Part shown: positions 1 through 64,000 of the stretch, one piece after another
How the letters are laid out: every line of letters starts with the position of its first letter
Numbering within the stretch: the first letter of the stretch is position 1
DNA from: an uncultured Sphingobacteriales bacterium
Lineage (GTDB): Bacteria; Bacteroidota; Bacteroidia; CAILMK01; CAYYUA01
Direction: 5' to 3'
Length of the DNA stretch: 64,000 bases
NCBI GenBank assembly: GCA_964561545.1
Contig: CAZLQF010000006.1
Coordinates: 177-64,176 of the forward strand
Translations under genes and position numbers: made by a program
Notes under the pieces: model-generated
Databases searched by the model: none
The model's input: the letters and a program-made list of their open reading frames with translations, nothing else
What the model was told of the DNA's origin: nothing

Positions 1-578
1 CGATTGTTTTGATTAGTTGGCTTATCGGCAATAGCCTCTACTACTTGCATGCCTTGGATGACCTTGCCAAAAACCGTGTATTTACCATCCAAATGAGGGG
101 CGCCTCTTCGGTTTTCAACAATATAAAATTGGGAACCGTTGGATTTTCTTTGAGGATTTTGATTATCTCCTTTTCTGGCCGCTGCTACACTGCCGTATCT
201 ATGTTTTAAGCCGTCCTTGATCTCGGCTTCTAAGGTATAACCTGGACCACCATTCCCATCATTCGCAGGATTGTCATCTTTAGAATTTGGATCTCCACCC
301 TGTATCATAAAATCATCAATAACCCGGTGAAAGGTGGTGCTGTCATAAAATCCTTTTCCTACTAATTTCAGAAAGTTGTCCTTATGTTTCGGGGTAGCAT
401 CATAAAGCCAAATATGAACATCACCGAACTTGGTTTGGAGCTTAACAACTTCCCGCTGGTCTTTGCCATTGTTCTCACTAACATCTTCTTGATCGGATTT
501 AAAAAGCTGGCAAGCGGATGCCATAACCCCTATTATGAGCCCGCAAAAAATTTTTGTTGTTAGTTGACTTATGCTCAA
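1..578 (-). CDS. Cyclophilin-type peptidyl-prolyl cis-trans isomerase, probable lipoprotein; 3' end runs off the window; absent from the ORF track
   Basis: Manual translation from TTG at 578: MSISQLTTKIFCGLIIGVMASAC...FYDSTTFHRVIDDFMIQGGDP...NGSQFYIV...HLDGKYTVFGKV (cyclophilin motifs); lipobox-like ASAC; starts 3 nt after the secDF stop. Confidence 0.93.
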   Translation of the reverse strand, partial: MSISQLTTKIFCGLIIGVMASACQLFKSDQEDVSENNGKDQREVVKLQTKFGDVHIWLYDATPKHKDNFLKLVGKGFYDSTTFHRVIDDFMIQGGDPNSKDDNPANDGNGGPGYTLEAEIKDGLKHRYGSVAAARKGDNQNPQRKSNGSQFYIVENRRGAPHLDGKYTVFGKVIQGMQVVEAIADKPTNQNN

Positions 579-581
579 TAC

Positions 582-3500
582 TTAGTGCTTGTCTTTCTGT
601 AAGTCCATTACAATGGGTGAAGATACAAACAGTGAAGAGTAAGTACCCACAAGAATACCAATTAACAGAGCAAATGAAAATCCACGAATGAGCTCACCAC
701 CAAAAATAAACAGGATAAGTATCACTAAGATCGTAGTAAAAGATGTAACAAAAGTCCTGCTTAGGGTATCATTCAATGCTCTGTTGACGGTATCCACGAA
801 TGGATTCCGCTTAGAAATACTTAACCGCTCACGCATGCGGTCGAACACAACCACCGTATCGTTAATGGAGTAACCAACCACTGTAAGAATGGCTGCAATA
901 AATGCCTGATCAATTTCCATGGAAAAGGGCATAAAAGACCTTAATAGTGAGAATAAACCAAGAATGACCAACACATCGTGGAAAACTGCAGCAAGCGCTC
1001 CCAATCCATATTGCCATTTTCGAAACCTTAAAAATATGTACAAAAATATTACGATCAAAGAGAACAGTACTGCCCAAATGGCCGAAGTCCTTATATCTTC
1101 CGCTATGGTTGGCCCAACCTTTTGGGAACTCTTAACATTGTAATTAGGTCCTATTTGATTCAACCCCGCCGTTAAAGCACTTTTGACCTCTTCCGAAGTG
1201 CCTTCTGCAGTTTGTTCTATCTTATAATCAGTAGTTATTTTATATTCCCGGTCGGATCCAAAGGTTTTAACTTGAGGCATTCCGTCAAAAGGATTTTCAA
1301 GAGTGGATCTAATGTTGGTAGGCTTCACAGGTTTTTCAAAACTTACAATGTAGGAATATCCGCCTTTAAAATCAATCCCGTAGGTAAGCCCATGAAATAT
1401 CAGTGAAATTAAACCGGCACCAACAATAACGCCAGAAATCATGTAAGCCACTTTCCGTTTGGCTATAAAATCAAAGTTTAAGTTTTTAAATGCATTAATG
1501 GTTAAGGTGTTGCCATAATGGACAATTTTATCTTTTGCCAGTGCCCAATCAAAAATTAACCTCGTGATAAAGATAGCACTGAATAAGGAAGTTAAAATAC
1601 CAATAATGAGGATGATAGCAAATCCATGAATAGGACCAGAACCAAATGTATAAAGTATGATGGCAGTTAAGAGCGTAGTAAGGTTGGCATCTATAATTGA
1701 GGAATAAGCATTCCTATACCCATCAGCCACAGCAAGCCGGATTCCTTTACCTTCCTTAAGCTCTTCTCGAATCCGCTCAAATATTAGCACATTGGCATCG
1801 ACCGACATACCTATGGTAAGGACAATACCCGCCATACCCGGCAAGGTTAAGGCAGCGCCAAGTGAAGCTAAAACACCCATAATAAAGAACATATTAGCAA
1901 GCAAGGCAACGTTGGCTACCAAACCACCATGATTGTAGTAAAAACCCATGAAGATCAATACCAGAATCAATCCGGCTACCAATGACCATAATCCCGCTGT
2001 AATGGATTCCTGACCAAGCGAAGGACCAATTACGGATTCTTCCACAATGTTAATCGCAAGGGGAAGCTTACCGGATTCCAGTACGTTAGCCAGGTCATTG
2101 GCCTCCGTAGTTGTAAACCGTCCACTTATTACAGAATTACCACCTGAGATCTCAGCATTAACATTGGGAAAAGAATATACTCGATCATCCAACACAATGG
2201 CTATGCTTCGACCAATGTTATCACCGGTAAGGCGTTCCCATATCCTTGCACCCCTCGAATTCATTTGAATAGACACTTGCCTTTCTCCTTGTTTGGAGAT
2301 ATCTGTGCGAGCATCAGTAACTACTTGACCCGTTAAAGGAGGACTGCCATCTGCAGTTGTTACTTTAGCAGCTATTAGTTGATAAACATTGCGATCATCG
2401 CTGGCAGGTTTGGCAGACCAGAAAAGCCGAAGTTTCCTGGGCAATACGGATTGCACCTTTTCCATATTAAGGTATTCATTAACCTGGGCCGTATCCAAGC
2501 CCCTGGCGTAACCAACTACTGGCCCTTCTCGCGGGAAAGTACCTTGATCTGTTCTTCTAACAGCAGGTGTTAAAACACTAAAAAGCGGATTTTCCTGTCG
2601 AAATTCTTCTTCTGACAGATTTTGAGGAGCTGTATCCTGGGCAGCTGTATCCGTACCTGCTAAAAGATCGGTAGTATCTATTCCTTCTTGCCCTTCGTCA
2701 GCCATTGCCGAAGTATCTTCAGCTTCTTCTTCTCCTTCTCCAAAGAAGGGAACATCATCTGAGGCTGTATCTTGTTCATTGGAAGCCATTGTTGTATCAT
2801 CTTGCTTGTCAGATCTTTCGAGCTCCTCAACCCTGCGAATGACCTCATTGGCTTTCTGGATATTAGAAAGAATTTCTTCCGTTTCATAAGTTTCCCAAAA
2901 CTCAAGCTCTGCTGTTTCTTGCAATAAACTCCTGATCCTTTCAGGATTGTCAACTCCCGGAAGTTCTACAATGATCCTTCCAGGACCTGGTTGCTTTTGA
3001 ATATTAGGTTGGGATACGCCATATTGATCAACACGTGTACGTAATATGTTGTAAGTTCGATCTAATGCGTCTGATACTTCACTTCTTAAAAATTCTAAAA
3101 CTTCTTCATTGCTTGAATTATAACTTATATCATCTTTATTTTCCCGGGTAGCAAAAATGGCTGCAATTTGACCATCTGGCTCAAGTTCCTGAAAGGAATT
3201 GATAAACAAGGTTAGATAATCCTCTTGCGAATTTTTTTGCTTTTGCTCGGCCATGTTTAAAGCCTTCCTGAAATTTTCATCTTCATTGTTATTAGAAAGC
3301 TCGAGTAGGAGATCTTTGGTAGATATCTCTAATGTTATATGCATGCCGCCTTGCAAGTCCAAACCAAGGTTGAGCTCCCTTTGCAGGCATTCATTGTAGG
3401 TATATTCTTTGACGAGTAGATTGTAAACCGGCTCATGTCTAATAGAATCAAGAAACCTTTCTTTCTTTTCTACATTACCATCCGCATAATTTTCAGCCTT

Positions 3501-3599
3501 ATTTTCAATTACCGAAGTGACGATGGTAAAAGAAAGCTGATATAAGCAGACAATGATTAAGGCAACGGTGAAAAACTTAATGGCACCTTTACTTTTCAT
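582..3599 (-). CDS. secDF: Protein translocase subunit SecDF (fused)
   Basis: LNLGLDLQGG, IGPSLG, GMSVDANVLIFERIREE, GIDFKGG, GYSINDTVVVFDR motifs; 1005 aa. Confidence 0.98.
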   Translation of the reverse strand: MKSKGAIKFFTVALIIVCLYQLSFTIVTSVIENKAENYADGNVEKKERFLDSIRHEPVYNLLVKEYTYNECLQRELNLGLDLQGGMHITLEISTKDLLLELSNNNEDENFRKALNMAEQKQKNSQEDYLTLFINSFQELEPDGQIAAIFATRENKDDISYNSSNEEVLEFLRSEVSDALDRTYNILRTRVDQYGVSQPNIQKQPGPGRIIVELPGVDNPERIRSLLQETAELEFWETYETEEILSNIQKANEVIRRVEELERSDKQDDTTMASNEQDTASDDVPFFGEGEEEAEDTSAMADEGQEGIDTTDLLAGTDTAAQDTAPQNLSEEEFRQENPLFSVLTPAVRRTDQGTFPREGPVVGYARGLDTAQVNEYLNMEKVQSVLPRKLRLFWSAKPASDDRNVYQLIAAKVTTADGSPPLTGQVVTDARTDISKQGERQVSIQMNSRGARIWERLTGDNIGRSIAIVLDDRVYSFPNVNAEISGGNSVISGRFTTTEANDLANVLESGKLPLAINIVEESVIGPSLGQESITAGLWSLVAGLILVLIFMGFYYNHGGLVANVALLANMFFIMGVLASLGAALTLPGMAGIVLTIGMSVDANVLIFERIREELKEGKGIRLAVADGYRNAYSSIIDANLTTLLTAIILYTFGSGPIHGFAIILIIGILTSLFSAIFITRLIFDWALAKDKIVHYGNTLTINAFKNLNFDFIAKRKVAYMISGVIVGAGLISLIFHGLTYGIDFKGGYSYIVSFEKPVKPTNIRSTLENPFDGMPQVKTFGSDREYKITTDYKIEQTAEGTSEEVKSALTAGLNQIGPNYNVKSSQKVGPTIAEDIRTSAIWAVLFSLIVIFLYIFLRFRKWQYGLGALAAVFHDVLVILGLFSLLRSFMPFSMEIDQAFIAAILTVVGYSINDTVVVFDRMRERLSISKRNPFVDTVNRALNDTLSRTFVTSFTTILVILILFIFGGELIRGFSFALLIGILVGTYSSLFVSSPIVMDLQKDKH

Positions 3600-3748
3600 A
3601 AAAAGTTATTTAATTGGTTTTTTAGATCTCTATAGATTATTGAAAATCAGAAAATAATGCTAATTTTTCCCGAGTTTGACTGGCAAATTTACATTAAGGC
3701 AGTCTATTTAACAACCTCAAGAGGACTTATCTATGCGTTAAAGCTTAG

Positions 3749-3756
3749 CAAATGTA
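3749..3756 (-). promoter_or_regulatory. Candidate Bacteroidota sigma70 -7 box (TACATTTG) for secDF; second candidate TAAATTTG at 3684-3691
   Basis: Matches the TAnnTTTG consensus upstream of secDF. Confidence 0.5.
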
Positions 3757-3970
3757 AATTTCTATGAAAATGTTTGAGCAGAATAAAAGTGTTAATGTTG
3801 GTATCCCTATAAGCTTAATCAAGCTTAGTAGGAAAATTTGGCAAACTTTTTTGCGTCAGCCTTAAATAGTACAACAAGGCCAATTGCCTGAAAACCATTA
3901 ACTAAAACTTGATACTTAAACAATGAGACTCGAAAGGATTAAATGATTGTTGTCTTGAGTTTAAAGAGGG

Positions 3971-4765
3971 TCAGTTTTGAAATCTCAAACCGAAATTAAA
4001 GGTTCTGCCCGCTCCCTGGTTTTTACCTGCTGTAAAATCAGTATAAAGTAGTTCAACCTCTAAAGAATTGGTGAGCTGGTATTTAACACCAAGACCATTT
4101 TGGTTATAGGCTGATGACCATAAATCATCACCCCAGGTAGGATTAAACTCGGTCATGGCATAAGCCGACCAGCGATCGAAGAAAAAGTAGGAAAAGAAGG
4201 CTTTTACCGGTGTTCGAAATGCACTTGTGGCATCAGTCAATTCATCTTCTCCCATGCGCCAATAAGCATCCAATTCCCCAAACAACTGAAAATCACTACC
4301 AATGTTATACACAAAAAAATTTTCAACCCAAAACTCATATTGGCCAGCTGCCAAATAAGGGCGGTCATGATCTATTCCTTTTTGGTCAGAGGCGATGGGT
4401 ATGAAAAAACCTGCTTCTATGGTATATTGATCCCAGCCTTCAAATGGCTGCCATTTAATCTTTGGCAATACAGCATTGAAGGCATGATGGGCATTTTGGT
4501 TTTTTTGAAATTCTAATATTTCTGCCGGTAGATTTTCCTTTTTATGGTTAAGCACTGCTTTGTAAAAGACATCTGCGCCAATGTTGACCCTGTTATCTAA
4601 TCCGTAAAGTATTTCCAGGCTACCCGTGTAAAAAGTGGACCTCTGGTCAAATTCCTCAATTTCCCAATTCCGATCAAACTTTTGTGTTTGGGTGTAAATG
4701 TTTTGGAAGAGTTTTATTTCAACACTTCCCCGATCAAGGATATACCCGGTTGCTTGCCGGATCAA
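3971..4765 (-). CDS. Outer-membrane beta-barrel-like ORF without a signal peptide; probably the C-terminal domain of a frameshift fusion with the upstream DUF547 gene
   Basis: Amphipathic strands (SLEILYGLDNRVNIGADVFY, GLGVKYQLTNSLEVELLY); C-terminal TFNFGLRFQN resembles a beta-signal; weak TTG start; frame stays open upstream to the A9 run at 4805-4813. Confidence 0.7.
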   Translation of the reverse strand: MIRQATGYILDRGSVEIKLFQNIYTQTQKFDRNWEIEEFDQRSTFYTGSLEILYGLDNRVNIGADVFYKAVLNHKKENLPAEILEFQKNQNAHHAFNAVLPKIKWQPFEGWDQYTIEAGFFIPIASDQKGIDHDRPYLAAGQYEFWVENFFVYNIGSDFQLFGELDAYWRMGEDELTDATSAFRTPVKAFFSYFFFDRWSAYAMTEFNPTWGDDLWSSAYNQNGLGVKYQLTNSLEVELLYTDFTAGKNQGAGRTFNFGLRFQN

Positions 4766-4800
4766 ATCAGAGTTATTAGAAGAAGAGGTAGCCTTATTTT

Positions 4801-5529
4801 TTACTTTTTTTTTATTTCATTAAGCGACCAATCGTACTCATAATAGCTAATTTGCATATCAGTGGGTAATGGGCTCTTTCGGTGCTCATTTAAATATTCA
4901 AGGAGATTGTTGGCTTCATTTAAAAAATCTTGCCGGTACCATTTAAATATTTTAGAGATTTCAACCATCCTATCTCGAGACTTAACCCTGATAAAATTCT
5001 GATCACCCAATGCAAGTTCCGTTTGCTGAGCTAATTGTTGATCCAAATTTTTAGGCTTAAAAGCCCCGGATTTTAGTGGAGGGCAACCATTAGCAGCACA
5101 AACGAGGGCAAAATGCAACCTGGAATCGCTGTAATTTTGATAAAGCGTTCCTTTTTCAATATTATCTAATGTCATAGATTTACCCGCAACGGTATGTTCA
5201 ATACCATCAAAAAAACCTTTAATATCATTTGGAGATTCCACAGGATAATGGTTGATAATGGAATTAATGGTTAATATATTGTAAGCATTAAGGTAAAAAG
5301 CTTTTTTCGTATTGTTATGGACTTGGGGTAGTTGAGCTTCTTCAATGTAATTGACCAATCGATTAAGTTGCTTAGGGTTGGTTTTAATGGCTGAATAGTT
5401 TACCTTTCCATCTATCACGTATTTTTCAAAAAAATGATCTGCTTCTTTGAAAAAATCATCTGATTGGGCATTGGCTGGTAAAATCAGCACAACCAATAAA
5501 CCAACCAACAATGAGGTTACAATTTTCAT
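4801..5529 (-). CDS. DUF547 domain protein with signal peptide
   Basis: AFYLNAYN, RLHFALVCAANGCPPL, SKIFKWYRQDF, YDWSLN motifs; hydrophobic N-terminus ending ANA-Q. Confidence 0.92.
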   Translation of the reverse strand: MKIVTSLLVGLLVVLILPANAQSDDFFKEADHFFEKYVIDGKVNYSAIKTNPKQLNRLVNYIEEAQLPQVHNNTKKAFYLNAYNILTINSIINHYPVESPNDIKGFFDGIEHTVAGKSMTLDNIEKGTLYQNYSDSRLHFALVCAANGCPPLKSGAFKPKNLDQQLAQQTELALGDQNFIRVKSRDRMVEISKIFKWYRQDFLNEANNLLEYLNEHRKSPLPTDMQISYYEYDWSLNEIKKK

Positions 5530-5645
5530 AGTAATTGATTTGTTTGCAATCCAATTTTACAAATACCTTGCTAATTTGAAATTTTTGTAGCATAAATTTT
5601 GTCGGTTAGCAAACTAAAAACCTTGATTACTGTAACGTAAGCAAT

Positions 5646-5930
5646 ATGGCATCGAACCAACAACACAACAAGCATCGAAAACCAAGTAAGCCCAAAGAGG
5701 ACCCGGATATAGAGGATGTGGAAGCAGAAGACGTAGATGGCAATGCAGCAGAAGACCCATTCAAACAATTTAACCATGGAAGGAACTTTCAATTCCGGCT
5801 ATCGGGATGTTTAGGTGGCCTAATAGCATTAGTTATAGCCGCAGTTTTGTTTTTTGTATTCCTGCCATTGGGCATTGTCTTAATTATTGGGGTCATGGGC
5901 TATTATAGCTGGAAGTTGAGGAGGCGGTAA
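5646..5930 (+). CDS. Small hypothetical membrane protein
   Basis: ATG start, charged N-terminus, C-terminal hydrophobic hairpin and basic tail. Confidence 0.7.
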   Translation: MASNQQHNKHRKPSKPKEDPDIEDVEAEDVDGNAAEDPFKQFNHGRNFQFRLSGCLGGLIALVIAAVLFFVFLPLGIVLIIGVMGYYSWKLRRR

Positions 5931-5952
5931 ATGATAGCCTCAACCTGGATAA

Positions 5953-6150
5953 TCAGGCTATTTTAGTTAAAAAAGTCGAATTCGAATCTCGATACCGAAC
6001 AGTATAATTTACCGGCCTGGCAAACGTATCCGTGAAAGCCAATTTTACTTTTACAGCACTGCCATCTCCGAAATATATTTTAACACTGCCTTTAGGTGCA
6101 CCATCAGTAATGAAGGTTCTGTTGGTCGGTAGGTATATAATTTTTTGTTC
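5953..6150 (-). pseudogene. Possible PKD-domain gene remnant
   Basis: Open stretch with no upstream start: ...GSVKIYFGDGSAVKVKLAFTDTFARPVNYTVRY...; resembles the PKD WxFGDG...HTY..PG.YTV pattern. Confidence 0.3.
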
Positions 6151-6543
6151 TTAAAAGTAAAATAACCGGATTCCTATTCAACTTGCCCATGTGAAACAGT
6201 ATAAACTCAAACCATCGCTTTTAAAATTTTTTGCTATACAAAGCATGAATGCTTAATAGTATATAACAACATTTAGGATACCCCCAAGCAATTTTATTTT
6301 AAAAGTTTAGAATTGGCTGCTAAAAAGAAATAATTCTAAAAAGGAATACGACAGCAGTGCAAAGAAAAATTGGCAAACCAACCAAATCCCTTTCACCAAC
6401 GTTCCAGCTAAAAAACTTTTAGCCAGCAGAAAACCCTATTTCCAAGTATTTCTTTTGCATTTCAACTTTATTTATTGATTGCAGGCATCGTTAATACTTA
6501 CAATTCTACCACCCTTATTAACTCTTTCTCAAATAATTTCCCG

Positions 6544-8082
6544 CTATGGAAACAACCTTCCCATCATCCTTGGAAATGGAATGGCCTCTCGTACGTGGTC
6601 TAAATGGCAAATCCAAGAAACGAACCTTGCCAAACCAAGCCCAAAACCAGCATGGGGAACAGAGCCATACCTTCTTAAATCCAAATACCACTCAAATGCA
6701 TCCATTGGTAAATTGTGACGCTTAATGGCTTCAATAAGCTTGTCCTTGTCAGTTTCCCGCTCAGAACCCCCGATAATCTCACCATAGCCTTCCGGCGCGA
6801 GTACATCAACACCTTTTACAAGGTTGTCGTTATCTTCTGTTTCCTTCATGTAAAAAGCTTTAATGTCCTTGGGCCAGTTATAAATCATGATGGGCGTCTT
6901 AAACAGGCGCGTTAAAACAGTTTCATCCGAACCGCCAAAATCTTCACCGTATTCGAAATTCCTGGCCGACTCAATCCAATGCGGTAAATTGCGTTCATCT
7001 TCCTCAAGGTCTTTAAGCTCTACTTTCAGTTGACGGATTTGTTCTTTGTACTGGTTGATCTTACCTTTCTTCAAACCTCCACCTTTTAACTCATTTTCGA
7101 GCTCTTCAATTTCATTCCTTACCTCTTCAATGCGATTCTTGGTAAACCTGAGATCACCTTCAATGGTCTGGATGGTATTTTTGCCATTAACCTCCTGCTC
7201 ACCTCTTAAAATTTCTACCGCATCATCATAGGTAATCCTGGCAAAAGGTTCTTGAACATTTTCCAGGCTTGTGGTATCCCTGCCCAATTGTTCAAGTTCA
7301 AACTGGCAATTGTTCAATACAGAACTAATAACATATTGAAGGAAACCCTCGATGAGGTTCATGGTCTTTTCCAAATCATAAAAGGCCATTTCAGGCTCGA
7401 TCATCCAAAACTCTGACAAATGGCGCCTTGTTTTGGACTTTTCAGCCCGAAAGGTTGGACCGAATGTATAAATCTTACCCATTGCCATGCACATGGCTTC
7501 GCCGTAGAGTTGGCCTGTTTGGGCAAGGTAACCGGGCTGGTCAAAGAAATCGGTTTCAAAAAGGTCGGTCGTCCCTTCTGCCGCATTGCCCGTAAAAATG
7601 GGCGAGTCCATTTTCATAAAATCATTTTCATGGAAAAAGGAGTGAATTGCAAATATAATCTGATTGCGAATCCGCATAATGGACCATTGGCGCTTGGACC
7701 TAAGCCAAAGATGCCGGTTGTCAAGTAGAAAATCCACCCCATGTTCTTTTTTGCCCAGTGGGTATTCTTCTGCTTGTTGATAAACTTCAAGGTTCGATGC
7801 ATGAAGCTCGTAACCCCCGATTTGGCCTTCATCTTTAACCACGTGGGCCTCTACGTAAACTGAACTTTCAAGCTTTAGATGCTTGGCATTTTCAAATTGC
7901 TCTTCACCAACTTCGTCTAAGCTAACAACACATTGCGAAAACCCAGTCCCGTCCCGAAGGACCAAGAAAATCAACTTTTTGCTGTTCCGCCTGTTGGCCA
8001 CCCATCCATTGATGGCTACGGTTTCACCTTCATGATACTTTAAATATTTAAGGTTGGTTGTATTTTGGTCTTTGAGTTTCAT
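6544..8082 (-). CDS. asnS: Asparagine--tRNA ligase with a coiled-coil insertion
   Basis: OB fold (GWV..RR...FLVLRDGTG), motif 2 FRAEKSKTRRHLSEFWMIEPE, motif 3 YGSVPHAGFGLG. Confidence 0.97.
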   Translation of the reverse strand: MKLKDQNTTNLKYLKYHEGETVAINGWVANRRNSKKLIFLVLRDGTGFSQCVVSLDEVGEEQFENAKHLKLESSVYVEAHVVKDEGQIGGYELHASNLEVYQQAEEYPLGKKEHGVDFLLDNRHLWLRSKRQWSIMRIRNQIIFAIHSFFHENDFMKMDSPIFTGNAAEGTTDLFETDFFDQPGYLAQTGQLYGEAMCMAMGKIYTFGPTFRAEKSKTRRHLSEFWMIEPEMAFYDLEKTMNLIEGFLQYVISSVLNNCQFELEQLGRDTTSLENVQEPFARITYDDAVEILRGEQEVNGKNTIQTIEGDLRFTKNRIEEVRNEIEELENELKGGGLKKGKINQYKEQIRQLKVELKDLEEDERNLPHWIESARNFEYGEDFGGSDETVLTRLFKTPIMIYNWPKDIKAFYMKETEDNDNLVKGVDVLAPEGYGEIIGGSERETDKDKLIEAIKRHNLPMDAFEWYLDLRRYGSVPHAGFGLGLARFVSWICHLDHVREAIPFPRMMGRLFP

Positions 8083-8172
8083 TAGCCTTGAAATTTTATA
8101 AATTTTATTAGCCGAAAGTAAATTCTTTGCTTCAATTTTGCGTTAAGGAGATGATAAAATAAGCATACAAAG

Positions 8173-9624
8173 ATGTTAAAACAGGGGCTTAATCAAAAAT
8201 TACTGCAAAAATTATCCCCCCAACAAATACAATTCATTCAGCTACTTCAACTCAACAGCTCGGAGTTTGAGCAGCGTTTGGAAGAAGAACTTGAGGAAAA
8301 TCCGGCACTCGAAGATGGAACAACAGCTGAAGAAACGGAAGAAAACCAGGAATTTGAGCAACAGGAAGAAAATGAAAGCCCTACTGAAGAAGGCGAAATT
8401 GAAGAATTTGACATAGCAGATTACTTACCCCGTGATGAGGGAGGAATGGACGATTACATGCCTACTGACCCCGATGAAGAGGAGAAAGAGGTACCAATGG
8501 TCAACCGGTTATCACTTTATGAGAACCTCGAGCAACAATTAGGGGCCACTGAACTATCTGAAAGGGAAGAAAATTTGGCACGTCATCTAATCGGAACCAT
8601 AGAAGAAGATGGCTACCTAAGAAGACCGCTTAAGAGCATAGCATATGACCTTGCTTTTCTTCATAACATCCGTACCAATGAAGAGGAACTTCATCAAGTC
8701 ATCAAAATCGTCCAAAGCTTTGATCCTCCTGGTGTTGGTGCAAGGGACTTGAGAGAGTGCATGCTTATTCAGCTTGAGCGAAAGCAAGAGCAGGATGAAA
8801 ATGTGGAATTGGCCAAGCAAGTGGTATCCAACTACATGAAACACCTTGCCAATAAGCATTATGAAAAACTGATGAAAGCCCTAAAAATTGACCGGGACCA
8901 ACTCAAAGAAGTTTTAGAGGTCATTACGCACCTAAATCCCAAACCGGGAGAAGGCAGCCAAAACCTAAAGGCCCAATACATCAATCCTGATTTCATTGTA
9001 ACAAATTTAAGCGGAGAATTACAGGTATCTTTGAATTCCAAAAACGCGCCTTCTTTAAAAATCAGTCCAAGTTACCAGGAAACATTGCAAGGATTTAAAG
9101 AAACCAAAAAAAGGGATAAAAAACTCAAGGAACAAGTCCAGTTTATCAAACAAAAGCTTGACAGTGCTAAATGGTTCATTGATGCCGTTAAGCAACGCCA
9201 GCAAACCTTGCTCATGACCATGCGCACCATTGTCGATTTTCAAAAAGACTTTTTTTACAGCGGCGATTTTTACAAACTCAAACCGATGGTGCTGAAGGAT
9301 ATTGCCGATCGCATCGATATGGACATCTCAACGGTTTCCAGGGTAGCCAGCAGTAAGTATGTACAAACAGACTTTGGCATATTCTCCTTAAAAGAATTCT
9401 TCTCAGAAGGCATTCAAACCGAACAAGGGGATGAAGTTTCCAACCGTGAGGTAAAACAGATCCTTGAAGACATCATAGGCAATGAAGATAAGAATAAACC
9501 TTATACAGATGAAAGACTAACGCAAATGCTCAATGAGCAAGGTTACAATGTGGCCCGAAGAACAATAGCCAAATATCGCGAACAAATGGGCATTCAAGTG
9601 GCAAGGATGAGGAAAACGTTGTAA
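8173..9624 (+). CDS. rpoN: RNA polymerase sigma-54 factor
   Basis: Gln/Leu-rich region I, ISTVSRV HTH, RpoN box ARRTIAKYRE. Confidence 0.98.
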   Translation: MLKQGLNQKLLQKLSPQQIQFIQLLQLNSSEFEQRLEEELEENPALEDGTTAEETEENQEFEQQEENESPTEEGEIEEFDIADYLPRDEGGMDDYMPTDPDEEEKEVPMVNRLSLYENLEQQLGATELSEREENLARHLIGTIEEDGYLRRPLKSIAYDLAFLHNIRTNEEELHQVIKIVQSFDPPGVGARDLRECMLIQLERKQEQDENVELAKQVVSNYMKHLANKHYEKLMKALKIDRDQLKEVLEVITHLNPKPGEGSQNLKAQYINPDFIVTNLSGELQVSLNSKNAPSLKISPSYQETLQGFKETKKRDKKLKEQVQFIKQKLDSAKWFIDAVKQRQQTLLMTMRTIVDFQKDFFYSGDFYKLKPMVLKDIADRIDMDISTVSRVASSKYVQTDFGIFSLKEFFSEGIQTEQGDEVSNREVKQILEDIIGNEDKNKPYTDERLTQMLNEQGYNVARRTIAKYREQMGIQVARMRKTL

Positions 9625-9790
9625 AGTTATTGCAATAAATAGTACAAGTTGTTAGCGCGTAGAATGAAGTAGAATTGTAATAACAACGAGGAAAAATACC
9701 AATTCGATTGCTCCACAAATGGGTTGAGTGACCCGTTTTCCTTAGCGCAAAATCAAATTTAAAAGCCGGCAGCTAAAAATCAACCAAAAT

Positions 9791-11245
9791 TTATTCATCT
9801 TCAACTGCTACTTGGCCTTTCCTGCCATATTTAACATCAAAAACCGTAATGGCTGCGATAAAAGCCCAGAAAGGAACGGAGGCCTTATCATAGCTTAAAA
9901 AATTGTTCAAAAAGCCATGTATAAAATAGGTTATCAAACTTATTAGAATGAAAAAAGTAGCTACTCGTGCGGTTTTATTAGGATTGAAATAAATGACCTG
10001 CATTCCATAATAGACCGTAAAAATAAACAAAAGAACCATCGTTAGAAAACCAAGAAAACCGGATTCTGCAAGGGGACCTAAATACTCGCTATGAGCATTG
10101 CCAAGGTCTCCAAAAATGGTGCTAATGCTGGTTTTTTGATGGGAAAGTTGGTAAGGCCCGTATTTAAACATGTAAGTACCCGGTCCGAATCCAAACACAG
10201 GCTTATCTAAAAACATCCTGTAAGCAGAACTCCAGCGATTGAGTCTTTCCGTATTACTCTCATCATTGGTAATGTTGTAGATGGATTGTATTTGCTGTTG
10301 GATGTTATTCCCGGAAGTGGCTTCATTTTCCTGGAGGTACAACCTTATATCTGTCCAAAAATTGAATATAAGCCCCCCAACTATGATAATCGAAAGCGCA
10401 ATAGTGCGGAATTGTATTTTTAATTTAAAAAGGACCCCTACCAGGAAGGCTACGACCAAGCTGACCCATGCAGCACGGGAAAACGAAAAAAATATTCCCA
10501 CAAGGAACAGGAGGGTAGAAAACAGTGCGATTAGACGTTGGGATAAATTGGCCCTGAGGGGCCTGTAGGCCCAGGCAAACCCCAAAACTACAGGAAATAC
10601 AAGCGCCAAAGTTGCACCATACATAGTATGCTCCTTGAAAAAAGGCTGACAAACCAGATAGGAAACATCCCTGGTAAACCCCATAGCCTGATGTCTAACA
10701 ATGGCATAAACAATGACACCTGTTAAGGGAATAAAATAAGCCCAGATGAATTTTTTAAGGTTGGCGTAATTCTGAAACAACTCCAGCGGCAAAAAGTAAA
10801 AAACCAGCATGAACCACATTTGGCTTAAAAAGTCCTTAAACGAAACCAGAGGCATGGTACTGGTGGTAGTGGTAATCAACATCCAAAACAGGTTAAAAGC
10901 CACGAGAATGCTTAAGGGGTGTTTGATGTATTTTAGATCGATCGGTGCGTGAATAATTAGCCTAAGGATGTACAATACCATGAGTGAGAAAATAAGGGGC
11001 TCGGTAGGAAGGTTCATGCTAACCCCAATGCCGGAAAGATCAATAATTACACTCAAGGGGGTACAAAAAACGATGAGGAAAAACATGGCTTTGGGCTTGT
11101 AGATCATCAAAAAAGCCATGATAAGGCCAATGGGTATAGCACCCAATAAATAAAAACCATCCGCAACGAAGTAAGCATTGACCATGGTAAATAAAACAGT
11201 GATGGCCGTTACTAATATGAGGTGAGTCTTGGATAGCTTATTCAA
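9791..11245 (-). CDS. O-antigen ligase/Wzy_C family membrane protein
   Basis: Multi-TM protein with SFSRAAW, PVFGFGPG and AHSEYL..LAESG motifs. Confidence 0.9.
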   Translation of the reverse strand: MNKLSKTHLILVTAITVLFTMVNAYFVADGFYLLGAIPIGLIMAFLMIYKPKAMFFLIVFCTPLSVIIDLSGIGVSMNLPTEPLIFSLMVLYILRLIIHAPIDLKYIKHPLSILVAFNLFWMLITTTTSTMPLVSFKDFLSQMWFMLVFYFLPLELFQNYANLKKFIWAYFIPLTGVIVYAIVRHQAMGFTRDVSYLVCQPFFKEHTMYGATLALVFPVVLGFAWAYRPLRANLSQRLIALFSTLLFLVGIFFSFSRAAWVSLVVAFLVGVLFKLKIQFRTIALSIIIVGGLIFNFWTDIRLYLQENEATSGNNIQQQIQSIYNITNDESNTERLNRWSSAYRMFLDKPVFGFGPGTYMFKYGPYQLSHQKTSISTIFGDLGNAHSEYLGPLAESGFLGFLTMVLLFIFTVYYGMQVIYFNPNKTARVATFFILISLITYFIHGFLNNFLSYDKASVPFWAFIAAITVFDVKYGRKGQVAVEDE

Positions 11246-11280
11246 AACTTCTTTTTTCTTAATGATGTCCCTGGAATGGC

Positions 11281-12303
11281 TTAAGATTTAATGGTATTTC
11301 TAATGGCCGGTAATTTATCGATAAATACAAATATCACAGTAGCAAATAAAAAAGCAGCAATCATTGAAACAATAGCAATTACGCTTCTTACCGGGCTAGC
11401 TTTTTTATCAGAGGGAAAGGCTTTACTGATGACATAAATATTGGAAACATGCTGGTTGGCATCCGCTTTAATGAAATTATACCTTTTGTGCAACTTGGCC
11501 AGTTCTTTAAGTTCAAAGACCATTCCTTCTTTTAGCCTATAATGCGTAGCCCCATATTTACCAAGTGTATCCATTTCCGCTTTAATTTGTTCAGCAGCCT
11601 CGTAATTATTATTGACAAGCGCTCTTGCATACCCTTCGCTAAGGCCGCCAGCTTGTTCTGCTATATTAAAAACCCCTTTTTGCGTCATGGCTTCTATGGA
11701 GTCGGTCATGGTATTGATTTGGCCCAGCTTATCATGATATTTATGCTTTACCAGGCGAAAAGCTTGCATGGCCTTTTTACGCATCAAAATGTTCTTAAGG
11801 GAGTCTGCATACTGAACAATATCATTGGCAATTGAAGCAGCTTTTTGAGGATCTTTATCCATCACAGTCACTCTAATCGATAAAAACTGCGTTTTTTCAA
11901 AACCTATATTACTCTCAAATTGCTCATTGTAATCATACATAGCCCCTTTTTTATCAGGGTCAATGTCGTAATGCTCCATGAGGTTATATTGCTTTCTTAT
12001 GTAGCTTTTAACTTTTTGAGATTTGAGAATTTGAAGCATTTTTTCTGCCTCCTCCTCTTCAGCAAAAGCAATATAATCCTGCTTATCTGTTGGGTTTTCC
12101 TGCATAACATTGTTGGAAAAAGCCCCAGAAGTTGTGGGATAAAAAACCGCAGAGGATTTATATTTAGGAGTTGTAAACGGTGGGCTTGCCAAAATGAAGG
12201 ATGCAACCCCGGCCAACAATACAATGCCAATTAAGTAAACACGCCAGCGGTAAAGAAATTTAATAACACTAATAAAATTAAATTCAGTTTCATCCTTTGT
12301 CAT
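11281..12303 (-). CDS. Wzz-like polysaccharide chain-length determinant
   Basis: Two terminal TM helices, PKYKSSA motif, periplasmic helical region, KKASPVR before TM2. Confidence 0.85.
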   Translation of the reverse strand: MTKDETEFNFISVIKFLYRWRVYLIGIVLLAGVASFILASPPFTTPKYKSSAVFYPTTSGAFSNNVMQENPTDKQDYIAFAEEEEAEKMLQILKSQKVKSYIRKQYNLMEHYDIDPDKKGAMYDYNEQFESNIGFEKTQFLSIRVTVMDKDPQKAASIANDIVQYADSLKNILMRKKAMQAFRLVKHKYHDKLGQINTMTDSIEAMTQKGVFNIAEQAGGLSEGYARALVNNNYEAAEQIKAEMDTLGKYGATHYRLKEGMVFELKELAKLHKRYNFIKADANQHVSNIYVISKAFPSDKKASPVRSVIAIVSMIAAFLFATVIFVFIDKLPAIRNTIKS

Positions 12304-12428
12304 TGAGGTAAATATTTAGCTTAAACAATTATTGAAAGCGCAAAATCCGAGGGCAAATTTCATAAATTTTTAAGTCATTGTTTTTTTATCATAGTATTCT
12401 TTGACTATTAGCGCTTACCTGTAGCTTA

Positions 12429-13370
12429 TTATACCTGCAACCATGCGGAAAGATCTTGATCGATCAAATTCTCGGTTTTTTTAACATCCGCTTCATAAAA
12501 GCTTTTTAAAAAATCTTTGGCTTCGTTCGATAATGGAGGAATGGCCGCTTCTTTTAGGTAAACTTTGCGAAGTCGATCCTTTAAAAATCCAGGTAAGAGG
12601 CTTGCAAGCTTTAAACGCAATCCCGATTTATTAAGCCATTCGTTAACCATTTTAAAACGGGGAATTCCACCTTGATTAACTTGGTTATTTAAATCAAAAT
12701 CATAAGGCGCTACCCCCAGAAAACTCGTTAAATCTCTCATACATGATTGTGGGTTGTCCTTAAGCTCCTCATTTAGTATGATTTTTATTTGATGAGAAGG
12801 GAAAAGCTCATAATAACGTTTTAACTGTTCATAATAAAAGCCCAATTCCAGGAATAATTCAGAAATACCCCACCCTTTTCTTGTTTTGGCTTGATCTTCC
12901 TTTAAAGCCTCCATAAATGATTTAGAAGTAAAACCGAACTTGAGGGCCATCAAATAATGCGAATAAGCCCTTTCTATAGGGTTTCTTAATACAGCTATGA
13001 GCTTAACATTGGGTAGTTGCCTGGCTATGTTATGAGGCGCTTCTTCTGAATACAAGTAGGATGTGCTGGCTTCTCCCTTTACCTGATTGGGCGCTGCATT
13101 TTCAAATAATTGTTGATACCTTGCCTGATCCCGCAAAAAAGCCAAAAACAGTTGTTTTAAAGGTTGATCTTTAAAGTAACGATCCAGGTCAATTACAGAA
13201 TTGTTGTAGTACCTTTCGTTAAATGCTTCTGGTTTAATATCAGTCGAAAAAAAATTGGGCTCTTTGATCGGGCTAAAATAAATATCCTGATGCTGGGATA
13301 AATAATGAACCAATGAGCTCGTGCCCGCTTTGGCAGCCCCAATGATCAAAAAATCCGGTTTGGTGGTCAT
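12429..13370 (-). CDS. PAPS-dependent sulfotransferase
   Basis: 5'-PSB PDFLIIGAAKAGTSSL, KEPNFF, GEASTSY, 3'-PB LRNPIERAYS; ATG at 13370 overlaps the flippase stop (ATGA). Confidence 0.93.
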   Translation of the reverse strand: MTTKPDFLIIGAAKAGTSSLVHYLSQHQDIYFSPIKEPNFFSTDIKPEAFNERYYNNSVIDLDRYFKDQPLKQLFLAFLRDQARYQQLFENAAPNQVKGEASTSYLYSEEAPHNIARQLPNVKLIAVLRNPIERAYSHYLMALKFGFTSKSFMEALKEDQAKTRKGWGISELFLELGFYYEQLKRYYELFPSHQIKIILNEELKDNPQSCMRDLTSFLGVAPYDFDLNNQVNQGGIPRFKMVNEWLNKSGLRLKLASLLPGFLKDRLRKVYLKEAAIPPLSNEAKDFLKSFYEADVKKTENLIDQDLSAWLQV

Positions 13371-14701
13371 GCTTTTTTCCATGGCAATCCGATGGTCCAA
13401 AATTTAAAGTATTTGTAGACAAATAAAAATGCCAGCAAATTCCATAAAATAGTGCTAATACTTGTGGCTATGGCTGCTCCGTCTATACCCATCTGCGGGA
13501 TCAGGATAAAATTGAGGAAAAAATTTAAAATGGCCACCCCAAGTAGAATAAATTGAGAAGTTTTTTGATGGCCGGTCATGTTCAGCATCAATAAAACCGG
13601 ACCAACCAAAGAGTTAATAAAATGGCCAACCGCCAAAACGAGTAAGCTAAACTTGCCATCAATGAATTCACTTCCGAAGATATTGAGCAAGAAAGCCGGG
13701 AATACCAAAATAACAAAAATGATAGGAATGGTTAGCAATATAATGATGGAAGTGGTTTGATGAGTGAAAAGTTTTAATTCGGCTTTGGCATTTTTTCCAT
13801 AAAGCTCAGATATCTTGGGCGCAGCAATGGTATTTATAGCAAAAATGATGAAGGTATTAAGGTTGGCCAACCTTGTAGCGATCTCATAGATGCCAAGCTG
13901 ATCCTGGCTGGTCATGGATCCAAGCATGATCTTGTCCGTCCAAGTCATTAAGTAAAATATGGTGCTTACCAACATTAAGGGAATCGCATTGGACAGCAAA
14001 CCTTTGTAGGAGACAGGCCTTTCAACTGTTTGAGCCGGCTTCATATAAGTTTTCCACATGAGGATACTGAGCAAAGCCATGATCGTTTCACCGCCTAATA
14101 TAGCCCATACAACGTTATTCAGAGATGGAGTAAATGCATGTAATACCCACAAGCATAAACTTCCTACCAAGAAAACCATACCGTTTTGAAAAATGGAAAA
14201 AAGGGTGATACTCTTGAGCCCCCTGAAAGCCTGGGCGTGGAGTTTCATAAGAACGGTTGGGATCAAAGCAGCAGCAATTATTTTAATGCCTGTTTGATAA
14301 TCTGTTTTACCAATCCCTGCAAGAAGTTCTGGAAGCAAAAAGTAGCCGAGCATAGCCAGAAAAGCGCTCGTAGCCAGAACCAATACGATTCCTTTGAAAT
14401 AAGTGGCGCGGATGGCACCCCAAAGGTTTTTTGGGGCATAATCAGCCAATGCCCGAACAATATAGGTCTCCATGCCCAAAATCCCAACAATGGCTAAAAT
14501 GTTGAGCACTGTAAAGCAGAAAGAGAAAAGCCCATTGCCTGATGGCCCATAAAGTTTAGCCACAAGAAAATTGAACAAGTAAACCAACAACCCATTAGCA
14601 ACCCTGAAAATAAAAGCAGTTGAACTGCCCTTGACAAGCTCGGCTAAATTGGCATCCATTAACGGAAGATATCGCTTGACCTTGGCCCTGATTTGTTGCA
14701 A
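13367..14701 (-). CDS. Polysaccharide flippase (Wzx/MOP family)
   Basis: About 12 TM; TDKIMLG, LGIYEIA and LIPQMGIDGAAIAT motifs. Confidence 0.92.
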   Translation of the reverse strand: MQQIRAKVKRYLPLMDANLAELVKGSSTAFIFRVANGLLVYLFNFLVAKLYGPSGNGLFSFCFTVLNILAIVGILGMETYIVRALADYAPKNLWGAIRATYFKGIVLVLATSAFLAMLGYFLLPELLAGIGKTDYQTGIKIIAAALIPTVLMKLHAQAFRGLKSITLFSIFQNGMVFLVGSLCLWVLHAFTPSLNNVVWAILGGETIMALLSILMWKTYMKPAQTVERPVSYKGLLSNAIPLMLVSTIFYLMTWTDKIMLGSMTSQDQLGIYEIATRLANLNTFIIFAINTIAAPKISELYGKNAKAELKLFTHQTTSIIILLTIPIIFVILVFPAFLLNIFGSEFIDGKFSLLVLAVGHFINSLVGPVLLMLNMTGHQKTSQFILLGVAILNFFLNFILIPQMGIDGAAIATSISTILWNLLAFLFVYKYFKFWTIGLPWKKA

Positions 14702-14821
14702 TAAACGCTAATTTACAACTACAAAAATAAGACCTTCAAATTTTATAAGCCGCATTGAAACCCACAATCCAATCTTTAATTCCCAAGAAAAACTGCATTT
14801 TTGCTGTTCAAATCCTTAACC

Positions 14822-15943
14822 ATGAAAATCGCGGTCAATACCAGATTTTTACTAAAAGATCAACTTGAAGGCATAGGTGTTTTTACCCATGAAACCATGC
14901 AACGCATTACCCGCAATTTTCCCGACAATGAATTCATCTTCATTTTTGATCGTCCTTACGATGAGGCTTTTATTTACAACGATAACATTACTCCAGAGGT
15001 CGTTTACCCGCCTGCTCGTCATCCGATTTTATGGTATTGGTGGTTTGAATGGAGCATTCCAAGAATCCTCAAAAAACACCAACCCGACATTTTTTTATCA
15101 CCGGATGGCTATTTATCATTAAGGAGCAATTTCAAGGCTGTACCCGTTATTCATGACCTTGCTTTTGAACATTACCCTAATGACGTGCCCTGGACCACGC
15201 GTAAATATTATCATTACTTCTTTCCCCGTTATGCAAAAAAAGCTACCCGGATTGCCACCGTTTCTTCTTATTCCAGGCAGGACTTGGTTGATAGGTATGC
15301 CATTAACCAGGATAAAATTGATGTGGTTTACAACGGGGGCAACAAGTATTTCAAGCCTTTAACAGCGCAAAAAAGAAATGAGGTCAAACAATCGCTAACT
15401 GGTGGTCATGAGTTTTTTGCTTATGTAGGATCGCTGCACCAAAGAAAAAACATTGACAACCTCTTAAAAGCTTTTGATTTGTTCAAGGACCAAACTGAAA
15501 GTGATCTTAAGCTGGTATTGATAGGGCGCAAAGCTTGGTCTACAGAAAAATTGGAGCATACTTATGAGCAAATGAAACACCGCGATGAAGTCATATTTAC
15601 GGGTAGTTTGACCTCAAGTGACCTCTCCACCTGCTTGGCTTCAGCTTACGCGCTTACTTATGTTTCCTATTTTGAGGGGTTTGGCATCCCACTGATAGAA
15701 GCCATGAACTGTAACGTGCCCGTCATCACGTCTGATCGTTCCTCTCTTCCTGAGGTAGCTGGAGATGCCGGATTGATCGTTGATCCTTTTAGCCCGGAAG
15801 CAATTGCAGATTCAATGCAAAAACTTTGGGAGCGACCAAGGTTAAGAGCGGATTTAATAGAAAAAGGCAAAATACAGCGAGAAGTTTTTTCATGGGATAG
15901 AACGGCGGATTTATTATGGCAAACCGTGCTAAAAGCCTTGTAA
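14822..15943 (+). CDS. Glycosyltransferase family 4
   Basis: MKIAVNTRFL start; IHDLAF, RKNIDNL and EGFGIPLIEAM motifs. Confidence 0.93.
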   Translation: MKIAVNTRFLLKDQLEGIGVFTHETMQRITRNFPDNEFIFIFDRPYDEAFIYNDNITPEVVYPPARHPILWYWWFEWSIPRILKKHQPDIFLSPDGYLSLRSNFKAVPVIHDLAFEHYPNDVPWTTRKYYHYFFPRYAKKATRIATVSSYSRQDLVDRYAINQDKIDVVYNGGNKYFKPLTAQKRNEVKQSLTGGHEFFAYVGSLHQRKNIDNLLKAFDLFKDQTESDLKLVLIGRKAWSTEKLEHTYEQMKHRDEVIFTGSLTSSDLSTCLASAYALTYVSYFEGFGIPLIEAMNCNVPVITSDRSSLPEVAGDAGLIVDPFSPEAIADSMQKLWERPRLRADLIEKGKIQREVFSWDRTADLLWQTVLKAL

Positions 15944-16032
15944 TACTAAAAATCTAAAAACGGCATGGCAGAATCGTTAACATCTTACCATTAAAATTGT
16001 TGTTCCTATAAACTAAAAATACTTGTTGAAAT

Positions 16033-16683
16033 ATGGCATTTACAGAGGAATTGTGGAACTCTATAAAAAATGTTTACGACCAAATTATTCGGCACCCTTT
16101 CAATGAAGAATTAATGAAGGGAACGTTGGAAAAAGAGCGGTTCAAATTTTACATGCAGCAAGATGCACTTTATTTGTTCGATTTTGGTAAAAGCCTTGCC
16201 CTGATGGGTGCTCGTGCCGATTCGCCCGGTTACTTGCAGCAATTTGCCAAATTCGCTGAGGGTGCTGTGACCGTAGAAAGCGCTTTGCATGACCAATATT
16301 TTGCAAAATTCGGGGTCTCAGGGGAAGCCTCAAAATCGCCAACGTGTATGAACTATACCAGTTTTTTGTTGGCAACAGCTGCTACGGCTTCCTATGAAAA
16401 GAGTATGGCTGCACTGCTGCCTTGTTTTTGGATTTACAAAGAAGTAGGCGATTACATCTACCAAAATGCAGCACCTAATAACTTTTATCAGGAATGGATC
16501 GACACTTATTCAGGAGCGGCTTTTGCCGATTTGGTTGAAAAAGCCAAGAACATAACTAACGAATTGGCGGCTGAAACTTCCCATAAAAATAAGGAAGCCA
16601 TGAAAGGAGCTTTTATTTACAGCTCCAAATTAGAATGGATGTTTTGGGATAGTGCTTACAGACAAGAACAATGGCCGGTATGA
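16033..16683 (+). CDS. tenA: Thiaminase II / TenA
   Basis: HPF..EL..GTL, YMQQDALY, catalytic LLPCFWIY, EWMFWD. Confidence 0.93.
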   Translation: MAFTEELWNSIKNVYDQIIRHPFNEELMKGTLEKERFKFYMQQDALYLFDFGKSLALMGARADSPGYLQQFAKFAEGAVTVESALHDQYFAKFGVSGEASKSPTCMNYTSFLLATAATASYEKSMAALLPCFWIYKEVGDYIYQNAAPNNFYQEWIDTYSGAAFADLVEKAKNITNELAAETSHKNKEAMKGAFIYSSKLEWMFWDSAYRQEQWPV

Positions 16684-16800
16684 ACTTAAAATAATGAAAA
16701 GCATTTCTATCATTTAAAGGCTTTAAATTTTACCTTAAAAGGTTCATGAATCAAAAATGCTTGGTTATTAAAAATCATGCTTTTTTCTTAAAACAATAAC

Positions 16801-17928
16801 ATGCCATCAAATCAAAATGATCAAATAGCCATAATTGGCGGAGGAACGATTGGCCTAAGCATTGGGTGGCAGCTTGCCAGAAATGGAAAAGCAGTAACCA
16901 TTTTTGACAGGGACCAAGCAGGCCAAGCGACCAGCCACCTCGCAGCAGGAATGTTGGCACCTGTTGCAGAAGCAGGATTTGAGGAAGTTGAATTGATGCA
17001 ACTTGGACAAGAGAGTTTGCAATGGTACCCCGAATTTATTGAGGAATTAAAAAAAGATACCGATTTAGCACCTGATATCGAACGCTGTGGTACTTTGCTT
17101 GCAGCACTTGGCAGGGATGATAATCAGCAAATGAGAAGATTGCATCAATTTCGTAAGGAATTGAACCTGGAAGTAGAATGGCTCACAGGCACAGAAGCTC
17201 GCGAAAAAGAGCCTTTACTATCTCCGCGGATTCCAGCTGCAATGTGGTTTCCCGGAGATGCCCAGATAGACAATCACCGGTTATTAGAAGCATTAATAGC
17301 GGCTTTCAAAACCAATGGGGGGCAACTGCTGGAACAGAGAAATGTTAACAGTATAGCCAAAGCAAATGCGAATAGTTTTCAAATTAATACAACTGAGGGC
17401 GCCCACCACTTTTCACAAGTGGTTTTGGCTTCCGGAAGCTGGATTCCCAAAATTGATGTAGAGGCTTCAATTCATATCCCGATCAGGCCAGTAAAAGGTC
17501 AAATCCTCGTCCTTAACCAGATAACAGAATTCAAGCTTTCTTCCATGGTGAGGTTTTTAAGGGGCTATTTGGTACCTAAGGACTCGGTTATTTGCGTTGG
17601 GGCCACTACGGAAGAAAAGGGCTTTAATACCCAACCAACGGCAGGAGGAATCAAAAACATTTTGGAAGAGGCTTGGGAAACCATCCCAGCAATATTTGAC
17701 CTTCCAATCGAAAAGGTGGAGGCAGGGCTTAGACCAGCAACCCCTGATAACGCACCTATCATTGGCGAAACTTCAGTAGAAAATTTGTTTTGTGCTTGCG
17801 GCCATTACCGCCATGGTATTCTTCTAACGCCCATCACTGCTTTCGGATTGGCCAACGAAATCCTGGAAGGCAATAAATGGACGGCATTGGAAAATTTCGG
17901 GCCCGCAAGGTTTGAAGATCAAACGTAA
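16801..17928 (+). CDS. thiO: Glycine oxidase ThiO
   Basis: GGGTIG FAD motif, AAGMLAP, RPVKGQ, GHYRHGILL; adjacent to thiS and thiG. Confidence 0.93.
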   Translation: MPSNQNDQIAIIGGGTIGLSIGWQLARNGKAVTIFDRDQAGQATSHLAAGMLAPVAEAGFEEVELMQLGQESLQWYPEFIEELKKDTDLAPDIERCGTLLAALGRDDNQQMRRLHQFRKELNLEVEWLTGTEAREKEPLLSPRIPAAMWFPGDAQIDNHRLLEALIAAFKTNGGQLLEQRNVNSIAKANANSFQINTTEGAHHFSQVVLASGSWIPKIDVEASIHIPIRPVKGQILVLNQITEFKLSSMVRFLRGYLVPKDSVICVGATTEEKGFNTQPTAGGIKNILEEAWETIPAIFDLPIEKVEAGLRPATPDNAPIIGETSVENLFCACGHYRHGILLTPITAFGLANEILEGNKWTALENFGPARFEDQT

Positions 17929-17967
17929 ACAACCTGATTATCGTTAAATTTAAAAAAATCTATTGTT

Positions 17968-18174
17968 ATGAAGCTGACGATCAATGGAAAAGCCTACAAA
18001 ACAGATCAAGCAAATACTTTAGATGAGCTCATGAGCGAGTTCAGAAATTCAGAAAGCCATGAAGGGATTGCTGTAGCCGTAGATGAAGAGGTCATTCCTA
18101 AAAGTCAATGGGATGTTTATCAAATAAAAGATGGCAGTAGCATTGAAGTAATTACGGCTGTGCAAGGAGGTTAA
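17968..18174 (+). CDS. thiS: Sulfur carrier protein ThiS
   Basis: 68 aa, AVAVDEEVIP, C-terminal VQGG. Confidence 0.95.
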   Translation: MKLTINGKAYKTDQANTLDELMSEFRNSESHEGIAVAVDEEVIPKSQWDVYQIKDGSSIEVITAVQGG

Positions 18175-18548
18175 TGAATGGTAATACATTGTAACAACTG
18201 GTAATATTGTTGTAAAAAAATTGGTTGGGGAGCTGTGGTTGAAACGAAATGGAAAATGGTAGAAATGAGGTTGTAAGGTTGTTGAAAAAGTAAAGGCCAC
18301 CAACGACCCCTATCGAGCACTTAGAAGGAGAAATCGAGTTAATATCTTTTAATTTCAAAGCACGTTTTATAAGCTCAAATACATTAGCCTGAATAAATTT
18401 TAATCAACCCGAACTTTACAAGGCCTAAAAACTCAAACCAATTTCAATGCATAATTCGGCATCCAATAAACCCAACTTAGCAAAATCACATTCAAGTTGA
18501 TTCGAAGAATCAGCTTAGTGGCTTGATTTTTTTAACGTGTCCAGTAAC

Positions 18549-18593
18549 GAAGGTCGGGAGACCTTCATGCATTAGAACGATTTTAATGCATGA
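18549..18593 (+). other. Two adjacent inverted repeats upstream of thiG
   Basis: GAAGGTC-GGGA-GACCTTC (18549-18566) and TCATGCATTA...TAATGCATGA (18565-18593). Confidence 0.55.
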
Positions 18594-18656
18594 TTTGGAA
18601 AAATTTCGTATAATAAAATAATCTTTTGTCCTGAATATTAAATCTTTTATTCTAAC

Positions 18657-19436
18657 ATGACACCTTTACAAATAGCAGATCAAACATTTGAATCCCGCTT
18701 GATCATGGGATCGGCCAATTTCCCAAATGCCGAGGTCATGCGGGATGCTTTAAAGGCAAGCGGCTCTGAACTGGTAACGGTAGCCATACGCAGGACCGAT
18801 CTTCAAGGCAATGGCCAGGAAAACACTTTAAAATACTTAAAGCAGGATGGTTATTCCATTCTACCCAACACGGCTGCTTGCTTTACTGCTAAAGAAGCAG
18901 TACTGACAGCGCAATTGGCCCGTGAAGCATTAGGCACGAATTGGGTTAAACTGGAGGTCATTGGAGATGAAGAAACCTTGTTTCCGGATATACCCGAGTT
19001 GTTAAAAGCAACCGAACAACTTTTGAAGGAAGATTTCGTGGTATTGCCCTATACCAACGATGACCCAATAACGGCTAAGAAACTCTCGGACATGGGTTGT
19101 GCGGCCGTAATGCCTTTAGGCGCCCCAATTGGTTCAGGAATGGGCGTTCGCAATCCTTACAATTTAATGATCATTCGCGATCAAATTGAGGCACCCATGA
19201 TCGTAGATGCAGGCGTTGGAACGGCTTCGGATGCCGCTTATGCCATGGAAATCGGAGCAGATGGCGTATTGTTGAACAGCGCTGTTTCTCAAGCCAAACA
19301 TCCGGTTCAAATGGGCGAAGCCATGAAACTTGGCGTACAAGCAGGTAAACTTGCTTACGAATCAGGCAGAATTGCTCAACGCCTATACGCGAAGGCTTCC
19401 AGCCCAATGGAAGGAATGATTGGAAGTAAGGAATAA
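18657..19436 (+). CDS. thiG: Thiazole synthase
   Basis: [37 protein letters not shown] motifs. Confidence 0.97.
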
Positions 19437-19534
19437 ATATGCTTTGTCAGCGATACCATTATCAGCGTCCGATGACGGTGTAAAAGTTAACTAAATTTCC
19501 GTCCATTGGTTTGGTTGAAATTGCCAAAACCCAT

Positions 19535-19542
19535 TATATTTG
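19535..19542 (+). promoter_or_regulatory. -7 box (TATATTTG) of the tRNA-Asn promoter
   Basis: TAnnTTTG ending 23 nt before the tRNA. Confidence 0.75.
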
Positions 19543-19565
19543 CACCTCGTTTAAATGAGATTCAT

Positions 19566-19639
19566 TCCTCCCTAGCTCAGCAGGTTAGAGCGACTGACTG
19601 TTAATCAGTAGGTCCCCGGTTCGAATCCGGGGGGGGGAG
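19566..19639 (+). tRNA. tRNA-Asn (GTT); CCA not encoded
   Basis: TCCTCCC/GGGGGGA acceptor stem, anticodon arm ACTGA-CTGTTAA-TCAGT, T arm CCCGG-TTCGAAT-CCGGG. Confidence 0.97.
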
Positions 19640-19649
19640 CTTACCAACG

Positions 19650-19674
19650 AACCGCCTTCAAGGCGGTTTTTTTT
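19650..19674 (+). terminator. Intrinsic terminator after tRNA-Asn
   Basis: AACCGCCT-TCA-AGGCGGTT running into a T-tract. Confidence 0.85.
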
Positions 19675-19699
19675 GGCCAAAAACCACTTACTAAGCATA

Positions 19700-19737
19700 A
19701 AAAAAGGGCTTGGCTTTCTTAAAACCAGCCCTTTTTT
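19700..19737. terminator. Bidirectional terminator-like hairpin after the Omp28-like gene
   Basis: AAAAAAGGGCT...AGCCCTTTTTT. Confidence 0.7.
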
Positions 19738-19754
19738 ACCCCATGCCTTTTAAA

Positions 19755-20672
19755 TTATTCTGTTTTAACCTCTTGTTTATGTCCGGTGTAAATTTCCTCT
19801 TTATCTTTAGCTACAAATGCTGCGATTTCTGCATTCTCTATGCTAATATTACTTGGTATTTGGTAGGTATATTGTTTTTGAGTGCGCTCACCCTTTTGAG
19901 TATTACTAATTTCATCACCCCAGGTTTGGGAAAGGAAATCTCTTAAAACATCATCATGAATAAATTCATTATCTTTACCCGACTGAGTATCTTGGGTAGC
20001 GTTAATACCATCCTCTAAAATGACTACAGTCAGTTTATTAGCGCCTTCTATATCTTCAGTATAATAAACTTCTGCTTTGACGGTAAGTTCTCTGGTATCC
20101 TTATCCAATTCAGTTTGGATTCCAACATTAACAGGAGATGATTGATTAAGAATAGTTTCAACATTTGAGCTCCATTGGCCTCTTCCCATAGCTAATTGGC
20201 TTCCTCCAAAATCATGACGGTTGATGGCACCGGAAGGATAACCGGCATCACCAGCACCGCAATATTGAAGCACCGTAGAACCTTGATCAATTACCAAATC
20301 AGGATCCCCTGAATAAGGATCTGAAAGATACCCACCATGAATGGCGATCATAAAAAAGGATTCTGGGTAGTCATCCTTAATATTTTGCGCTCTTCTCTTT
20401 CCATCCGGGCAAAAAGGACATCGAACACCTGTAAATTCCTCTAAAATAGCGGTTCTATCAGTAGGTATTGTATCTGTAATGTAATTGCAGCTACCATCAT
20501 CCTGAGTTGCTGCTGAGTCATAATTTATAGCAATTGGATCGGTGCATCCCTTTTTTGCTTCCGTATTGTTGTTACCACCATTTAATGTACCGGAAGTACT
20601 GTCATCTTCGTCTTTACTGCAGGCTGAAAAAAGAACTGCAAATGCTGCTAATGTAAATACTAAATTTCTCAT
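19755..20672 (-). CDS. Omp28-related outer-membrane lipoprotein with thioredoxin-like CxxC
   Basis: Lipobox FSAC, LEEFTGVRCPFCP, GYPSGAINR, HDDVLR; GCTDP...NY...ATQDDGSC module. Confidence 0.88.
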   Translation of the reverse strand: MRNLVFTLAAFAVLFSACSKDEDDSTSGTLNGGNNNTEAKKGCTDPIAINYDSAATQDDGSCNYITDTIPTDRTAILEEFTGVRCPFCPDGKRRAQNIKDDYPESFFMIAIHGGYLSDPYSGDPDLVIDQGSTVLQYCGAGDAGYPSGAINRHDFGGSQLAMGRGQWSSNVETILNQSSPVNVGIQTELDKDTRELTVKAEVYYTEDIEGANKLTVVILEDGINATQDTQSGKDNEFIHDDVLRDFLSQTWGDEISNTQKGERTQKQYTYQIPSNISIENAEIAAFVAKDKEEIYTGHKQEVKTE

Positions 20673-20737
20673 GGCTTTTATTTTTTTCGCTAAATTACTA
20701 TAAATTTTTGGAAATCAAAACACTATTGCATCACCTT

Positions 20738-21148
20738 TTAACTGTAAACGGTAGCTACTATTTTCCTTGAACTACCATGATTTCTTAGCTCACAAAGATA
20801 GATACCTTGCCAGGTGCCAAAATTTAATTGGCCATTAGTAATAGGGACGGTGTAAGCAAACCCAATCATAGCGCCTTTCACATGGGAAGGCATGTCGTCA
20901 GGTCCTTCCTGCGTATGGGTATATTCTGGTTGATTTTCCGGTATTAATTTATTCATGATGGTTTCAAAATCTTTTCTTACAGCTGGATCCGCATTTTCAT
21001 TGATGGTTAAAGCGGCTGAAGTATGCTTGATAAAAAGGTTCATCAAACCCTGATCAGGTAAGGGTCCAATTTGGTTTAAAATTTCCCGGGTTACCAAATG
21101 AAACCCCCTTGGATGGGGCTTTAGCTTAATCTCAAATTGCTCTACCAT
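20738..21148 (-). CDS. yjbQ: YjbQ / UPF0047 family protein
   Basis: HTSAALTINENADP, EGPDDMPSHVK, GTWQGIYLCE. Confidence 0.95.
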   Translation of the reverse strand: MVEQFEIKLKPHPRGFHLVTREILNQIGPLPDQGLMNLFIKHTSAALTINENADPAVRKDFETIMNKLIPENQPEYTHTQEGPDDMPSHVKGAMIGFAYTVPITNGQLNFGTWQGIYLCELRNHGSSRKIVATVYS

Positions 21149-21201
21149 GCTTCAAAGTTTATACCTCAAAAAGGCGTAGTTCAAAATTAAACAAACAGCA
21201 A

Positions 21202-24054
21202 TTAATAGTTGAAAACCGTTTCAAGGTCGAGTTCTTGTAATTTTCCCAAGGCATTAAGTTCATTGAGGTCCAAGTGTTCCTTACTTCCCAATATCAGGTA
21301 ATTGAAATATTTACCTTTAATATGTTGGTCAAAGAACATTTTAATGGCGTTAAAGTCAAGCGATTGAACGGTTTCATAGATTTCTTTTCTTAAGTCATAA
21401 TCCAATCCTCGCTTTCTGGCCTCTTCATAAGTCCAAAAGATTTCCGGGCCGTTGACACGTTCCGATTCAAGCCTTTTTAAAACAGCTCCTTTGGCACCAT
21501 CAAATTGTTCTTTGGCATAGGGCAAGTCTCCCATTAAGTCTTCTAAAGCGCTCAATGCTTCTTTTAGTTTGTCGGACTGGGTACCTACATAACCGATAAC
21601 GTAATGAGAATCCTGTTTTTCGTGAGGTGTTGTAAGGAAGGAGAAAGCAGCATAAGCCAAGGCTTTGGATTCTCTTATTTCCTGAAAGACAATGGATGAA
21701 AGCCCTCCTCCAAAATACTCATTCAGGAGCATGATATAGGGTACGTTGGCTTTATTGAAGGTTTCATCCCTTGATACCAAGACCATCTCGGATTGCACCA
21801 TGTCGTAATCCACCAAATAGACATCATTTTGATCGAAAGTTTTTTCTTTAAACTGTTGCTTTTGGGGGATTGGCTTTAAATGATCGAACTGCGGATGGTA
21901 TTGCTGGGTAATAGATTTGACTTGCGAAGGTGGCATCTGGCCATAATAAAATATCCGGTGCGGATACTGATTCAAGGATTTGATGTAATCCACCAGATGC
22001 TGTGGATCTAATTTGTACAATTGTTCATTGCTAAGGCGGTAAGAAAACGGGTTGGTAGGCCCGTATTTTGCATAGTTCAGGAGTGCTTCTTTAAGGATAA
22101 CATTTTTATCCGATTTCGTGTCCTCCCGTTTTTTGAGGATGTTGGCGATCAGGGATTTAAATGTTTGATCATTTGGCTGGGCATTGGCCAAAAGGTGTTC
22201 AAAAAGCTTAATACCAGCTTCAAGGTTTTCTTCAAGCCCCTCTAAGTGGACTTGAATTTGATCTTTTGTTACAGAAACATCGAAACTTAAGCCCAACCTG
22301 AAAAATTCTTTATGAACCTCTTGCGGACTCATGTCGTAGGCACCTAAAAAAGGTAAATATCTGATAGCCACAGGTAATACAGGGTCATGAATCCGGCCCA
22401 TATCAAATATGTAATACAACTTAAATGTTTCATTCAAGTTGTTTTGCACGTAATAAAAAGGAATTTGATCGTTGAATTGATCTTGGTAAAGGTCCTCCTC
22501 AAAATTAAGGAATTGCGGCTCCAAAGCCTCTACTTTCAAGGCTTCAACCTCCTTAAAAAAACTGGATTGATCCTCGCGATTCAGCTTTAATGGTGTAATA
22601 GGGGGCTTTTCAATTCTAAATGTATCCGGATCTTCTCCTTGATGCTTAAAGACCGCTACGTAATTATCATTAAGGTTTTCATTGGCAAAGGCAATGACAT
22701 CTTCTTTAGTAATGGTTTCAAGCTTGTTGATTTCATTGACGTAATCCTGCCAATCAACGCCATTGGTAAATGCATCTACAAAAGCCTCGGATCGGCCTTG
22801 GTTACTTTCATATTGCTGGATCTGTTTAAGCTTAAGGTCATTGATGACGGCCTCAATGAGCCAATCATCGAAATTACCCTGTTTAATATTTTCAACCTGT
22901 TCAAGTATGTGCTGCTTTACTTGCTCAAGGTTTTGGTCCTGATGAGGAACGCCATTTAATAAAAGAATTGAATGGTCTTCAAGACCCAAATAACCTCCAA
23001 ATGCCTCCATCACTTGCTGGTTTTGGTTAAGGTTGAGGTCAATTAAGCCGGCTCTTTGGTTGTAAAGCAAACTACCAATCACTCTTAAAACCCTACTTTC
23101 ATAACTACCAAAACCATCAGCTTTGTAAGCCATAGTAAGATTGGCAGCTTCGTTACCCCAAACGGCCGTTTGAACAGAATTCGTCAAATGAGGCTCTTTG
23201 GGTTTTTTCCGATCAGGTAGTTTTCCTGGTTTGTAATCGCCAAAATATTGATCTATGAGCTCTACCGTTTGATCCGGGTCAAGATCTCCTGACAGGCAAA
23301 TGGCCATATTATTGGGCACATAATAGGTGTTGAAGAAATCGTAAACCGCTTGCATAGAAGGGTTTTTAAGATGTTCGGGCTTACCAATGCTGGGCTGTCT
23401 TCCGTAATTGTGCTCTAAGAAAAGGGCATCGAAAAGGGCATCAAAAACTTTAATTTTGTCAGAGTCCTGGTTGCGCATGTTATACTCCTCGTAAACGGTT
23501 TCCAGCTCGGTATGAAATAACCGGAGCACCAGCTTTCTAAACCTTTCGCTTTCAATTTTAAGCCACCGACTAAGCTCATTGGAAGGTATGTCATTCATGA
23601 ATACCGTTTGATCAAACGCTGTATAAGCATTGGTATTTTTAGCCCCGATCATGGAAATAAGCTTATCGTATTCATTGGGAATAGCGTAAGATGCAGCTTC
23701 GTAGGATAGCTCATCTATGCGCGTATAAAGTCTTTTCTTTTCCTCAGGATCTGATGTTTGCCGGTGTTTTTCGTACAATTCTGTAATTTCATTGATTAGT
23801 GGTCCTTCTTCTTCCCAGTTGTTGGTACCAATACGATCAGACCCTTTAAACATCATGTGTTCAAGGTAATGAGCCAACCCTGTTGTATCATCAGGGTCGT
23901 CTTTAAAACCCGCCTTTACCGCTATATGGGTTTGGATCCTGGGTTCATTTTTATTAACGGTTAAATAAATTTTTAAACCATTGTCCAGGGTATAGATTCT
24001 TGTATTAAGTGGGTCATTGGCTATGGTTTGATATTGCCTTGCTGTTTTTGTCAT
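21202..24054 (-). CDS. M16 family zinc metallopeptidase (insulinase-like)
   Basis: GLAHYLEHMMFKGS (HxxEH), NAYT, C-terminal EIRESKALAY. Confidence 0.95.
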   Translation of the reverse strand: MTKTARQYQTIANDPLNTRIYTLDNGLKIYLTVNKNEPRIQTHIAVKAGFKDDPDDTTGLAHYLEHMMFKGSDRIGTNNWEEEGPLINEITELYEKHRQTSDPEEKKRLYTRIDELSYEAASYAIPNEYDKLISMIGAKNTNAYTAFDQTVFMNDIPSNELSRWLKIESERFRKLVLRLFHTELETVYEEYNMRNQDSDKIKVFDALFDALFLEHNYGRQPSIGKPEHLKNPSMQAVYDFFNTYYVPNNMAICLSGDLDPDQTVELIDQYFGDYKPGKLPDRKKPKEPHLTNSVQTAVWGNEAANLTMAYKADGFGSYESRVLRVIGSLLYNQRAGLIDLNLNQNQQVMEAFGGYLGLEDHSILLLNGVPHQDQNLEQVKQHILEQVENIKQGNFDDWLIEAVINDLKLKQIQQYESNQGRSEAFVDAFTNGVDWQDYVNEINKLETITKEDVIAFANENLNDNYVAVFKHQGEDPDTFRIEKPPITPLKLNREDQSSFFKEVEALKVEALEPQFLNFEEDLYQDQFNDQIPFYYVQNNLNETFKLYYIFDMGRIHDPVLPVAIRYLPFLGAYDMSPQEVHKEFFRLGLSFDVSVTKDQIQVHLEGLEENLEAGIKLFEHLLANAQPNDQTFKSLIANILKKREDTKSDKNVILKEALLNYAKYGPTNPFSYRLSNEQLYKLDPQHLVDYIKSLNQYPHRIFYYGQMPPSQVKSITQQYHPQFDHLKPIPQKQQFKEKTFDQNDVYLVDYDMVQSEMVLVSRDETFNKANVPYIMLLNEYFGGGLSSIVFQEIRESKALAYAAFSFLTTPHEKQDSHYVIGYVGTQSDKLKEALSALEDLMGDLPYAKEQFDGAKGAVLKRLESERVNGPEIFWTYEEARKRGLDYDLRKEIYETVQSLDFNAIKMFFDQHIKGKYFNYLILGSKEHLDLNELNALGKLQELDLETVFNY

Positions 24055-24360
24055 AACTAGTTTTTATTTGTTAAACTCCAATAATGAATTGCTTAAAACT
24101 TATTTTGAATGCCAATTTTTAACAAATCGTGTAAATAACCGTTGCGGTTCATTTTGCTTTTCAATATTTCTTTTTCAATCCTTACCTCGCAAAATTGGAT
24201 CCTATAGGTAGGCAAATAGCTACACCATGATTTGTTTTACTATACAATTTTAGCGTTAAAGCAGATTCAGGATTTTCAAATAAGCTCCATAATCCTGAAT
24301 TAACCAAAATCAACCCTTTACCTTCTATTGTTTAAGGCTTATTCCTTAACCAACAAACGG

Positions 24361-26154
24361 CTACATTCGTTCAGGCACTTCAATGCCGAGTAATTCCATC
24401 GATTTCTTGATGGTAAGCGCCACATCCCAAGCCAATGCAATTCTAAATTGAAGCGTGTTTTCATCCTCCTCACCAAGAATGGTATGTTCATGGTAGAATT
24501 TATTGAACAATTTGGCGAGGTTGAAACCATAATCAGCAATTAATGAGGGTGCATAACCACGTTCAGCATTGGCCAATTGACCATTGAAGCGGTAAAGGGA
24601 TCGTATAAGCTCTTTTTCTTCTTCATTTAAGGCGACCTGGTCATGGTCAAAGCTCCCGTTAATAGAAACACCTTTGGATTCAGCCTTTCTCATAATGGAT
24701 TTAATCCTTGCGTAAGAATATTGAATAAAAGGCCCGGTGGCCCCCTGAAAATCAATTGACTCTTCAGGTTTAAAAAGGATGTTTTTTTGAGGTTCGGTTT
24801 TTAAAATGTAAAATTTTAAAGCTCCTAACCCTATTTGCCGATAAAGGTTTTGCAGTTCTATACTGGTAATTCCTTCAAGCTTTCCGGAAGCTTCTGTTTG
24901 TTCTTGAGCCGTTGCTTCCATTTGCTCCATAAGATCATCTGCGTCTACTACCGTGCCTTCTCGCGATTTCATTTTTCCTGTAGGAAGGTCAACCATACCA
25001 TAAGGTACATGAACAACACCATTTGCATAGGTTTTATTAAGTTTTTGAAGTACTAATTTTAATACATTGAAATGGTAATCCTGTTCATTACCTACAATGT
25101 ACATGGATTGGTCCATTTGATAATCCTCAAACTTCTTTTCTGCAGTACCAATATCCTGCGTCATGTAAACTGAGGTGCCGTCAGAGCGAAGTAGTAATTT
25201 TTCATCCAATCCTTCATCTACTAGATCAACCCACACCGAACCGTCTTCCTTTTTGTAAAATATGCCATCTTCCAGGCCCTTGATCACGATATCCCGACCC
25301 TTTAAATAGGTATCGGATTCATAGTAGTATTGATCAAAATCAACACCCATATGCTTATAGGTTTCTTCAAAACCCTTATACACCCAATTGTTCATGGTAC
25401 GCCAGAGCTCGAGAACTTCAGGATCCCCGTTTTCCCATCGTTGTAATAGCTGTTGAGCTTCTAATAGAATGGGGGCATTTTGCTTGGCCTCTTCTACTGT
25501 AGCTCCTTGATGGGCCATGGTTTCCATCTCCTTGCTGTAGGCTTCATCAAAAAGGGTATAAAACTTCCCCACAAAATGATCTCCTTTTTCACCTGTATTT
25601 TCCGGCGTTTCATTATTACCGTATTTCAAATAAGCGATCATGCTTTTGCAGACGTTAATTCCGCGGTCATTAATAAGATTGGCTTTAATCACATCATGGC
25701 CCCTTGCTTTTAAAATCTCTGATATGGAATACCCTAAAAGGTTATTTCGTATATGGCCAAGATGAAGCGGTTTATTGGAGTTGGGGGATGAATATTCAAC
25801 CATGATCTTTTGTGGGTTCGGATTTGCTTCGATGGTCAAATCATTGTTTTGACACATTTCCCGAACAAAATCAACCCAAAATTGATCATGAATGGTAAGG
25901 TTCAAAAACCCTTTAACAACTGAAAAATCGGTTATTTCTTTGACTTGATCTACCAAATATTGACCGATTGAATTGCCGGCTTCCTCTGGTTTGGTGTTTA
26001 ACGTTTTAAGCAATGGGAAGATTACAATGGTTTGATCGCCTTCGAACGCTTTCTTGGTTTCTTGCAATTGTATTTCTGAGGGCTCAATTATTACTTCAAA
26101 AAGGTTTTTGATGGCTTCTGAAGCATGGTTTCTCAGTAAATCGTGTAAATACAT
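24361..26154 (-). CDS. argS: Arginine--tRNA ligase
   Basis: VEYSSPNSNKPLHLGH, KMKSREG, GPFIQYSYARI, C-terminal PERM. Confidence 0.98.
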   Translation of the reverse strand: MYLHDLLRNHASEAIKNLFEVIIEPSEIQLQETKKAFEGDQTIVIFPLLKTLNTKPEEAGNSIGQYLVDQVKEITDFSVVKGFLNLTIHDQFWVDFVREMCQNNDLTIEANPNPQKIMVEYSSPNSNKPLHLGHIRNNLLGYSISEILKARGHDVIKANLINDRGINVCKSMIAYLKYGNNETPENTGEKGDHFVGKFYTLFDEAYSKEMETMAHQGATVEEAKQNAPILLEAQQLLQRWENGDPEVLELWRTMNNWVYKGFEETYKHMGVDFDQYYYESDTYLKGRDIVIKGLEDGIFYKKEDGSVWVDLVDEGLDEKLLLRSDGTSVYMTQDIGTAEKKFEDYQMDQSMYIVGNEQDYHFNVLKLVLQKLNKTYANGVVHVPYGMVDLPTGKMKSREGTVVDADDLMEQMEATAQEQTEASGKLEGITSIELQNLYRQIGLGALKFYILKTEPQKNILFKPEESIDFQGATGPFIQYSYARIKSIMRKAESKGVSINGSFDHDQVALNEEEKELIRSLYRFNGQLANAERGYAPSLIADYGFNLAKLFNKFYHEHTILGEEDENTLQFRIALAWDVALTIKKSMELLGIEVPERM

Positions 26155-26175
26155 ACCATTGTTTTATGAATGTAG

Positions 26176-26183
26176 CAAATTTA
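26176..26183 (-). promoter_or_regulatory. -7 box (TAAATTTG) for argS
   Basis: TAnnTTTG about 20 nt upstream of the ATG. Confidence 0.65.
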
Positions 26184-26263
26184 GGAGTTAAAGCGGGATC
26201 TTTTTGTAAAACAGTGGCTTATTTAGGGTTTAGCTTGTGAGATTACAAGTACGCGTAGACCAA

Positions 26264-27118
26264 TCAATTAAGCGTGACCGTATTGTGAAGGCCTAAGCTG
26301 AATAAAATTATAAATAAGATCATAAGCCCCACACTGATAACCATCCATCTGATGGCTGAATCATCCCTTGGTAATTTAATAGTGTACCGAACAAAACCTT
26401 GCCTAAGTAAAGAGGGGACAATTAAAATGAGAATGAAAAGCTGAATTAGCGTTTCATGTAAAGCATAACATTCAAATCCAACTTCACAATTTGAAAACAT
26501 GATATTGGTTATAATAAACCCAAAAAGCCAGGGCAACAAGTAAGCACCGATCAAGTATTTAATGCGGTGTTCAGGTTTAGTAAGCGAACTAGAAAATGAA
26601 GTTCTTAGCATGGGCAATGTAAGAAACAAACTGATTGCAAACATTGCAACGATGCAAATAACTATTATTAAGTACTTAATAAATGAAGGCATCATTAACC
26701 AACTTATAAAATAGTAAAAACCATGCTCCATTAAACTGCCCAATCCCAAACCACCAAAAAACCGGTTTATACCATGAATACCAAGCCAAAGTAAAAACCA
26801 TTTTGGCAATCCTTTTTGTTTACGGTATACATTGAATATTACCAAACTAACACCAGCTATGAAAAGATTAATTATGGGACCTATCCCATAAGATAAGAAG
26901 ACATTTCCCAAATTCCAATTACTATGACCCCCCGTCCAATTAACACCTTGAAGAGAGAATTGAGAGGTTATCTCATTAAAATTGGCAAAAATGGGAATGG
27001 GTAAGTAGGCGATTGTATAAGTTAAAACATAAGTAACAACGTAAACACTAGTTGAAATGGCAAATGAAACCAAAAGATTCCTTACCACTTTAGGTGACCA
27101 TCCCTCTAACATAGACAA
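26264..27118 (-). CDS. Hypothetical integral membrane protein (about 7 TM)
   Basis: 284-aa hydrophobic ORF; no family recognised. Confidence 0.75.
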   Translation of the reverse strand: MSMLEGWSPKVVRNLLVSFAISTSVYVVTYVLTYTIAYLPIPIFANFNEITSQFSLQGVNWTGGHSNWNLGNVFLSYGIGPIINLFIAGVSLVIFNVYRKQKGLPKWFLLWLGIHGINRFFGGLGLGSLMEHGFYYFISWLMMPSFIKYLIIVICIVAMFAISLFLTLPMLRTSFSSSLTKPEHRIKYLIGAYLLPWLFGFIITNIMFSNCEVGFECYALHETLIQLFILILIVPSLLRQGFVRYTIKLPRDDSAIRWMVISVGLMILFIILFSLGLHNTVTLN

Positions 27119-27566
27119 CTGTTTTACAATTTAAAGGCTCATTTATAGCCTTTTAAACCATTTCAAAAATACCTTCAAAAATAATTTTTGCCAATTTATG
27201 ATAATCATCCAAGAATTAAGAAAGCAAGTTTTGGTATTGAATCAATCTTGTTTATCTGCTACTAATTTTTATACTTCAATCAAATTGAATGCTTACAGAA
27301 TAGAAAATTTAACCATCCGTTGTTGGGCTAAAACATGTCCCTAATTTTCAGAAAATGAGAAGAGATGGCCTATTGCCTTTGCTTTCTCTATACGTAATGC
27401 AAACGAAATTCAAATGTATAAAAAACATTGAAGCTTAAGCAATACTCTGATGTATTGGTGTTTTTTTTACAACCCTATTGTAATTGCCCCCTTGATCCAG
27501 ACAACCGGTCAGCTCCCCAGCTTGCTTATTGCCTTTTGCGGAATTGGAAAGGAGGTAAAGGCTTTG

Positions 27567-27737
27567 CTAATGTAACTGGCCAGTGATGGAAGTGGGCAAA
27601 GTAGTAATGTTATTCTGAGAAGCATAATGGGCTATTTTAAAGAAATGGTTTTCTCTAATTTTAACCCTTACGAAAATTGGGGAAGCTTACCGTTTTCTTG
27701 TATACCCTTTTTCTAAATAAAAATTAACGCTCGGCAT
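27567..27737 (-). pseudogene. Probable N-terminal remnant of a Bacteroidota tyrosine integrase (arm-DNA-binding domain)
   Basis: MPSVNFYLEKGYTRKR*ASPIFVRVKIRENHFFKI with an in-frame TAA at 27687-27689; resembles the FYL.K...PIY.R. pattern; lies downstream of the tRNA-Arg 3' end in the same orientation. Confidence 0.55.
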
Positions 27738-27779
27738 CTGTATGTAACTTTACTAATACATTCAGATTTATATACAGGT
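27736..27779. repeat. Three imperfect 11-bp repeats (consensus TACATACAGAT), possible integrase arm-type sites
   Basis: Inverted copy at 27736-27746; tandem copies TACATTCAGAT at 27757-27767 and TATATACAGGT at 27769-27779. Confidence 0.5.
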
Positions 27780-27822
27780 AGCCATTGTTTTTGATGTTTT
27801 TAGCTTGTTTTTGTTGGTTTAT

Positions 27823-27859
27823 AAAAAAGCCATTTAGTTACTCATTTTTGGGCTTTTTT
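27823..27859 (-). terminator. Terminator-like inverted repeat downstream of tRNA-Arg
   Basis: AAAAAAGCC...GGCTTTTTT with a long loop. Confidence 0.5.
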
Positions 27860-27879
27860 GTTTTCGTTTATTTTGTAGA

Positions 27880-27955
27880 TGGTGACCCCACCAGGACTCG
27901 AACCTGGATTTGAAGCTTAGGAGGCTCCTGTTCTATCCAGTTGAACTATGGGGCC
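27880..27955 (-). tRNA. tRNA-Arg (CCT) with encoded CCA
   Basis: GGCCCCA...GGAGC-CTCCTAA-GCTTC...CCAGGTTCGAGTCCTGG-TGGGGTC-A-CCA. Confidence 0.97.
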
Positions 27956-28142
27956 GAATAGACGTACAAAAATACAGCTTTATTAACATTACTATCTATA
28001 TTCTTCTTTTTACTTAAATGAAAAAGCCTTATGTAAATGCTGAAAACCCATCTTGTATTTGCAAAATTTCAGAGGGTTGATGGAATTTAATTAAACATCT
28101 ACTATGATTGGCGTTTTTAATGAAAACGATAAGTACTATATT

Positions 28143-28559
28143 TTAATTTGATCCATCCCTGTGGATACTTGAGTCTATCGAATATTTACCAGGGCCTGTA
28201 AAAGCCATAGCTACGAACGGTATAGCATACAACAGGGCAAATTCCTTTTTGCTGAAAGGATCATCCCAATGGATAACAAAAGCTGCGGTAAGCATGGTTA
28301 TGGTTAACGGGATAATTGCTAATCTGGTATAGATTCCTAACATTAACGCTAAAGCACAAAAAAATTCTGCAAAAACAGTTAGCGCCAAACTGACTTCATT
28401 CCCTAATCCAATCGGATCAGGAAACTCATTCATTTTCTGATTAAATCCAATTAGTTTGGGCAGGCCATGGTTAACAAGCATCATTCCTCCCATCATAACC
28501 CTTAAAAGCAAAAGGCCTATATGATACTTCCATGAAGAAAGGTTCTCTGGGTTCGGCAT
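28143..28559 (-). CDS. DoxX family membrane protein
   Basis: LLLLR...HGLPKL, AEFFC..LGIYTRLA, GPGKYSID. Confidence 0.92.
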   Translation of the reverse strand: MPNPENLSSWKYHIGLLLLRVMMGGMMLVNHGLPKLIGFNQKMNEFPDPIGLGNEVSLALTVFAEFFCALALMLGIYTRLAIIPLTITMLTAAFVIHWDDPFSKKEFALLYAIPFVAMAFTGPGKYSIDSSIHRDGSN

Positions 28560-28624
28560 AAAAAAGGGGTTTCAAGGTTACAAATATAACCTTAACACCC
28601 TTTTAAACCAAATAAGAACGTTGC

Positions 28625-29017
28625 TTACGAGTTTTTTTCCAAGCCTTCGTTACGCTCGAGCAGTTCTATTATCTTGTCTTTAGAACTTACTTCCTGTTTT
28701 AGGTAGTAATTCTCACTTTGAATCATTTCAAGCTCGTTTTTACAACGCTCAAGTTCAATTTCAGCTTCCGAACGCTTGTCTTCATCTTCGTCCTCGTTGA
28801 GCCACTTTGGCTCAGTCCCACGCATTAACCAATTTGCATTTAAATTTTGGAAAGTGTCGAAAATGTTTAACAACACGCCCAAACTTGGGTTGGTGGTTCC
28901 CTTTACAGCGTTGGAAATGTTTTTAGCGTTATTGCCCGTTTTCTGGGCAAACGAAGTCTGATTCATTCCAAGACTTTTGATCAATTCGCGTAATCTTAAT
29001 GATAAGTCCCCTTCCAT
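28625..29017 (-). CDS. XRE-family HTH regulator (CI-like N-domain plus coiled coil)
   Basis: RLRELIKSLGMNQTSFAQKTG...NISN; LNANWLMRG; C-terminal KDKIIELLE heptads. Confidence 0.88.
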   Translation of the reverse strand: MEGDLSLRLRELIKSLGMNQTSFAQKTGNNAKNISNAVKGTTNPSLGVLLNIFDTFQNLNANWLMRGTEPKWLNEDEDEDKRSEAEIELERCKNELEMIQSENYYLKQEVSSKDKIIELLERNEGLEKNS

Positions 29018-29100
29018 AAATAAAATTATTTTAAGAAATTTTTTCCCATTTTCAAATTTTTATTTTAATTTTAATCCATGTATTACGTAACAAGACAAAT

Positions 29101-29120
29101 TTATGACAAATTATGACAAA
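29101..29120 (+). repeat. Perfect 10-bp tandem repeat TTATGACAAA x2 overlapping the start codon at 29113
   Basis: Read directly; a partial third copy GACAAA lies at 29094-29099. Confidence 0.6.
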
Positions 29121-29418
29121 ATATCAAAAAACTTACCCAAATAATTCGAATCAATCTTACAAATACCACGTCCACAGCTACCTCCAAAAACTGCCTAAAG
29201 AGGATTTTGACTATGTCAACACCCATTTACCAGCTTATTTGGGGATCAGCAAACGACAATGGGAACGCTACAAAAATTACACCTTGTTAGATACATCTGA
29301 AATTGCGCCTTCCAAACTAAAAAAGATTGCTGATACCTTATCTCATTTTTTGGACCAAAAAATTCACCTTGAGGATTTAATGAAATATCCTAAAAATGAA
29401 TTTCTAACCAAAAGCTAA
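29113..29418 (+). CDS. Small HTH-like (Cro-like) protein divergent from the XRE regulator
   Basis: LPAYLGISKRQWERY HTH-like segment and KLKKIADTL; 101 aa. Confidence 0.65.
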   Translation: MTKYQKTYPNNSNQSYKYHVHSYLQKLPKEDFDYVNTHLPAYLGISKRQWERYKNYTLLDTSEIAPSKLKKIADTLSHFLDQKIHLEDLMKYPKNEFLTKS

Positions 29419-29565
29419 TTTTATTAACAAGTGAACCTAATTTTTGTGCTAAAAGTTCTAAAATAATTTTTATTTTTCTTTTTTCTTACTTGTTTTGCTA
29501 AATGAGCCAATATTACACGAAGTAATAAAGGCCATTAAGGGTTTGATTTGCCAAACGTAAAACGT

Positions 29566-29592
29566 AAAAAAAGGGAGACTTACGCCTCCCTT
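29566..29592 (-). terminator. Intrinsic terminator of the atp operon
   Basis: AAGGGAGGC-GTAA-GTCTCCCTT running into a T-tract on the minus strand. Confidence 0.85.
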
Positions 29593-29618
29593 CATTCAAA
29601 TAGCAATAGATTTTTGGT

Positions 29619-30524
29619 TTATTCACTGGCAAGTGCTTCCGCACCACCGACAATTTCGCTAATTTCTTTGGTAATTGCAGCTTGTCTTGCCTTATTGTAT
29701 TTTAATTTCAGATCGTCTATTAACTCCTGTGCATTATCAGTAGCCTGATCCATCGCAGTCATTCTAGATCCATGTTCAGCTGCATTGGAATCCAACATCA
29801 TCCGGTAAAAATTTACTTTGAGAGATCTGGGTACCAAATCAGCAATGATCTCTTCCTTGGAAGGTTCAAAAATGTAATTGGGTGTTCGCTCTCCGTCTTT
29901 CCCCTCATTTGGATTTTCTTCTTCCTGATTTTCTGCAATAGGCAAAAATTGTTCTGCTGTGGGAATGTAGGTTATAGCATTCTTAAATTGATTGTAAAGC
30001 ACCTCTATTTGATCGTATTCACCATCAAGAAATTGATTCATGATATTGGTGGCAATTGCCTCAGTGTTTTCGTAACTCAAATTGTTGAAAAACTCAGGGT
30101 GATCTCCTACCAGTTCATAATTTCTTTTCTTAAAGTATTCGCTGCCTTTTTTCCCAATACAATAAAGATCAACATTTTTGGCTGAGTTCAGTGCTCGATA
30201 TTGATCTTCCATTTGCTTAAGCGCAAGTTTGTTTATGGAGTTATTGAAAGCACCGCAAAGCCCTTTATCTGAAGTTACTATAACCAACATTACACGATTT
30301 ACGGATCGTTGCTCATAATATCTGCCTACTACACTTTCTTCACCAAGGCTACCGGATAAATCCTGCATAATTTCCTTAAGCTTGGCTGAATATGGACGCA
30401 TCTGCTCAATGGCTTGCTGCGCTCTACGAAGTTTAGCAGCAGCAACCATTTTCATGGCTTTAGTGATCTGCTGGGTATTTTGTACAGAATTTATACGTGT
30501 TCTTATTTCTTTTAAGCTTCCCAT
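29619..30524 (-). CDS. atpG: ATP synthase F1 gamma subunit
   Basis: ITKAMKMVAAAK, SDKGLCGAFN, RQAAITKEI. Confidence 0.99.
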   Translation of the reverse strand: MGSLKEIRTRINSVQNTQQITKAMKMVAAAKLRRAQQAIEQMRPYSAKLKEIMQDLSGSLGEESVVGRYYEQRSVNRVMLVIVTSDKGLCGAFNNSINKLALKQMEDQYRALNSAKNVDLYCIGKKGSEYFKKRNYELVGDHPEFFNNLSYENTEAIATNIMNQFLDGEYDQIEVLYNQFKNAITYIPTAEQFLPIAENQEEENPNEGKDGERTPNYIFEPSKEEIIADLVPRSLKVNFYRMMLDSNAAEHGSRMTAMDQATDNAQELIDDLKLKYNKARQAAITKEISEIVGGAEALASE

Positions 30525-30550
30525 TCAACTATTATTGTGGGGTTCAAGAT

Positions 30551-32131
30551 TTAGCTTTTGTATTTCTCGATCAATTCTTTAGCGAGGTTTTCAATTTTTT
30601 CCTGATGCTCATCTTCCCATTTGCCAGATTTAATAGCATCAAAAACATCTTGATTTTGGGCTTCCATAATTTCAAGGAATTCTTTCTCAAAATCGCGCAC
30701 CTTTTCAGTGGGTATGGAAGACAGCAATCCTTTCGTTCCCAAATGAATGATGGCTACCTGTTTTTCTACAGGATAAGGAGAAAATTGGTCTTGCTTCAAT
30801 AGTTGAACGTTTCTTTCTCCTTTATTTAGAACAGCTTGGGTGGAGGCATCAAGATCAGAACCAAATTTGGCAAATGCCTCAAGTTCCCGATATTGAGCCA
30901 GATCCAGCTTAAGTGTTCCAGCGGTTTTCTTCATGGGTTTAATCTGAGCACTACCACCCACACGTGAAACCGAAATTCCAACATCAATTGCTGGTCTCAT
31001 GCCTGAATTAAACAAATCGGTATCAAGGAAAATCTGCCCATCCGTAATCGAAATAACGTTCGTTGGAATGTAAGCGGAAACGTCACCTGCTTGGGTTTCA
31101 ATAATAGGCAAGGCGGTTAAAGAGCCACCTCCTTTAGCATGGTCTTTTATGCTTTCGGGCAGGTCATTTACCTGACTAGCAATTTCATTGGAGTTAATAA
31201 TTCTGCAAGCCCTTTCAAGCAGCCTTGAGTGAAGATAAAAGACGTCACCGGGGTATGCTTCACGACCCGGGGGCCTTCTCAGTAACAGGGAAACCTCACG
31301 GTAAGCAACTGCTTGCTTGGAAAGGTCATCATAATTAATCAATGCTGCTCGGCCTGTGTCCCTAAAATATTCACCGATGGCACAACCACTAAATGGCGCA
31401 TAAAATTGAAGGGGAGCAGGATCAGCAGCACTTGCGGCTACTACAACCGTATAATCCATGGCCCCTTCTTCTTCTAATTTCTTAACGGTGTGGGCAATGG
31501 TAGAAGCTTTTTGACCGCATGCCACATAGATACAATAAACAGGCTCTCCTTTTTCATAAAATTCACGCTGGTTAATAATGGTGTCTATGCCGATGGTACT
31601 TTTACCAATTTGACGGTCCCCAATGATCAATTCCCTTTGTCCTCTACCGATAGGTATCATGGAGTCAATGGCTTTAATACCCGTCTGCAAAGGTTCGTCA
31701 ACTGGTTGCCGGTAGATAACGCCAGGTGCTTTTCTTTCAATAGGCATTTCATAAGATTCGCTAGTTATAGGGCCTTTCCCATCAATAGGCTGACCTAATG
31801 GATCAACAACCCGGCCTAACATACCTTCACTAACATTAATAGAGGCAATTTTTTTAGTACGCTTGGCCGAGGATCCTTCTTTAATGCCTTCTTCACTTCC
31901 CAATAATACCGCACCCACATTGTCTTCTTCAAGATTCAGGACAATGCCTTGTGTACCTTGTTCAAACTCAATGAGCTCTCCAGATCTAACTGAACTCAAT
32001 CCATATATCCGAGCGATACCATCTCCTACTTGGAGTACAGTACCTACTTCCTGAAGGTCTGTATCTGTTTTAAATTCTGAAAGTTCCTGCCTTAGTATTT
32101 CAGAAACTTCATCAGGTCTAACGTCTACCAT
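30551..32131 (-). CDS. atpA: ATP synthase F1 alpha subunit
   Basis: GDRQIGKS P-loop, [21 protein letters not shown]. Confidence 0.99.
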
Positions 32132-32161
32132 TCTTATTTAATTTATAATTTTCTACAATGT

Positions 32162-32698
32162 TTAATTTTTTAAAGCTTTATTAAAATGTGCTAGTTTGGA
32201 TGCTACGCTGGCATCCCAAAGTTTGTCTCCAAACTTTAAAACAAATCCACCAATCAAGCTTTCATCGACCATATTTTCAAGCTTCACTTCTTTTACATGG
32301 TGGTCCTTTAATTTTTCTTTCATTTTCTCCTTAGTCTCATCCGGAAGCTCTATTGAAGTATAAACCTGGGCATCATATATGCCATTCAATAATTTGTATT
32401 GCCTTACAACATGTTCAAAAATCTCTTTCAAAGCATTACCCCTTTTCTTCCTCAATACGAGATCAACAAATTTCTGGGTGTATTCTGAAAGGTGATTTTC
32501 AAAAATACGCTTAAAAATATTCTTTTTCTTATCCAGTGAAATGATTGGATTTTCTAAAGAAACTACAAGCAGCCTGTTATCAGCACAAACTTGTAGAAAT
32601 GTTTGAGCATCTTGGTAGATGTTTTCGATCTGATCTTCTTTCTTGCCCAGATCAATCAGCGATTTTGCATACCTGGATGCAACCCTTGATAATGACAT
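32162..32698 (-). CDS. atpH: ATP synthase F1 delta subunit
   Basis: VASRYAKSL, DESLIGGF; operon position. Confidence 0.96.
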   Translation of the reverse strand: MSLSRVASRYAKSLIDLGKKEDQIENIYQDAQTFLQVCADNRLLVVSLENPIISLDKKKNIFKRIFENHLSEYTQKFVDLVLRKKRGNALKEIFEHVVRQYKLLNGIYDAQVYTSIELPDETKEKMKEKLKDHHVKEVKLENMVDESLIGGFVLKFGDKLWDASVASKLAHFNKALKN

Positions 32699-32701
32699 AA
32701 C

Positions 32702-33196
32702 TTAGTTTAAGTTAGTTTCTTCTAAATATTCATCTATTAATTGTTCTTGGTCTTCTTTGGTGGATAATTCCCGTTTCACAATTTTAGTGGCCACTTGAAC
32801 AGCAATGTTTCCTACCTCGCTTTTAAGCTCCTTAAAAGCTTTATCCCTTTCCTTCTCTATATTGGCTTTAGCCTCATCTAAAATACGCTGGTGTTCTTGC
32901 TTTGCTTCTTCTCTGGCTTCACTGATGATCTTTTCTTTGTTATCCTTGGCTTCCTTTAGGATCTTATCCCGCTCAACCTTAGCTTCTTCCACCAATTTTT
33001 CATTTTCAGCTTTAAGGTTGTCCATTTCCTCTCGTGCTTTTTTGGCATCATTCAAAGCCTCTTCAATCGATTTTTCCCGTTCACTTAAAGAATGGGTAAT
33101 TGGTTTCCAAGCATATTTGGATAACAGCCATAAGACAATCAGAAAAATTATCAAGGTCCAGAAAAACAATCCTAAATCTGGTGTTAACAGCTCCAT
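32702..33196 (-). CDS. atpF: ATP synthase F0 b subunit
   Basis: N-terminal TM helix, KYAWKPI, long coiled coil. Confidence 0.97.
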   Translation of the reverse strand: MELLTPDLGLFFWTLIIFLIVLWLLSKYAWKPITHSLSEREKSIEEALNDAKKAREEMDNLKAENEKLVEEAKVERDKILKEAKDNKEKIISEAREEAKQEHQRILDEAKANIEKERDKAFKELKSEVGNIAVQVATKIVKRELSTKEDQEQLIDEYLEETNLN

Positions 33197-33230
33197 AAAT
33201 ATAATTAAGTTTTAATTGTACAGTATAAAC

Positions 33231-33265
33231 ACCTGCTCTTGCAGCCAATCGCTACAAGAGCAGGT
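33231..33265 (-). other. 15-bp hairpin in the atpE-atpF spacer
   Basis: mRNA ACCUGCUCUUGUAGC-GAUUG-GCUGCAAGAGCAGGU with one G-U pair and no U-tract. Confidence 0.75.
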
Positions 33266-33275
33266 TCACTAAAAG

Positions 33276-33566
<291 letters not shown>

Positions 33567-34637
33567 TTATTCATGATGTTCTTCTATTGCTTGCCCTATA
33601 AAAACTGCCGATAACATGGCAAATATATAAGCCTGAATGGCAGCGACTAATAATTTAAGGAAGTAAAGGAATATGGTAAACGCCATAGAAAAAGGCGAAA
33701 TAATGTAACCGATACCTGCACTCATTTCCCCGAAAATGAATATCAAGCTAATGATGCTTAATATTATAATATGACCGGCCGTCATATTGGCAAACAGACG
33801 GATGGTTAAAGCAACAGGCTTGGTAAATATTCCAATGAATTCAACGAGTGGCATAATGGGAATGGGAAGCTTAAGCCATATCGGAACTCCAGGTGTATTA
33901 AAAATATGCTTCCAATAATCTTTTGTAGCACTCACATTGGTTACAATAAAAGTGATTAAAGAAAGGGCCAATGTTACTGCAATATTACCTGTAACGTTGG
34001 CTGCTCCAGGAATTAACCCGAGCAAGTTGTTAAGCCAAACGAAGAAAAATACAGTTATGATGTAAGGAAAATACTTGATCCATTTATCACCGATGGCAGG
34101 TTTGGTAATTTCATCCCTAACAAAGACAATCACAGGCTCTAATAAAGATTGAGAGCCTTTGGGTACTGAGTTGGGGTTTTGCTTGTAACGCCGCGCAATT
34201 GACAAAAAGAGGAGCAGCAGCAATACTGCACTGATCATCATGGAAAAGACGTTTTTGGTAATGGAAAAATCATAAAAACTCTTTCCGTCTTTACGTGTCA
34301 AATCACCATGATGCAGTTCATAACCTTTGTAGGTATGGTCCTCACTTTTATACAAGTTTTTAGAAATAAATACATCCAATCCTTCCCCAGGGGTATATAA
34401 AATCATGGGCAGATGAATGGTGGCATGAAAATCTCCAATTGTAAAGAAATGCCATTTATAACCATCTTTAATATGATGCATGATCATATCACCAGGACTG
34501 AACCCCTCTTCTTGCTTAGCCTGTTCTTCACTTTCCGAAGAGGAAGCTTGGATTGAATTATACGATACTAATAAAGAGAGGAAAATCGTGAGTAAACTCG
34601 CTCTTAAAAATAGATTATTTGCCTTTTTCACTTTCAT
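33567..34637 (-). CDS. atpB: ATP synthase F0 a subunit
   Basis: LTIRLFANMTAGH, IQAYIF; long Bacteroidota-type N-terminus. Confidence 0.98.
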   Translation of the reverse strand: MKVKKANNLFLRASLLTIFLSLLVSYNSIQASSSESEEQAKQEEGFSPGDMIMHHIKDGYKWHFFTIGDFHATIHLPMILYTPGEGLDVFISKNLYKSEDHTYKGYELHHGDLTRKDGKSFYDFSITKNVFSMMISAVLLLLLFLSIARRYKQNPNSVPKGSQSLLEPVIVFVRDEITKPAIGDKWIKYFPYIITVFFFVWLNNLLGLIPGAANVTGNIAVTLALSLITFIVTNVSATKDYWKHIFNTPGVPIWLKLPIPIMPLVEFIGIFTKPVALTIRLFANMTAGHIIILSIISLIFIFGEMSAGIGYIISPFSMAFTIFLYFLKLLVAAIQAYIFAMLSAVFIGQAIEEHHE

Positions 34638-35028
34638 TAGACCTATTTAAATGCGGGCGCAATTTATGTATTAATTGAGAAACTTCAAATATTGTGAATA
34701 AAACATATGCAATAAGAAAACTAACTACGATGAACAGCGTATTAGGGTAATTTTGAACCAATACATAAAGCACCAATAAAAAGATTACAATTTTTACCAT
34801 TAGGCTTCCGGATAGTGCAGCCATAAAGTGAGCATGCTTATTTTTAAACGTAGCCAAAAGGGCAATTCCAGAGGCAAGCCCCATTGAACCAACAAAAAGG
34901 GTCATTATTAAAGCAACTTGGAAAAACTCAAATTGGTCCAATAATAAAAATGAAAAATTCAAGAGTAAGATCAAAACCCAAAAAAGGACATAGTTACGGA
35001 TAAAGCCAAAAATTTCTGATTTGTTCAT
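34615..35028 (-). CDS. AtpI-like 4-TM accessory protein
   Basis: Four hydrophobic helices, YVLFTIFEV; directly upstream of atpB. Confidence 0.8.
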   Translation of the reverse strand: MNKSEIFGFIRNYVLFWVLILLLNFSFLLLDQFEFFQVALIMTLFVGSMGLASGIALLATFKNKHAHFMAALSGSLMVKIVIFLLVLYVLVQNYPNTLFIVVSFLIAYVLFTIFEVSQLIHKLRPHLNRSNESEKGK

Positions 35029-35288
35029 TGTTTGGTTACTTCTTTAACAATTTGAGCCAAGGCGATGATAATAGCAAGAAGAGAAAAAATTATGGTAAGA
35101 AAAGGGATCTTTGTTTCGATCAATTGATCAAGCCAGTGGCCAATGCCAAAACCAATAAGTACTGCCGCAACCAACTGAAATCCCAATCCTAAGTACTTGC
35201 TGTAATTATACAGATGTGGCTTTTTCGGATTTTGATTGTTGTTGGTTTGTTGATTGTGCTCCGTTTTGTTGTTCCTTTCCTTGTTCAC
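35025..35288 (-). CDS. AtpZ/AtpI family protein
   Basis: KYLGLGFQL...GHWLD two-TM pattern; operon position; start uncertain. Confidence 0.85.
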   Translation of the reverse strand: MNKERNNKTEHNQQTNNNQNPKKPHLYNYSKYLGLGFQLVAAVLIGFGIGHWLDQLIETKIPFLTIIFSLLAIIIALAQIVKEVTKQ

Positions 35289-35703
35289 GTCCGTTATTTA
35301 TGTTTTCAGCATGTTCTTTGGGCTGAACAGCTTCCCCCATCTTACATTGGCCATTAAATTGGGCTCCTTTATCAACAACCAATCTTTTGGTATGGATATC
35401 TCCATCAACTTTTGATTTTTCCTTAAGATATAGTAAGTCCTTGATGTAAACGTTGCCTTGCACCTGGCCAGTTAGATCTGCATTCTGGCAATATAGATTT
35501 CCTTCTACACGTCCGCTTTCTCCCAAAACAACTTTAGCTTTTGAATTTATATCGCCGTTAACCTTGCCATCTATCCGGATATCACTTTCCGTGTCAACCT
35601 CTCCATTAATTGTTGTGGTAGCTCCTATTAGATTAATGGAGTTTGAAGCATATTCTCCATTCTTCTTACTTAATCCATTTCCACTTTTTTCACGCTTAAA
35701 CAT
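35206..35703 (-). CDS. Bactofilin (polymer-forming cytoskeletal protein)
   Basis: IRIDGKVNGDI beta-helix repeats, GAQFNGQCKM. Confidence 0.93.
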   Translation of the reverse strand: MFKREKSGNGLSKKNGEYASNSINLIGATTTINGEVDTESDIRIDGKVNGDINSKAKVVLGESGRVEGNLYCQNADLTGQVQGNVYIKDLLYLKEKSKVDGDIHTKRLVVDKGAQFNGQCKMGEAVQPKEHAENINNGREQGKEQQNGAQSTNQQQSKSEKATSV

Positions 35704-35731
35704 ATGTTGTTTTTTTAATTTCAGAAGTTAG

Positions 35732-36583
35732 TTAAAATGCTATATATTGTTCGGGATCTACGGGCTCGCCATCATACCATAACTCAAAATGCAAATGGGG
35801 CCCTCTGCTTAATTCGCCTGTTTCACCAATAATTGAAATCACCTCACCAGCTTCAACGAAATTACCAACTTTTTTTAACAATTCAGAATTGTGCTTATAA
35901 ACGGAAACGAGATTATTCGTATGTTGAAGGATGATGACATGGCCTGTTGAGGCTGACCATTCAGCAAATACCACAACACCATCTAATGCTGCTTTAATAC
36001 CAACATCTGAAGGCCCTACAATATCCACCGCATAATGTTCTTTCGATCTTTGATAATTCTCAGTTACAACCCCTTTTAGTGGTGTAAAAAAAGCATAATC
36101 TGAAACATCCTTTTTTTCAGAAACGTTGGGTTCGAACATTGGGGTATAAGAATCACGATTTTCGTAATTTGTTTGCAAAAGCGTGTCTACATTAGAGGAA
36201 GTATCAACCACCAAATCTTTCCGTTTTACTTCCTGCGTTTGGTTAAGGTTTTCAATGTTACCGGTGTCTGGTGCCATATTTCCGTTAAGAATGTTTTTCA
36301 CATTGTTTAAATAGGCTTTTTGGCGCGCTAAAACCTTCTCTAAAGAATCTGCTCGGTAGTTAAGTCGATTGACCTTTTTACGGGTTTCTATATCACCATA
36401 ACCGGGTATATAGGTTTTTAAAGGTGTAAAAACGATCAACAAAAAGGTCAATGCAAACATTAGTACAAAAAATATGCTAAAAAAGGTCAATAAATTAAGC
36501 CCCTTAAAAGAAAAGGATCCTTTTTCCTCAAAATTTTTGTCATTTAAAATGACAAACCGGTATTTATTTTTAAGTCTTCTCAA
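35732..36583 (-). CDS. M23 family metallopeptidase
   Basis: HYAVD, YKHNS, GPHLHFELW; N-terminal TM helix and YIPGY. Confidence 0.95.
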   Translation of the reverse strand: MRRLKNKYRFVILNDKNFEEKGSFSFKGLNLLTFFSIFFVLMFALTFLLIVFTPLKTYIPGYGDIETRKKVNRLNYRADSLEKVLARQKAYLNNVKNILNGNMAPDTGNIENLNQTQEVKRKDLVVDTSSNVDTLLQTNYENRDSYTPMFEPNVSEKKDVSDYAFFTPLKGVVTENYQRSKEHYAVDIVGPSDVGIKAALDGVVVFAEWSASTGHVIILQHTNNLVSVYKHNSELLKKVGNFVEAGEVISIIGETGELSRGPHLHFELWYDGEPVDPEQYIAF

Positions 36584-36638
36584 ATATTTGTTTGGATTTA
36601 AACAAGCCTTACTAACAAGGAATTAAATAAAATTAAAA

Positions 36639-36660
36639 TAATTTTGTCTGCGCAAAGTTA
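36639..36660. promoter_or_regulatory. Face-to-face -7 boxes: TAATTTTG (+, toward sprE/porW) and TAACTTTG (-, toward the M23-atp genes)
   Basis: TAnnTTTG at 36639-36646 (+) and 36653-36660 (-). Confidence 0.55.
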
Positions 36661-36698
36661 TTACAACAAATTGAAACCTTAAAAAGTAGTAATATAGC

Positions 36699-39368
36699 TT
36701 GCAAAAGCGAATTTTAAATCTTGTTGCCATATTTTGTACTTTATTGGTACTTTCAGGATGTAATGCACTCGAGGGCACTCAGTTAGCCAAGTTTTACCAT
36801 GATGTGACGGCTAAATACAATGGCTACTTCAACGCCCGGGAGCTCATGAAGGATGTGGAGGAGCAAGTCCAAAAAAGCCAAAAAGAAGATTACACTGAAA
36901 TTTTAGCGGTCTATGAGCTGGGTGATCAAAAAATTGCTAAAAGTGTAACTGGCAAGTGCGACAAAGTTATTAAAAAAACTACCAAAGTCATTCAAAATCA
37001 TGACGTAAGTAAATGGGTGGATGATTGCTATTTTCAAATGGCCAAGGCTTATCTTTACAAAGGAGATCACTACGCAGCTTTAGAAACTTTTAAATTTATA
37101 CAGAACAAGTTTGAAGGTAACATCAGAGCTTATGAATCAATGATATGGATGGTTTTAACCAACATACAGCTCGAAAATTACAATGATGCCCAGGCCATTT
37201 TAACGCGTATCGACAGTGAAGATGAATTTCCTGATGAACTCAATAAAGATCTGAACTTAACTAAAGCTTACCTTAACATCAAACTCGAAGAATACCAAAA
37301 TGCTGTACAACCCCTAAGAATTGGACTGCCCTACATTGATGAAAAATATCGTCAAAATAGGATTAATTTCATACTGGCACAAGTTTACCAGGAAACCGGC
37401 CAATGTCAGCAAGCTTCTAAATTGTACGGTCAGGTTTTGAGCAAAACGCCCCCCTATGAATTGGCATTCCATGCGCGTCTTAACCGTTCTAAATGTTTGA
37501 GGAAAACAGCAGGTAAAAGCACAAAGGAGGTCAAGGAAGATCTTTTGGAAATGGTGGAGGATGATAAAAACATTGAATATTTTGGTCAGATCTACTACGA
37601 ATTGGCCCTCATAGCTTTTAGCCAAGGCAATAGAGATTTAGGCACAAAATACCTTAAAAAATCTATTAGGACCAATCAAGGGAATAAAGGCCAAAAAGGC
37701 AAGTCTTATTTGGCGCTGGCCCGTTACTTCTTTGACAAAACAGCATATAAAAAGGCTAAAGCTTATTATGACAGTACCATGATGTTCTTAAAAGAAGATC
37801 ATCCTTCCTATGAAAGGATAGCGTCAAAAAATGAAGTCCTTAATGAGCTTATCAAAAACATTCAAAAAATTGAAGTACAGGATAGCCTGCAAGATATGGC
37901 TGAGCTAAGCCAAGAGGAACTTAAAAACAAAATCCAAAAGGATATAAAAGCATATAAAGAAAACCAAAAAGCACAAAAAAAAGAAGAAAAAAGAAGAGAG
38001 CGAGCACAAGAACGTCAACGGAGAGTGGGAAATAATAGGAATCGTAGCAATACCCGATCTGAATCAACTGGTGGCAACGACCAGTTTGGCGGCCAGGATG
38101 GAGCCTGGTATTTTTACAATCCAAGAGCTTTGGGCGTAGGTTATTCCAATTTTCAAGAAAATTGGGGCAATCGGCCGCTTATCGATAATTGGCGGTTTAA
38201 AACTAAAGAATCTCGGGAAGCAAGAGCTGAGCGTAAGGGTCAAGAAGGGGACCAACTAACAGGGTTAGATACCGCTAACCAGAAGAACTTAGCAGGCAAT
38301 GATAAGATGCCCGAAAACTTTTCAGAGCTTCCAAGGGCTAAACAGCAGTTTTATTTAAACATACCTTTTACCCCTCCGCAAATGAGTGCTTCCAATAATG
38401 AAATAGAAGAAGCGCTTTATCAATTAGGGAACATTTATGAACAAGACCTGAAAGATTACCAAATGGCGGTAAATGAATACAAACAATTGTTAGAGCGTTT
38501 TCCCGAAACCTCATACAAAGTTCAAGCCTACTACCACTTGTACAAATCTTTCAAAAACATGGGTAATGAGAAAAAAGCTCAGCAATACAAAAACAAATTA
38601 TTATCTGAATTTCCCGAAAGCGAGTACGCCATACTGATTAAAGACCCCAAGCAGTTCCGGCAGATGAAAACCCAGGAAACCAACCCTCAATTAGAAAATC
38701 ATTATTTTAAAACTTACCAGGCTTATCAAAATGATAATTGTAGTCAAGTAATTGCGCGTAAGAATGCAGTAGACACCATGTTTACTGACAATTACTTAAG
38801 GGCTAAATACCAATACCTCAACCTGCTGTGTAAAGGAAAAAATGATACCATTACAGTTTTTAAGGAAAACCTTAAACAATTCACCAACAAGTATCCCGAT
38901 CAGGCCATTGCCAATCATGCCCAAAACGTACTGGATTATTTAAACAAGTTGGATGAAAAAGGTACTGCTAAAGAAACCCAAGCTAAATTTAGCACTCCCT
39001 TTAAACTTGGTGACCAAAAACCTCACATGTACTTAATGATCTTTGCTTTGGATTCCGGTCAAACGAATTCAATAAAAGGTTCATTTTCCAATTACAACCA
39101 AAATTATTACGAATTCCTAAATCTAAAAACCAGGGATATTCTTTACAATAAAGATACGCAAATGGTTGCTGTAAAAGGTTTTAAAGATAAAGCGCAAGCC
39201 CTTAAATACATGAACAGTTTAGAAGCAGATGGCGAATTCCAGAACAAACTCAAAGTTGATAGCTATTCACATTATGTGATTTCAGAAGAGAATTTTAAAA
39301 TTTTTAGAAAAAGGAAAAACTTAAGTATTTATAAAAAGTATTTTAACCTAACTTACATAGAAGAATAA
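36699..39368 (+). CDS. porW: T9SS/gliding TPR lipoprotein SprE/PorW
   Basis: Lipobox LSGC, FYHDVTAKYNGYFNA, SKWVDD, WYFYN...WGNRPLIDNWR; TPR repeats. Confidence 0.88.
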   Translation: MQKRILNLVAIFCTLLVLSGCNALEGTQLAKFYHDVTAKYNGYFNARELMKDVEEQVQKSQKEDYTEILAVYELGDQKIAKSVTGKCDKVIKKTTKVIQNHDVSKWVDDCYFQMAKAYLYKGDHYAALETFKFIQNKFEGNIRAYESMIWMVLTNIQLENYNDAQAILTRIDSEDEFPDELNKDLNLTKAYLNIKLEEYQNAVQPLRIGLPYIDEKYRQNRINFILAQVYQETGQCQQASKLYGQVLSKTPPYELAFHARLNRSKCLRKTAGKSTKEVKEDLLEMVEDDKNIEYFGQIYYELALIAFSQGNRDLGTKYLKKSIRTNQGNKGQKGKSYLALARYFFDKTAYKKAKAYYDSTMMFLKEDHPSYERIASKNEVLNELIKNIQKIEVQDSLQDMAELSQEELKNKIQKDIKAYKENQKAQKKEEKRRERAQERQRRVGNNRNRSNTRSESTGGNDQFGGQDGAWYFYNPRALGVGYSNFQENWGNRPLIDNWRFKTKESREARAERKGQEGDQLTGLDTANQKNLAGNDKMPENFSELPRAKQQFYLNIPFTPPQMSASNNEIEEALYQLGNIYEQDLKDYQMAVNEYKQLLERFPETSYKVQAYYHLYKSFKNMGNEKKAQQYKNKLLSEFPESEYAILIKDPKQFRQMKTQETNPQLENHYFKTYQAYQNDNCSQVIARKNAVDTMFTDNYLRAKYQYLNLLCKGKNDTITVFKENLKQFTNKYPDQAIANHAQNVLDYLNKLDEKGTAKETQAKFSTPFKLGDQKPHMYLMIFALDSGQTNSIKGSFSNYNQNYYEFLNLKTRDILYNKDTQMVAVKGFKDKAQALKYMNSLEADGEFQNKLKVDSYSHYVISEENFKIFRKRKNLSIYKKYFNLTYIEE

Positions 39369-39380
39369 GCACGCTTAACA

Positions 39381-41588
39381 ATGGCAAATAAAAAAAGGCA
39401 AAAGGCTCAGCCCAATTACAAGAAATACCTATTAATTGCTTGGAGTATTTTCTTTTTGCTTATTTTAACAGTGGTAGGTTTTATTACTGCTATTATCAAC
39501 GGCGTTTTTGGCGAATTACCCTCTACCACCAAACTTGAAAACCCCGATGTTCCACTTGCCTCTGTGGTATATTCAGCTGATAGCGTTAAGCTTGGGAAGT
39601 ATTTTGATGAAAACCGTACCAACATCACTTATCAAGAAATAAGCCCAAATCTCGTCAATAGTTTAATTGCCATAGAAGATGCTCGTTTTTATCAGCATGC
39701 AGGTATAGACCTCAAAAGTTTATTCAGGGTTGGCATTAAGACGATCTTAATGGGAAGGGAAAAAGCAGGAGGCGGAAGTACCATTACGCAGCAATTGGCT
39801 AAAAATCTATTCCCACGCGAACACTTTAGCAACCCCGTTGAAATTGTGATAAGAAAACTCAAAGAGTGGGTCATTGCAGTTAGACTTGAACGGTATTATA
39901 CTAAAAGAGAAATCCTTACGATGTATTTTAATACTGTAGATTTTGGCTCCAATGCACATGGTATTCAAGCTGCTACCTACACATTCTTTAACAAGCCTCC
40001 TGATGCCGTTAAAGTTGAAGAAGCTGCTACATTGGTCGGCCTGTTGAAAGCTACCAATTATTATTCACCGGTTTACAATCCCGAAAACTCAAAACAAAGA
40101 AGGAATGTGGTACTTAACCAGATGGAAAGAATGGGGTTCATCTCTGCAAAAGCTTGCGATTCATTGGTCCAGAAAGGCATCAACCTTAATTACAATGTGG
40201 AAAGTCATAACGAGGGGCAAGCTCGTTACTTTAGGGCGCATTTAAGGCAAAGGCTGGATGAGTGGTGCGAGAAAAACGGATATGACCTTTATACCGATGG
40301 CCTTAAGATTCATACTACCATCAATAGTAAGATGCAAAAGCATGCGAAAAAGGCCTCAAAAAGCCATTTAGGTAATTTACAACAAACTTTTTATGATCAC
40401 TGGGAAGGATACGGACCACCTTGGGGTAAGCAAACCCAGATTCTTGATCAAGGCATGAAGCAATCTGATCGATACCGAAAACTTAAAGCCAAAGGGGTAT
40501 CAGAAGATTCTATAAAAAAAATATTCCAAAAGCCAACAGATATGACCGTATTCAGCTATGAGGGCGAAAAAGATACGGTTATGACCCCTTGGGATTCTGT
40601 CAAATATTACCAGTATTTCCTCCACCCAGGATTTATGGCCATGAATCCTGAAAACGGCCACATTAAAGCTTGGGTGGGTGGCGTTAATTTCAAGTATTTC
40701 AAGTACGACCATGTTAACCCTTCCGCTAAGCGACAAGTAGGCTCCACCTTCAAACCATTCGTCTACACCGTTGCCGCTATGAACGGGTACTCGCCTTGCT
40801 TTCAGATCCCTAATGTACCAGTAGTCTTTGAGGAATACGACAATTGGTCACCCAAAAACGCAAGCAGGGAATATGGAGGTAAATATCCCATGAAATATGG
40901 GCTTTCCAACTCCATTAATTGTATTACAGCTTATCTCATTAAGCAAGTTGGCCCGGAATCCGTAGTTCAATTGGCCAATCGGATGGGAATAAGAAGTAAA
41001 ATCGAGGCTTACCCGTCAATCGCATTAGGTACTTCTGATGTTTCCGTATTCGAAATGGTGAGTGCCTTTAACACCTATGCCAATAAAGGCGTATGGATCG
41101 AACCGACTTACATTACCAGGATAGAGGATAAGAATGGCAATGTTTTAAAAAGATTTGTACCTAAAACTATTGAGGTATTGGATAAAACCACCAACTACAT
41201 CATGCTTGATATGCTGAAAAACGTAGTCAATGAAGGTACTGCAAGACGTTTAAGGTACGATCATAACTTGAGTAATGAAATAGCAGCAAAAACCGGAACA
41301 ACTCAAAATCAATCAGATGGATGGTTTTTAGGTGCAGTTCCTAATTTAACGGCTGGTGTTTGGGTGGGTGCTCAAAACCGCAGTGTACACTTCAGAAACA
41401 TAACCCTTGGGCAAGGGGCCAATATGGCACTCCCAATCTGGGCCAAATTCATGAAATCTTGTTATGACGATCCTCAACTCAATATCTCCAAAGAACCCTT
41501 CGAAAAAATTGAAGAGGAATTACCTGTGGTTATAGACTGTTCCGATTATGAACAAGGTGAAGGCAGTCAAGGGGATTTAAATTTTTAA
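39381..41588 (+). CDS. Class A penicillin-binding protein (PBP1A family)
   Basis: EDARFYQH, GGSTITQQLAKN, STFK, SIN, KTGT. Confidence 0.96.
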   Translation: MANKKRQKAQPNYKKYLLIAWSIFFLLILTVVGFITAIINGVFGELPSTTKLENPDVPLASVVYSADSVKLGKYFDENRTNITYQEISPNLVNSLIAIEDARFYQHAGIDLKSLFRVGIKTILMGREKAGGGSTITQQLAKNLFPREHFSNPVEIVIRKLKEWVIAVRLERYYTKREILTMYFNTVDFGSNAHGIQAATYTFFNKPPDAVKVEEAATLVGLLKATNYYSPVYNPENSKQRRNVVLNQMERMGFISAKACDSLVQKGINLNYNVESHNEGQARYFRAHLRQRLDEWCEKNGYDLYTDGLKIHTTINSKMQKHAKKASKSHLGNLQQTFYDHWEGYGPPWGKQTQILDQGMKQSDRYRKLKAKGVSEDSIKKIFQKPTDMTVFSYEGEKDTVMTPWDSVKYYQYFLHPGFMAMNPENGHIKAWVGGVNFKYFKYDHVNPSAKRQVGSTFKPFVYTVAAMNGYSPCFQIPNVPVVFEEYDNWSPKNASREYGGKYPMKYGLSNSINCITAYLIKQVGPESVVQLANRMGIRSKIEAYPSIALGTSDVSVFEMVSAFNTYANKGVWIEPTYITRIEDKNGNVLKRFVPKTIEVLDKTTNYIMLDMLKNVVNEGTARRLRYDHNLSNEIAAKTGTTQNQSDGWFLGAVPNLTAGVWVGAQNRSVHFRNITLGQGANMALPIWAKFMKSCYDDPQLNISKEPFEKIEEELPVVIDCSDYEQGEGSQGDLNF

Positions 41589-41762
41589 TCCCTACAGCTA
41601 AGTAACTTAAAATTTTGGCCACCCTCGCTGGCAATTTTGTTACATACTTTACTGGATTAGAAGGAACATAAAATTGGCTAATAGTTTAAACCTAAATCTT
41701 GCATATTCTGGGTAATTACATAAAATAAATTTAAAAACTCGATTAGCTTTTAATTATAGGGC

Positions 41763-43583
41763 ATGAAGAACGTGAAGGACCACCTTAAAACACAACTTGA
41801 AGTACTCCCCCTAAAGCCAGGCGTATATAAATTTTACGATAAGGATGGTGAATTGCTTTACATTGGTAAAGCCCAAAGCCTCAAAAAGCGTGTTTCCTCC
41901 TATTTTACAGGTAGAACCAGCGAAAACGCAAGAATTACTTTAATGATCTCTAAAATCAATGAGATCGATTATACGGTAGTAGATACCGAATACGATGCCC
42001 TGCTACTTGAAAACAGCCTCATCAAAAAATACCAGCCCAGGTATAATGTTAACCTTAAAGACGGCAAAACCTACCCTTATATCGTGATCAAAAATGAAAG
42101 ATTCCCGAGGGTTTTCCATACTCGTAACTTGTCAAATGATGGCTCTGAGTACTATGGCCCTTATGCATCCGTAAGCATCATGTATCAAGTACTCGATTTA
42201 ATCCGCAAATTGTTCCCAACCCGTAGTTGCCATTATGACCTAAGCGAAGAAAACATTCAAGCAGGGAAGTTCAGGGTATGCCTCGATTATCACATAAATC
42301 TTTGTAAAGGCCCTTGCGAGGGGCTTCAAAGTGAGGAAGCCTACATGGAAAACATCCGCTACATTAAGGAAGTCCTCAAAGGCAATAACCAATATGTATT
42401 AAAACGCTTAAAAACCCTATTGGACCAAGCATCTAACAATTTTGAATTTGAAAAAGCGCAGGATTACAAAAACAAAATTGATGCTCTTCAAAAATTCCAG
42501 GCAAAATCTACTGTTGTCAACCGAAGTATTCACAATGTAGATGTTTTCACCATTTACTCTAAAGACCAAAAATCCTACATCAATTACTTAAAAATTTCTA
42601 ATGGGTCGATTATTCAAACCCATACTGTAGAGTATAAGAAGAAGCTCAATGAGAGCGATCAATATATATTGCTGCTTGCTATTGCAGACATTCGCGATAA
42701 ATTTAAAAGTGGATCAGAGGAAATTATCGTACCATTTGACCCAGGCATGGAACTCGAAGGCATCAAGGTTCATGTACCCATCAAAGGTGATAAGAAGAAA
42801 TTGTTAGACTTGTCCCGCAAAAATGCCTTTTACTTCTACCAGGATCGTATGGAGCAAGAAAGTAAACAGTTACCTAAATCGGAGAAGGTTAAGAATTTTC
42901 TGGAAAAAGTACGAAAAGACATTGACCTTCCCCAAAAACCCGAACATATTGAAGGATTTGACAATTCTAACATACAAGGAACTAATCCTGTAGCTGCGAT
43001 GGTATGCTTTAAAGCTGGTAAACCCAGCAAAAAGGATTACCGGCATTACAACATCAAAACAGTAGAGGGGCCTGATGATTATGCCAGCATGGAAGAAGTG
43101 GTTTATAGAAGATATAAACGGTTGATGGATGAAGAAAAGCCCTTACCTCAATTATTAGTGATTGATGGCGGCAAAGGTCAACTTAATGCCGCGTTTAAAA
43201 GTTTAAAGCAGCTTGGTTTAGAAAATGAAATACCGGTAATTGGCATTGCAAAACGGTTGGAAGAAATCTACAAACCAGGGGACCCTTATCCATTGGCCAT
43301 TGATAAAAAATCGGAGACACTCAAACTTATCCAACACATCAGAGACGAAGCACATCGATTTGGCTTGAAACATCATCGCGGTAAACGGGTTAAGCAAAGC
43401 TTATCAAATGAATTGGAAAAAATACAAGGCATTGGTCCTCAAACAGCCAAAAGCTTGTTATCAAAATTCAAATCAGTTAAAAAAGTAAAGGAGGCTCCAG
43501 AAGAGGATTTGGCGGATATGGTTGGCAAGGACAAAGCCCAAAAGATCAAAGCTCATTTTGATTCTAACTATAAGGTTCAGTAA
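41763..43583 (+). CDS. uvrC: Excinuclease ABC subunit C
   Basis: PGVY...YIGKA GIY-YIG, FDNSN, IDGGKGQL, RDEAHRF, HhH. Confidence 0.98.
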   Translation: MKNVKDHLKTQLEVLPLKPGVYKFYDKDGELLYIGKAQSLKKRVSSYFTGRTSENARITLMISKINEIDYTVVDTEYDALLLENSLIKKYQPRYNVNLKDGKTYPYIVIKNERFPRVFHTRNLSNDGSEYYGPYASVSIMYQVLDLIRKLFPTRSCHYDLSEENIQAGKFRVCLDYHINLCKGPCEGLQSEEAYMENIRYIKEVLKGNNQYVLKRLKTLLDQASNNFEFEKAQDYKNKIDALQKFQAKSTVVNRSIHNVDVFTIYSKDQKSYINYLKISNGSIIQTHTVEYKKKLNESDQYILLLAIADIRDKFKSGSEEIIVPFDPGMELEGIKVHVPIKGDKKKLLDLSRKNAFYFYQDRMEQESKQLPKSEKVKNFLEKVRKDIDLPQKPEHIEGFDNSNIQGTNPVAAMVCFKAGKPSKKDYRHYNIKTVEGPDDYASMEEVVYRRYKRLMDEEKPLPQLLVIDGGKGQLNAAFKSLKQLGLENEIPVIGIAKRLEEIYKPGDPYPLAIDKKSETLKLIQHIRDEAHRFGLKHHRGKRVKQSLSNELEKIQGIGPQTAKSLLSKFKSVKKVKEAPEEDLADMVGKDKAQKIKAHFDSNYKVQ

Positions 43584-43773
43584 AAAAGCCTTTATGCCTT
43601 GATGGCGTAAATTTTAACCAAACATTGATCTCATAACCGAAAAAAGGCCTACGCATATTTGAAAGAAATTGAAAAAGTAAACAACCAATCAAATTTCATT
43701 ACCTTTATCAAAACAAAATCCCCGTTGGCCATATTAACTTAAAAAAATGACCTTATAATTTCTTTTTATTGGC

Positions 43774-44805
43774 TTAATCGTTTTGATTGGTTTCAATTAT
43801 TTGGAAGAGTTCATCTAATTTAGGCGTCAAGATAATTTCCGTCCTTCTATTTTTCCGCCTGGCTTCAGGTGTATCACCTTCAGCAACCGGAGCATAAGGA
43901 CCTCTACCTGCTGCAATGAGCCGATCAGGGCTAATATTTCCTTTGTTTTCCAGAATCCTCACTACTTCACTAGCTCTTAATACACTCAGCTCCCAATTAT
44001 CTTTAATATCACTGCCACTGATCAATTTTTGGTCATCAGTATGACCTTCTACCATAATATTAACAGAAGGATTGTTTTTAAGCACATCGGCAATCTCCAT
44101 TAACGCTTCTTCCCCTCCCTTATCAATATTGTACTGTCCGGATTCGAACAAAAGGCTCTCTTGTAAAGAAACATAAACCTTGCTGTTTTTCATCTCCACA
44201 CTTAAACCGCTATTGCGAAATCCATAAAGGGCATCGGCAACTGTATTTTTTAAAGAATTAACAATAGAATCCTTTCTCTTCAAAACTGATTCCAATTCTT
44301 TTACCCGCTTTTCACGTTCCATTAAATCCCTTCTTAGGGTATCAAGTTCATTATTTCGATTTTGTAGTTCTGCTTCTCTATCTAATAACTTTTGCTCTTT
44401 TTCTTTAAGCTCTGCCCTTAAATTGTTTAAGTCTTTTATTAAAGTTTGGGTCTTCTCAGCTTTATCTGATAACAATTCCTTGTTACTTTCAATCAACTTT
44501 TCGTAGTTCCTATTGAGTTGATCGTTCAGTTTTTTAAGCTTTCTGATGGAATTGCCCATCAAAGAAGTATCCTTTGCTAATTTTTCGGCCTCTTTTTGGA
44601 CGTCTTGAAGCTCACCGATTTTTTCCTTATAACTTTGATTTAATTCCTTATATTCCGATTTCAAAGTTTCAAGCTCCTTATTGCAAGTATCTAATTCCTT
44701 TTGTAAAGCTGCTTTATCTTTTCTAAGGTCTTCTACTTTTCTTTGTGGAACGCAAGCAATTAGAAACACACTGGCGACTCCCAGCATCAATAAAACCTGT
44801 TTCAT
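43774..44805 (-). CDS. OmpA/MotB-family lipoprotein with a long coiled coil
   Basis: Lipobox LIAC, heptad repeats, VEGHTD, NWELSVLRA, NRRTEI. Confidence 0.92.
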   Translation of the reverse strand: MKQVLLMLGVASVFLIACVPQRKVEDLRKDKAALQKELDTCNKELETLKSEYKELNQSYKEKIGELQDVQKEAEKLAKDTSLMGNSIRKLKKLNDQLNRNYEKLIESNKELLSDKAEKTQTLIKDLNNLRAELKEKEQKLLDREAELQNRNNELDTLRRDLMEREKRVKELESVLKRKDSIVNSLKNTVADALYGFRNSGLSVEMKNSKVYVSLQESLLFESGQYNIDKGGEEALMEIADVLKNNPSVNIMVEGHTDDQKLISGSDIKDNWELSVLRASEVVRILENKGNISPDRLIAAGRGPYAPVAEGDTPEARRKNRRTEIILTPKLDELFQIIETNQND

Positions 44806-44827
44806 AGTATTCGATTTAAAAATTACG

Positions 44828-46387
44828 TTAAGTAGACTGAATATCTTTTCTGTCCTTATTTAAAAGATAGAATTGTGTCAAATATAGGGATTCCGAGGGT
44901 TCAACCTTGATCCACAATTTGTATTTAGCCATCCACTTCATCCTCAAACTTGGAAAGCCCTTGCTAAGATAAGCTGATATATAAGGATGCACCTGTAAAT
45001 TAACAACTTTGTATTGGGTATTTTCATGAACGTATTGAACCTGGTTTTCAATCTGGTCCACTAAAAGAATACTGGGATTGATTTCACCACTTCCTTTACA
45101 AACTGGACAGGTTTCTGCGGTTGATATGGTTACTTCGGGCCGAACCCTTTGCCGGGTTATTTGCATTAATCCAAACTTGGTAATGGGTAAGAGTGAATAT
45201 TTGGCCCGGTCATCTTTAAGCACTTCCTTCATTTTTTCGTGGATCATCTTCCGGTTTTCGGCTTTATTCATATCGATGAAATCCACTACAATAATACCCC
45301 CCATGTCGCGAAGCCTTAATTGGCGTCCGATCTCAGTAACTGATTGCAGGTTCGTTTTAACAGCGTTTTCTTCCTGCGAAATTTCTTTGGTACGCTTGCT
45401 TCCACTGTTAATGTCAATAACATGCATGGCCTCTGTGTGCTCGATCACCAAGTAAGCGCCCCCACCTACATTCACGGTTTGACCAAATAAGGATTTGATT
45501 TGGCGATCAACATCCAGGTGCTGAAAAAGCGGTGTTTTGTTTTTGTAGAATTTGATGATCTTTTGATGCTGAGGAGCAATCTCTCCAATGTAGGATTTTA
45601 GTTGATTGTAAATCCGTTTATCATCGACCCAAATTTTATTAAAGGAGTTGTTAAGCAAATCCCTTAATAAAGTTGAAGCTCGATTGACCTCCCCAAACAG
45701 TTTTCTTTCCTTATTGGAAAGATTCTTGAAAATCTCATCCCATTTTTCGTATTGTTTGTTGAAATCTTCTTCAAGTTGCTCAACATTCTTACCTTCAGCC
45801 TGGGTCCTTACAATTACCCCAAAGTTTTTTGGTTTAATCCCGGCAATGATTTTTTTAAGGCGATCTTTTTCTTTGCGGCTTTTGACCCTCTTGGAAACGG
45901 AAATGGTATCCTTAAAGGGCATAAGAATCATGAATCTGCCTGGAATCGTAAGTTCGGAGCTAAGGCGAGGGCCTTTTGTAGAAATGGGCTCTTTAACCAA
46001 TTGAACAGCAATTGGCTGACCCACATCTAAGACATCCGTTATTTTTCCAGATTTGTTGAGCTCATTTAAAAAACGGAAATTCTTTAAGCTACTGGTATTG
46101 AGCTTATTGCGGTAAACTTTATTTACAAAGTCATTTAGCGTAGGAAAGTTGGGGCCCAAGTCGAGGTAATGGAGAAAAGCATCTTTTTCGTGCCCTATAT
46201 CCACAAAGGCCGCATTTAGGCCAGACATTACCTTTTTAACCTTGCCAAGATATATATCACCCACCAGAAAATCGTCACTAAGTTTTTCCTGATGGAATTC
46301 AACCAGTCCTTGATCTTCCAATAGGGCAATATTAGACACCTTGGAAGATGATTGTATTACGAGTTCCTTTTCTTGCTCATTATTCAA
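44828..46387 (-). CDS. rng: Rne/Rng family ribonuclease
   Basis: S1 domain GDIYLGKV...AAFVDIG, KEPISTKGPRL, VIDINSG, DMGGIIVVDFIDM, CPVC. Confidence 0.96.
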   Translation of the reverse strand: MNNEQEKELVIQSSSKVSNIALLEDQGLVEFHQEKLSDDFLVGDIYLGKVKKVMSGLNAAFVDIGHEKDAFLHYLDLGPNFPTLNDFVNKVYRNKLNTSSLKNFRFLNELNKSGKITDVLDVGQPIAVQLVKEPISTKGPRLSSELTIPGRFMILMPFKDTISVSKRVKSRKEKDRLKKIIAGIKPKNFGVIVRTQAEGKNVEQLEEDFNKQYEKWDEIFKNLSNKERKLFGEVNRASTLLRDLLNNSFNKIWVDDKRIYNQLKSYIGEIAPQHQKIIKFYKNKTPLFQHLDVDRQIKSLFGQTVNVGGGAYLVIEHTEAMHVIDINSGSKRTKEISQEENAVKTNLQSVTEIGRQLRLRDMGGIIVVDFIDMNKAENRKMIHEKMKEVLKDDRAKYSLLPITKFGLMQITRQRVRPEVTISTAETCPVCKGSGEINPSILLVDQIENQVQYVHENTQYKVVNLQVHPYISAYLSKGFPSLRMKWMAKYKLWIKVEPSESLYLTQFYLLNKDRKDIQST

Positions 46388-46586
46388 AAGCCTACCCCCC
46401 TTTGTTTGGATGTTTGGGTTAAAATCAGGGATATCGGTCGGGCTTTAGCTCAAAAGAATAAAACCGAGTGATTGTCAATCATTGATAAATATTCAACCCA
46501 TGACAATTCCCCGGTAAATTCTTCTTATAAGTTCAATCCCTTAGTAATAAACTTTTTAAAGAAATTAAGGTTGTTTAACAATTAAT

Positions 46587-46616
46587 AGGACTGTTGAGCT
46601 TAGGCTCAACAGCCCT
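46587..46616 (-). other. Strong hairpin immediately after the bS22 stop (stabiliser or partial terminator)
   Basis: AGGGCTGTTGAGC-CTAA-GCTCAACAGTCCT on the minus strand. Confidence 0.7.
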
Positions 46617-46622
46617 TAATTA

Positions 46623-46715
46623 TTACTTCCGCTTCTTATGACGGTTTTTTCTTAGCCTTTTCTTCCTTTTATGGGTATTGATCTTATGGCGCTTTCTTTT
46701 TTTTCCGCTCGGCAT
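46623..46715 (-). CDS. 30S ribosomal protein bS22 (AURKAIP1/COX24 domain), 30 aa; absent from the ORF track
   Basis: MPSGKKRKRHKINTHKRKKRLRKNRHKKRK; located between the TPR gene and rng. Confidence 0.92.
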   Translation of the reverse strand: MPSGKKRKRHKINTHKRKKRLRKNRHKKRK

Positions 46716-46731
46716 AGTTTTTTACTTTTTG

Positions 46732-47577
46732 TTAATTCTTTAAACTTTTTATCAAATCGTTGGCATTCTGCTTAAGCTTTGGGTCCTGAACCCCGCTCTT
46801 GTATTGTTTAAATGCCTTTATTGCCTCTTCCTTATTATCAAGCGCGCGGTGTACACGCCCAAGATAGAAAAAGTTAAATGCATTTTCCGGTTCTATTTCC
46901 ACCAATTTTTGAAACCTGTCAAGTGCTTTTTCGTATTGCTGGGATCTTATGGAAAGCACACCGAGGTAAAATAAGGCTTTTCTGTGATTTGGCTTTACTT
47001 GTTCTACTTCCTTTAACAATCCAACCCCTTTCATTACTTCGCCTCGGCCTTCTATGTAAGCAACAGCTAAGTCGGCTTTTGCATTCAAATTGTCTGGATC
47101 TTTGTCAAGAACTTTTTGAAAATTGTCAATGGATTTGTCAACAAAATAGTTAAAAAGGGTACTATCTGAAGCCACTTTTTGAGCCTTATAATAATTGTCA
47201 GCAGAACGGTACCATGTAAAAGTAGACGGCGTTTGCTGTGCGATTTTTTCATAATAGCTTGCTGCGATACCAGGCCTATCTGCTTGTTCCCATGTTTGGC
47301 CAAGCTTTTTAATGATGTTAGTATCACCACTTGCATTGGCTAAGCGACGCTCAAGATCAGTGATCTTTTTATTTAATGAATCTGAAACAGATCCTTTTGC
47401 ATTACTTTTAAATTGATCAAAATACCCCCGGTTGCTTTCAATATCTTGCTGCTTCTTTACTTCTTTATCATCACTTGTTAATGCCTTGGGGTCATTTTTG
47501 CCTTTAAAAAAAATAAATGCAACCAACCCTGCAACAAGGACTACTAATATCAGTTGTATTTTATTGGTCGATTGCAT
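46732..47577 (-). CDS. Membrane-anchored tetratricopeptide repeat protein
   Basis: N-terminal TM helix; TPR helices (ALFYLG, FFYLGRVH). Confidence 0.88.
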   Translation of the reverse strand: MQSTNKIQLILVVLVAGLVAFIFFKGKNDPKALTSDDKEVKKQQDIESNRGYFDQFKSNAKGSVSDSLNKKITDLERRLANASGDTNIIKKLGQTWEQADRPGIAASYYEKIAQQTPSTFTWYRSADNYYKAQKVASDSTLFNYFVDKSIDNFQKVLDKDPDNLNAKADLAVAYIEGRGEVMKGVGLLKEVEQVKPNHRKALFYLGVLSIRSQQYEKALDRFQKLVEIEPENAFNFFYLGRVHRALDNKEEAIKAFKQYKSGVQDPKLKQNANDLIKSLKN

Positions 47578-47589
47578 TTTAAATGATCT

Positions 47590-47877
47590 TCAGACTTTTA
47601 CGTTGTTCTTTACCTTTTCGGAAAACGTTTTAGATGGCTTAAATGAAGGTACATAATGAGGTGGTATTTCAATTGATTTATTCTGCGCTATATTCCTGGC
47701 TACTTTCCTGGCCCGCTTTTTTACAATAAAGCTACCAAATCCTCTAAAATAAATGTTGTTCCCCTCACTCATGTTCTCTCGTACTACCTTGAAAAAGCTT
47801 TCAACTACTTCTTGCACATCTACCTTTTCAAGCCCTGTTTTTGCTGAAATTTCAGAAATAACCTCTGCTTTTGTCAC
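47590..47877 (-). CDS. HU/IHF family DNA-binding protein
   Basis: MTKAEVI, IYFRGFGSF, ARNI, PSFKPS. Confidence 0.96.
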   Translation of the reverse strand: MTKAEVISEISAKTGLEKVDVQEVVESFFKVVRENMSEGNNIYFRGFGSFIVKKRARKVARNIAQNKSIEIPPHYVPSFKPSKTFSEKVKNNVKV

Positions 47878-47948
47878 CTTTCTACTATTTTTTGTTTAAC
47901 AATATTTTTCACACAAATTTCTAAAATATAATCACTTAAAACCGGCTG

Positions 47949-47956
47949 CAAATATA
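47949..47956 (-). promoter_or_regulatory. -7 box (TATATTTG) for the HU-TPR-bS22-rng genes
   Basis: Consensus TAnnTTTG. Confidence 0.6.
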
Positions 47957-48024
47957 AGCTTTTAGACTAAAACAAAAAACTCTTACATGCCACGTTAAGA
48001 GCTGACTTTCTATATTTTTGCACT

Positions 48025-49071
48025 ATGGAAGAGACATTGCGCAAGCGATTATTCAAGTGGTATCAAAACAATAAGAGAAAGCTTCCTTGGCGCGAATCGA
48101 GCAATCCTTATCTGATATGGCTATCGGAAATAATCCTCCAACAAACGCGTATTGAGCAAGGATTGCCCTACTATGTTGAGTTTACCCGAAAATACCCTGA
48201 TGTTTTTAGCCTGGCGAATGCACATGAGCAAGAGGTATTGAATCTTTGGCAGGGATTGGGCTACTATACACGTGCAAGAAACCTGCATGCAACAGCTAAA
48301 AAGGTGGCATTTGAAATGGAAGGTAACTTTCCAGATAATTATGAAGAGCTTAAAAAATTAAAAGGTATTGGCGACTACACCGCCTCAGCTATTAGCTCTA
48401 TTGCCTTTGAAGAAGCCAAACCAGTAATTGATGGCAATGTTGCCAGGGTCATTGCCAGAGTGTATGGCATACAGCAACCTATTAATTCCACTCAGGGTCA
48501 AAAGGCCATTAGAGAAAAGGCACAACAATTATTAGACCCTTACCGGCCGGGCGATTTCAATCAGGCAATGATGGATTTTGGCGCCCTTCAATGCACACCT
48601 CAAAAACCTTTATGCCTTAATTGTCCTTGGTATGACCGTTGTTACGCAGCTAAAAACGGGCTTGCAGAAAAACTGCCTATCAAAGAAAAAAAACTTAAAA
48701 AGAAGAACAGATATTTCCATTACCTAATGAATGAAAATAAAGAGGGTTTATACATCAAGAAAAGAATGGATAATGATATCTGGCACAACCTTTACGACCT
48801 TCCACTCATAGAAACCAATGCAGATACGTATTTATCGAGTGACATGCTCGAAAAGGAAATGCCTTTTAAAGGAACAATCAAGTTTATAGAGGAACGCAGG
48901 CACCAACTAACTCACAGGAACATAAAAGCCAGATTTTATGAGGTTTTTCCCAGCAACTATCCAAATTCATTTTCGGAGAAATATACTTTCGTGTCATTTG
49001 AATCGCTTAACAAGTACCCTTTTCCCAAACTGATCGAAAAATTTCTAAAAACTCAAGGTAAAAAAGTATAA
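48025..49071 (+). CDS. mutY: A/G-specific adenine glycosylase
   Basis: LPWR, SEIILQQT, WQGLGYY, LKGIGDYTA, 4Fe-4S cysteines. Confidence 0.98.
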   Translation: MEETLRKRLFKWYQNNKRKLPWRESSNPYLIWLSEIILQQTRIEQGLPYYVEFTRKYPDVFSLANAHEQEVLNLWQGLGYYTRARNLHATAKKVAFEMEGNFPDNYEELKKLKGIGDYTASAISSIAFEEAKPVIDGNVARVIARVYGIQQPINSTQGQKAIREKAQQLLDPYRPGDFNQAMMDFGALQCTPQKPLCLNCPWYDRCYAAKNGLAEKLPIKEKKLKKKNRYFHYLMNENKEGLYIKKRMDNDIWHNLYDLPLIETNADTYLSSDMLEKEMPFKGTIKFIEERRHQLTHRNIKARFYEVFPSNYPNSFSEKYTFVSFESLNKYPFPKLIEKFLKTQGKKV

Positions 49072-49102
49072 TTTTTTTACCTTTATAAAAAAATTTTCAA
49101 CT

Positions 49103-49570
49103 ATGGCTTACGACAAAAATTCAGTAAACAAAGCAATTTTAGCGGGTCATTTGGGTAAAGACCCCGAAATCAGGTACACTTCCACCAACATCCCTGTAGC
49201 AAATTTCAGTATTGCTACCAATCAAGTTTACAGGGATAAAAATGGAGAAAATCAGGACACTACAGAATGGCATAACATCGTAGCGTGGAATAAACTGGCT
49301 GAAGTTGCCGAAAAAGTATTGAAAAAAGGTAGGCTCGTTTATGTAGAAGGTAGGCTCCAAACACGGCAATGGGAAGACAAGGAAGGTAATACAAGGTATA
49401 CCACTGAAGTAAGGGCTGATAACATGACGCTATTAGGAGGTGGTAAAAAAGAAGACGATCAAGGGCAACCTGCCTATCAAGAAACTCAACAAACTGCCAG
49501 TAGTCAAGGTGAAGAAGGATCAGGCCCGCCTGAAGAAGGATCTCAGAATGATGATGATTTGCCATTTTAA
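49103..49570 (+). CDS. ssb: Single-stranded DNA-binding protein
   Basis: NKAILAGHLGKDPE, TEWHNIV, C-terminal DDDLPF. Confidence 0.98.
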   Translation: MAYDKNSVNKAILAGHLGKDPEIRYTSTNIPVANFSIATNQVYRDKNGENQDTTEWHNIVAWNKLAEVAEKVLKKGRLVYVEGRLQTRQWEDKEGNTRYTTEVRADNMTLLGGGKKEDDQGQPAYQETQQTASSQGEEGSGPPEEGSQNDDDLPF

Positions 49571-49850
49571 TTGTTCCCTACAGGTTATAAGGTTGGGGTA
49601 TGGCAATGGTAATCTTGTTTGCTTAAAGGTTTAAAATTCTTTTATAGCCAATTAAAGCCTTTGTTTCAAAAACACCAATGGGAAAGCAAAACAGTACCAT
49701 TGCCTATCATTAGGGGCTGGTAACATTGCAATATTTACAATGTAAATACAACTACCAACCATCATATGTAGCTTTGAAGCTATACCCAAGTTATTATTGC
49801 CATTTCCCAATGATTTTGATATAGCTTTGCAGAATAACCGGAAATAAAGA

Positions 49851-51197
49851 TTGGAAACGTTTATAAGCGAATTTTCAGCGCACCCTTATTTTGCATTTAT
49901 AATTCAACAGTTGGATTTTGTAAAAATTTCTGTCCCTGTTACCATCCTTATTGGGCTGATTATATGCTCCGGTCTTATTTCGGGTTCAGAAGTTGCCTTT
50001 TTCTCTATTAGCAGTAAACAAGTCTTTGAACTAAAAAGCAGCACCTACAAATACCACCAAGCGATCATCAATCTGCTTAAAGGCCCTCGTGTTTTATTGG
50101 GTACCATTTTAATTGCCAATAACATCATCAACATTGCCATTGTCCTATTATTTACGATCATATCAGCCCAGGTTTTTGATTTTGGCAGCAATCCAGTATT
50201 AGCTTTCTTAATTGATGTTGTTGCTATAACCTTCATTTTGGTATTATTGGGTGAGGTAATTCCAAAGGTTTATGCCAACCAGTTAAATATTGGATTTGCC
50301 AGCTTCATGGCCATACCTATGTTTATGCTTAATAAAGTACTCTACCCACTATCCATTTCCCTTGTTAGTATGACCTCTCTAATAGAAAAACGCATTAACA
50401 AGCGAGGACACGATCTATCGATTGAGGATCTTAAGAAAGCCATAGATATTACTTCCGAGGAAGCTCAAAGACATGAAGACAAGCAAATGCTCAAGGGCAT
50501 TGTTAACTTCAGTAATACCACGGTTAAACAAATAATGACTTCACGGGTCGATACTGTTGCTTATAGTATTGATACGCCTTTATCGGAACTTGTTGAGCAG
50601 ATTAATGAAAACCGGTATTCAAGACTTCCTGTTTATGAGGATTCTTTGGACAATGTAAAAGGTGTTCTTTACATTAAGGACCTGATACCTAACCTCAATA
50701 AGGAGGATAGTTTCAATTGGCAGAAACTGCTAAGAAAACCGTATTTTGTCCCTGAAAATAAAAAGATCGATGACCTTTTAAGGGAGTTTCAAACCAAAAA
50801 AGTGCATTTTGCCATCGTTGTGGATGAATACGGAGGAGCCTCTGGTATTATAACCATGGAGGACATCCTGGAAGAAATTGTTGGAGACATCAACGATGAA
50901 TTTGATGAGGAGGATGTATTTTATTCTAAGCTTGATGATTCCAATTATGTTTTTGACGGTAAAACCCCTATTACGGATTTAACACGTATTATTTCCATTA
51001 GTGATGATTATTTTGATTATTTTAGATCTGATATAGAAACTATTGGTGGCCTCATTGTCGAAATAGCAGGCAGGATCCCTCGAATTGGGGAAGTCTATTC
51101 TTACAGTAACTTAGAATTTAAAATTGAAAGCGCTGACCGTAAAAGGGTAAGGCGCGTTAAAATAACCATTCACAACAGAGAGGAAGCAGAAGAATAG
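49851..51197 (+). CDS. gldE: Gliding motility-associated protein GldE (CNNM/CBS/CorC)
   Basis: SGSEVAFFS, GEVIPK, YSRLPV, VVDEYGG; follows ssb as in other Bacteroidota. Confidence 0.88.
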   Translation: METFISEFSAHPYFAFIIQQLDFVKISVPVTILIGLIICSGLISGSEVAFFSISSKQVFELKSSTYKYHQAIINLLKGPRVLLGTILIANNIINIAIVLLFTIISAQVFDFGSNPVLAFLIDVVAITFILVLLGEVIPKVYANQLNIGFASFMAIPMFMLNKVLYPLSISLVSMTSLIEKRINKRGHDLSIEDLKKAIDITSEEAQRHEDKQMLKGIVNFSNTTVKQIMTSRVDTVAYSIDTPLSELVEQINENRYSRLPVYEDSLDNVKGVLYIKDLIPNLNKEDSFNWQKLLRKPYFVPENKKIDDLLREFQTKKVHFAIVVDEYGGASGIITMEDILEEIVGDINDEFDEEDVFYSKLDDSNYVFDGKTPITDLTRIISISDDYFDYFRSDIETIGGLIVEIAGRIPRIGEVYSYSNLEFKIESADRKRVRRVKITIHNREEAEE

Positions 51198-51459
51198 TGA
51201 CCAGCTTTTATGGCTCAATGTAAAGCTACCAAAAGGTCAAGTTGGTAGGAAAATTTAATGCTAACTTTTAAATTGTCATCCTTACATGGTATGGTAGTTA
51301 AATTTGACTTTTTTAGGTGCTTAACCCAGCTCTACCGCTTATTTGATTAATGTTAGTAAAATTCAAAGGTATCTTTATAAAGCTTTGATTGAATGAATTT
51401 TTAAGCCTAAGCTTTCAGTAAATAAATTAAAAAAGCGCTTTTAAATTTCTTCCTAAAAT

Positions 51460-51492
51460 AAAAAAGTCGCCCCAAATGAGGAGCGACTTTTT
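51460..51492. terminator. Bidirectional intrinsic terminator after rpsA
   Basis: AAAAAAGTCGC...GCGACTTTTT. Confidence 0.82.
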
Positions 51493-51519
51493 TATAATAT
51501 TAAAATATGGTTTAGGAAT

Positions 51520-54126
51520 TTAAGATTCTTCGTTTCCTTCTTCCGAAGATGATTTAGAACCTTCCTCAGATTTCTTACTACCACCAGAAGTTGATTTGCT
51601 GGAAGAAGTACCTCCGGAGGATTTCTTAGTTGTAGAAGACTTGGTACCGGTAGATTTCGAACCGGTTGTCTTTTCGGATGAAGATTTAGAAGTGGAAGAA
51701 CTAGTAGATCCAGAACCAGATTTATTACTTGTGCTTGATTTACTCGATGTTGAAGTTTTGGCAGTAGAAGATTTAGTTGCTCCAGATTTACTACTTGAAC
51801 TGGATTTGGTCGAGGATGATTTTTTAGTGGTTGAAGATTTAGCAGAAGTTGATTTGCTACCTGTACTCGCTGATTGTTTAGTAGTTGAAGAGGATTTGGT
51901 ACTACCGGTCTTTTTGGATGTAGATTTGGCTTGAGATCCTTGATTCGAAGTAGAATCTGAAGCTTCCTCTTGAGTACCTGTTGCTTTTTCTTCACCTGAA
52001 GCCTCTTCATCGTTAGGCTTCTCTTCTACCGCTCCTTGAGCTTCTTTCCCACTTGTTTCTTTATCCCCTTCTTCGCCATACTTCATTTTTTCTTCCATCT
52101 CCTCCATTGCCTCTTGTTGCCGTTGCTTTTCGGTTTCTTCCAATTGGCTTTTGAGGGTTTTGAGCGAGTCGTATTCCTCGCCTAAAGTTGGCTGTTCAAT
52201 TTTGGATTTAACATTTTTGACATCTTTCTTGGTTTCAGCCTCTTCTTTCTTACGCTCCTTTTCCTCTGCTTCTTTCCTTGCCCGCTCTTCTTCTTTCCAG
52301 ATGTCTGTATGAGAAACAACTATTCTGCGGTTCTCCTTGTCAAATTCGATCACCTTAAATTGGAGGGTTTCCCCTTCCTGCAATTTGTTCTTATCTTCCT
52401 TCATCAGGTGCTTGTTAGGGGCAAATGCTTCAACGCTATATGGTAAGGAAATAATGGCTCCTTTGTCTTCAATCCTTTCAACAGTTCCCTCGTGAACAGA
52501 ATCGACAAGGAAAATGCTTTCAAAGGTATCCCATGGATCTTCTTCGAGCTGCTTAACCCCTAAGCTAAGCCTTCGGTTGTCTTTATCAATTTCAAGAACT
52601 ACCACATCAATTTGCTCACCTACCTTGGTAAACTCGTTGGGATGATTGTATTTCTTAGTCCAGGAAAGATCAGAAATATGAACAAGACCATCGATTCCTT
52701 CTTCAAGTTCTACAAACAAACCAAAGTTGGTGACGCTTCGAACGGTGGCATTGTGTTGAGAACCAACGGTGTATTTTTCCTCCACTTTTTCCCATGGATC
52801 TTCGGTAAGTTGCTTCATGCCAAGCGATAACTTACGCTCTTCGCGGTCAATACTTAATACGACCGTTTCTACTTCATCCCCTAAATTAACATATTCTTCG
52901 GGGCTCTTAAGATGCTGAGACCATGACATTTCGGAAACGTGAACAAGACCCTCTACACCAGGATGAATTTCTACAAATGCTCCATAGTCTTCAATATTAA
53001 CCACTTTTCCAGTAACCTTAGAACCTTCTTGTATATCGTCCGGTAAGGTATCCCATGGATGATCATAAAGTTGCTTAAGACCAAGGGAAATGCGTTTCTT
53101 TTCTTCGTCATAATCCAATACGACTACATTGATTTCTTGCCCTAGCTCAAGCACTTCTTCTGGGTGGTTAATGCGTCCCCAGGAAACATCAGTTATATGA
53201 ATAAGTCCGTCTACACCGCCTAGGTCAACAAACACCCCAAATGAGGTAAGGTTTTTAACCGTGCCTTCCAGCACTTGTCCTTTTTCAAGACCTGATAGGA
53301 TTTGGGACTTTTGCTGTTCAAGATCGCTTTCAATAATAGCTTTGTGGGAAACTACGATGTTACGGAAAGCTTGGTTAAGTTTTACGACTTTAAGGTCCAT
53401 TGTTTGCCCAACAAAAGCATCGTAATTTTTAATGGGCTTAATATCTATTTGAGAACCAGGCATAAAAGCATCAAGCCCGAGTAGGTCTACAACCATACCA
53501 CCTTTGGTACGGTCTTTAATATAACCTTTAAGGATCTTATCATTATCATGGGCATCCACAATGGTTTCCCAAGCCTTTTCTTCAATGGCTTTCTTATGAG
53601 AAAGGTGTAGCTGCCCTTCGCGATCTTCGGCTTGTTCTACCAACACCTCTACCTCATCACCTACTTTTAGATCTGGTTTATCTTTGAATTCTGAAAGCTG
53701 AACGAGGCCATCCGATTTAAAGCCAATGTTTAATACCACATCCCGATCTGTAATATTAACAACTTTACCCGTTACAAGTTGTCGATCTTCAATGATGCTT
53801 AGATTTTGGGTGTAGAGTTGCTCCAGCTCCTTTTTTTCTTCTTTTGAATACTCCTCTTCTCCCTCTTCAAATTTTTCCCAATCAAAATCTTCTTTGGGCT
53901 GGATATTTTCAGGAATGTGTTGTTCAGCAATTTCTACCTCTGAAACCTCTTTTTCTTCTACTTCGGGGGTTGCTGTTTGTTCAGAAGTTTCTACCGAGGC
54001 AACACCCGCAGCTTCCTGCGAAGTATCTTCTGGCTTACTTTGCTCAGTTTGTTCGGGAGAACCTTGGTTCTCTTTTACTTCTTCAGTTGAATGTTCTACG
54101 TTTTTGTTTTCTTCTTCTTTGCTCAT
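51520..54126 (-). CDS. rpsA: 30S ribosomal protein S1 with long acidic and Ser/Thr/Lys-rich extensions (868 aa)
   Basis: Six S1 repeats (FMPGSQID, DGLIHITDVSW, EGLVHVSEMSW, DGLVHISDLSW). Confidence 0.98.
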   Translation of the reverse strand: MSKEEENKNVEHSTEEVKENQGSPEQTEQSKPEDTSQEAAGVASVETSEQTATPEVEEKEVSEVEIAEQHIPENIQPKEDFDWEKFEEGEEEYSKEEKKELEQLYTQNLSIIEDRQLVTGKVVNITDRDVVLNIGFKSDGLVQLSEFKDKPDLKVGDEVEVLVEQAEDREGQLHLSHKKAIEEKAWETIVDAHDNDKILKGYIKDRTKGGMVVDLLGLDAFMPGSQIDIKPIKNYDAFVGQTMDLKVVKLNQAFRNIVVSHKAIIESDLEQQKSQILSGLEKGQVLEGTVKNLTSFGVFVDLGGVDGLIHITDVSWGRINHPEEVLELGQEINVVVLDYDEEKKRISLGLKQLYDHPWDTLPDDIQEGSKVTGKVVNIEDYGAFVEIHPGVEGLVHVSEMSWSQHLKSPEEYVNLGDEVETVVLSIDREERKLSLGMKQLTEDPWEKVEEKYTVGSQHNATVRSVTNFGLFVELEEGIDGLVHISDLSWTKKYNHPNEFTKVGEQIDVVVLEIDKDNRRLSLGVKQLEEDPWDTFESIFLVDSVHEGTVERIEDKGAIISLPYSVEAFAPNKHLMKEDKNKLQEGETLQFKVIEFDKENRRIVVSHTDIWKEEERARKEAEEKERKKEEAETKKDVKNVKSKIEQPTLGEEYDSLKTLKSQLEETEKQRQQEAMEEMEEKMKYGEEGDKETSGKEAQGAVEEKPNDEEASGEEKATGTQEEASDSTSNQGSQAKSTSKKTGSTKSSSTTKQSASTGSKSTSAKSSTTKKSSSTKSSSSSKSGATKSSTAKTSTSSKSSTSNKSGSGSTSSSTSKSSSEKTTGSKSTGTKSSTTKKSSGGTSSSKSTSGGSKKSEEGSKSSSEEGNEES

Positions 54127-54138
54127 TATGGTTTGTTT

Positions 54139-54146
54139 CCTCCTTT
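54139..54146 (-). promoter_or_regulatory. Shine-Dalgarno-like AAAGGAGG, 12 nt before the rpsA ATG
   Basis: Minus strand reads GAAT-AAAGGAGG-AAACAAACCATA-ATG. Confidence 0.7.
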
Positions 54147-54166
54147 ATTCATTTTATAAGGGCTTG

Positions 54167-54174
54167 CAAATGTA
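54167..54174 (-). promoter_or_regulatory. -7 box (TACATTTG) for rpsA
   Basis: Consensus TAnnTTTG 40 nt upstream of the ATG. Confidence 0.65.
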
Positions 54175-54218
54175 AAATAAATTGTAAAAAATGTTAAATA
54201 TTGACCCAACTTTTTTAT

Positions 54219-54917
54219 TTAGTTATCAATGGTTTGCAACAAATGGTTTGCTAACTCCAAATCAGATTCGGTCGTTATTTTGAAATTTTGTTGATCTCCT
54301 TCTATAAGGGTTATTTCATTGCCATTTGCTTCATAAACTGTTGCATCATCCGTAAAAGCACTTTTATGATCAACTTGGTAAGCCTTTTTGAGCATTTGCA
54401 GGTTAAAAACCTGCGGAGTTTGAATAATTCGGAGATGATTGCGATCAATAGGTTTCCATTGGTTCCCTTCTTTTTGCCGCATAGAACTATTGACTGAAGT
54501 TGCAGGTACCGCATTACCACACTTACGAGCAGTTGCAAATGCATTATGCATTAAGTCCAAACTCACCATAGGCCTTGCAGCATCGTGAACAGCTATCAGC
54601 CCTTCTCGGTTGTGAATTTGTTCTAATGCGTTTTTTACTGAATGGAACCTGGTGGTTCCTCCGGTAATAACTTGATGAGCCGGAAACTCATCATCTTGAA
54701 TCTGGGCATACCAATTGTCAAGATACTCATCGGGAATTGTTACATAGAGATGGATCTCCGGATCAAAACGGTAAAATTGAATGATAGAATGCGCAAGTAA
54801 AGGTTGACCCTGTAACATTAAAAATTGCTTTGGAAGCTTGGTTTGGATCCTGCTTCCAATGCCCCCTGCTGTTATAATGGCGTAATTGCTAATTGATGAA
54901 TTTTTGAAAGAAGCCAA
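54219..54917 (-). CDS. ispD: 2-C-methyl-D-erythritol 4-phosphate cytidylyltransferase
   Basis: AGGIGSR..PKQF, VHDAARP, QTPQVF, TDDA, KITT. Confidence 0.95.
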   Translation of the reverse strand: MASFKNSSISNYAIITAGGIGSRIQTKLPKQFLMLQGQPLLAHSIIQFYRFDPEIHLYVTIPDEYLDNWYAQIQDDEFPAHQVITGGTTRFHSVKNALEQIHNREGLIAVHDAARPMVSLDLMHNAFATARKCGNAVPATSVNSSMRQKEGNQWKPIDRNHLRIIQTPQVFNLQMLKKAYQVDHKSAFTDDATVYEANGNEITLIEGDQQNFKITTESDLELANHLLQTIDN

Positions 54918-54919
54918 CT

Positions 54920-55978
54920 TTAAATAATTAGCATTGCATCACCGTAATCAAGAAAACGGTACTTTTCTTTTACAGCTTCTGCGTAGGCTCTTTTCATTAA
55001 ATCAAAGCCGGCAAAAGCTGTAGCAGTAATCAAAAATGCCGATTTGGGCTGATGGAAGTTGGTAATTATACTATTGGCTATGCTAAAGTTGTATGGAGGA
55101 AATATGAATTTTTCCGTCCACCCTTCATTGGGATTTAAATAGCTATTGGCAGAAACTGATGATTCAATGGCTCTTAAGCTGGAGGTGCCAATAGCGCATA
55201 CCCGGTTTCTATTTTCTAAGGCTCTATTGACTTTATCGGATGTTTCCTGGGAAATCCTGTAATTTTCGGAATCCATTTTATGTTTAGAAAGGTCTTCAAC
55301 TTCAATAGGCCTGAAAGAGCCCATGCCTATATGAAGGGTTATTTCGGCCAAATCAATGCCTTTTATCTCAAACCATTTTAAGATCTTTCTACTAACGTGA
55401 AGGCCTGCTGCCGGTGCGGCTATAGCTCCGGTATTTTTAGCAAAAATTGTTTGGTAATTATCCCGATCCTCATCTTCTGCTTGCCTGTTGATGTAATTGG
55501 GCAAAGGGGTCTCACCAAGCCTGTTTAGTAATTTATAAAATTCATCATCGGAACCGTCAAATAAGAACCGGATGGTACGCCCTCTGGAAGTTGTATTATC
55601 TACTACTTCTGCTACCAAGGGTTCGTTTTCTTCCTCGCCAAAATACAACTTATTACCAACCCTTATCTTTCTGGCGGGATCTACAAGTACATCCCAAAGC
55701 CTGATTTCAGGGTTTAACTCCCTCAGTAATAACACCTCAATCTTTGCTCCTGTCTTTTCTTTTTTACCATACAAACGGGCTGGAAAAACCTGGGTATTGT
55801 TAGCTATTACGACATCACCATCACCGAAATAATCCACAAAATCTTTGAAATACCTGTGTTCAATTTCTCCAGTTTCCCTGTGGAGTACCATCAATCTTGA
55901 TTCGTCCCTGAAATGAGTAGGGTGTTGAGCGACTAATTTTTCGTCAAAATCAAAATTAAAAGATGATAATTTTACCAT
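54920..55978 (-). CDS. queA: S-adenosylmethionine:tRNA ribosyltransferase-isomerase
   Basis: [35 protein letters not shown]. Confidence 0.97.
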
Positions 55979-56058
55979 TGGGTTTTATTACTTTTGCTGA
56001 AAAGAAGTGCGAAATTAGGATTTAATTTTGATTATCACACAACAAAATTAACATTAGC

Positions 56059-57321
56059 TTGAATGTTCATACCATTCTTTCATTGTTGAAAGAGAGCATC
56101 GGCTTTGCCTGGCAAAATTTGGTATCCAATAAATTAAGGACATTTCTATCTTTGCTTGGGATCTCCATTGGTGTATTTTGTATTTCAGCCATTCTAACCT
56201 TCGTAGACTCGCTTAATCAAAACATTAGGCAATCCTTGGCTAAACTTGGTGAAAAGGTAATTTACGTCCAAAAATGGCCATGGTCGAACTTTTCGGATTA
56301 CCCTTGGTGGGAATATGTTAACAGACCACAAGTAAGTTACCAGGAAAAGCAAATGCTTGAAAAACGCATTCAAAATGCACAAGCAATAGCTTTCAACGCT
56401 GATGTAGGACGTAAAACCATCAAATCTGGTAATAATACTGCCAACAATGTACCGATAAGGGCTGTATCTCAGGACTTCAAACAAATTTACGATCTAACCT
56501 TTCAAAAAGGGCGTTATTTTTCGCAACCCGAATCCAGTTATGGCAGTGCAGTTACCATTTTAGGTCATGAAATAGCCTCTAACCTGTTCCCTGATCAACC
56601 AGCGGTTGACCAGGAAGTGCGGTTCATGAGCCATAAACTTCAAATTATAGGAGTTTTGGAAAAAGAAGGGCAAAGTATGCTAAGAGGCGGAAGCATGGAC
56701 CGGCAAGTATTTGTTCCGGTCAATTTTGCCCGTAAACAATACCGACTAGACCAAGACGGGGCAAGCACCTCTGTGCTGGCTAAAGCCAAACCGCAATTTC
56801 ATTTAGATCAATTAGAGCAAGAATTAAGGGGGGCAATGCGTTCCATACGAAGGATTAAACCCAAGGAAGAAGGCAATTTTGCCCTTAATCGTATTACGCT
56901 ACTAACCTCCCAGTTGGACAATATATTTCAGGTGGCAAATATAGCCGGATGGTTTATTGCAGCTTTTTCAATCTTGATAGGTGGTTTTGGCGTAGCCAAT
57001 ATCATGTTCGTATCTGTTAAAGAACGCACTCCTATTATTGGTATTCAGAAAGCCATCGGTGCCCAGCAGTCTTTTATTTTGGTTCAATTCCTTACGGAGG
57101 CAATTGTGTTGTGCATTTTTGGGGGAGTGGTAGGCCTTAGCATGGTGGGATTATTGGCGTTCATATCAAATTCGATCTTGGATTTCCAAGTCATAATGAC
57201 CTTTGGCAATGTGTTAATTGGCATAGCCTTATCAGCATTGATCGGTATTTTGGCTGGATTCATTCCAGCTTATCAAGCATCAAGGATGGATCCCATTGAG
57301 GCCATTCGATACGCTATGTAG
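56059..57321 (+). CDS. MacB/FtsX-type ABC transporter permease
   Basis: LRTFLSLLGI, GGFGVANIMFVSVKERT..IG..KAIGA, PAYQASRMDPIEA. Confidence 0.93.
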   Translation: MNVHTILSLLKESIGFAWQNLVSNKLRTFLSLLGISIGVFCISAILTFVDSLNQNIRQSLAKLGEKVIYVQKWPWSNFSDYPWWEYVNRPQVSYQEKQMLEKRIQNAQAIAFNADVGRKTIKSGNNTANNVPIRAVSQDFKQIYDLTFQKGRYFSQPESSYGSAVTILGHEIASNLFPDQPAVDQEVRFMSHKLQIIGVLEKEGQSMLRGGSMDRQVFVPVNFARKQYRLDQDGASTSVLAKAKPQFHLDQLEQELRGAMRSIRRIKPKEEGNFALNRITLLTSQLDNIFQVANIAGWFIAAFSILIGGFGVANIMFVSVKERTPIIGIQKAIGAQQSFILVQFLTEAIVLCIFGGVVGLSMVGLLAFISNSILDFQVIMTFGNVLIGIALSALIGILAGFIPAYQASRMDPIEAIRYAM

Positions 57322-57489
57322 CGATTAAAAATGCCTGAATAGGCAGGCAGTTATCACCCTCAAGCAAATAGCCTTTTAGAGATGCAAGAAAAAAATAAGG
57401 AAAGGCAATCCCATATTAGTGTTAATAAAGATCTTACAATAGACCGCTCCATACAATTAACAATTGGCCCCAATTGCCCAAAATCCTGA

Positions 57490-59289
57490 TTACCCTATCA
57501 TTAACCTGGCTCTGGGATATTTGTAAGCCGTAGTGGGTACCATCGTACTTAGAGCCACGGCCAAAGTTAAAATGCCGACCCTTCCTACAAACATAGAGCT
57601 TATAATGACTACCTTACCAACCTGGGAAAGTTCTGAGGTTATACCTGTGCTTAAACCTACTGTGCAAAAGGCAGATACTTCTTCAAACACAAGCCTTAGC
57701 ATTGTAAATTGAGGATCAGTAATACTTAAGATGAATACACATATTAGAATATAAGTAGCCGCAAACACAAATATTGAAAAAGCCCTGTTCAATAACTCAT
57801 TGGAAATACTGTGATAACCTATTTCCAGTTCTCTTTTACCTCGGATGGTGGAGAATACTGACATAAAGATGATAACAAAAGTAGATGTTTTAATACCTCC
57901 ACCTGTAGAGGCAGAGGAAGCTCCCACAAACATCAGGAATATAAAAATTATCAAAACGGGCGTTGATACAGCACGGATGCTTACGGTACTGAAACCAGCA
58001 CTACGAGTCGTAACGGATTGAAATATAGCGGTGATGAGCTGCTCCATGCTATTTTTTCCTTCAAGCACACCATCTTGTTCCATTAAATAAAAAATCAAGG
58101 CTCCAAAAACGATTAAAGCTATAGATGAGAATAAAGCAATTTTGGTTCCCAGTTCCCACTTTTTCCATGGATACTTCATCCGATCTCTTAGCTTTCCGAT
58201 ACTTGTTAAGTCTTGAATAACATGAAACCCCAGACCACCTAAAAAAATCATAACGGCAAATACCAAATGCAAATAATAGGACTCTTGGTTCAATGCATTG
58301 TTGAGGCCGTTGGTAAAAGTTGAAAACCCAGCATTACAAAAAGCCGATACGCCATGAAAAATAGAATGGAACACTTTACTTCCAAACGATTCAAAATCTA
58401 TTTGAGGTGACCACAGCCCAAACATTAAAACTGTTCCAACCAATTCAATGGTAAGGGTTACGCCAATAACCTGCCTTAATAAATTTTGGGCGGTTTGGAG
58501 GTTGTCTGTATCCATAAACTCTTGGGCTGCCCTTTGATTTTTGAGCCCAAAACCAGTTCTTAAAATCAACGTAAAAAACAATCCAAACGTAATAATGCCT
58601 ATTCCTCCGGTTTGCATGAGCGCAAGTATAACCAATTGTCCTTTTACCGTAAAATAAGTAGCTGTATCTACCACAATCAGACCTGTAACACAAGCACTGC
58701 TTGTAGATGTAAAAAGGGCATCTAAAAAAGGCATGCTTCCTTCAATTTGGGTCATTTCAGGTAGCATTAATAAGCCAGTCCCCAGTAGAATGATAAATAA
58801 AAAGGAGCCAATGAACAAGATAGAGGGCTTAATCGGGAGGTTGGTAATATACTGGCTAAATTTTATAAACTTAATCCCCACAAAAACTAATAAAAAAAGG
58901 AATAGGATGGCTTGGTAAACGAGTTCTAATTCAGGAACGCCCATCAACTTTAGGAGATTATTAAGGGGAGAAGCCTCATTCAGTTTTCCAATAAAGGTTT
59001 CAAGGACAACCAACAAACTTACTAGCATCTCAAACCAATTGGTCTTTATAAAATCCCATCGTTGAAGATGAAAAATGAGCCTTAAAAGAAAACTCAATAT
59101 AAAGTAAACATAGAGATACTTAGCCCAGGTAAGGATTTGTAGGTTTTCGTGTTCCGGATGTTCAAAACCGTAAAAATACAGGATAACCCCTACTGTCAAT
59201 AAAGAAACAAAAAGGCTTAAATAGCGGAGCCCCTTTAAAATTACAGCTCCATTGAAGTATACAAATGTGTTTAATTGCTCCTGGATCAA
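57490..59289 (-). CDS. TrkH/KtrB family potassium uptake membrane protein
   Basis: Four pore motifs: SACVTGL, FCNAGF, TRSAGF, FCTVGLS; also STGGGIK. Confidence 0.94.
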   Translation of the reverse strand: MIQEQLNTFVYFNGAVILKGLRYLSLFVSLLTVGVILYFYGFEHPEHENLQILTWAKYLYVYFILSFLLRLIFHLQRWDFIKTNWFEMLVSLLVVLETFIGKLNEASPLNNLLKLMGVPELELVYQAILFLFLLVFVGIKFIKFSQYITNLPIKPSILFIGSFLFIILLGTGLLMLPEMTQIEGSMPFLDALFTSTSSACVTGLIVVDTATYFTVKGQLVILALMQTGGIGIITFGLFFTLILRTGFGLKNQRAAQEFMDTDNLQTAQNLLRQVIGVTLTIELVGTVLMFGLWSPQIDFESFGSKVFHSIFHGVSAFCNAGFSTFTNGLNNALNQESYYLHLVFAVMIFLGGLGFHVIQDLTSIGKLRDRMKYPWKKWELGTKIALFSSIALIVFGALIFYLMEQDGVLEGKNSMEQLITAIFQSVTTRSAGFSTVSIRAVSTPVLIIFIFLMFVGASSASTGGGIKTSTFVIIFMSVFSTIRGKRELEIGYHSISNELLNRAFSIFVFAATYILICVFILSITDPQFTMLRLVFEEVSAFCTVGLSTGITSELSQVGKVVIISSMFVGRVGILTLAVALSTMVPTTAYKYPRARLMIG

Positions 59290-59445
59290 GCTTTAGGATT
59301 TATTCCTTATACCCGCAAGTGCATTATACTTAGCAAATTTAGAATATTCTTTGAAACAACTGCCTTGCATTTAACGTTAAATTTGATCAAGCGTTAGTAA
59401 TCATAATTTATTTAAATTAGCAAGTTAAATTACAATACATTCAAA

Positions 59446-59832
59446 ATGCCAGAAAGTAAAACCAAAGATATATCGGTCCGCGTGGAAACCAATTTTCAAG
59501 AAGAATCTTCCAATCCTGTTAAAGATCACTTTGTATTTGCTTACCGCGTAACCATTCACAATTTAGGAGAGCAAAGTGTTAAACTATTATCCAGAAAATG
59601 GGATATTATTGATTCCAACACCCAACATCGCAAAATTGAAGGTGAGGGCGTTGTTGGAAGGCAACCGGTGTTAGAACCTGGTCAGTCTCATGAATACGTA
59701 TCCGGTTGCAATTTTCAAACCGATATGGGTAAAATGAAAGGCCATTACATTATGGAAAAAGTAGCTGATGGGGAACAATTTAATGTCGACATCCCTGAAT
59801 TCCACATGGTGGCTCCTTATCGCCTCAATTAG
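59446..59832 (+). CDS. apaG: ApaG (Co2+/Mg2+ efflux-associated protein)
   Basis: FAYRVTI, LLSRKWDI, GEGVVGRQP, YVSGC. Confidence 0.96.
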   Translation: MPESKTKDISVRVETNFQEESSNPVKDHFVFAYRVTIHNLGEQSVKLLSRKWDIIDSNTQHRKIEGEGVVGRQPVLEPGQSHEYVSGCNFQTDMGKMKGHYIMEKVADGEQFNVDIPEFHMVAPYRLN

Positions 59833-60050
59833 GTAGAAGTTTTAATGAAATAAAGTTAAGCCCAATTCCTCTGCCTATTGATTAGGACCCCTATTTACTA
59901 TTGATAAAAATCAACCAATTCCTAAAAAATTATTTTGAAATTAGGAAATGAGCTAAAAATGCGTGTTCAAATGGTTAACAGCGGTTCTCAAGCAAAACTG
60001 ATTTCCCTCCTTTATTTCTGCTCAATGGGGGAGCCCTGATAGCCTCCAAA

Positions 60051-61319
60051 CTAATAATTTCCGATAAAGAATAAAGCGAACCCTACCATGAAAACGATGC
60101 CAAGGTAGCTCAATATTCGCATGCCCTTAGAAGGTTTAGCAATATTGGGTACATGTTTGCTATTGATAAGCCTAAAATTAATAATCGCTAAAATGGGAGT
60201 TGTCAAAAATGAAAGGGTTGTAGCAAGGTCAACCATAAAAGTCATGGTGTTCCTGAGCACCCCTAAAAGGGCAATAGCTCCCCCGGCTACTGTAATAATC
60301 CATATCCAATAAGCGATGTCACTTTTGCCTTTGTGTTCAATTTTTGGATACAAAACAACGGAAGTCCGCATCAAAACCCTTGGAAATGCATCAAGGCAAG
60401 TGATGGTAGTACTAAACATGGTTGTAAATGCAGCGATCGTAATAATGTAGTAGGACCATGGTCCCAAACTTTCCCTATATAGGTTTACAAATTGCCCTGC
60501 AAAAACAGCACCTTTAGAAGAAAGGGTTTCACCACTTCCATACATAACAAAGGCCCCTAATGACAGAAAGCAAAGCGCCAGAAAAACAGTTCCCCAATAG
60601 CCCAAATGAAAATCGAAAAGCGATTCACTGATCTTTGGATTGTGTCCTGTAGATTTTTTGCGCTCAAGGGTCCATACTGAATGCCAAACTGCAATATCAA
60701 GGGGCGCAGGCATCCACCCCATCAGTGCAATTAAGAAAATGATCCCTTCCCGGTTCCATTGAAAAACATTGAGGAAACCAACTTCTCCGGAATAACCCAG
60801 TCGAATGGCCGCAATTACGGCTATTACGGTTGTTACAGATAGTACAACAATGATGATTTTCATAAGCTTGTCAAGAAAAGCATACTTTCCAACAAGAAGC
60901 ACCATCATACATATCACCAAAAGAATAGCGCTCCAAGCTACAGTTCCAATGCCAAGCCCAAATAAATGAGAAGCAAGTGCTGCGGTAACAATAGTAACAG
61001 CAGCTTGAATGGAAAACATGGTACCCACGGTCACTATCACAAATAAAGCAAGCGGCCAATTTCCTAATCTTTTGTACCCCTCTATCATGCTCTCCCCAGT
61101 TGCAACAGCATACCGAGGGCCATATTCAAAAAACGGGAACTTAAATATATTGGCAAGTAGCACAAAGCCAACCAAGGCAAATCCGAATTCAGCCCCAGCC
61201 CTTGTCGATTGTACGAGATGAGAAACACCAATAGCAGCACCTGCATACAACAACCCAGGCCCAATGGTCTTTAAAATACCGCTGAGCCGAAATTCCAGTT
61301 TTGAATTACCCATGGTCAA
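60051..61319 (-). CDS. NRAMP-like / APC-superfamily transporter
   Basis: GPGLLYAGAAIGVSHLVQSTRAGA, GWMPAPLD; about 11 TM. Confidence 0.85.
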   Translation of the reverse strand: MTMGNSKLEFRLSGILKTIGPGLLYAGAAIGVSHLVQSTRAGAEFGFALVGFVLLANIFKFPFFEYGPRYAVATGESMIEGYKRLGNWPLALFVIVTVGTMFSIQAAVTIVTAALASHLFGLGIGTVAWSAILLVICMMVLLVGKYAFLDKLMKIIIVVLSVTTVIAVIAAIRLGYSGEVGFLNVFQWNREGIIFLIALMGWMPAPLDIAVWHSVWTLERKKSTGHNPKISESLFDFHLGYWGTVFLALCFLSLGAFVMYGSGETLSSKGAVFAGQFVNLYRESLGPWSYYIITIAAFTTMFSTTITCLDAFPRVLMRTSVVLYPKIEHKGKSDIAYWIWIITVAGGAIALLGVLRNTMTFMVDLATTLSFLTTPILAIINFRLINSKHVPNIAKPSKGMRILSYLGIVFMVGFALFFIGNY

Positions 61320-61409
61320 ATTTGCCTTACAATTTACATTTTTCGATAAATATGCAAAAAGTCCTAAATGGAAATATTTAGGTGCAACCTATCATCATTA
61401 ACTGGACCT

Positions 61410-61444
61410 AAAAAAAGCCTGCCATTAAATGATAGCAGGCTTTT
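61410..61444 (-). terminator. Intrinsic terminator after tonB
   Basis: AAAAGCCTGC...GCAGGCTTTTTTT on the minus strand. Confidence 0.8.
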
Positions 61445-61476
61445 AGTTCTTTTATACTTAAAAAAATTGACCTTTT

Positions 61477-62142
61477 TTAATTCAAAGAAAACCGAATCGG
61501 TAAGTTAACCCTTACTTTCACTGGTTTGCCTCTTTGTTCACCAGGTTCCCATTTAGGCATGGTTTTTATCACCCGTTTCGCTTCTTCGTTCAACCCTTTA
61601 GTTATACCTTTTAGGATTTTTATATTACTGATCGAGCCATCTTCATTTACAACAAAGTTCACAACGACCTTGCCTTCGATGCCATTTTCTTTTTCCATTT
61701 GAGGGTACTCAATGTTGTTTGATATATAACGCATCATTTCTCCTTCCCCTCCAGGAAAGGTAGGGCTGTCTTCAACCACCATGAATATTTTATCATCTTC
61801 CTTAGCCTCTTCCTTGCCCTCTGGTAAGTTCATCGCCGTATTTTGGTCCATATCGACTTCTTTAATATCAGGTTGGTCTTCATCAACATCTACATCATCT
61901 TCTACAATTTCGATTTCCGGGGGTGCAGGAGGCGGTGGCTTTCGTTTCTTTTGCTGGGTAACATCCGCCACCATTTCATCCTCCTCAATTTCAAGATCAC
62001 TTGTTAACTCTTTTGTTTGTTGATCAAAAAAGCGCCATTCAAATGCCGTAATAACCAGGGCAATGGATACTGCTAAGCCAACCAAAAAATATTTTCCTAT
62101 ATTTTTGTCAATATTGGCTTTTTCTGTCTTTTTAGGTTGCAT
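61477..62142 (-). CDS. tonB: Energy transducer TonB
   Basis: KKTEKAN start, TM helix, PPPPAPP, C-terminal PTFPGG...YP...GKVVVNFVV...WEPG. Confidence 0.93.
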   Translation of the reverse strand: MQPKKTEKANIDKNIGKYFLVGLAVSIALVITAFEWRFFDQQTKELTSDLEIEEDEMVADVTQQKKRKPPPPAPPEIEIVEDDVDVDEDQPDIKEVDMDQNTAMNLPEGKEEAKEDDKIFMVVEDSPTFPGGEGEMMRYISNNIEYPQMEKENGIEGKVVVNFVVNEDGSISNIKILKGITKGLNEEAKRVIKTMPKWEPGEQRGKPVKVRVNLPIRFSLN

Positions 62143-62145
62143 AAG

Positions 62146-62541
62146 TCAATTTTTATTTCTTTCTGCTAATACTTTGCCATATATCAAATAAAATACAAAA
62201 ATGCCACTTAAACATCCCGTTATATCAGCTGTAATATCCTTCAACTCAATTGATCTTGAATCTATCATTGTATATTGTACAACTTCCAATAGCGCTCCAT
62301 AAATTCCAGCGATTAAGAAAGCTGCTTTAATGCCATGGTTATAAAGTGAACGATTCGTTTTACGCTTTTTAAAGCCTAACGCAAGCAAGTAAGTTAAAAT
62401 TGCAAAAAATGAAAAATGGGCAAGTTTATCAAAACTAAAAAACTTCCAATTTGGTGTATCCGGCATATTGCCACCAGGCATTAAGCAAAAAAGGCCAGTG
62501 ATAATAGCCCAAATGATAGCAGGTAGCAAATTGTTGATCAT
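62146..62541 (-). CDS. VanZ family membrane protein
   Basis: DKLAHF, LEVVQ, RS...DI.AD..G. Confidence 0.9.
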   Translation of the reverse strand: MINNLLPAIIWAIITGLFCLMPGGNMPDTPNWKFFSFDKLAHFSFFAILTYLLALGFKKRKTNRSLYNHGIKAAFLIAGIYGALLEVVQYTMIDSRSIELKDITADITGCLSGIFVFYLIYGKVLAERNKN

Positions 62542-62561
62542 CCGAATTAGCCAAATGCTGA

Positions 62562-62939
62562 CTATTCAACCATTTCTTTGTATTTCTCGGCCGACATAAG
62601 CTGTTCCAACTCTTCCTTATTGCTCATCTTGATCTTGATCATCCAGCCTGCTCCATAAGGATCTTCATTCACCTTTTCAGGTTCATCTTCTAATTTGGAA
62701 TTAAACTCTACAACTTCACCAGAAACCGGCATGTAAAGATCTGAAACAGTTTTAACAGCCTCCACAGTACCAAAAACTTCAGCAGCTTCATATGTTTCTC
62801 CCTCGGCTTCCACGTCAATATAAATGACATCTCCCAACTCACTCTGTGCAAAGTCGGTAATTCCTACGTAACAATGATCATCTTCAACTTTAACCCACTC
62901 ATGCTCTTTTGTATACTTTAATTCGGAAGGAAAATCCAT
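62562..62939 (-). CDS. gcvH: Glycine cleavage system H protein
   Basis: YTKEHEW, GITDFAQSELGD, VEAVK lipoyl lysine, DPYGAGW. Confidence 0.98.
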   Translation of the reverse strand: MDFPSELKYTKEHEWVKVEDDHCYVGITDFAQSELGDVIYIDVEAEGETYEAAEVFGTVEAVKTVSDLYMPVSGEVVEFNSKLEDEPEKVNEDPYGAGWMIKIKMSNKEELEQLMSAEKYKEMVE

Positions 62940-62993
62940 AAACTTGGTTTTTAATTTGGGCGAAAATACACAATATGAAACAAATTTAAAATA

Positions 62994-64000
62994 CTATCCA
63001 CCCAATGTATAACGTATCCTGAAGCCAAATTCTGTTCGCTTACGTGGAAAGCTATTGGAAGTTATAGGTCGATTAATGGTACGGTTGAAGAAAATATTAA
63101 GATTTAAATTTTTATTGATCACGTAATCGATCTTAGGCTTAATTTCTATTACATCGGTACCGCCAGTAGGTTGAGGCTCAACACGACCAACCTCTCTCAC
63201 GGTGTTCTTGGTCCTCCTGATTTGAAAGTCGAAACGGAAGTTCAAATCATTTTTTAGCACAACCTGTTCACCACCAACATCAAAAGGAAGAACGAATTCT
63301 TGAGTACGCCAGCCTATCCCTACTAAGAAGGCCCTGCTACGCATTTCAGTCAATTGGAGGTTGCGCAAGCTCATGGATAAGGTCCGCTCAAGTTTGTATT
63401 CAAACCTGGAAGACCAATTGTTAAGCCAAGTGATGTCAATACCCACCAAAGGGGACAATTGTTCGTTGATCGTTATTTGACTAACCTCATATTTCGGAAC
63501 AAAGGAACCACCGGCATCCAAATCGCTAACCTGAGAATTTGGATCGTAGTCAAGGTCTGTTTGGTATTGGTTTATGGAATAGTTGGAGCGGTAGGTATGG
63601 TTGAAATTCACACTTTTAATGTAATCCTCCAAAAATCCAAGCTCCCTGGGTCCGCTGAAATTAAGACGCCAATTAGGCGCTGGCACTTTAGGAAACAAGT
63701 CAAGGCTAACATTATTGGGATTTTTATCCTTGTAAGCTGCTATAAAAGCAGGAATGATAACTTGTTGAGATCCTGGCGTATAACCTTTGGGGAACTCAGT
63801 TGCAGTATCAATAACCCCACTCTCTGAAAGCCTATTGGCTATAGTTTTGCGATTGTCTTCGAATTGTTCAAAAGTTGGACTGGTACCATCATCATTTTCT
63901 CCAACAAATGAAGTAGGTAGCGACATAAAAGACATACTGAAGGTTCCCGATTCTGTAGGGCTAAAGGATCGAAATTCATCCCTAACGGCATCATACCGGA
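62994..64000 (-). CDS. sprA: T9SS translocon SprA (Sov), C-terminal part; 5' end lies outside the window
   Basis: Frame open to the window edge; SQQVIIPAFIAAY, PAPNW, INEQLSPLVGID, LKNDLNFRFDF, FRIRYTL; sprA-gcvH-vanZ-tonB synteny. Confidence 0.93.
   Translation of the reverse strand, partial: RYDAVRDEFRSFSPTESGTFSMSFMSLPTSFVGENDDGTSPTFEQFEDNRKTIANRLSESGVIDTATEFPKGYTPGSQQVIIPAFIAAYKDKNPNNVSLDLFPKVPAPNWRLNFSGPRELGFLEDYIKSVNFNHTYRSNYSINQYQTDLDYDPNSQVSDLDAGGSFVPKYEVSQITINEQLSPLVGIDITWLNNWSSRFEYKLERTLSMSLRNLQLTEMRSRAFLVGIGWRTQEFVLPFDVGGEQVVLKNDLNFRFDFQIRRTKNTVREVGRVEPQPTGGTDVIEIKPKIDYVINKNLNLNIFFNRTINRPITSNSFPRKRTEFGFRIRYTLGG

Follow-up and report, generated by a model that had tools for sequence, protein, structure and literature searches.

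A candidate recoding site between a secreted DUF547 protein and a predicted outer-membrane beta-barrel in an uncultured Sphingobacteriales bacterium

The window, by which we mean the whole 64,000-nucleotide stretch of DNA that was analysed, carries on its minus strand a DUF547 gene followed by a second long open frame that lacks a conventional start. The features of the locus are as follows.

3971..5529, minus strand: whole candidate recoded unit, encoding 242 aa in the zero frame (DUF547 alone) and, conceptually, 519 aa across the two frames (DUF547-linker-barrel)
4801..5529, minus strand: DUF547 ORF, zero frame, 242 aa plus TAA (translation and Pfam match)
5467..5529, minus strand: N-terminal signal peptide of the DUF547 ORF (MKIVTSLLVGLLVVLILPANA, then Q), identified by eye from the translation
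4817..4822, minus strand: stops TAA TGA, which close the -1 frame shortly before the A-run
4805..4813, minus strand: A9 run as read in the mRNA (T9 on the plus strand), candidate RNA-polymerase slippage tract
4804..4810, minus strand: A_AAA_AAG, a heptamer in phase with the zero frame and candidate site of a -1 ribosomal shift
4801..4803, minus strand: zero-frame TAA stop, immediately 3' of the shift site
4766..4804, minus strand: linker of 13 codons in the -1 frame (VKNKATSSSNNSD), without a start codon and variable between strains
3971..4765, minus strand: predicted outer-membrane beta-barrel domain of 12 strands, 264 aa followed by the stop, without a signal peptide of its own (AlphaFold2, Foldseek)

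The DUF547 ORF matches Pfam PF04784 over residues 70-171 (E 1.3e-23; 83.8 bits, gathering cut-off 27). An NCBIfam search with this ORF, the barrel and one fused homologue matched no family. The signal peptide of the DUF547 ORF is, on a by-eye reading, the only export signal in the unit. The 3' end of the ORF reads GAA ATA AAA AAA AAG TAA. This end, the in-phase A_AAA_AAG and the closure of the -1 frame by TAA TGA had been described in the initial annotation of the locus and are borne out by the sequence. Because TAA TGA closes the -1 frame upstream of the A9 run, there is no earlier entry into the barrel frame. From its opening at AAT (4816), the -1 frame encodes NKKKVKNKATSSSNNSD-LIRQATGY and meets no stop before 3973..3971. 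A one-base shift would yield a protein of 242 + 13 + 264 = 519 aa, the approximate length proposed earlier, although the linker has 13 codons and not the 12 first counted. The linker peptide ATSSSNNSDLIR sits upstream of the only possible TTG start. That TTG, at 4765, is the sole ATG, GTG or TTG in the first 50 codons of the -1 frame and is not followed by a hydrophobic signal peptide, as had been noted before. The 70 nt after the shift site fold no better than shuffled sequences (-8.3 kcal/mol, z = 0.09), in agreement with the earlier remark that a strong hairpin is lacking. No SD-like stretch was visible by eye upstream of the shift site, and promoter-like and terminator-like sites within 3600-5900 were no commoner than in shuffles.

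The downstream ORF had been called barrel-like from its sequence. An AlphaFold2 model built from 117 sequences is all-beta with a pLDDT of 94 and a pTM of 0.88, and a Foldseek search with this model returned 283 PDB chains at E <= 0.001. The top match was the COG4313 outer membrane channel (PDB 4rl8; E 3.9e-12, TM 0.69/0.72). The model also resembles FapF, EstA and NalP, at sequence identities of 10-12%. We are thus confident in predicting that the downstream ORF forms an outer-membrane beta-barrel. The C-terminal beta-signal of outer-membrane barrels ends in an aromatic residue; here the last strand is conserved and the final residue is not aromatic (FNFGLRFQN in the window, RFQR or RYLR in relatives). 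In a model of a fused homologue the segment equivalent to the linker is disordered.

If the true tract were A10, the locus would be an ordinary fusion split by an assembly or sequencing error. Such an error would be in keeping with the error-prone nature of homopolymers and the draft state of the genome (90 contigs). However, Logan contigs from three samples of one study cover positions 4500-5100 with no differences and no gaps, and a second, co-resident relative found in two of the three samples has the same tract length, again with no gaps. A 214-nt contig of a 92%-identical relative from another study differs at 18 positions, none of them in 4798-4814, and also shows no gaps. Contigs from four runs, which hide minority tract lengths, contain no indels at the tract. 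Elsewhere in the genome, 11 of the 33 A/T runs of nine or more lie inside long open frames and leave them unbroken, so there is no systematic homopolymer error in the assembly. The split is present in seven other assemblies, one of which is a complete chromosome. Since A9 is kept across the three samples and in the 92%-identical relative, we regard an assembly error as exceedingly improbable.

Among the 33 runs, the A9 of the window is the only examined site at which two long frames on the same strand abut and the downstream frame lacks a start; one run (C15:35482) was flagged and left out of the examined set. The juxtaposition in the window is more than a chance one. The A9 at C8:39395-39403 of G000 was considered as a second such site and rejected as an ordinary overlap between a ligase-like ORF and, after it, a gene that starts at a GTG of its own and has an N-terminal membrane helix.

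The relatives fall into three main arrangements. We compared 188 related loci, which are the best-scoring matches of three scans (best 80 per scan) and not a random sample. A single fused ORF is found in 66 of these, including one genome from the same family as the window; the fused homologues are 514-523 aa long. In another 60 loci the barrel has a gene to itself, with a Met and a signal peptide of its own. In the third arrangement, found in eight loci including the window, the gene is split at a poly-A tract that comes immediately after D-W-x-L-N, the conserved end of DUF547. The tract is A9 in the window, L002, L031 and L083, A10 in L003 and A7 in L026, L041 and L043. A_AAA_AAG is directly followed by the stop in six of the eight (window, L002, L026, L031, L041 and L043). 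A -1 shift is needed at seven of the eight, the exception being the A10 of L003 (genome G003), which needs +1 or -2. The initial annotation had suggested looking among homologues for full-length fusions, or for split pairs that keep the A-run and the -1 offset. Both the fusions and the poly-A splits are there; strict conservation of the offset is not, given the A10 of G003.

None of the eight split loci appears to offer a usable start for the barrel. The barrel frames of L002 and L031 have no ATG, GTG or TTG within their first 50-56 codons, and those of the other six contain only scattered, non-conserved ones. The barrel lacks its own signal peptide in the window and in the seven other split loci, whereas stand-alone and two-gene homologues have one. 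The earlier caveat that homologous barrels might carry their own signal peptides thus holds for many of the more distant homologues, which are two-gene pairs, and not for the poly-A split loci. Because a split barrel needs export and has no signal peptide, fusion to DUF547 is required.

The family is widespread in Bacteroidota and neighbouring phyla, one scan alone returning 469 relatives, and relatives in metagenomes number at least 150. No frameshift split was found among 80 metagenome loci, a first metagenome scan (alignment A1) gave no confirmed relative, and a word-based search for longer proteins gave one fused protein only. A scan of genome contigs for the junction DNA pattern produced 13 matches, 12 of them unrelated by tblastn; only L026 was relevant.

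A split of this kind could also arise by an unprogrammed frameshift mutation in a once-fused gene, the barrel then being dead or dying, or kept by incidental slippage (a 'savior indel'). Poly-A linkers are prone to mutation, G002, from the same family as the window, still has an intact fusion, and in G004, also of that family, the locus is riddled with stops, so the gene is dispensable in some lineages. Against such decay, the 264 codons of the barrel frame are uninterrupted and conserved in the window, in P0002 (a 92%-identical protein from another source), in G001 and in G003, with synonymous divergence saturated for the last two. Among the barrels of the window, L002 and L003, identity is about 52% and all frames are open. 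The poly-A tract is kept across two genera, and the barrels of the nearest relatives are out of frame, start-less and signal-less. The linker beside it varies and the shift site itself does not: for the 92%-identical relative, designated X5, 8 of the 14 listed differences fall inside the linker (4766-4800) and none in 4798-4814. The arrangement also recurs. On a tree of 186 barrel sequences, computed with FastTree only, the split state needs five changes, at least three of them forced by starred branches, and the split loci appear to fall into at least three separate clades. An unprogrammed mutation is unlikely on this evidence.

Three Cytophagales-type loci (L026, L041 and L043) combine a tract of no more than A7 with a conserved hairpin, whose stem begins 6 nt after AAG and has eight conserved pairs and whose loop varies; in L026 the hairpin has a folding energy of -18 kcal/mol and a z of -3.0. 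The A7 tracts and the hairpin have been kept together across a dS above 1. The barrel dN/dS is 0.046 between L041 and L043, at a dS of 1.25, and 0.073 between L041 and L026. For the group it is 0.05, below the 0.145 of the DUF547 part, and the downstream ORF is therefore under selection. Purifying selection thus acts on split barrels in a clade other than that of the window.

Homopolymers are classic slipped-strand tracts, and the A-run could change length at DNA replication, so that cells would alternate between a fused (ON) and a split (OFF) gene, the assemblies showing the OFF state. The product belongs to the surface or envelope, and the relatives differ in tract and offset (A9, A9 and A10). 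Two fused homologues, L094 and L113, have an in-frame A10 at the corresponding place; from these and the A10 of G003 it follows that tract length drifts over evolutionary time. Such drift would fit phase variation or tolerated indels as well. About two-thirds of random lengths are out of frame, so a preponderance of OFF states is not by itself improbable. The tract nevertheless has the same length, without gaps, in the three samples, the co-resident relative and the 92%-identical strain. A conserved A7 with its hairpin, and a barrel more constrained than the DUF547 part, are unexpected for a domain that is switched off most of the time. We consider phase variation quite unlikely.

The reading that we favour, tentatively and with slightly less than even confidence, is that DUF547 and the barrel form one recoded gene with two products, the shift being made mostly by RNA-polymerase slippage. 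Standard decoding would end at the TAA, the product being a secreted DUF547 protein of 242 aa. A fraction of expression events would instead shift frame by one base at the A9G tract, and the product would then comprise the shared signal peptide and DUF547, the 13-residue linker and the 12-stranded barrel (519 aa). The most likely route in this genome would be slippage of RNA polymerase on A9/T9 with one A added to the mRNA; -1 ribosomal frameshifting on A_AAA_AAG may contribute. We infer the occurrence of the shift, its efficiency and the machine responsible from sequence. The initial proposal of one locus making both a soluble and a barrel-anchored DUF547 protein, which left the choice between ribosomal frameshifting, polymerase slippage and phase variation open, gains support from the comparison of fused homologues, start-less out-of-frame barrels and the conserved A9, and from the predicted barrel fold.

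Slippage is preferred over ribosomal frameshifting in the window because of the A9 run, the lack of downstream structure, the two tRNA-Lys species and the offset of L003. Runs of nine A/T are described as slipping efficiently in vivo (Atkins et al. 2016, PMC5009743). The same paper names a sole tRNA-Lys(UUU) as the condition that makes A_AAA_AAG shifty in E. coli, and the presence of two tRNA-Lys species as a possible explanation of slippage rather than frameshifting in Thermus dnaX. The genome of the window encodes both tRNA-Lys(UUU) and tRNA-Lys(CUU), the latter cognate for AAG, and tRNA-Lys(CUU) is also present in the relatives G001, G002 and G004. As the A10 of L003 needs +1 or -2, a -1 ribosomal shift cannot supply the fusion there.

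The same two-product gene might instead be shifted mainly by the ribosome, through -1 frameshifting on A_AAA_AAG (or A_AAA_AAA) with the stop directly 3'. The in-phase heptamer with its immediate stop in six of the eight split loci would suit such a mechanism, and the A7 of L026, L041 and L043 is too short for efficient polymerase slippage. On the complete chromosome of L041, tRNA-Lys(UUU) is the only tRNA-Lys among the 32 of 37 tRNA matches that were typed. With the heptamer, the A7 and the conserved stem, this sole tRNA-Lys(UUU) indicates that the family appears to use programmed ribosomal frameshifting somewhere. The hairpin shows no compensatory changes, among only three sequences. In the window itself the absence of a fold or a visible SD-like stretch and the AAG-cognate tRNA speak against the ribosome, as does the A10 of G003, and we regard a mainly ribosomal shift as doubtful, though of appreciable probability.

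The tRNA repertoire does not divide the split loci cleanly. When two Lys-tRNA queries were used, BLAST recovered tRNA-Lys(UUU) and no tRNA-Lys(CUU) from the genomes of L043, L026, L031 and L083; in metagenome-assembled genomes such negatives are weak. A rule by which all A9-type genomes have tRNA-Lys(CUU) was not borne out, L031 and L083 showing only tRNA-Lys(UUU) on this weak evidence. The correlation compares the family of the window with one complete genome and is not general. It is possible, short of probable, that the DUF547-barrel family has an old and repeatedly used recoding switch setting the ratio of free periplasmic to outer-membrane-tethered protein. Lineages would then use different machines: a ribosomal -1 shift where A7, a hairpin and a sole tRNA-Lys(UUU) coincide, and polymerase slippage where A9-A10 occurs with no hairpin and two tRNA-Lys species.

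To our knowledge, well-supported chromosomal recoding sites are few outside mobile elements, dnaX and prfB. If the proposed recoding is correct, it adds a gene family of unknown function to these. Should the lineages indeed use different machines, the family would provide a second natural pair of mechanistic alternates, after the dnaX genes of E. coli and Thermus, and the first case of recoding that determines, through a shared signal peptide, whether a membrane barrel is added to a secreted domain. The fused, two-gene and frameshift-split states offer a built-in comparison for asking what use a constant ratio between free and tethered protein might have, and the apparent A7-plus-hairpin and A9-A10 lineages offer a testable tie between tRNA-Lys repertoire and recoding mechanism. 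There is also a consequence for annotation, as gene callers at present report the barrel as 'hypothetical proteins' of 206-264 aa that are truncated and start-less.

Literature searches on DUF547 with frameshifting or outer membrane, on PF04784 and on transcriptional slippage in Bacteroidetes turned up no earlier description of the site, and neither did term look-ups in PMC5009743 and PMC3711429. In overall plan the conceptual fusion resembles type Va autotransporters and FapF/COG4313, in that a signal peptide, an N-terminal soluble domain and a linker precede what is modelled as a C-terminal 12-stranded barrel, but identity is only 10-12% and no family is matched. We did not adopt a reading as an autotransporter, because an obligatory passenger-translocator pair does not agree with the 60 loci in which DUF547 and the barrel are secreted as separate proteins.

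The A_AAA_AAG of the window is identical to that of E. coli dnaX, where -1 ribosomal frameshifting is aided by a downstream stem-loop, and is likewise in phase. L026, L041 and L043 share in addition a stem that begins 6 nt downstream, and the only complete genome examined, that of L041, has tRNA-Lys(UUU) as its sole typed tRNA-Lys. In contrast to E. coli dnaX, the window has no hairpin, encodes tRNA-Lys(CUU), shows no SD-like element upstream and would make the longer protein by the shift. Thermus thermophilus dnaX, a chromosomal gene, is described as having an internal run of nine A/T at which polymerase slippage adds A's to the mRNA, giving two proteins from one gene, in an organism with separate tRNA-Lys species for AAA and AAG (PMC5009743). 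The window shares the A9, the lack of a hairpin and both tRNA-Lys species. The outcome is reversed, however: in Thermus the zero frame gives the long product and slippage the short one, whereas the zero frame of the window would yield the short product, to which a shift would append a whole membrane domain. The gene families and cell compartments are also unrelated.

The Chlorobi-type two-ORF dnaX, described in a GeneTack study, requires a frame transition for its long product at 7 to 10 A and was interpreted as programmed transcriptional realignment (PMC3711429). That range resembles the A7-A10 of the DUF547-barrel split loci, although the gene differs. Neither DUF547 nor 'outer membrane' occurs in the main text of that paper, whose supplementary cluster tables might list a DUF547-barrel site. 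In Citrobacter rodentium tssM1 and Yersinia pseudotuberculosis tssM, a run of 11 A precedes a stop, added A's restore the frame, and both the truncated and the full-length envelope proteins, and their ratio, are reported as needed (PMC4256274). Unlike tssM1, an inner-membrane component of the T6SS with an A11 run and experimentally demonstrated frameshifting, the window has A9 and is only predicted to add an outer-membrane barrel, one reliant on the upstream signal peptide. By analogy, this poly-A transcriptional frameshifting of tssM1 and tssM would be the closest functional counterpart of the arrangement proposed here.

In the window, the DUF547 and barrel coding sequences lie in different frames of the minus strand, with the following features at their junction.

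5529..4801, minus strand: DUF547 ORF, 242 aa, with a typical signal peptide at its N-terminus
4822..4817, minus strand: TAA TGA, shutting the -1 frame upstream of the A9 run
4805-4813, minus strand: A9 run containing the heptamer A_AAA_AAG in zero-frame phase, immediately 5' of the stop

The 242-aa ORF matched Pfam DUF547 (E 1.3e-23), and because it ends GAA ATA AAA AAA AAG TAA, A_AAA_AAG stands in phase right before the stop, as the initial annotation had proposed. The -1 frame likewise proved to be closed by TAA TGA and then open, from 4816, reading NKKKVKNKATSSSNNSD and running on through a 264-aa ORF as far as 3971. The conceptual product of a one-base shift is 242 + 13 + 264 = 519 aa, in line with the earlier estimate of about 519 aa; the linker, however, had been counted as 12 extra codons rather than 13, the sole checkable detail of that description found to be wrong. 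As also described there, the barrel frame has only a TTG start without a signal peptide (TTG at 4765, the only possible start in its first 50 codons), and there is no strong stimulatory hairpin, the folding of the 70 nt downstream of the site being no stronger than that of shuffles (z 0.09).

Logan contigs from three samples of one study, one sample possibly being that from which the assembly was made, covered 4500-5100 without a single difference or gap, although a minority of other tract lengths may be hidden in contigs. Another study contributed a 214-nt contig that aligned to 4732-4945 without gaps and with 18 differences; 0 of the 14 listed differences (of 18) fell in 4798-4814 and 8 in the adjoining 35-nt linker, and both frames remain open in this variant. 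Two more contigs from the samples of the first study, with a junction of the type found in the related genome G001, also had 0 gaps. Of the 33 A/T runs of at least 9 nt in the genome, 11 sit inside long open frames that they leave unbroken. Given these runs and the gap-free contigs, an assembly error at A9 is very unlikely.

Another A9 of this genome, at C8:39395-39403 (L268 1096-1104), where two same-strand long frames abut, was rejected as an ordinary gene overlap with no frameshift: the upstream 919-aa, D-Ala-D-Ala-ligase-like ORF ends ...GSQKKMKVGARS, and the ORF downstream starts from a GTG of its own and encodes an N-terminal membrane helix. The homopolymer census also flagged an A9 on the plus strand at C15:35482-35490, within the 50 nt that separate two long minus-strand frames of different phase.

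No Pfam or NCBIfam model matched the 264-aa downstream ORF. Its AlphaFold2 model, built from an alignment of 117 relatives, was all-beta (pLDDT 94, pTM 0.88), and its Foldseek neighbours were 12-stranded outer-membrane barrels: the COG4313 channel 4rl8 (E 3.9e-12, TM 0.69/0.72), FapF, and the translocator domains of EstA and NalP. An outer-membrane barrel protein has to pass through the inner membrane, but the barrel ORF in the window itself encodes no export signal.

The barrel was present in 8 of 61 genomes searched, all relatives of the window, its own genome being counted. DUF547 and barrel form a single ORF of 514-523 aa in G002, of the same family, and in G025, of another; G001 and G003, from another genus of the same family, are split exactly like the window. 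In G004, also of the same family, the copy is decayed and contains several stops, as would be expected of a dead gene; judging from it, at least one close lineage can do without the gene. In the G004 loci (L006, L009 and L010) the match to the barrel falls into three pieces, with stops (TAA/TAG), and DUF547 terminates early.

Three overlapping wider scans found at least 469 and at least 458 relatives in genome_contigs and at least 147 in metagenome contigs. Of each, the top 80 were retained, a best-scoring part and not a random sample; removal of duplicates left 187 distinct loci and the window, with 9 class calls revised by eye.

Classes of locus among the best-scoring 187 and the window
Fused single ORF: 66 loci
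Two genes, the barrel starting with a Met and signal peptide of its own: 60 loci
Barrel alone, with signal peptide: 49 loci
Poly-A frameshift split: 8 loci, the window among them
Cut or unclear: 4 loci
Pseudogene: 1 locus

Elsewhere, to judge from these layouts, the pairing of DUF547 and barrel is achieved by two genes or fixed as a fusion. The initial annotation had proposed searching homologues for full-length fusions or for split pairs keeping an A-run and the -1 offset; both were found, but the offset differs at L003. In several public sources the barrel of split-type relatives is called as a "protein" of 206-259 aa (P0003-P0008) that starts at an arbitrary internal Met and lacks a signal peptide. 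Gene callers have likely mis-annotated this family systematically.

In all eight split loci the frame breaks at a poly-A tract, a few codons from the conserved ...D-W-x-L-N end of DUF547.

End of the DUF547 frame, tract and shift required in the split loci
Window: ATA AAA AAA AAG TAA, A9, -1
L002 (G001): TTA AAA AAA AAG TAA, A9, -1
L003 (G003): AAT AAA AAA AAA AGT AAA TAA, A10, +1 or -2
L031: ATA AAA AAA AAG TAG, A9, -1
L083: GAT AAA AAA AAA GTC CGG TAA, A9, -1
L026, L041 and L043: GAA AAA AAG TAA, A7, -1

A -1 shift is required in seven of the eight, and A_AAA_AAG has a stop immediately 3' in six. None of the eight barrel frames has a conserved start or signal peptide; those of L002 and L031 contain no ATG, GTG or TTG in their first 50-56 codons. 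Fused loci L094 and L113 carry an in-frame A10 where split loci have the tract (LNKKKIVK..., LNIKKKSEV...), and the tract is therefore found both in and out of frame across the family.

A FastTree of 186 barrels, without L026, whose barrel is truncated where the locus ends, grouped the window with L002 and L003, fused L004 being nested inside (support 100), and L041 with L043 (support 100); L031 and L083 each stand apart. The split label changes five times on this tree, at least three of them forced by well-supported branches. L026 sides with L041 and L043 by identity (79% in the barrel). The title of its record names a Hyphobacterium MAG, the G+C content over 8 kb is 36%, and the closest relatives of its gene pair are in Cytophagales MAGs; the taxonomic label may not match the contig.

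The family shows two signatures: A7 with a stem, and A9 or A10 without structure. The first is found in three Cytophagales-type loci.

L026, 7416-7475: A7 heptamer and stem
L041, 1928-1987: A7 heptamer and stem
L043, 1940-1999: A7 heptamer and stem

In each, the A7 heptamer is followed by a stem of 8 invariant pairs, starting 6 nt 3' of AAG, with a variable loop; the L026 fold reached -18 kcal/mol (z -3.0), and the three sequences compared contained no compensatory changes. Among the 32 typed of 37 tRNA hits on the complete L041 chromosome, UUU was the only tRNA-Lys; the 5 untyped hits, at 82-88 nt, have the size of class II tRNAs. This group shares the -1 ribosomal frameshifting recipe of E. 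coli dnaX and looks like a textbook cassette for programmed -1 frameshifting, within a family that includes the window gene.

The barrel frame is constrained. Between L041 and L043 its dN/dS was 0.046 at dS 1.25, the DUF547 part being higher (0.145), and between L041 and L026 it was 0.073. Synonymous sites have reached saturation in the clade of the window; the barrel frames nevertheless stay open for ~260 codons, at 52-61% identity. P0002, a 264-aa protein from another source, is 92% identical to the window barrel. A merely tolerated indel in a formerly fused gene is hard to reconcile with a split that recurs in at least three clades and a shift site that is invariant beside a variable linker. 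Phase variation through changes of tract length in the DNA would fit the different lengths among genera and the in-frame A10 of the two fused homologues; with the tract identical in all contigs compared, the A7-plus-hairpin group conserved and the barrel so strongly constrained, we consider it improbable.

The window's group differs from the A7 group in four respects. Its tracts are A9 or A10; no downstream structure was found in it; the window genome encodes tRNA-Lys(CUU) as well as tRNA-Lys(UUU), and a CUU gene is also present in G001, G002 and G004, a contrast with few genomes behind it; and the G003 offset is not bridgeable by a -1 ribosomal shift. The L031 and L083 MAGs, both with A9 at this locus, yielded only tRNA-Lys(UUU), a weak negative. 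The passages on slippage in Atkins et al. 2016 (PMC5009743) describe 9 A or T in a row as giving efficient slippage in vivo, and such a run in Thermus dnaX as yielding mRNAs lengthened by one or more A's; according to the same review, the presence of a separate tRNA for each of AAA and AAG is a possible reason for slippage instead of frameshifting in Thermus. On these grounds we favour RNA-polymerase slippage at the window site, with -1 ribosomal shifting a possible contributor. One extra A in the mRNA would restore the barrel frame in the window; in G003 two added A's or one lost would do so.

The predicted model of a same-family fused protein (pLDDT 89.7, pTM 0.53) has two confident domains and a disordered joint, residues 244-256, at the position of the window tract and linker. 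Besides DUF547 as a free secreted protein, the locus would thus give a smaller amount of the same domain tethered to a 12-stranded outer-membrane barrel. DUF547 has two near-invariant Cys in an H-F-x-L-x-C-x4-C-P-P motif (alignment A6 of fused proteins, L004 residues 140-151), which may form a redox or metal site. The window version is HFALVCAANGCPP.

The putative recoding in the window is well supported by sequence comparison. Full-text searches of the literature yielded no report of recoding in the DUF547 or barrel family; the GeneTack supplementary cluster tables, outside that search, might list it. The closest analogues include dnaX of Thermus and of E. coli, the two-ORF dnaX of Chlorobi described in PMC3711429, and C. 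rodentium tssM1, in which, according to the account in PMC4256274, an A11 run before the stop gives two length variants, both needed. The type of recoding is thus already known from dnaX and tssM1, and the DUF547-barrel gene would be an added member.
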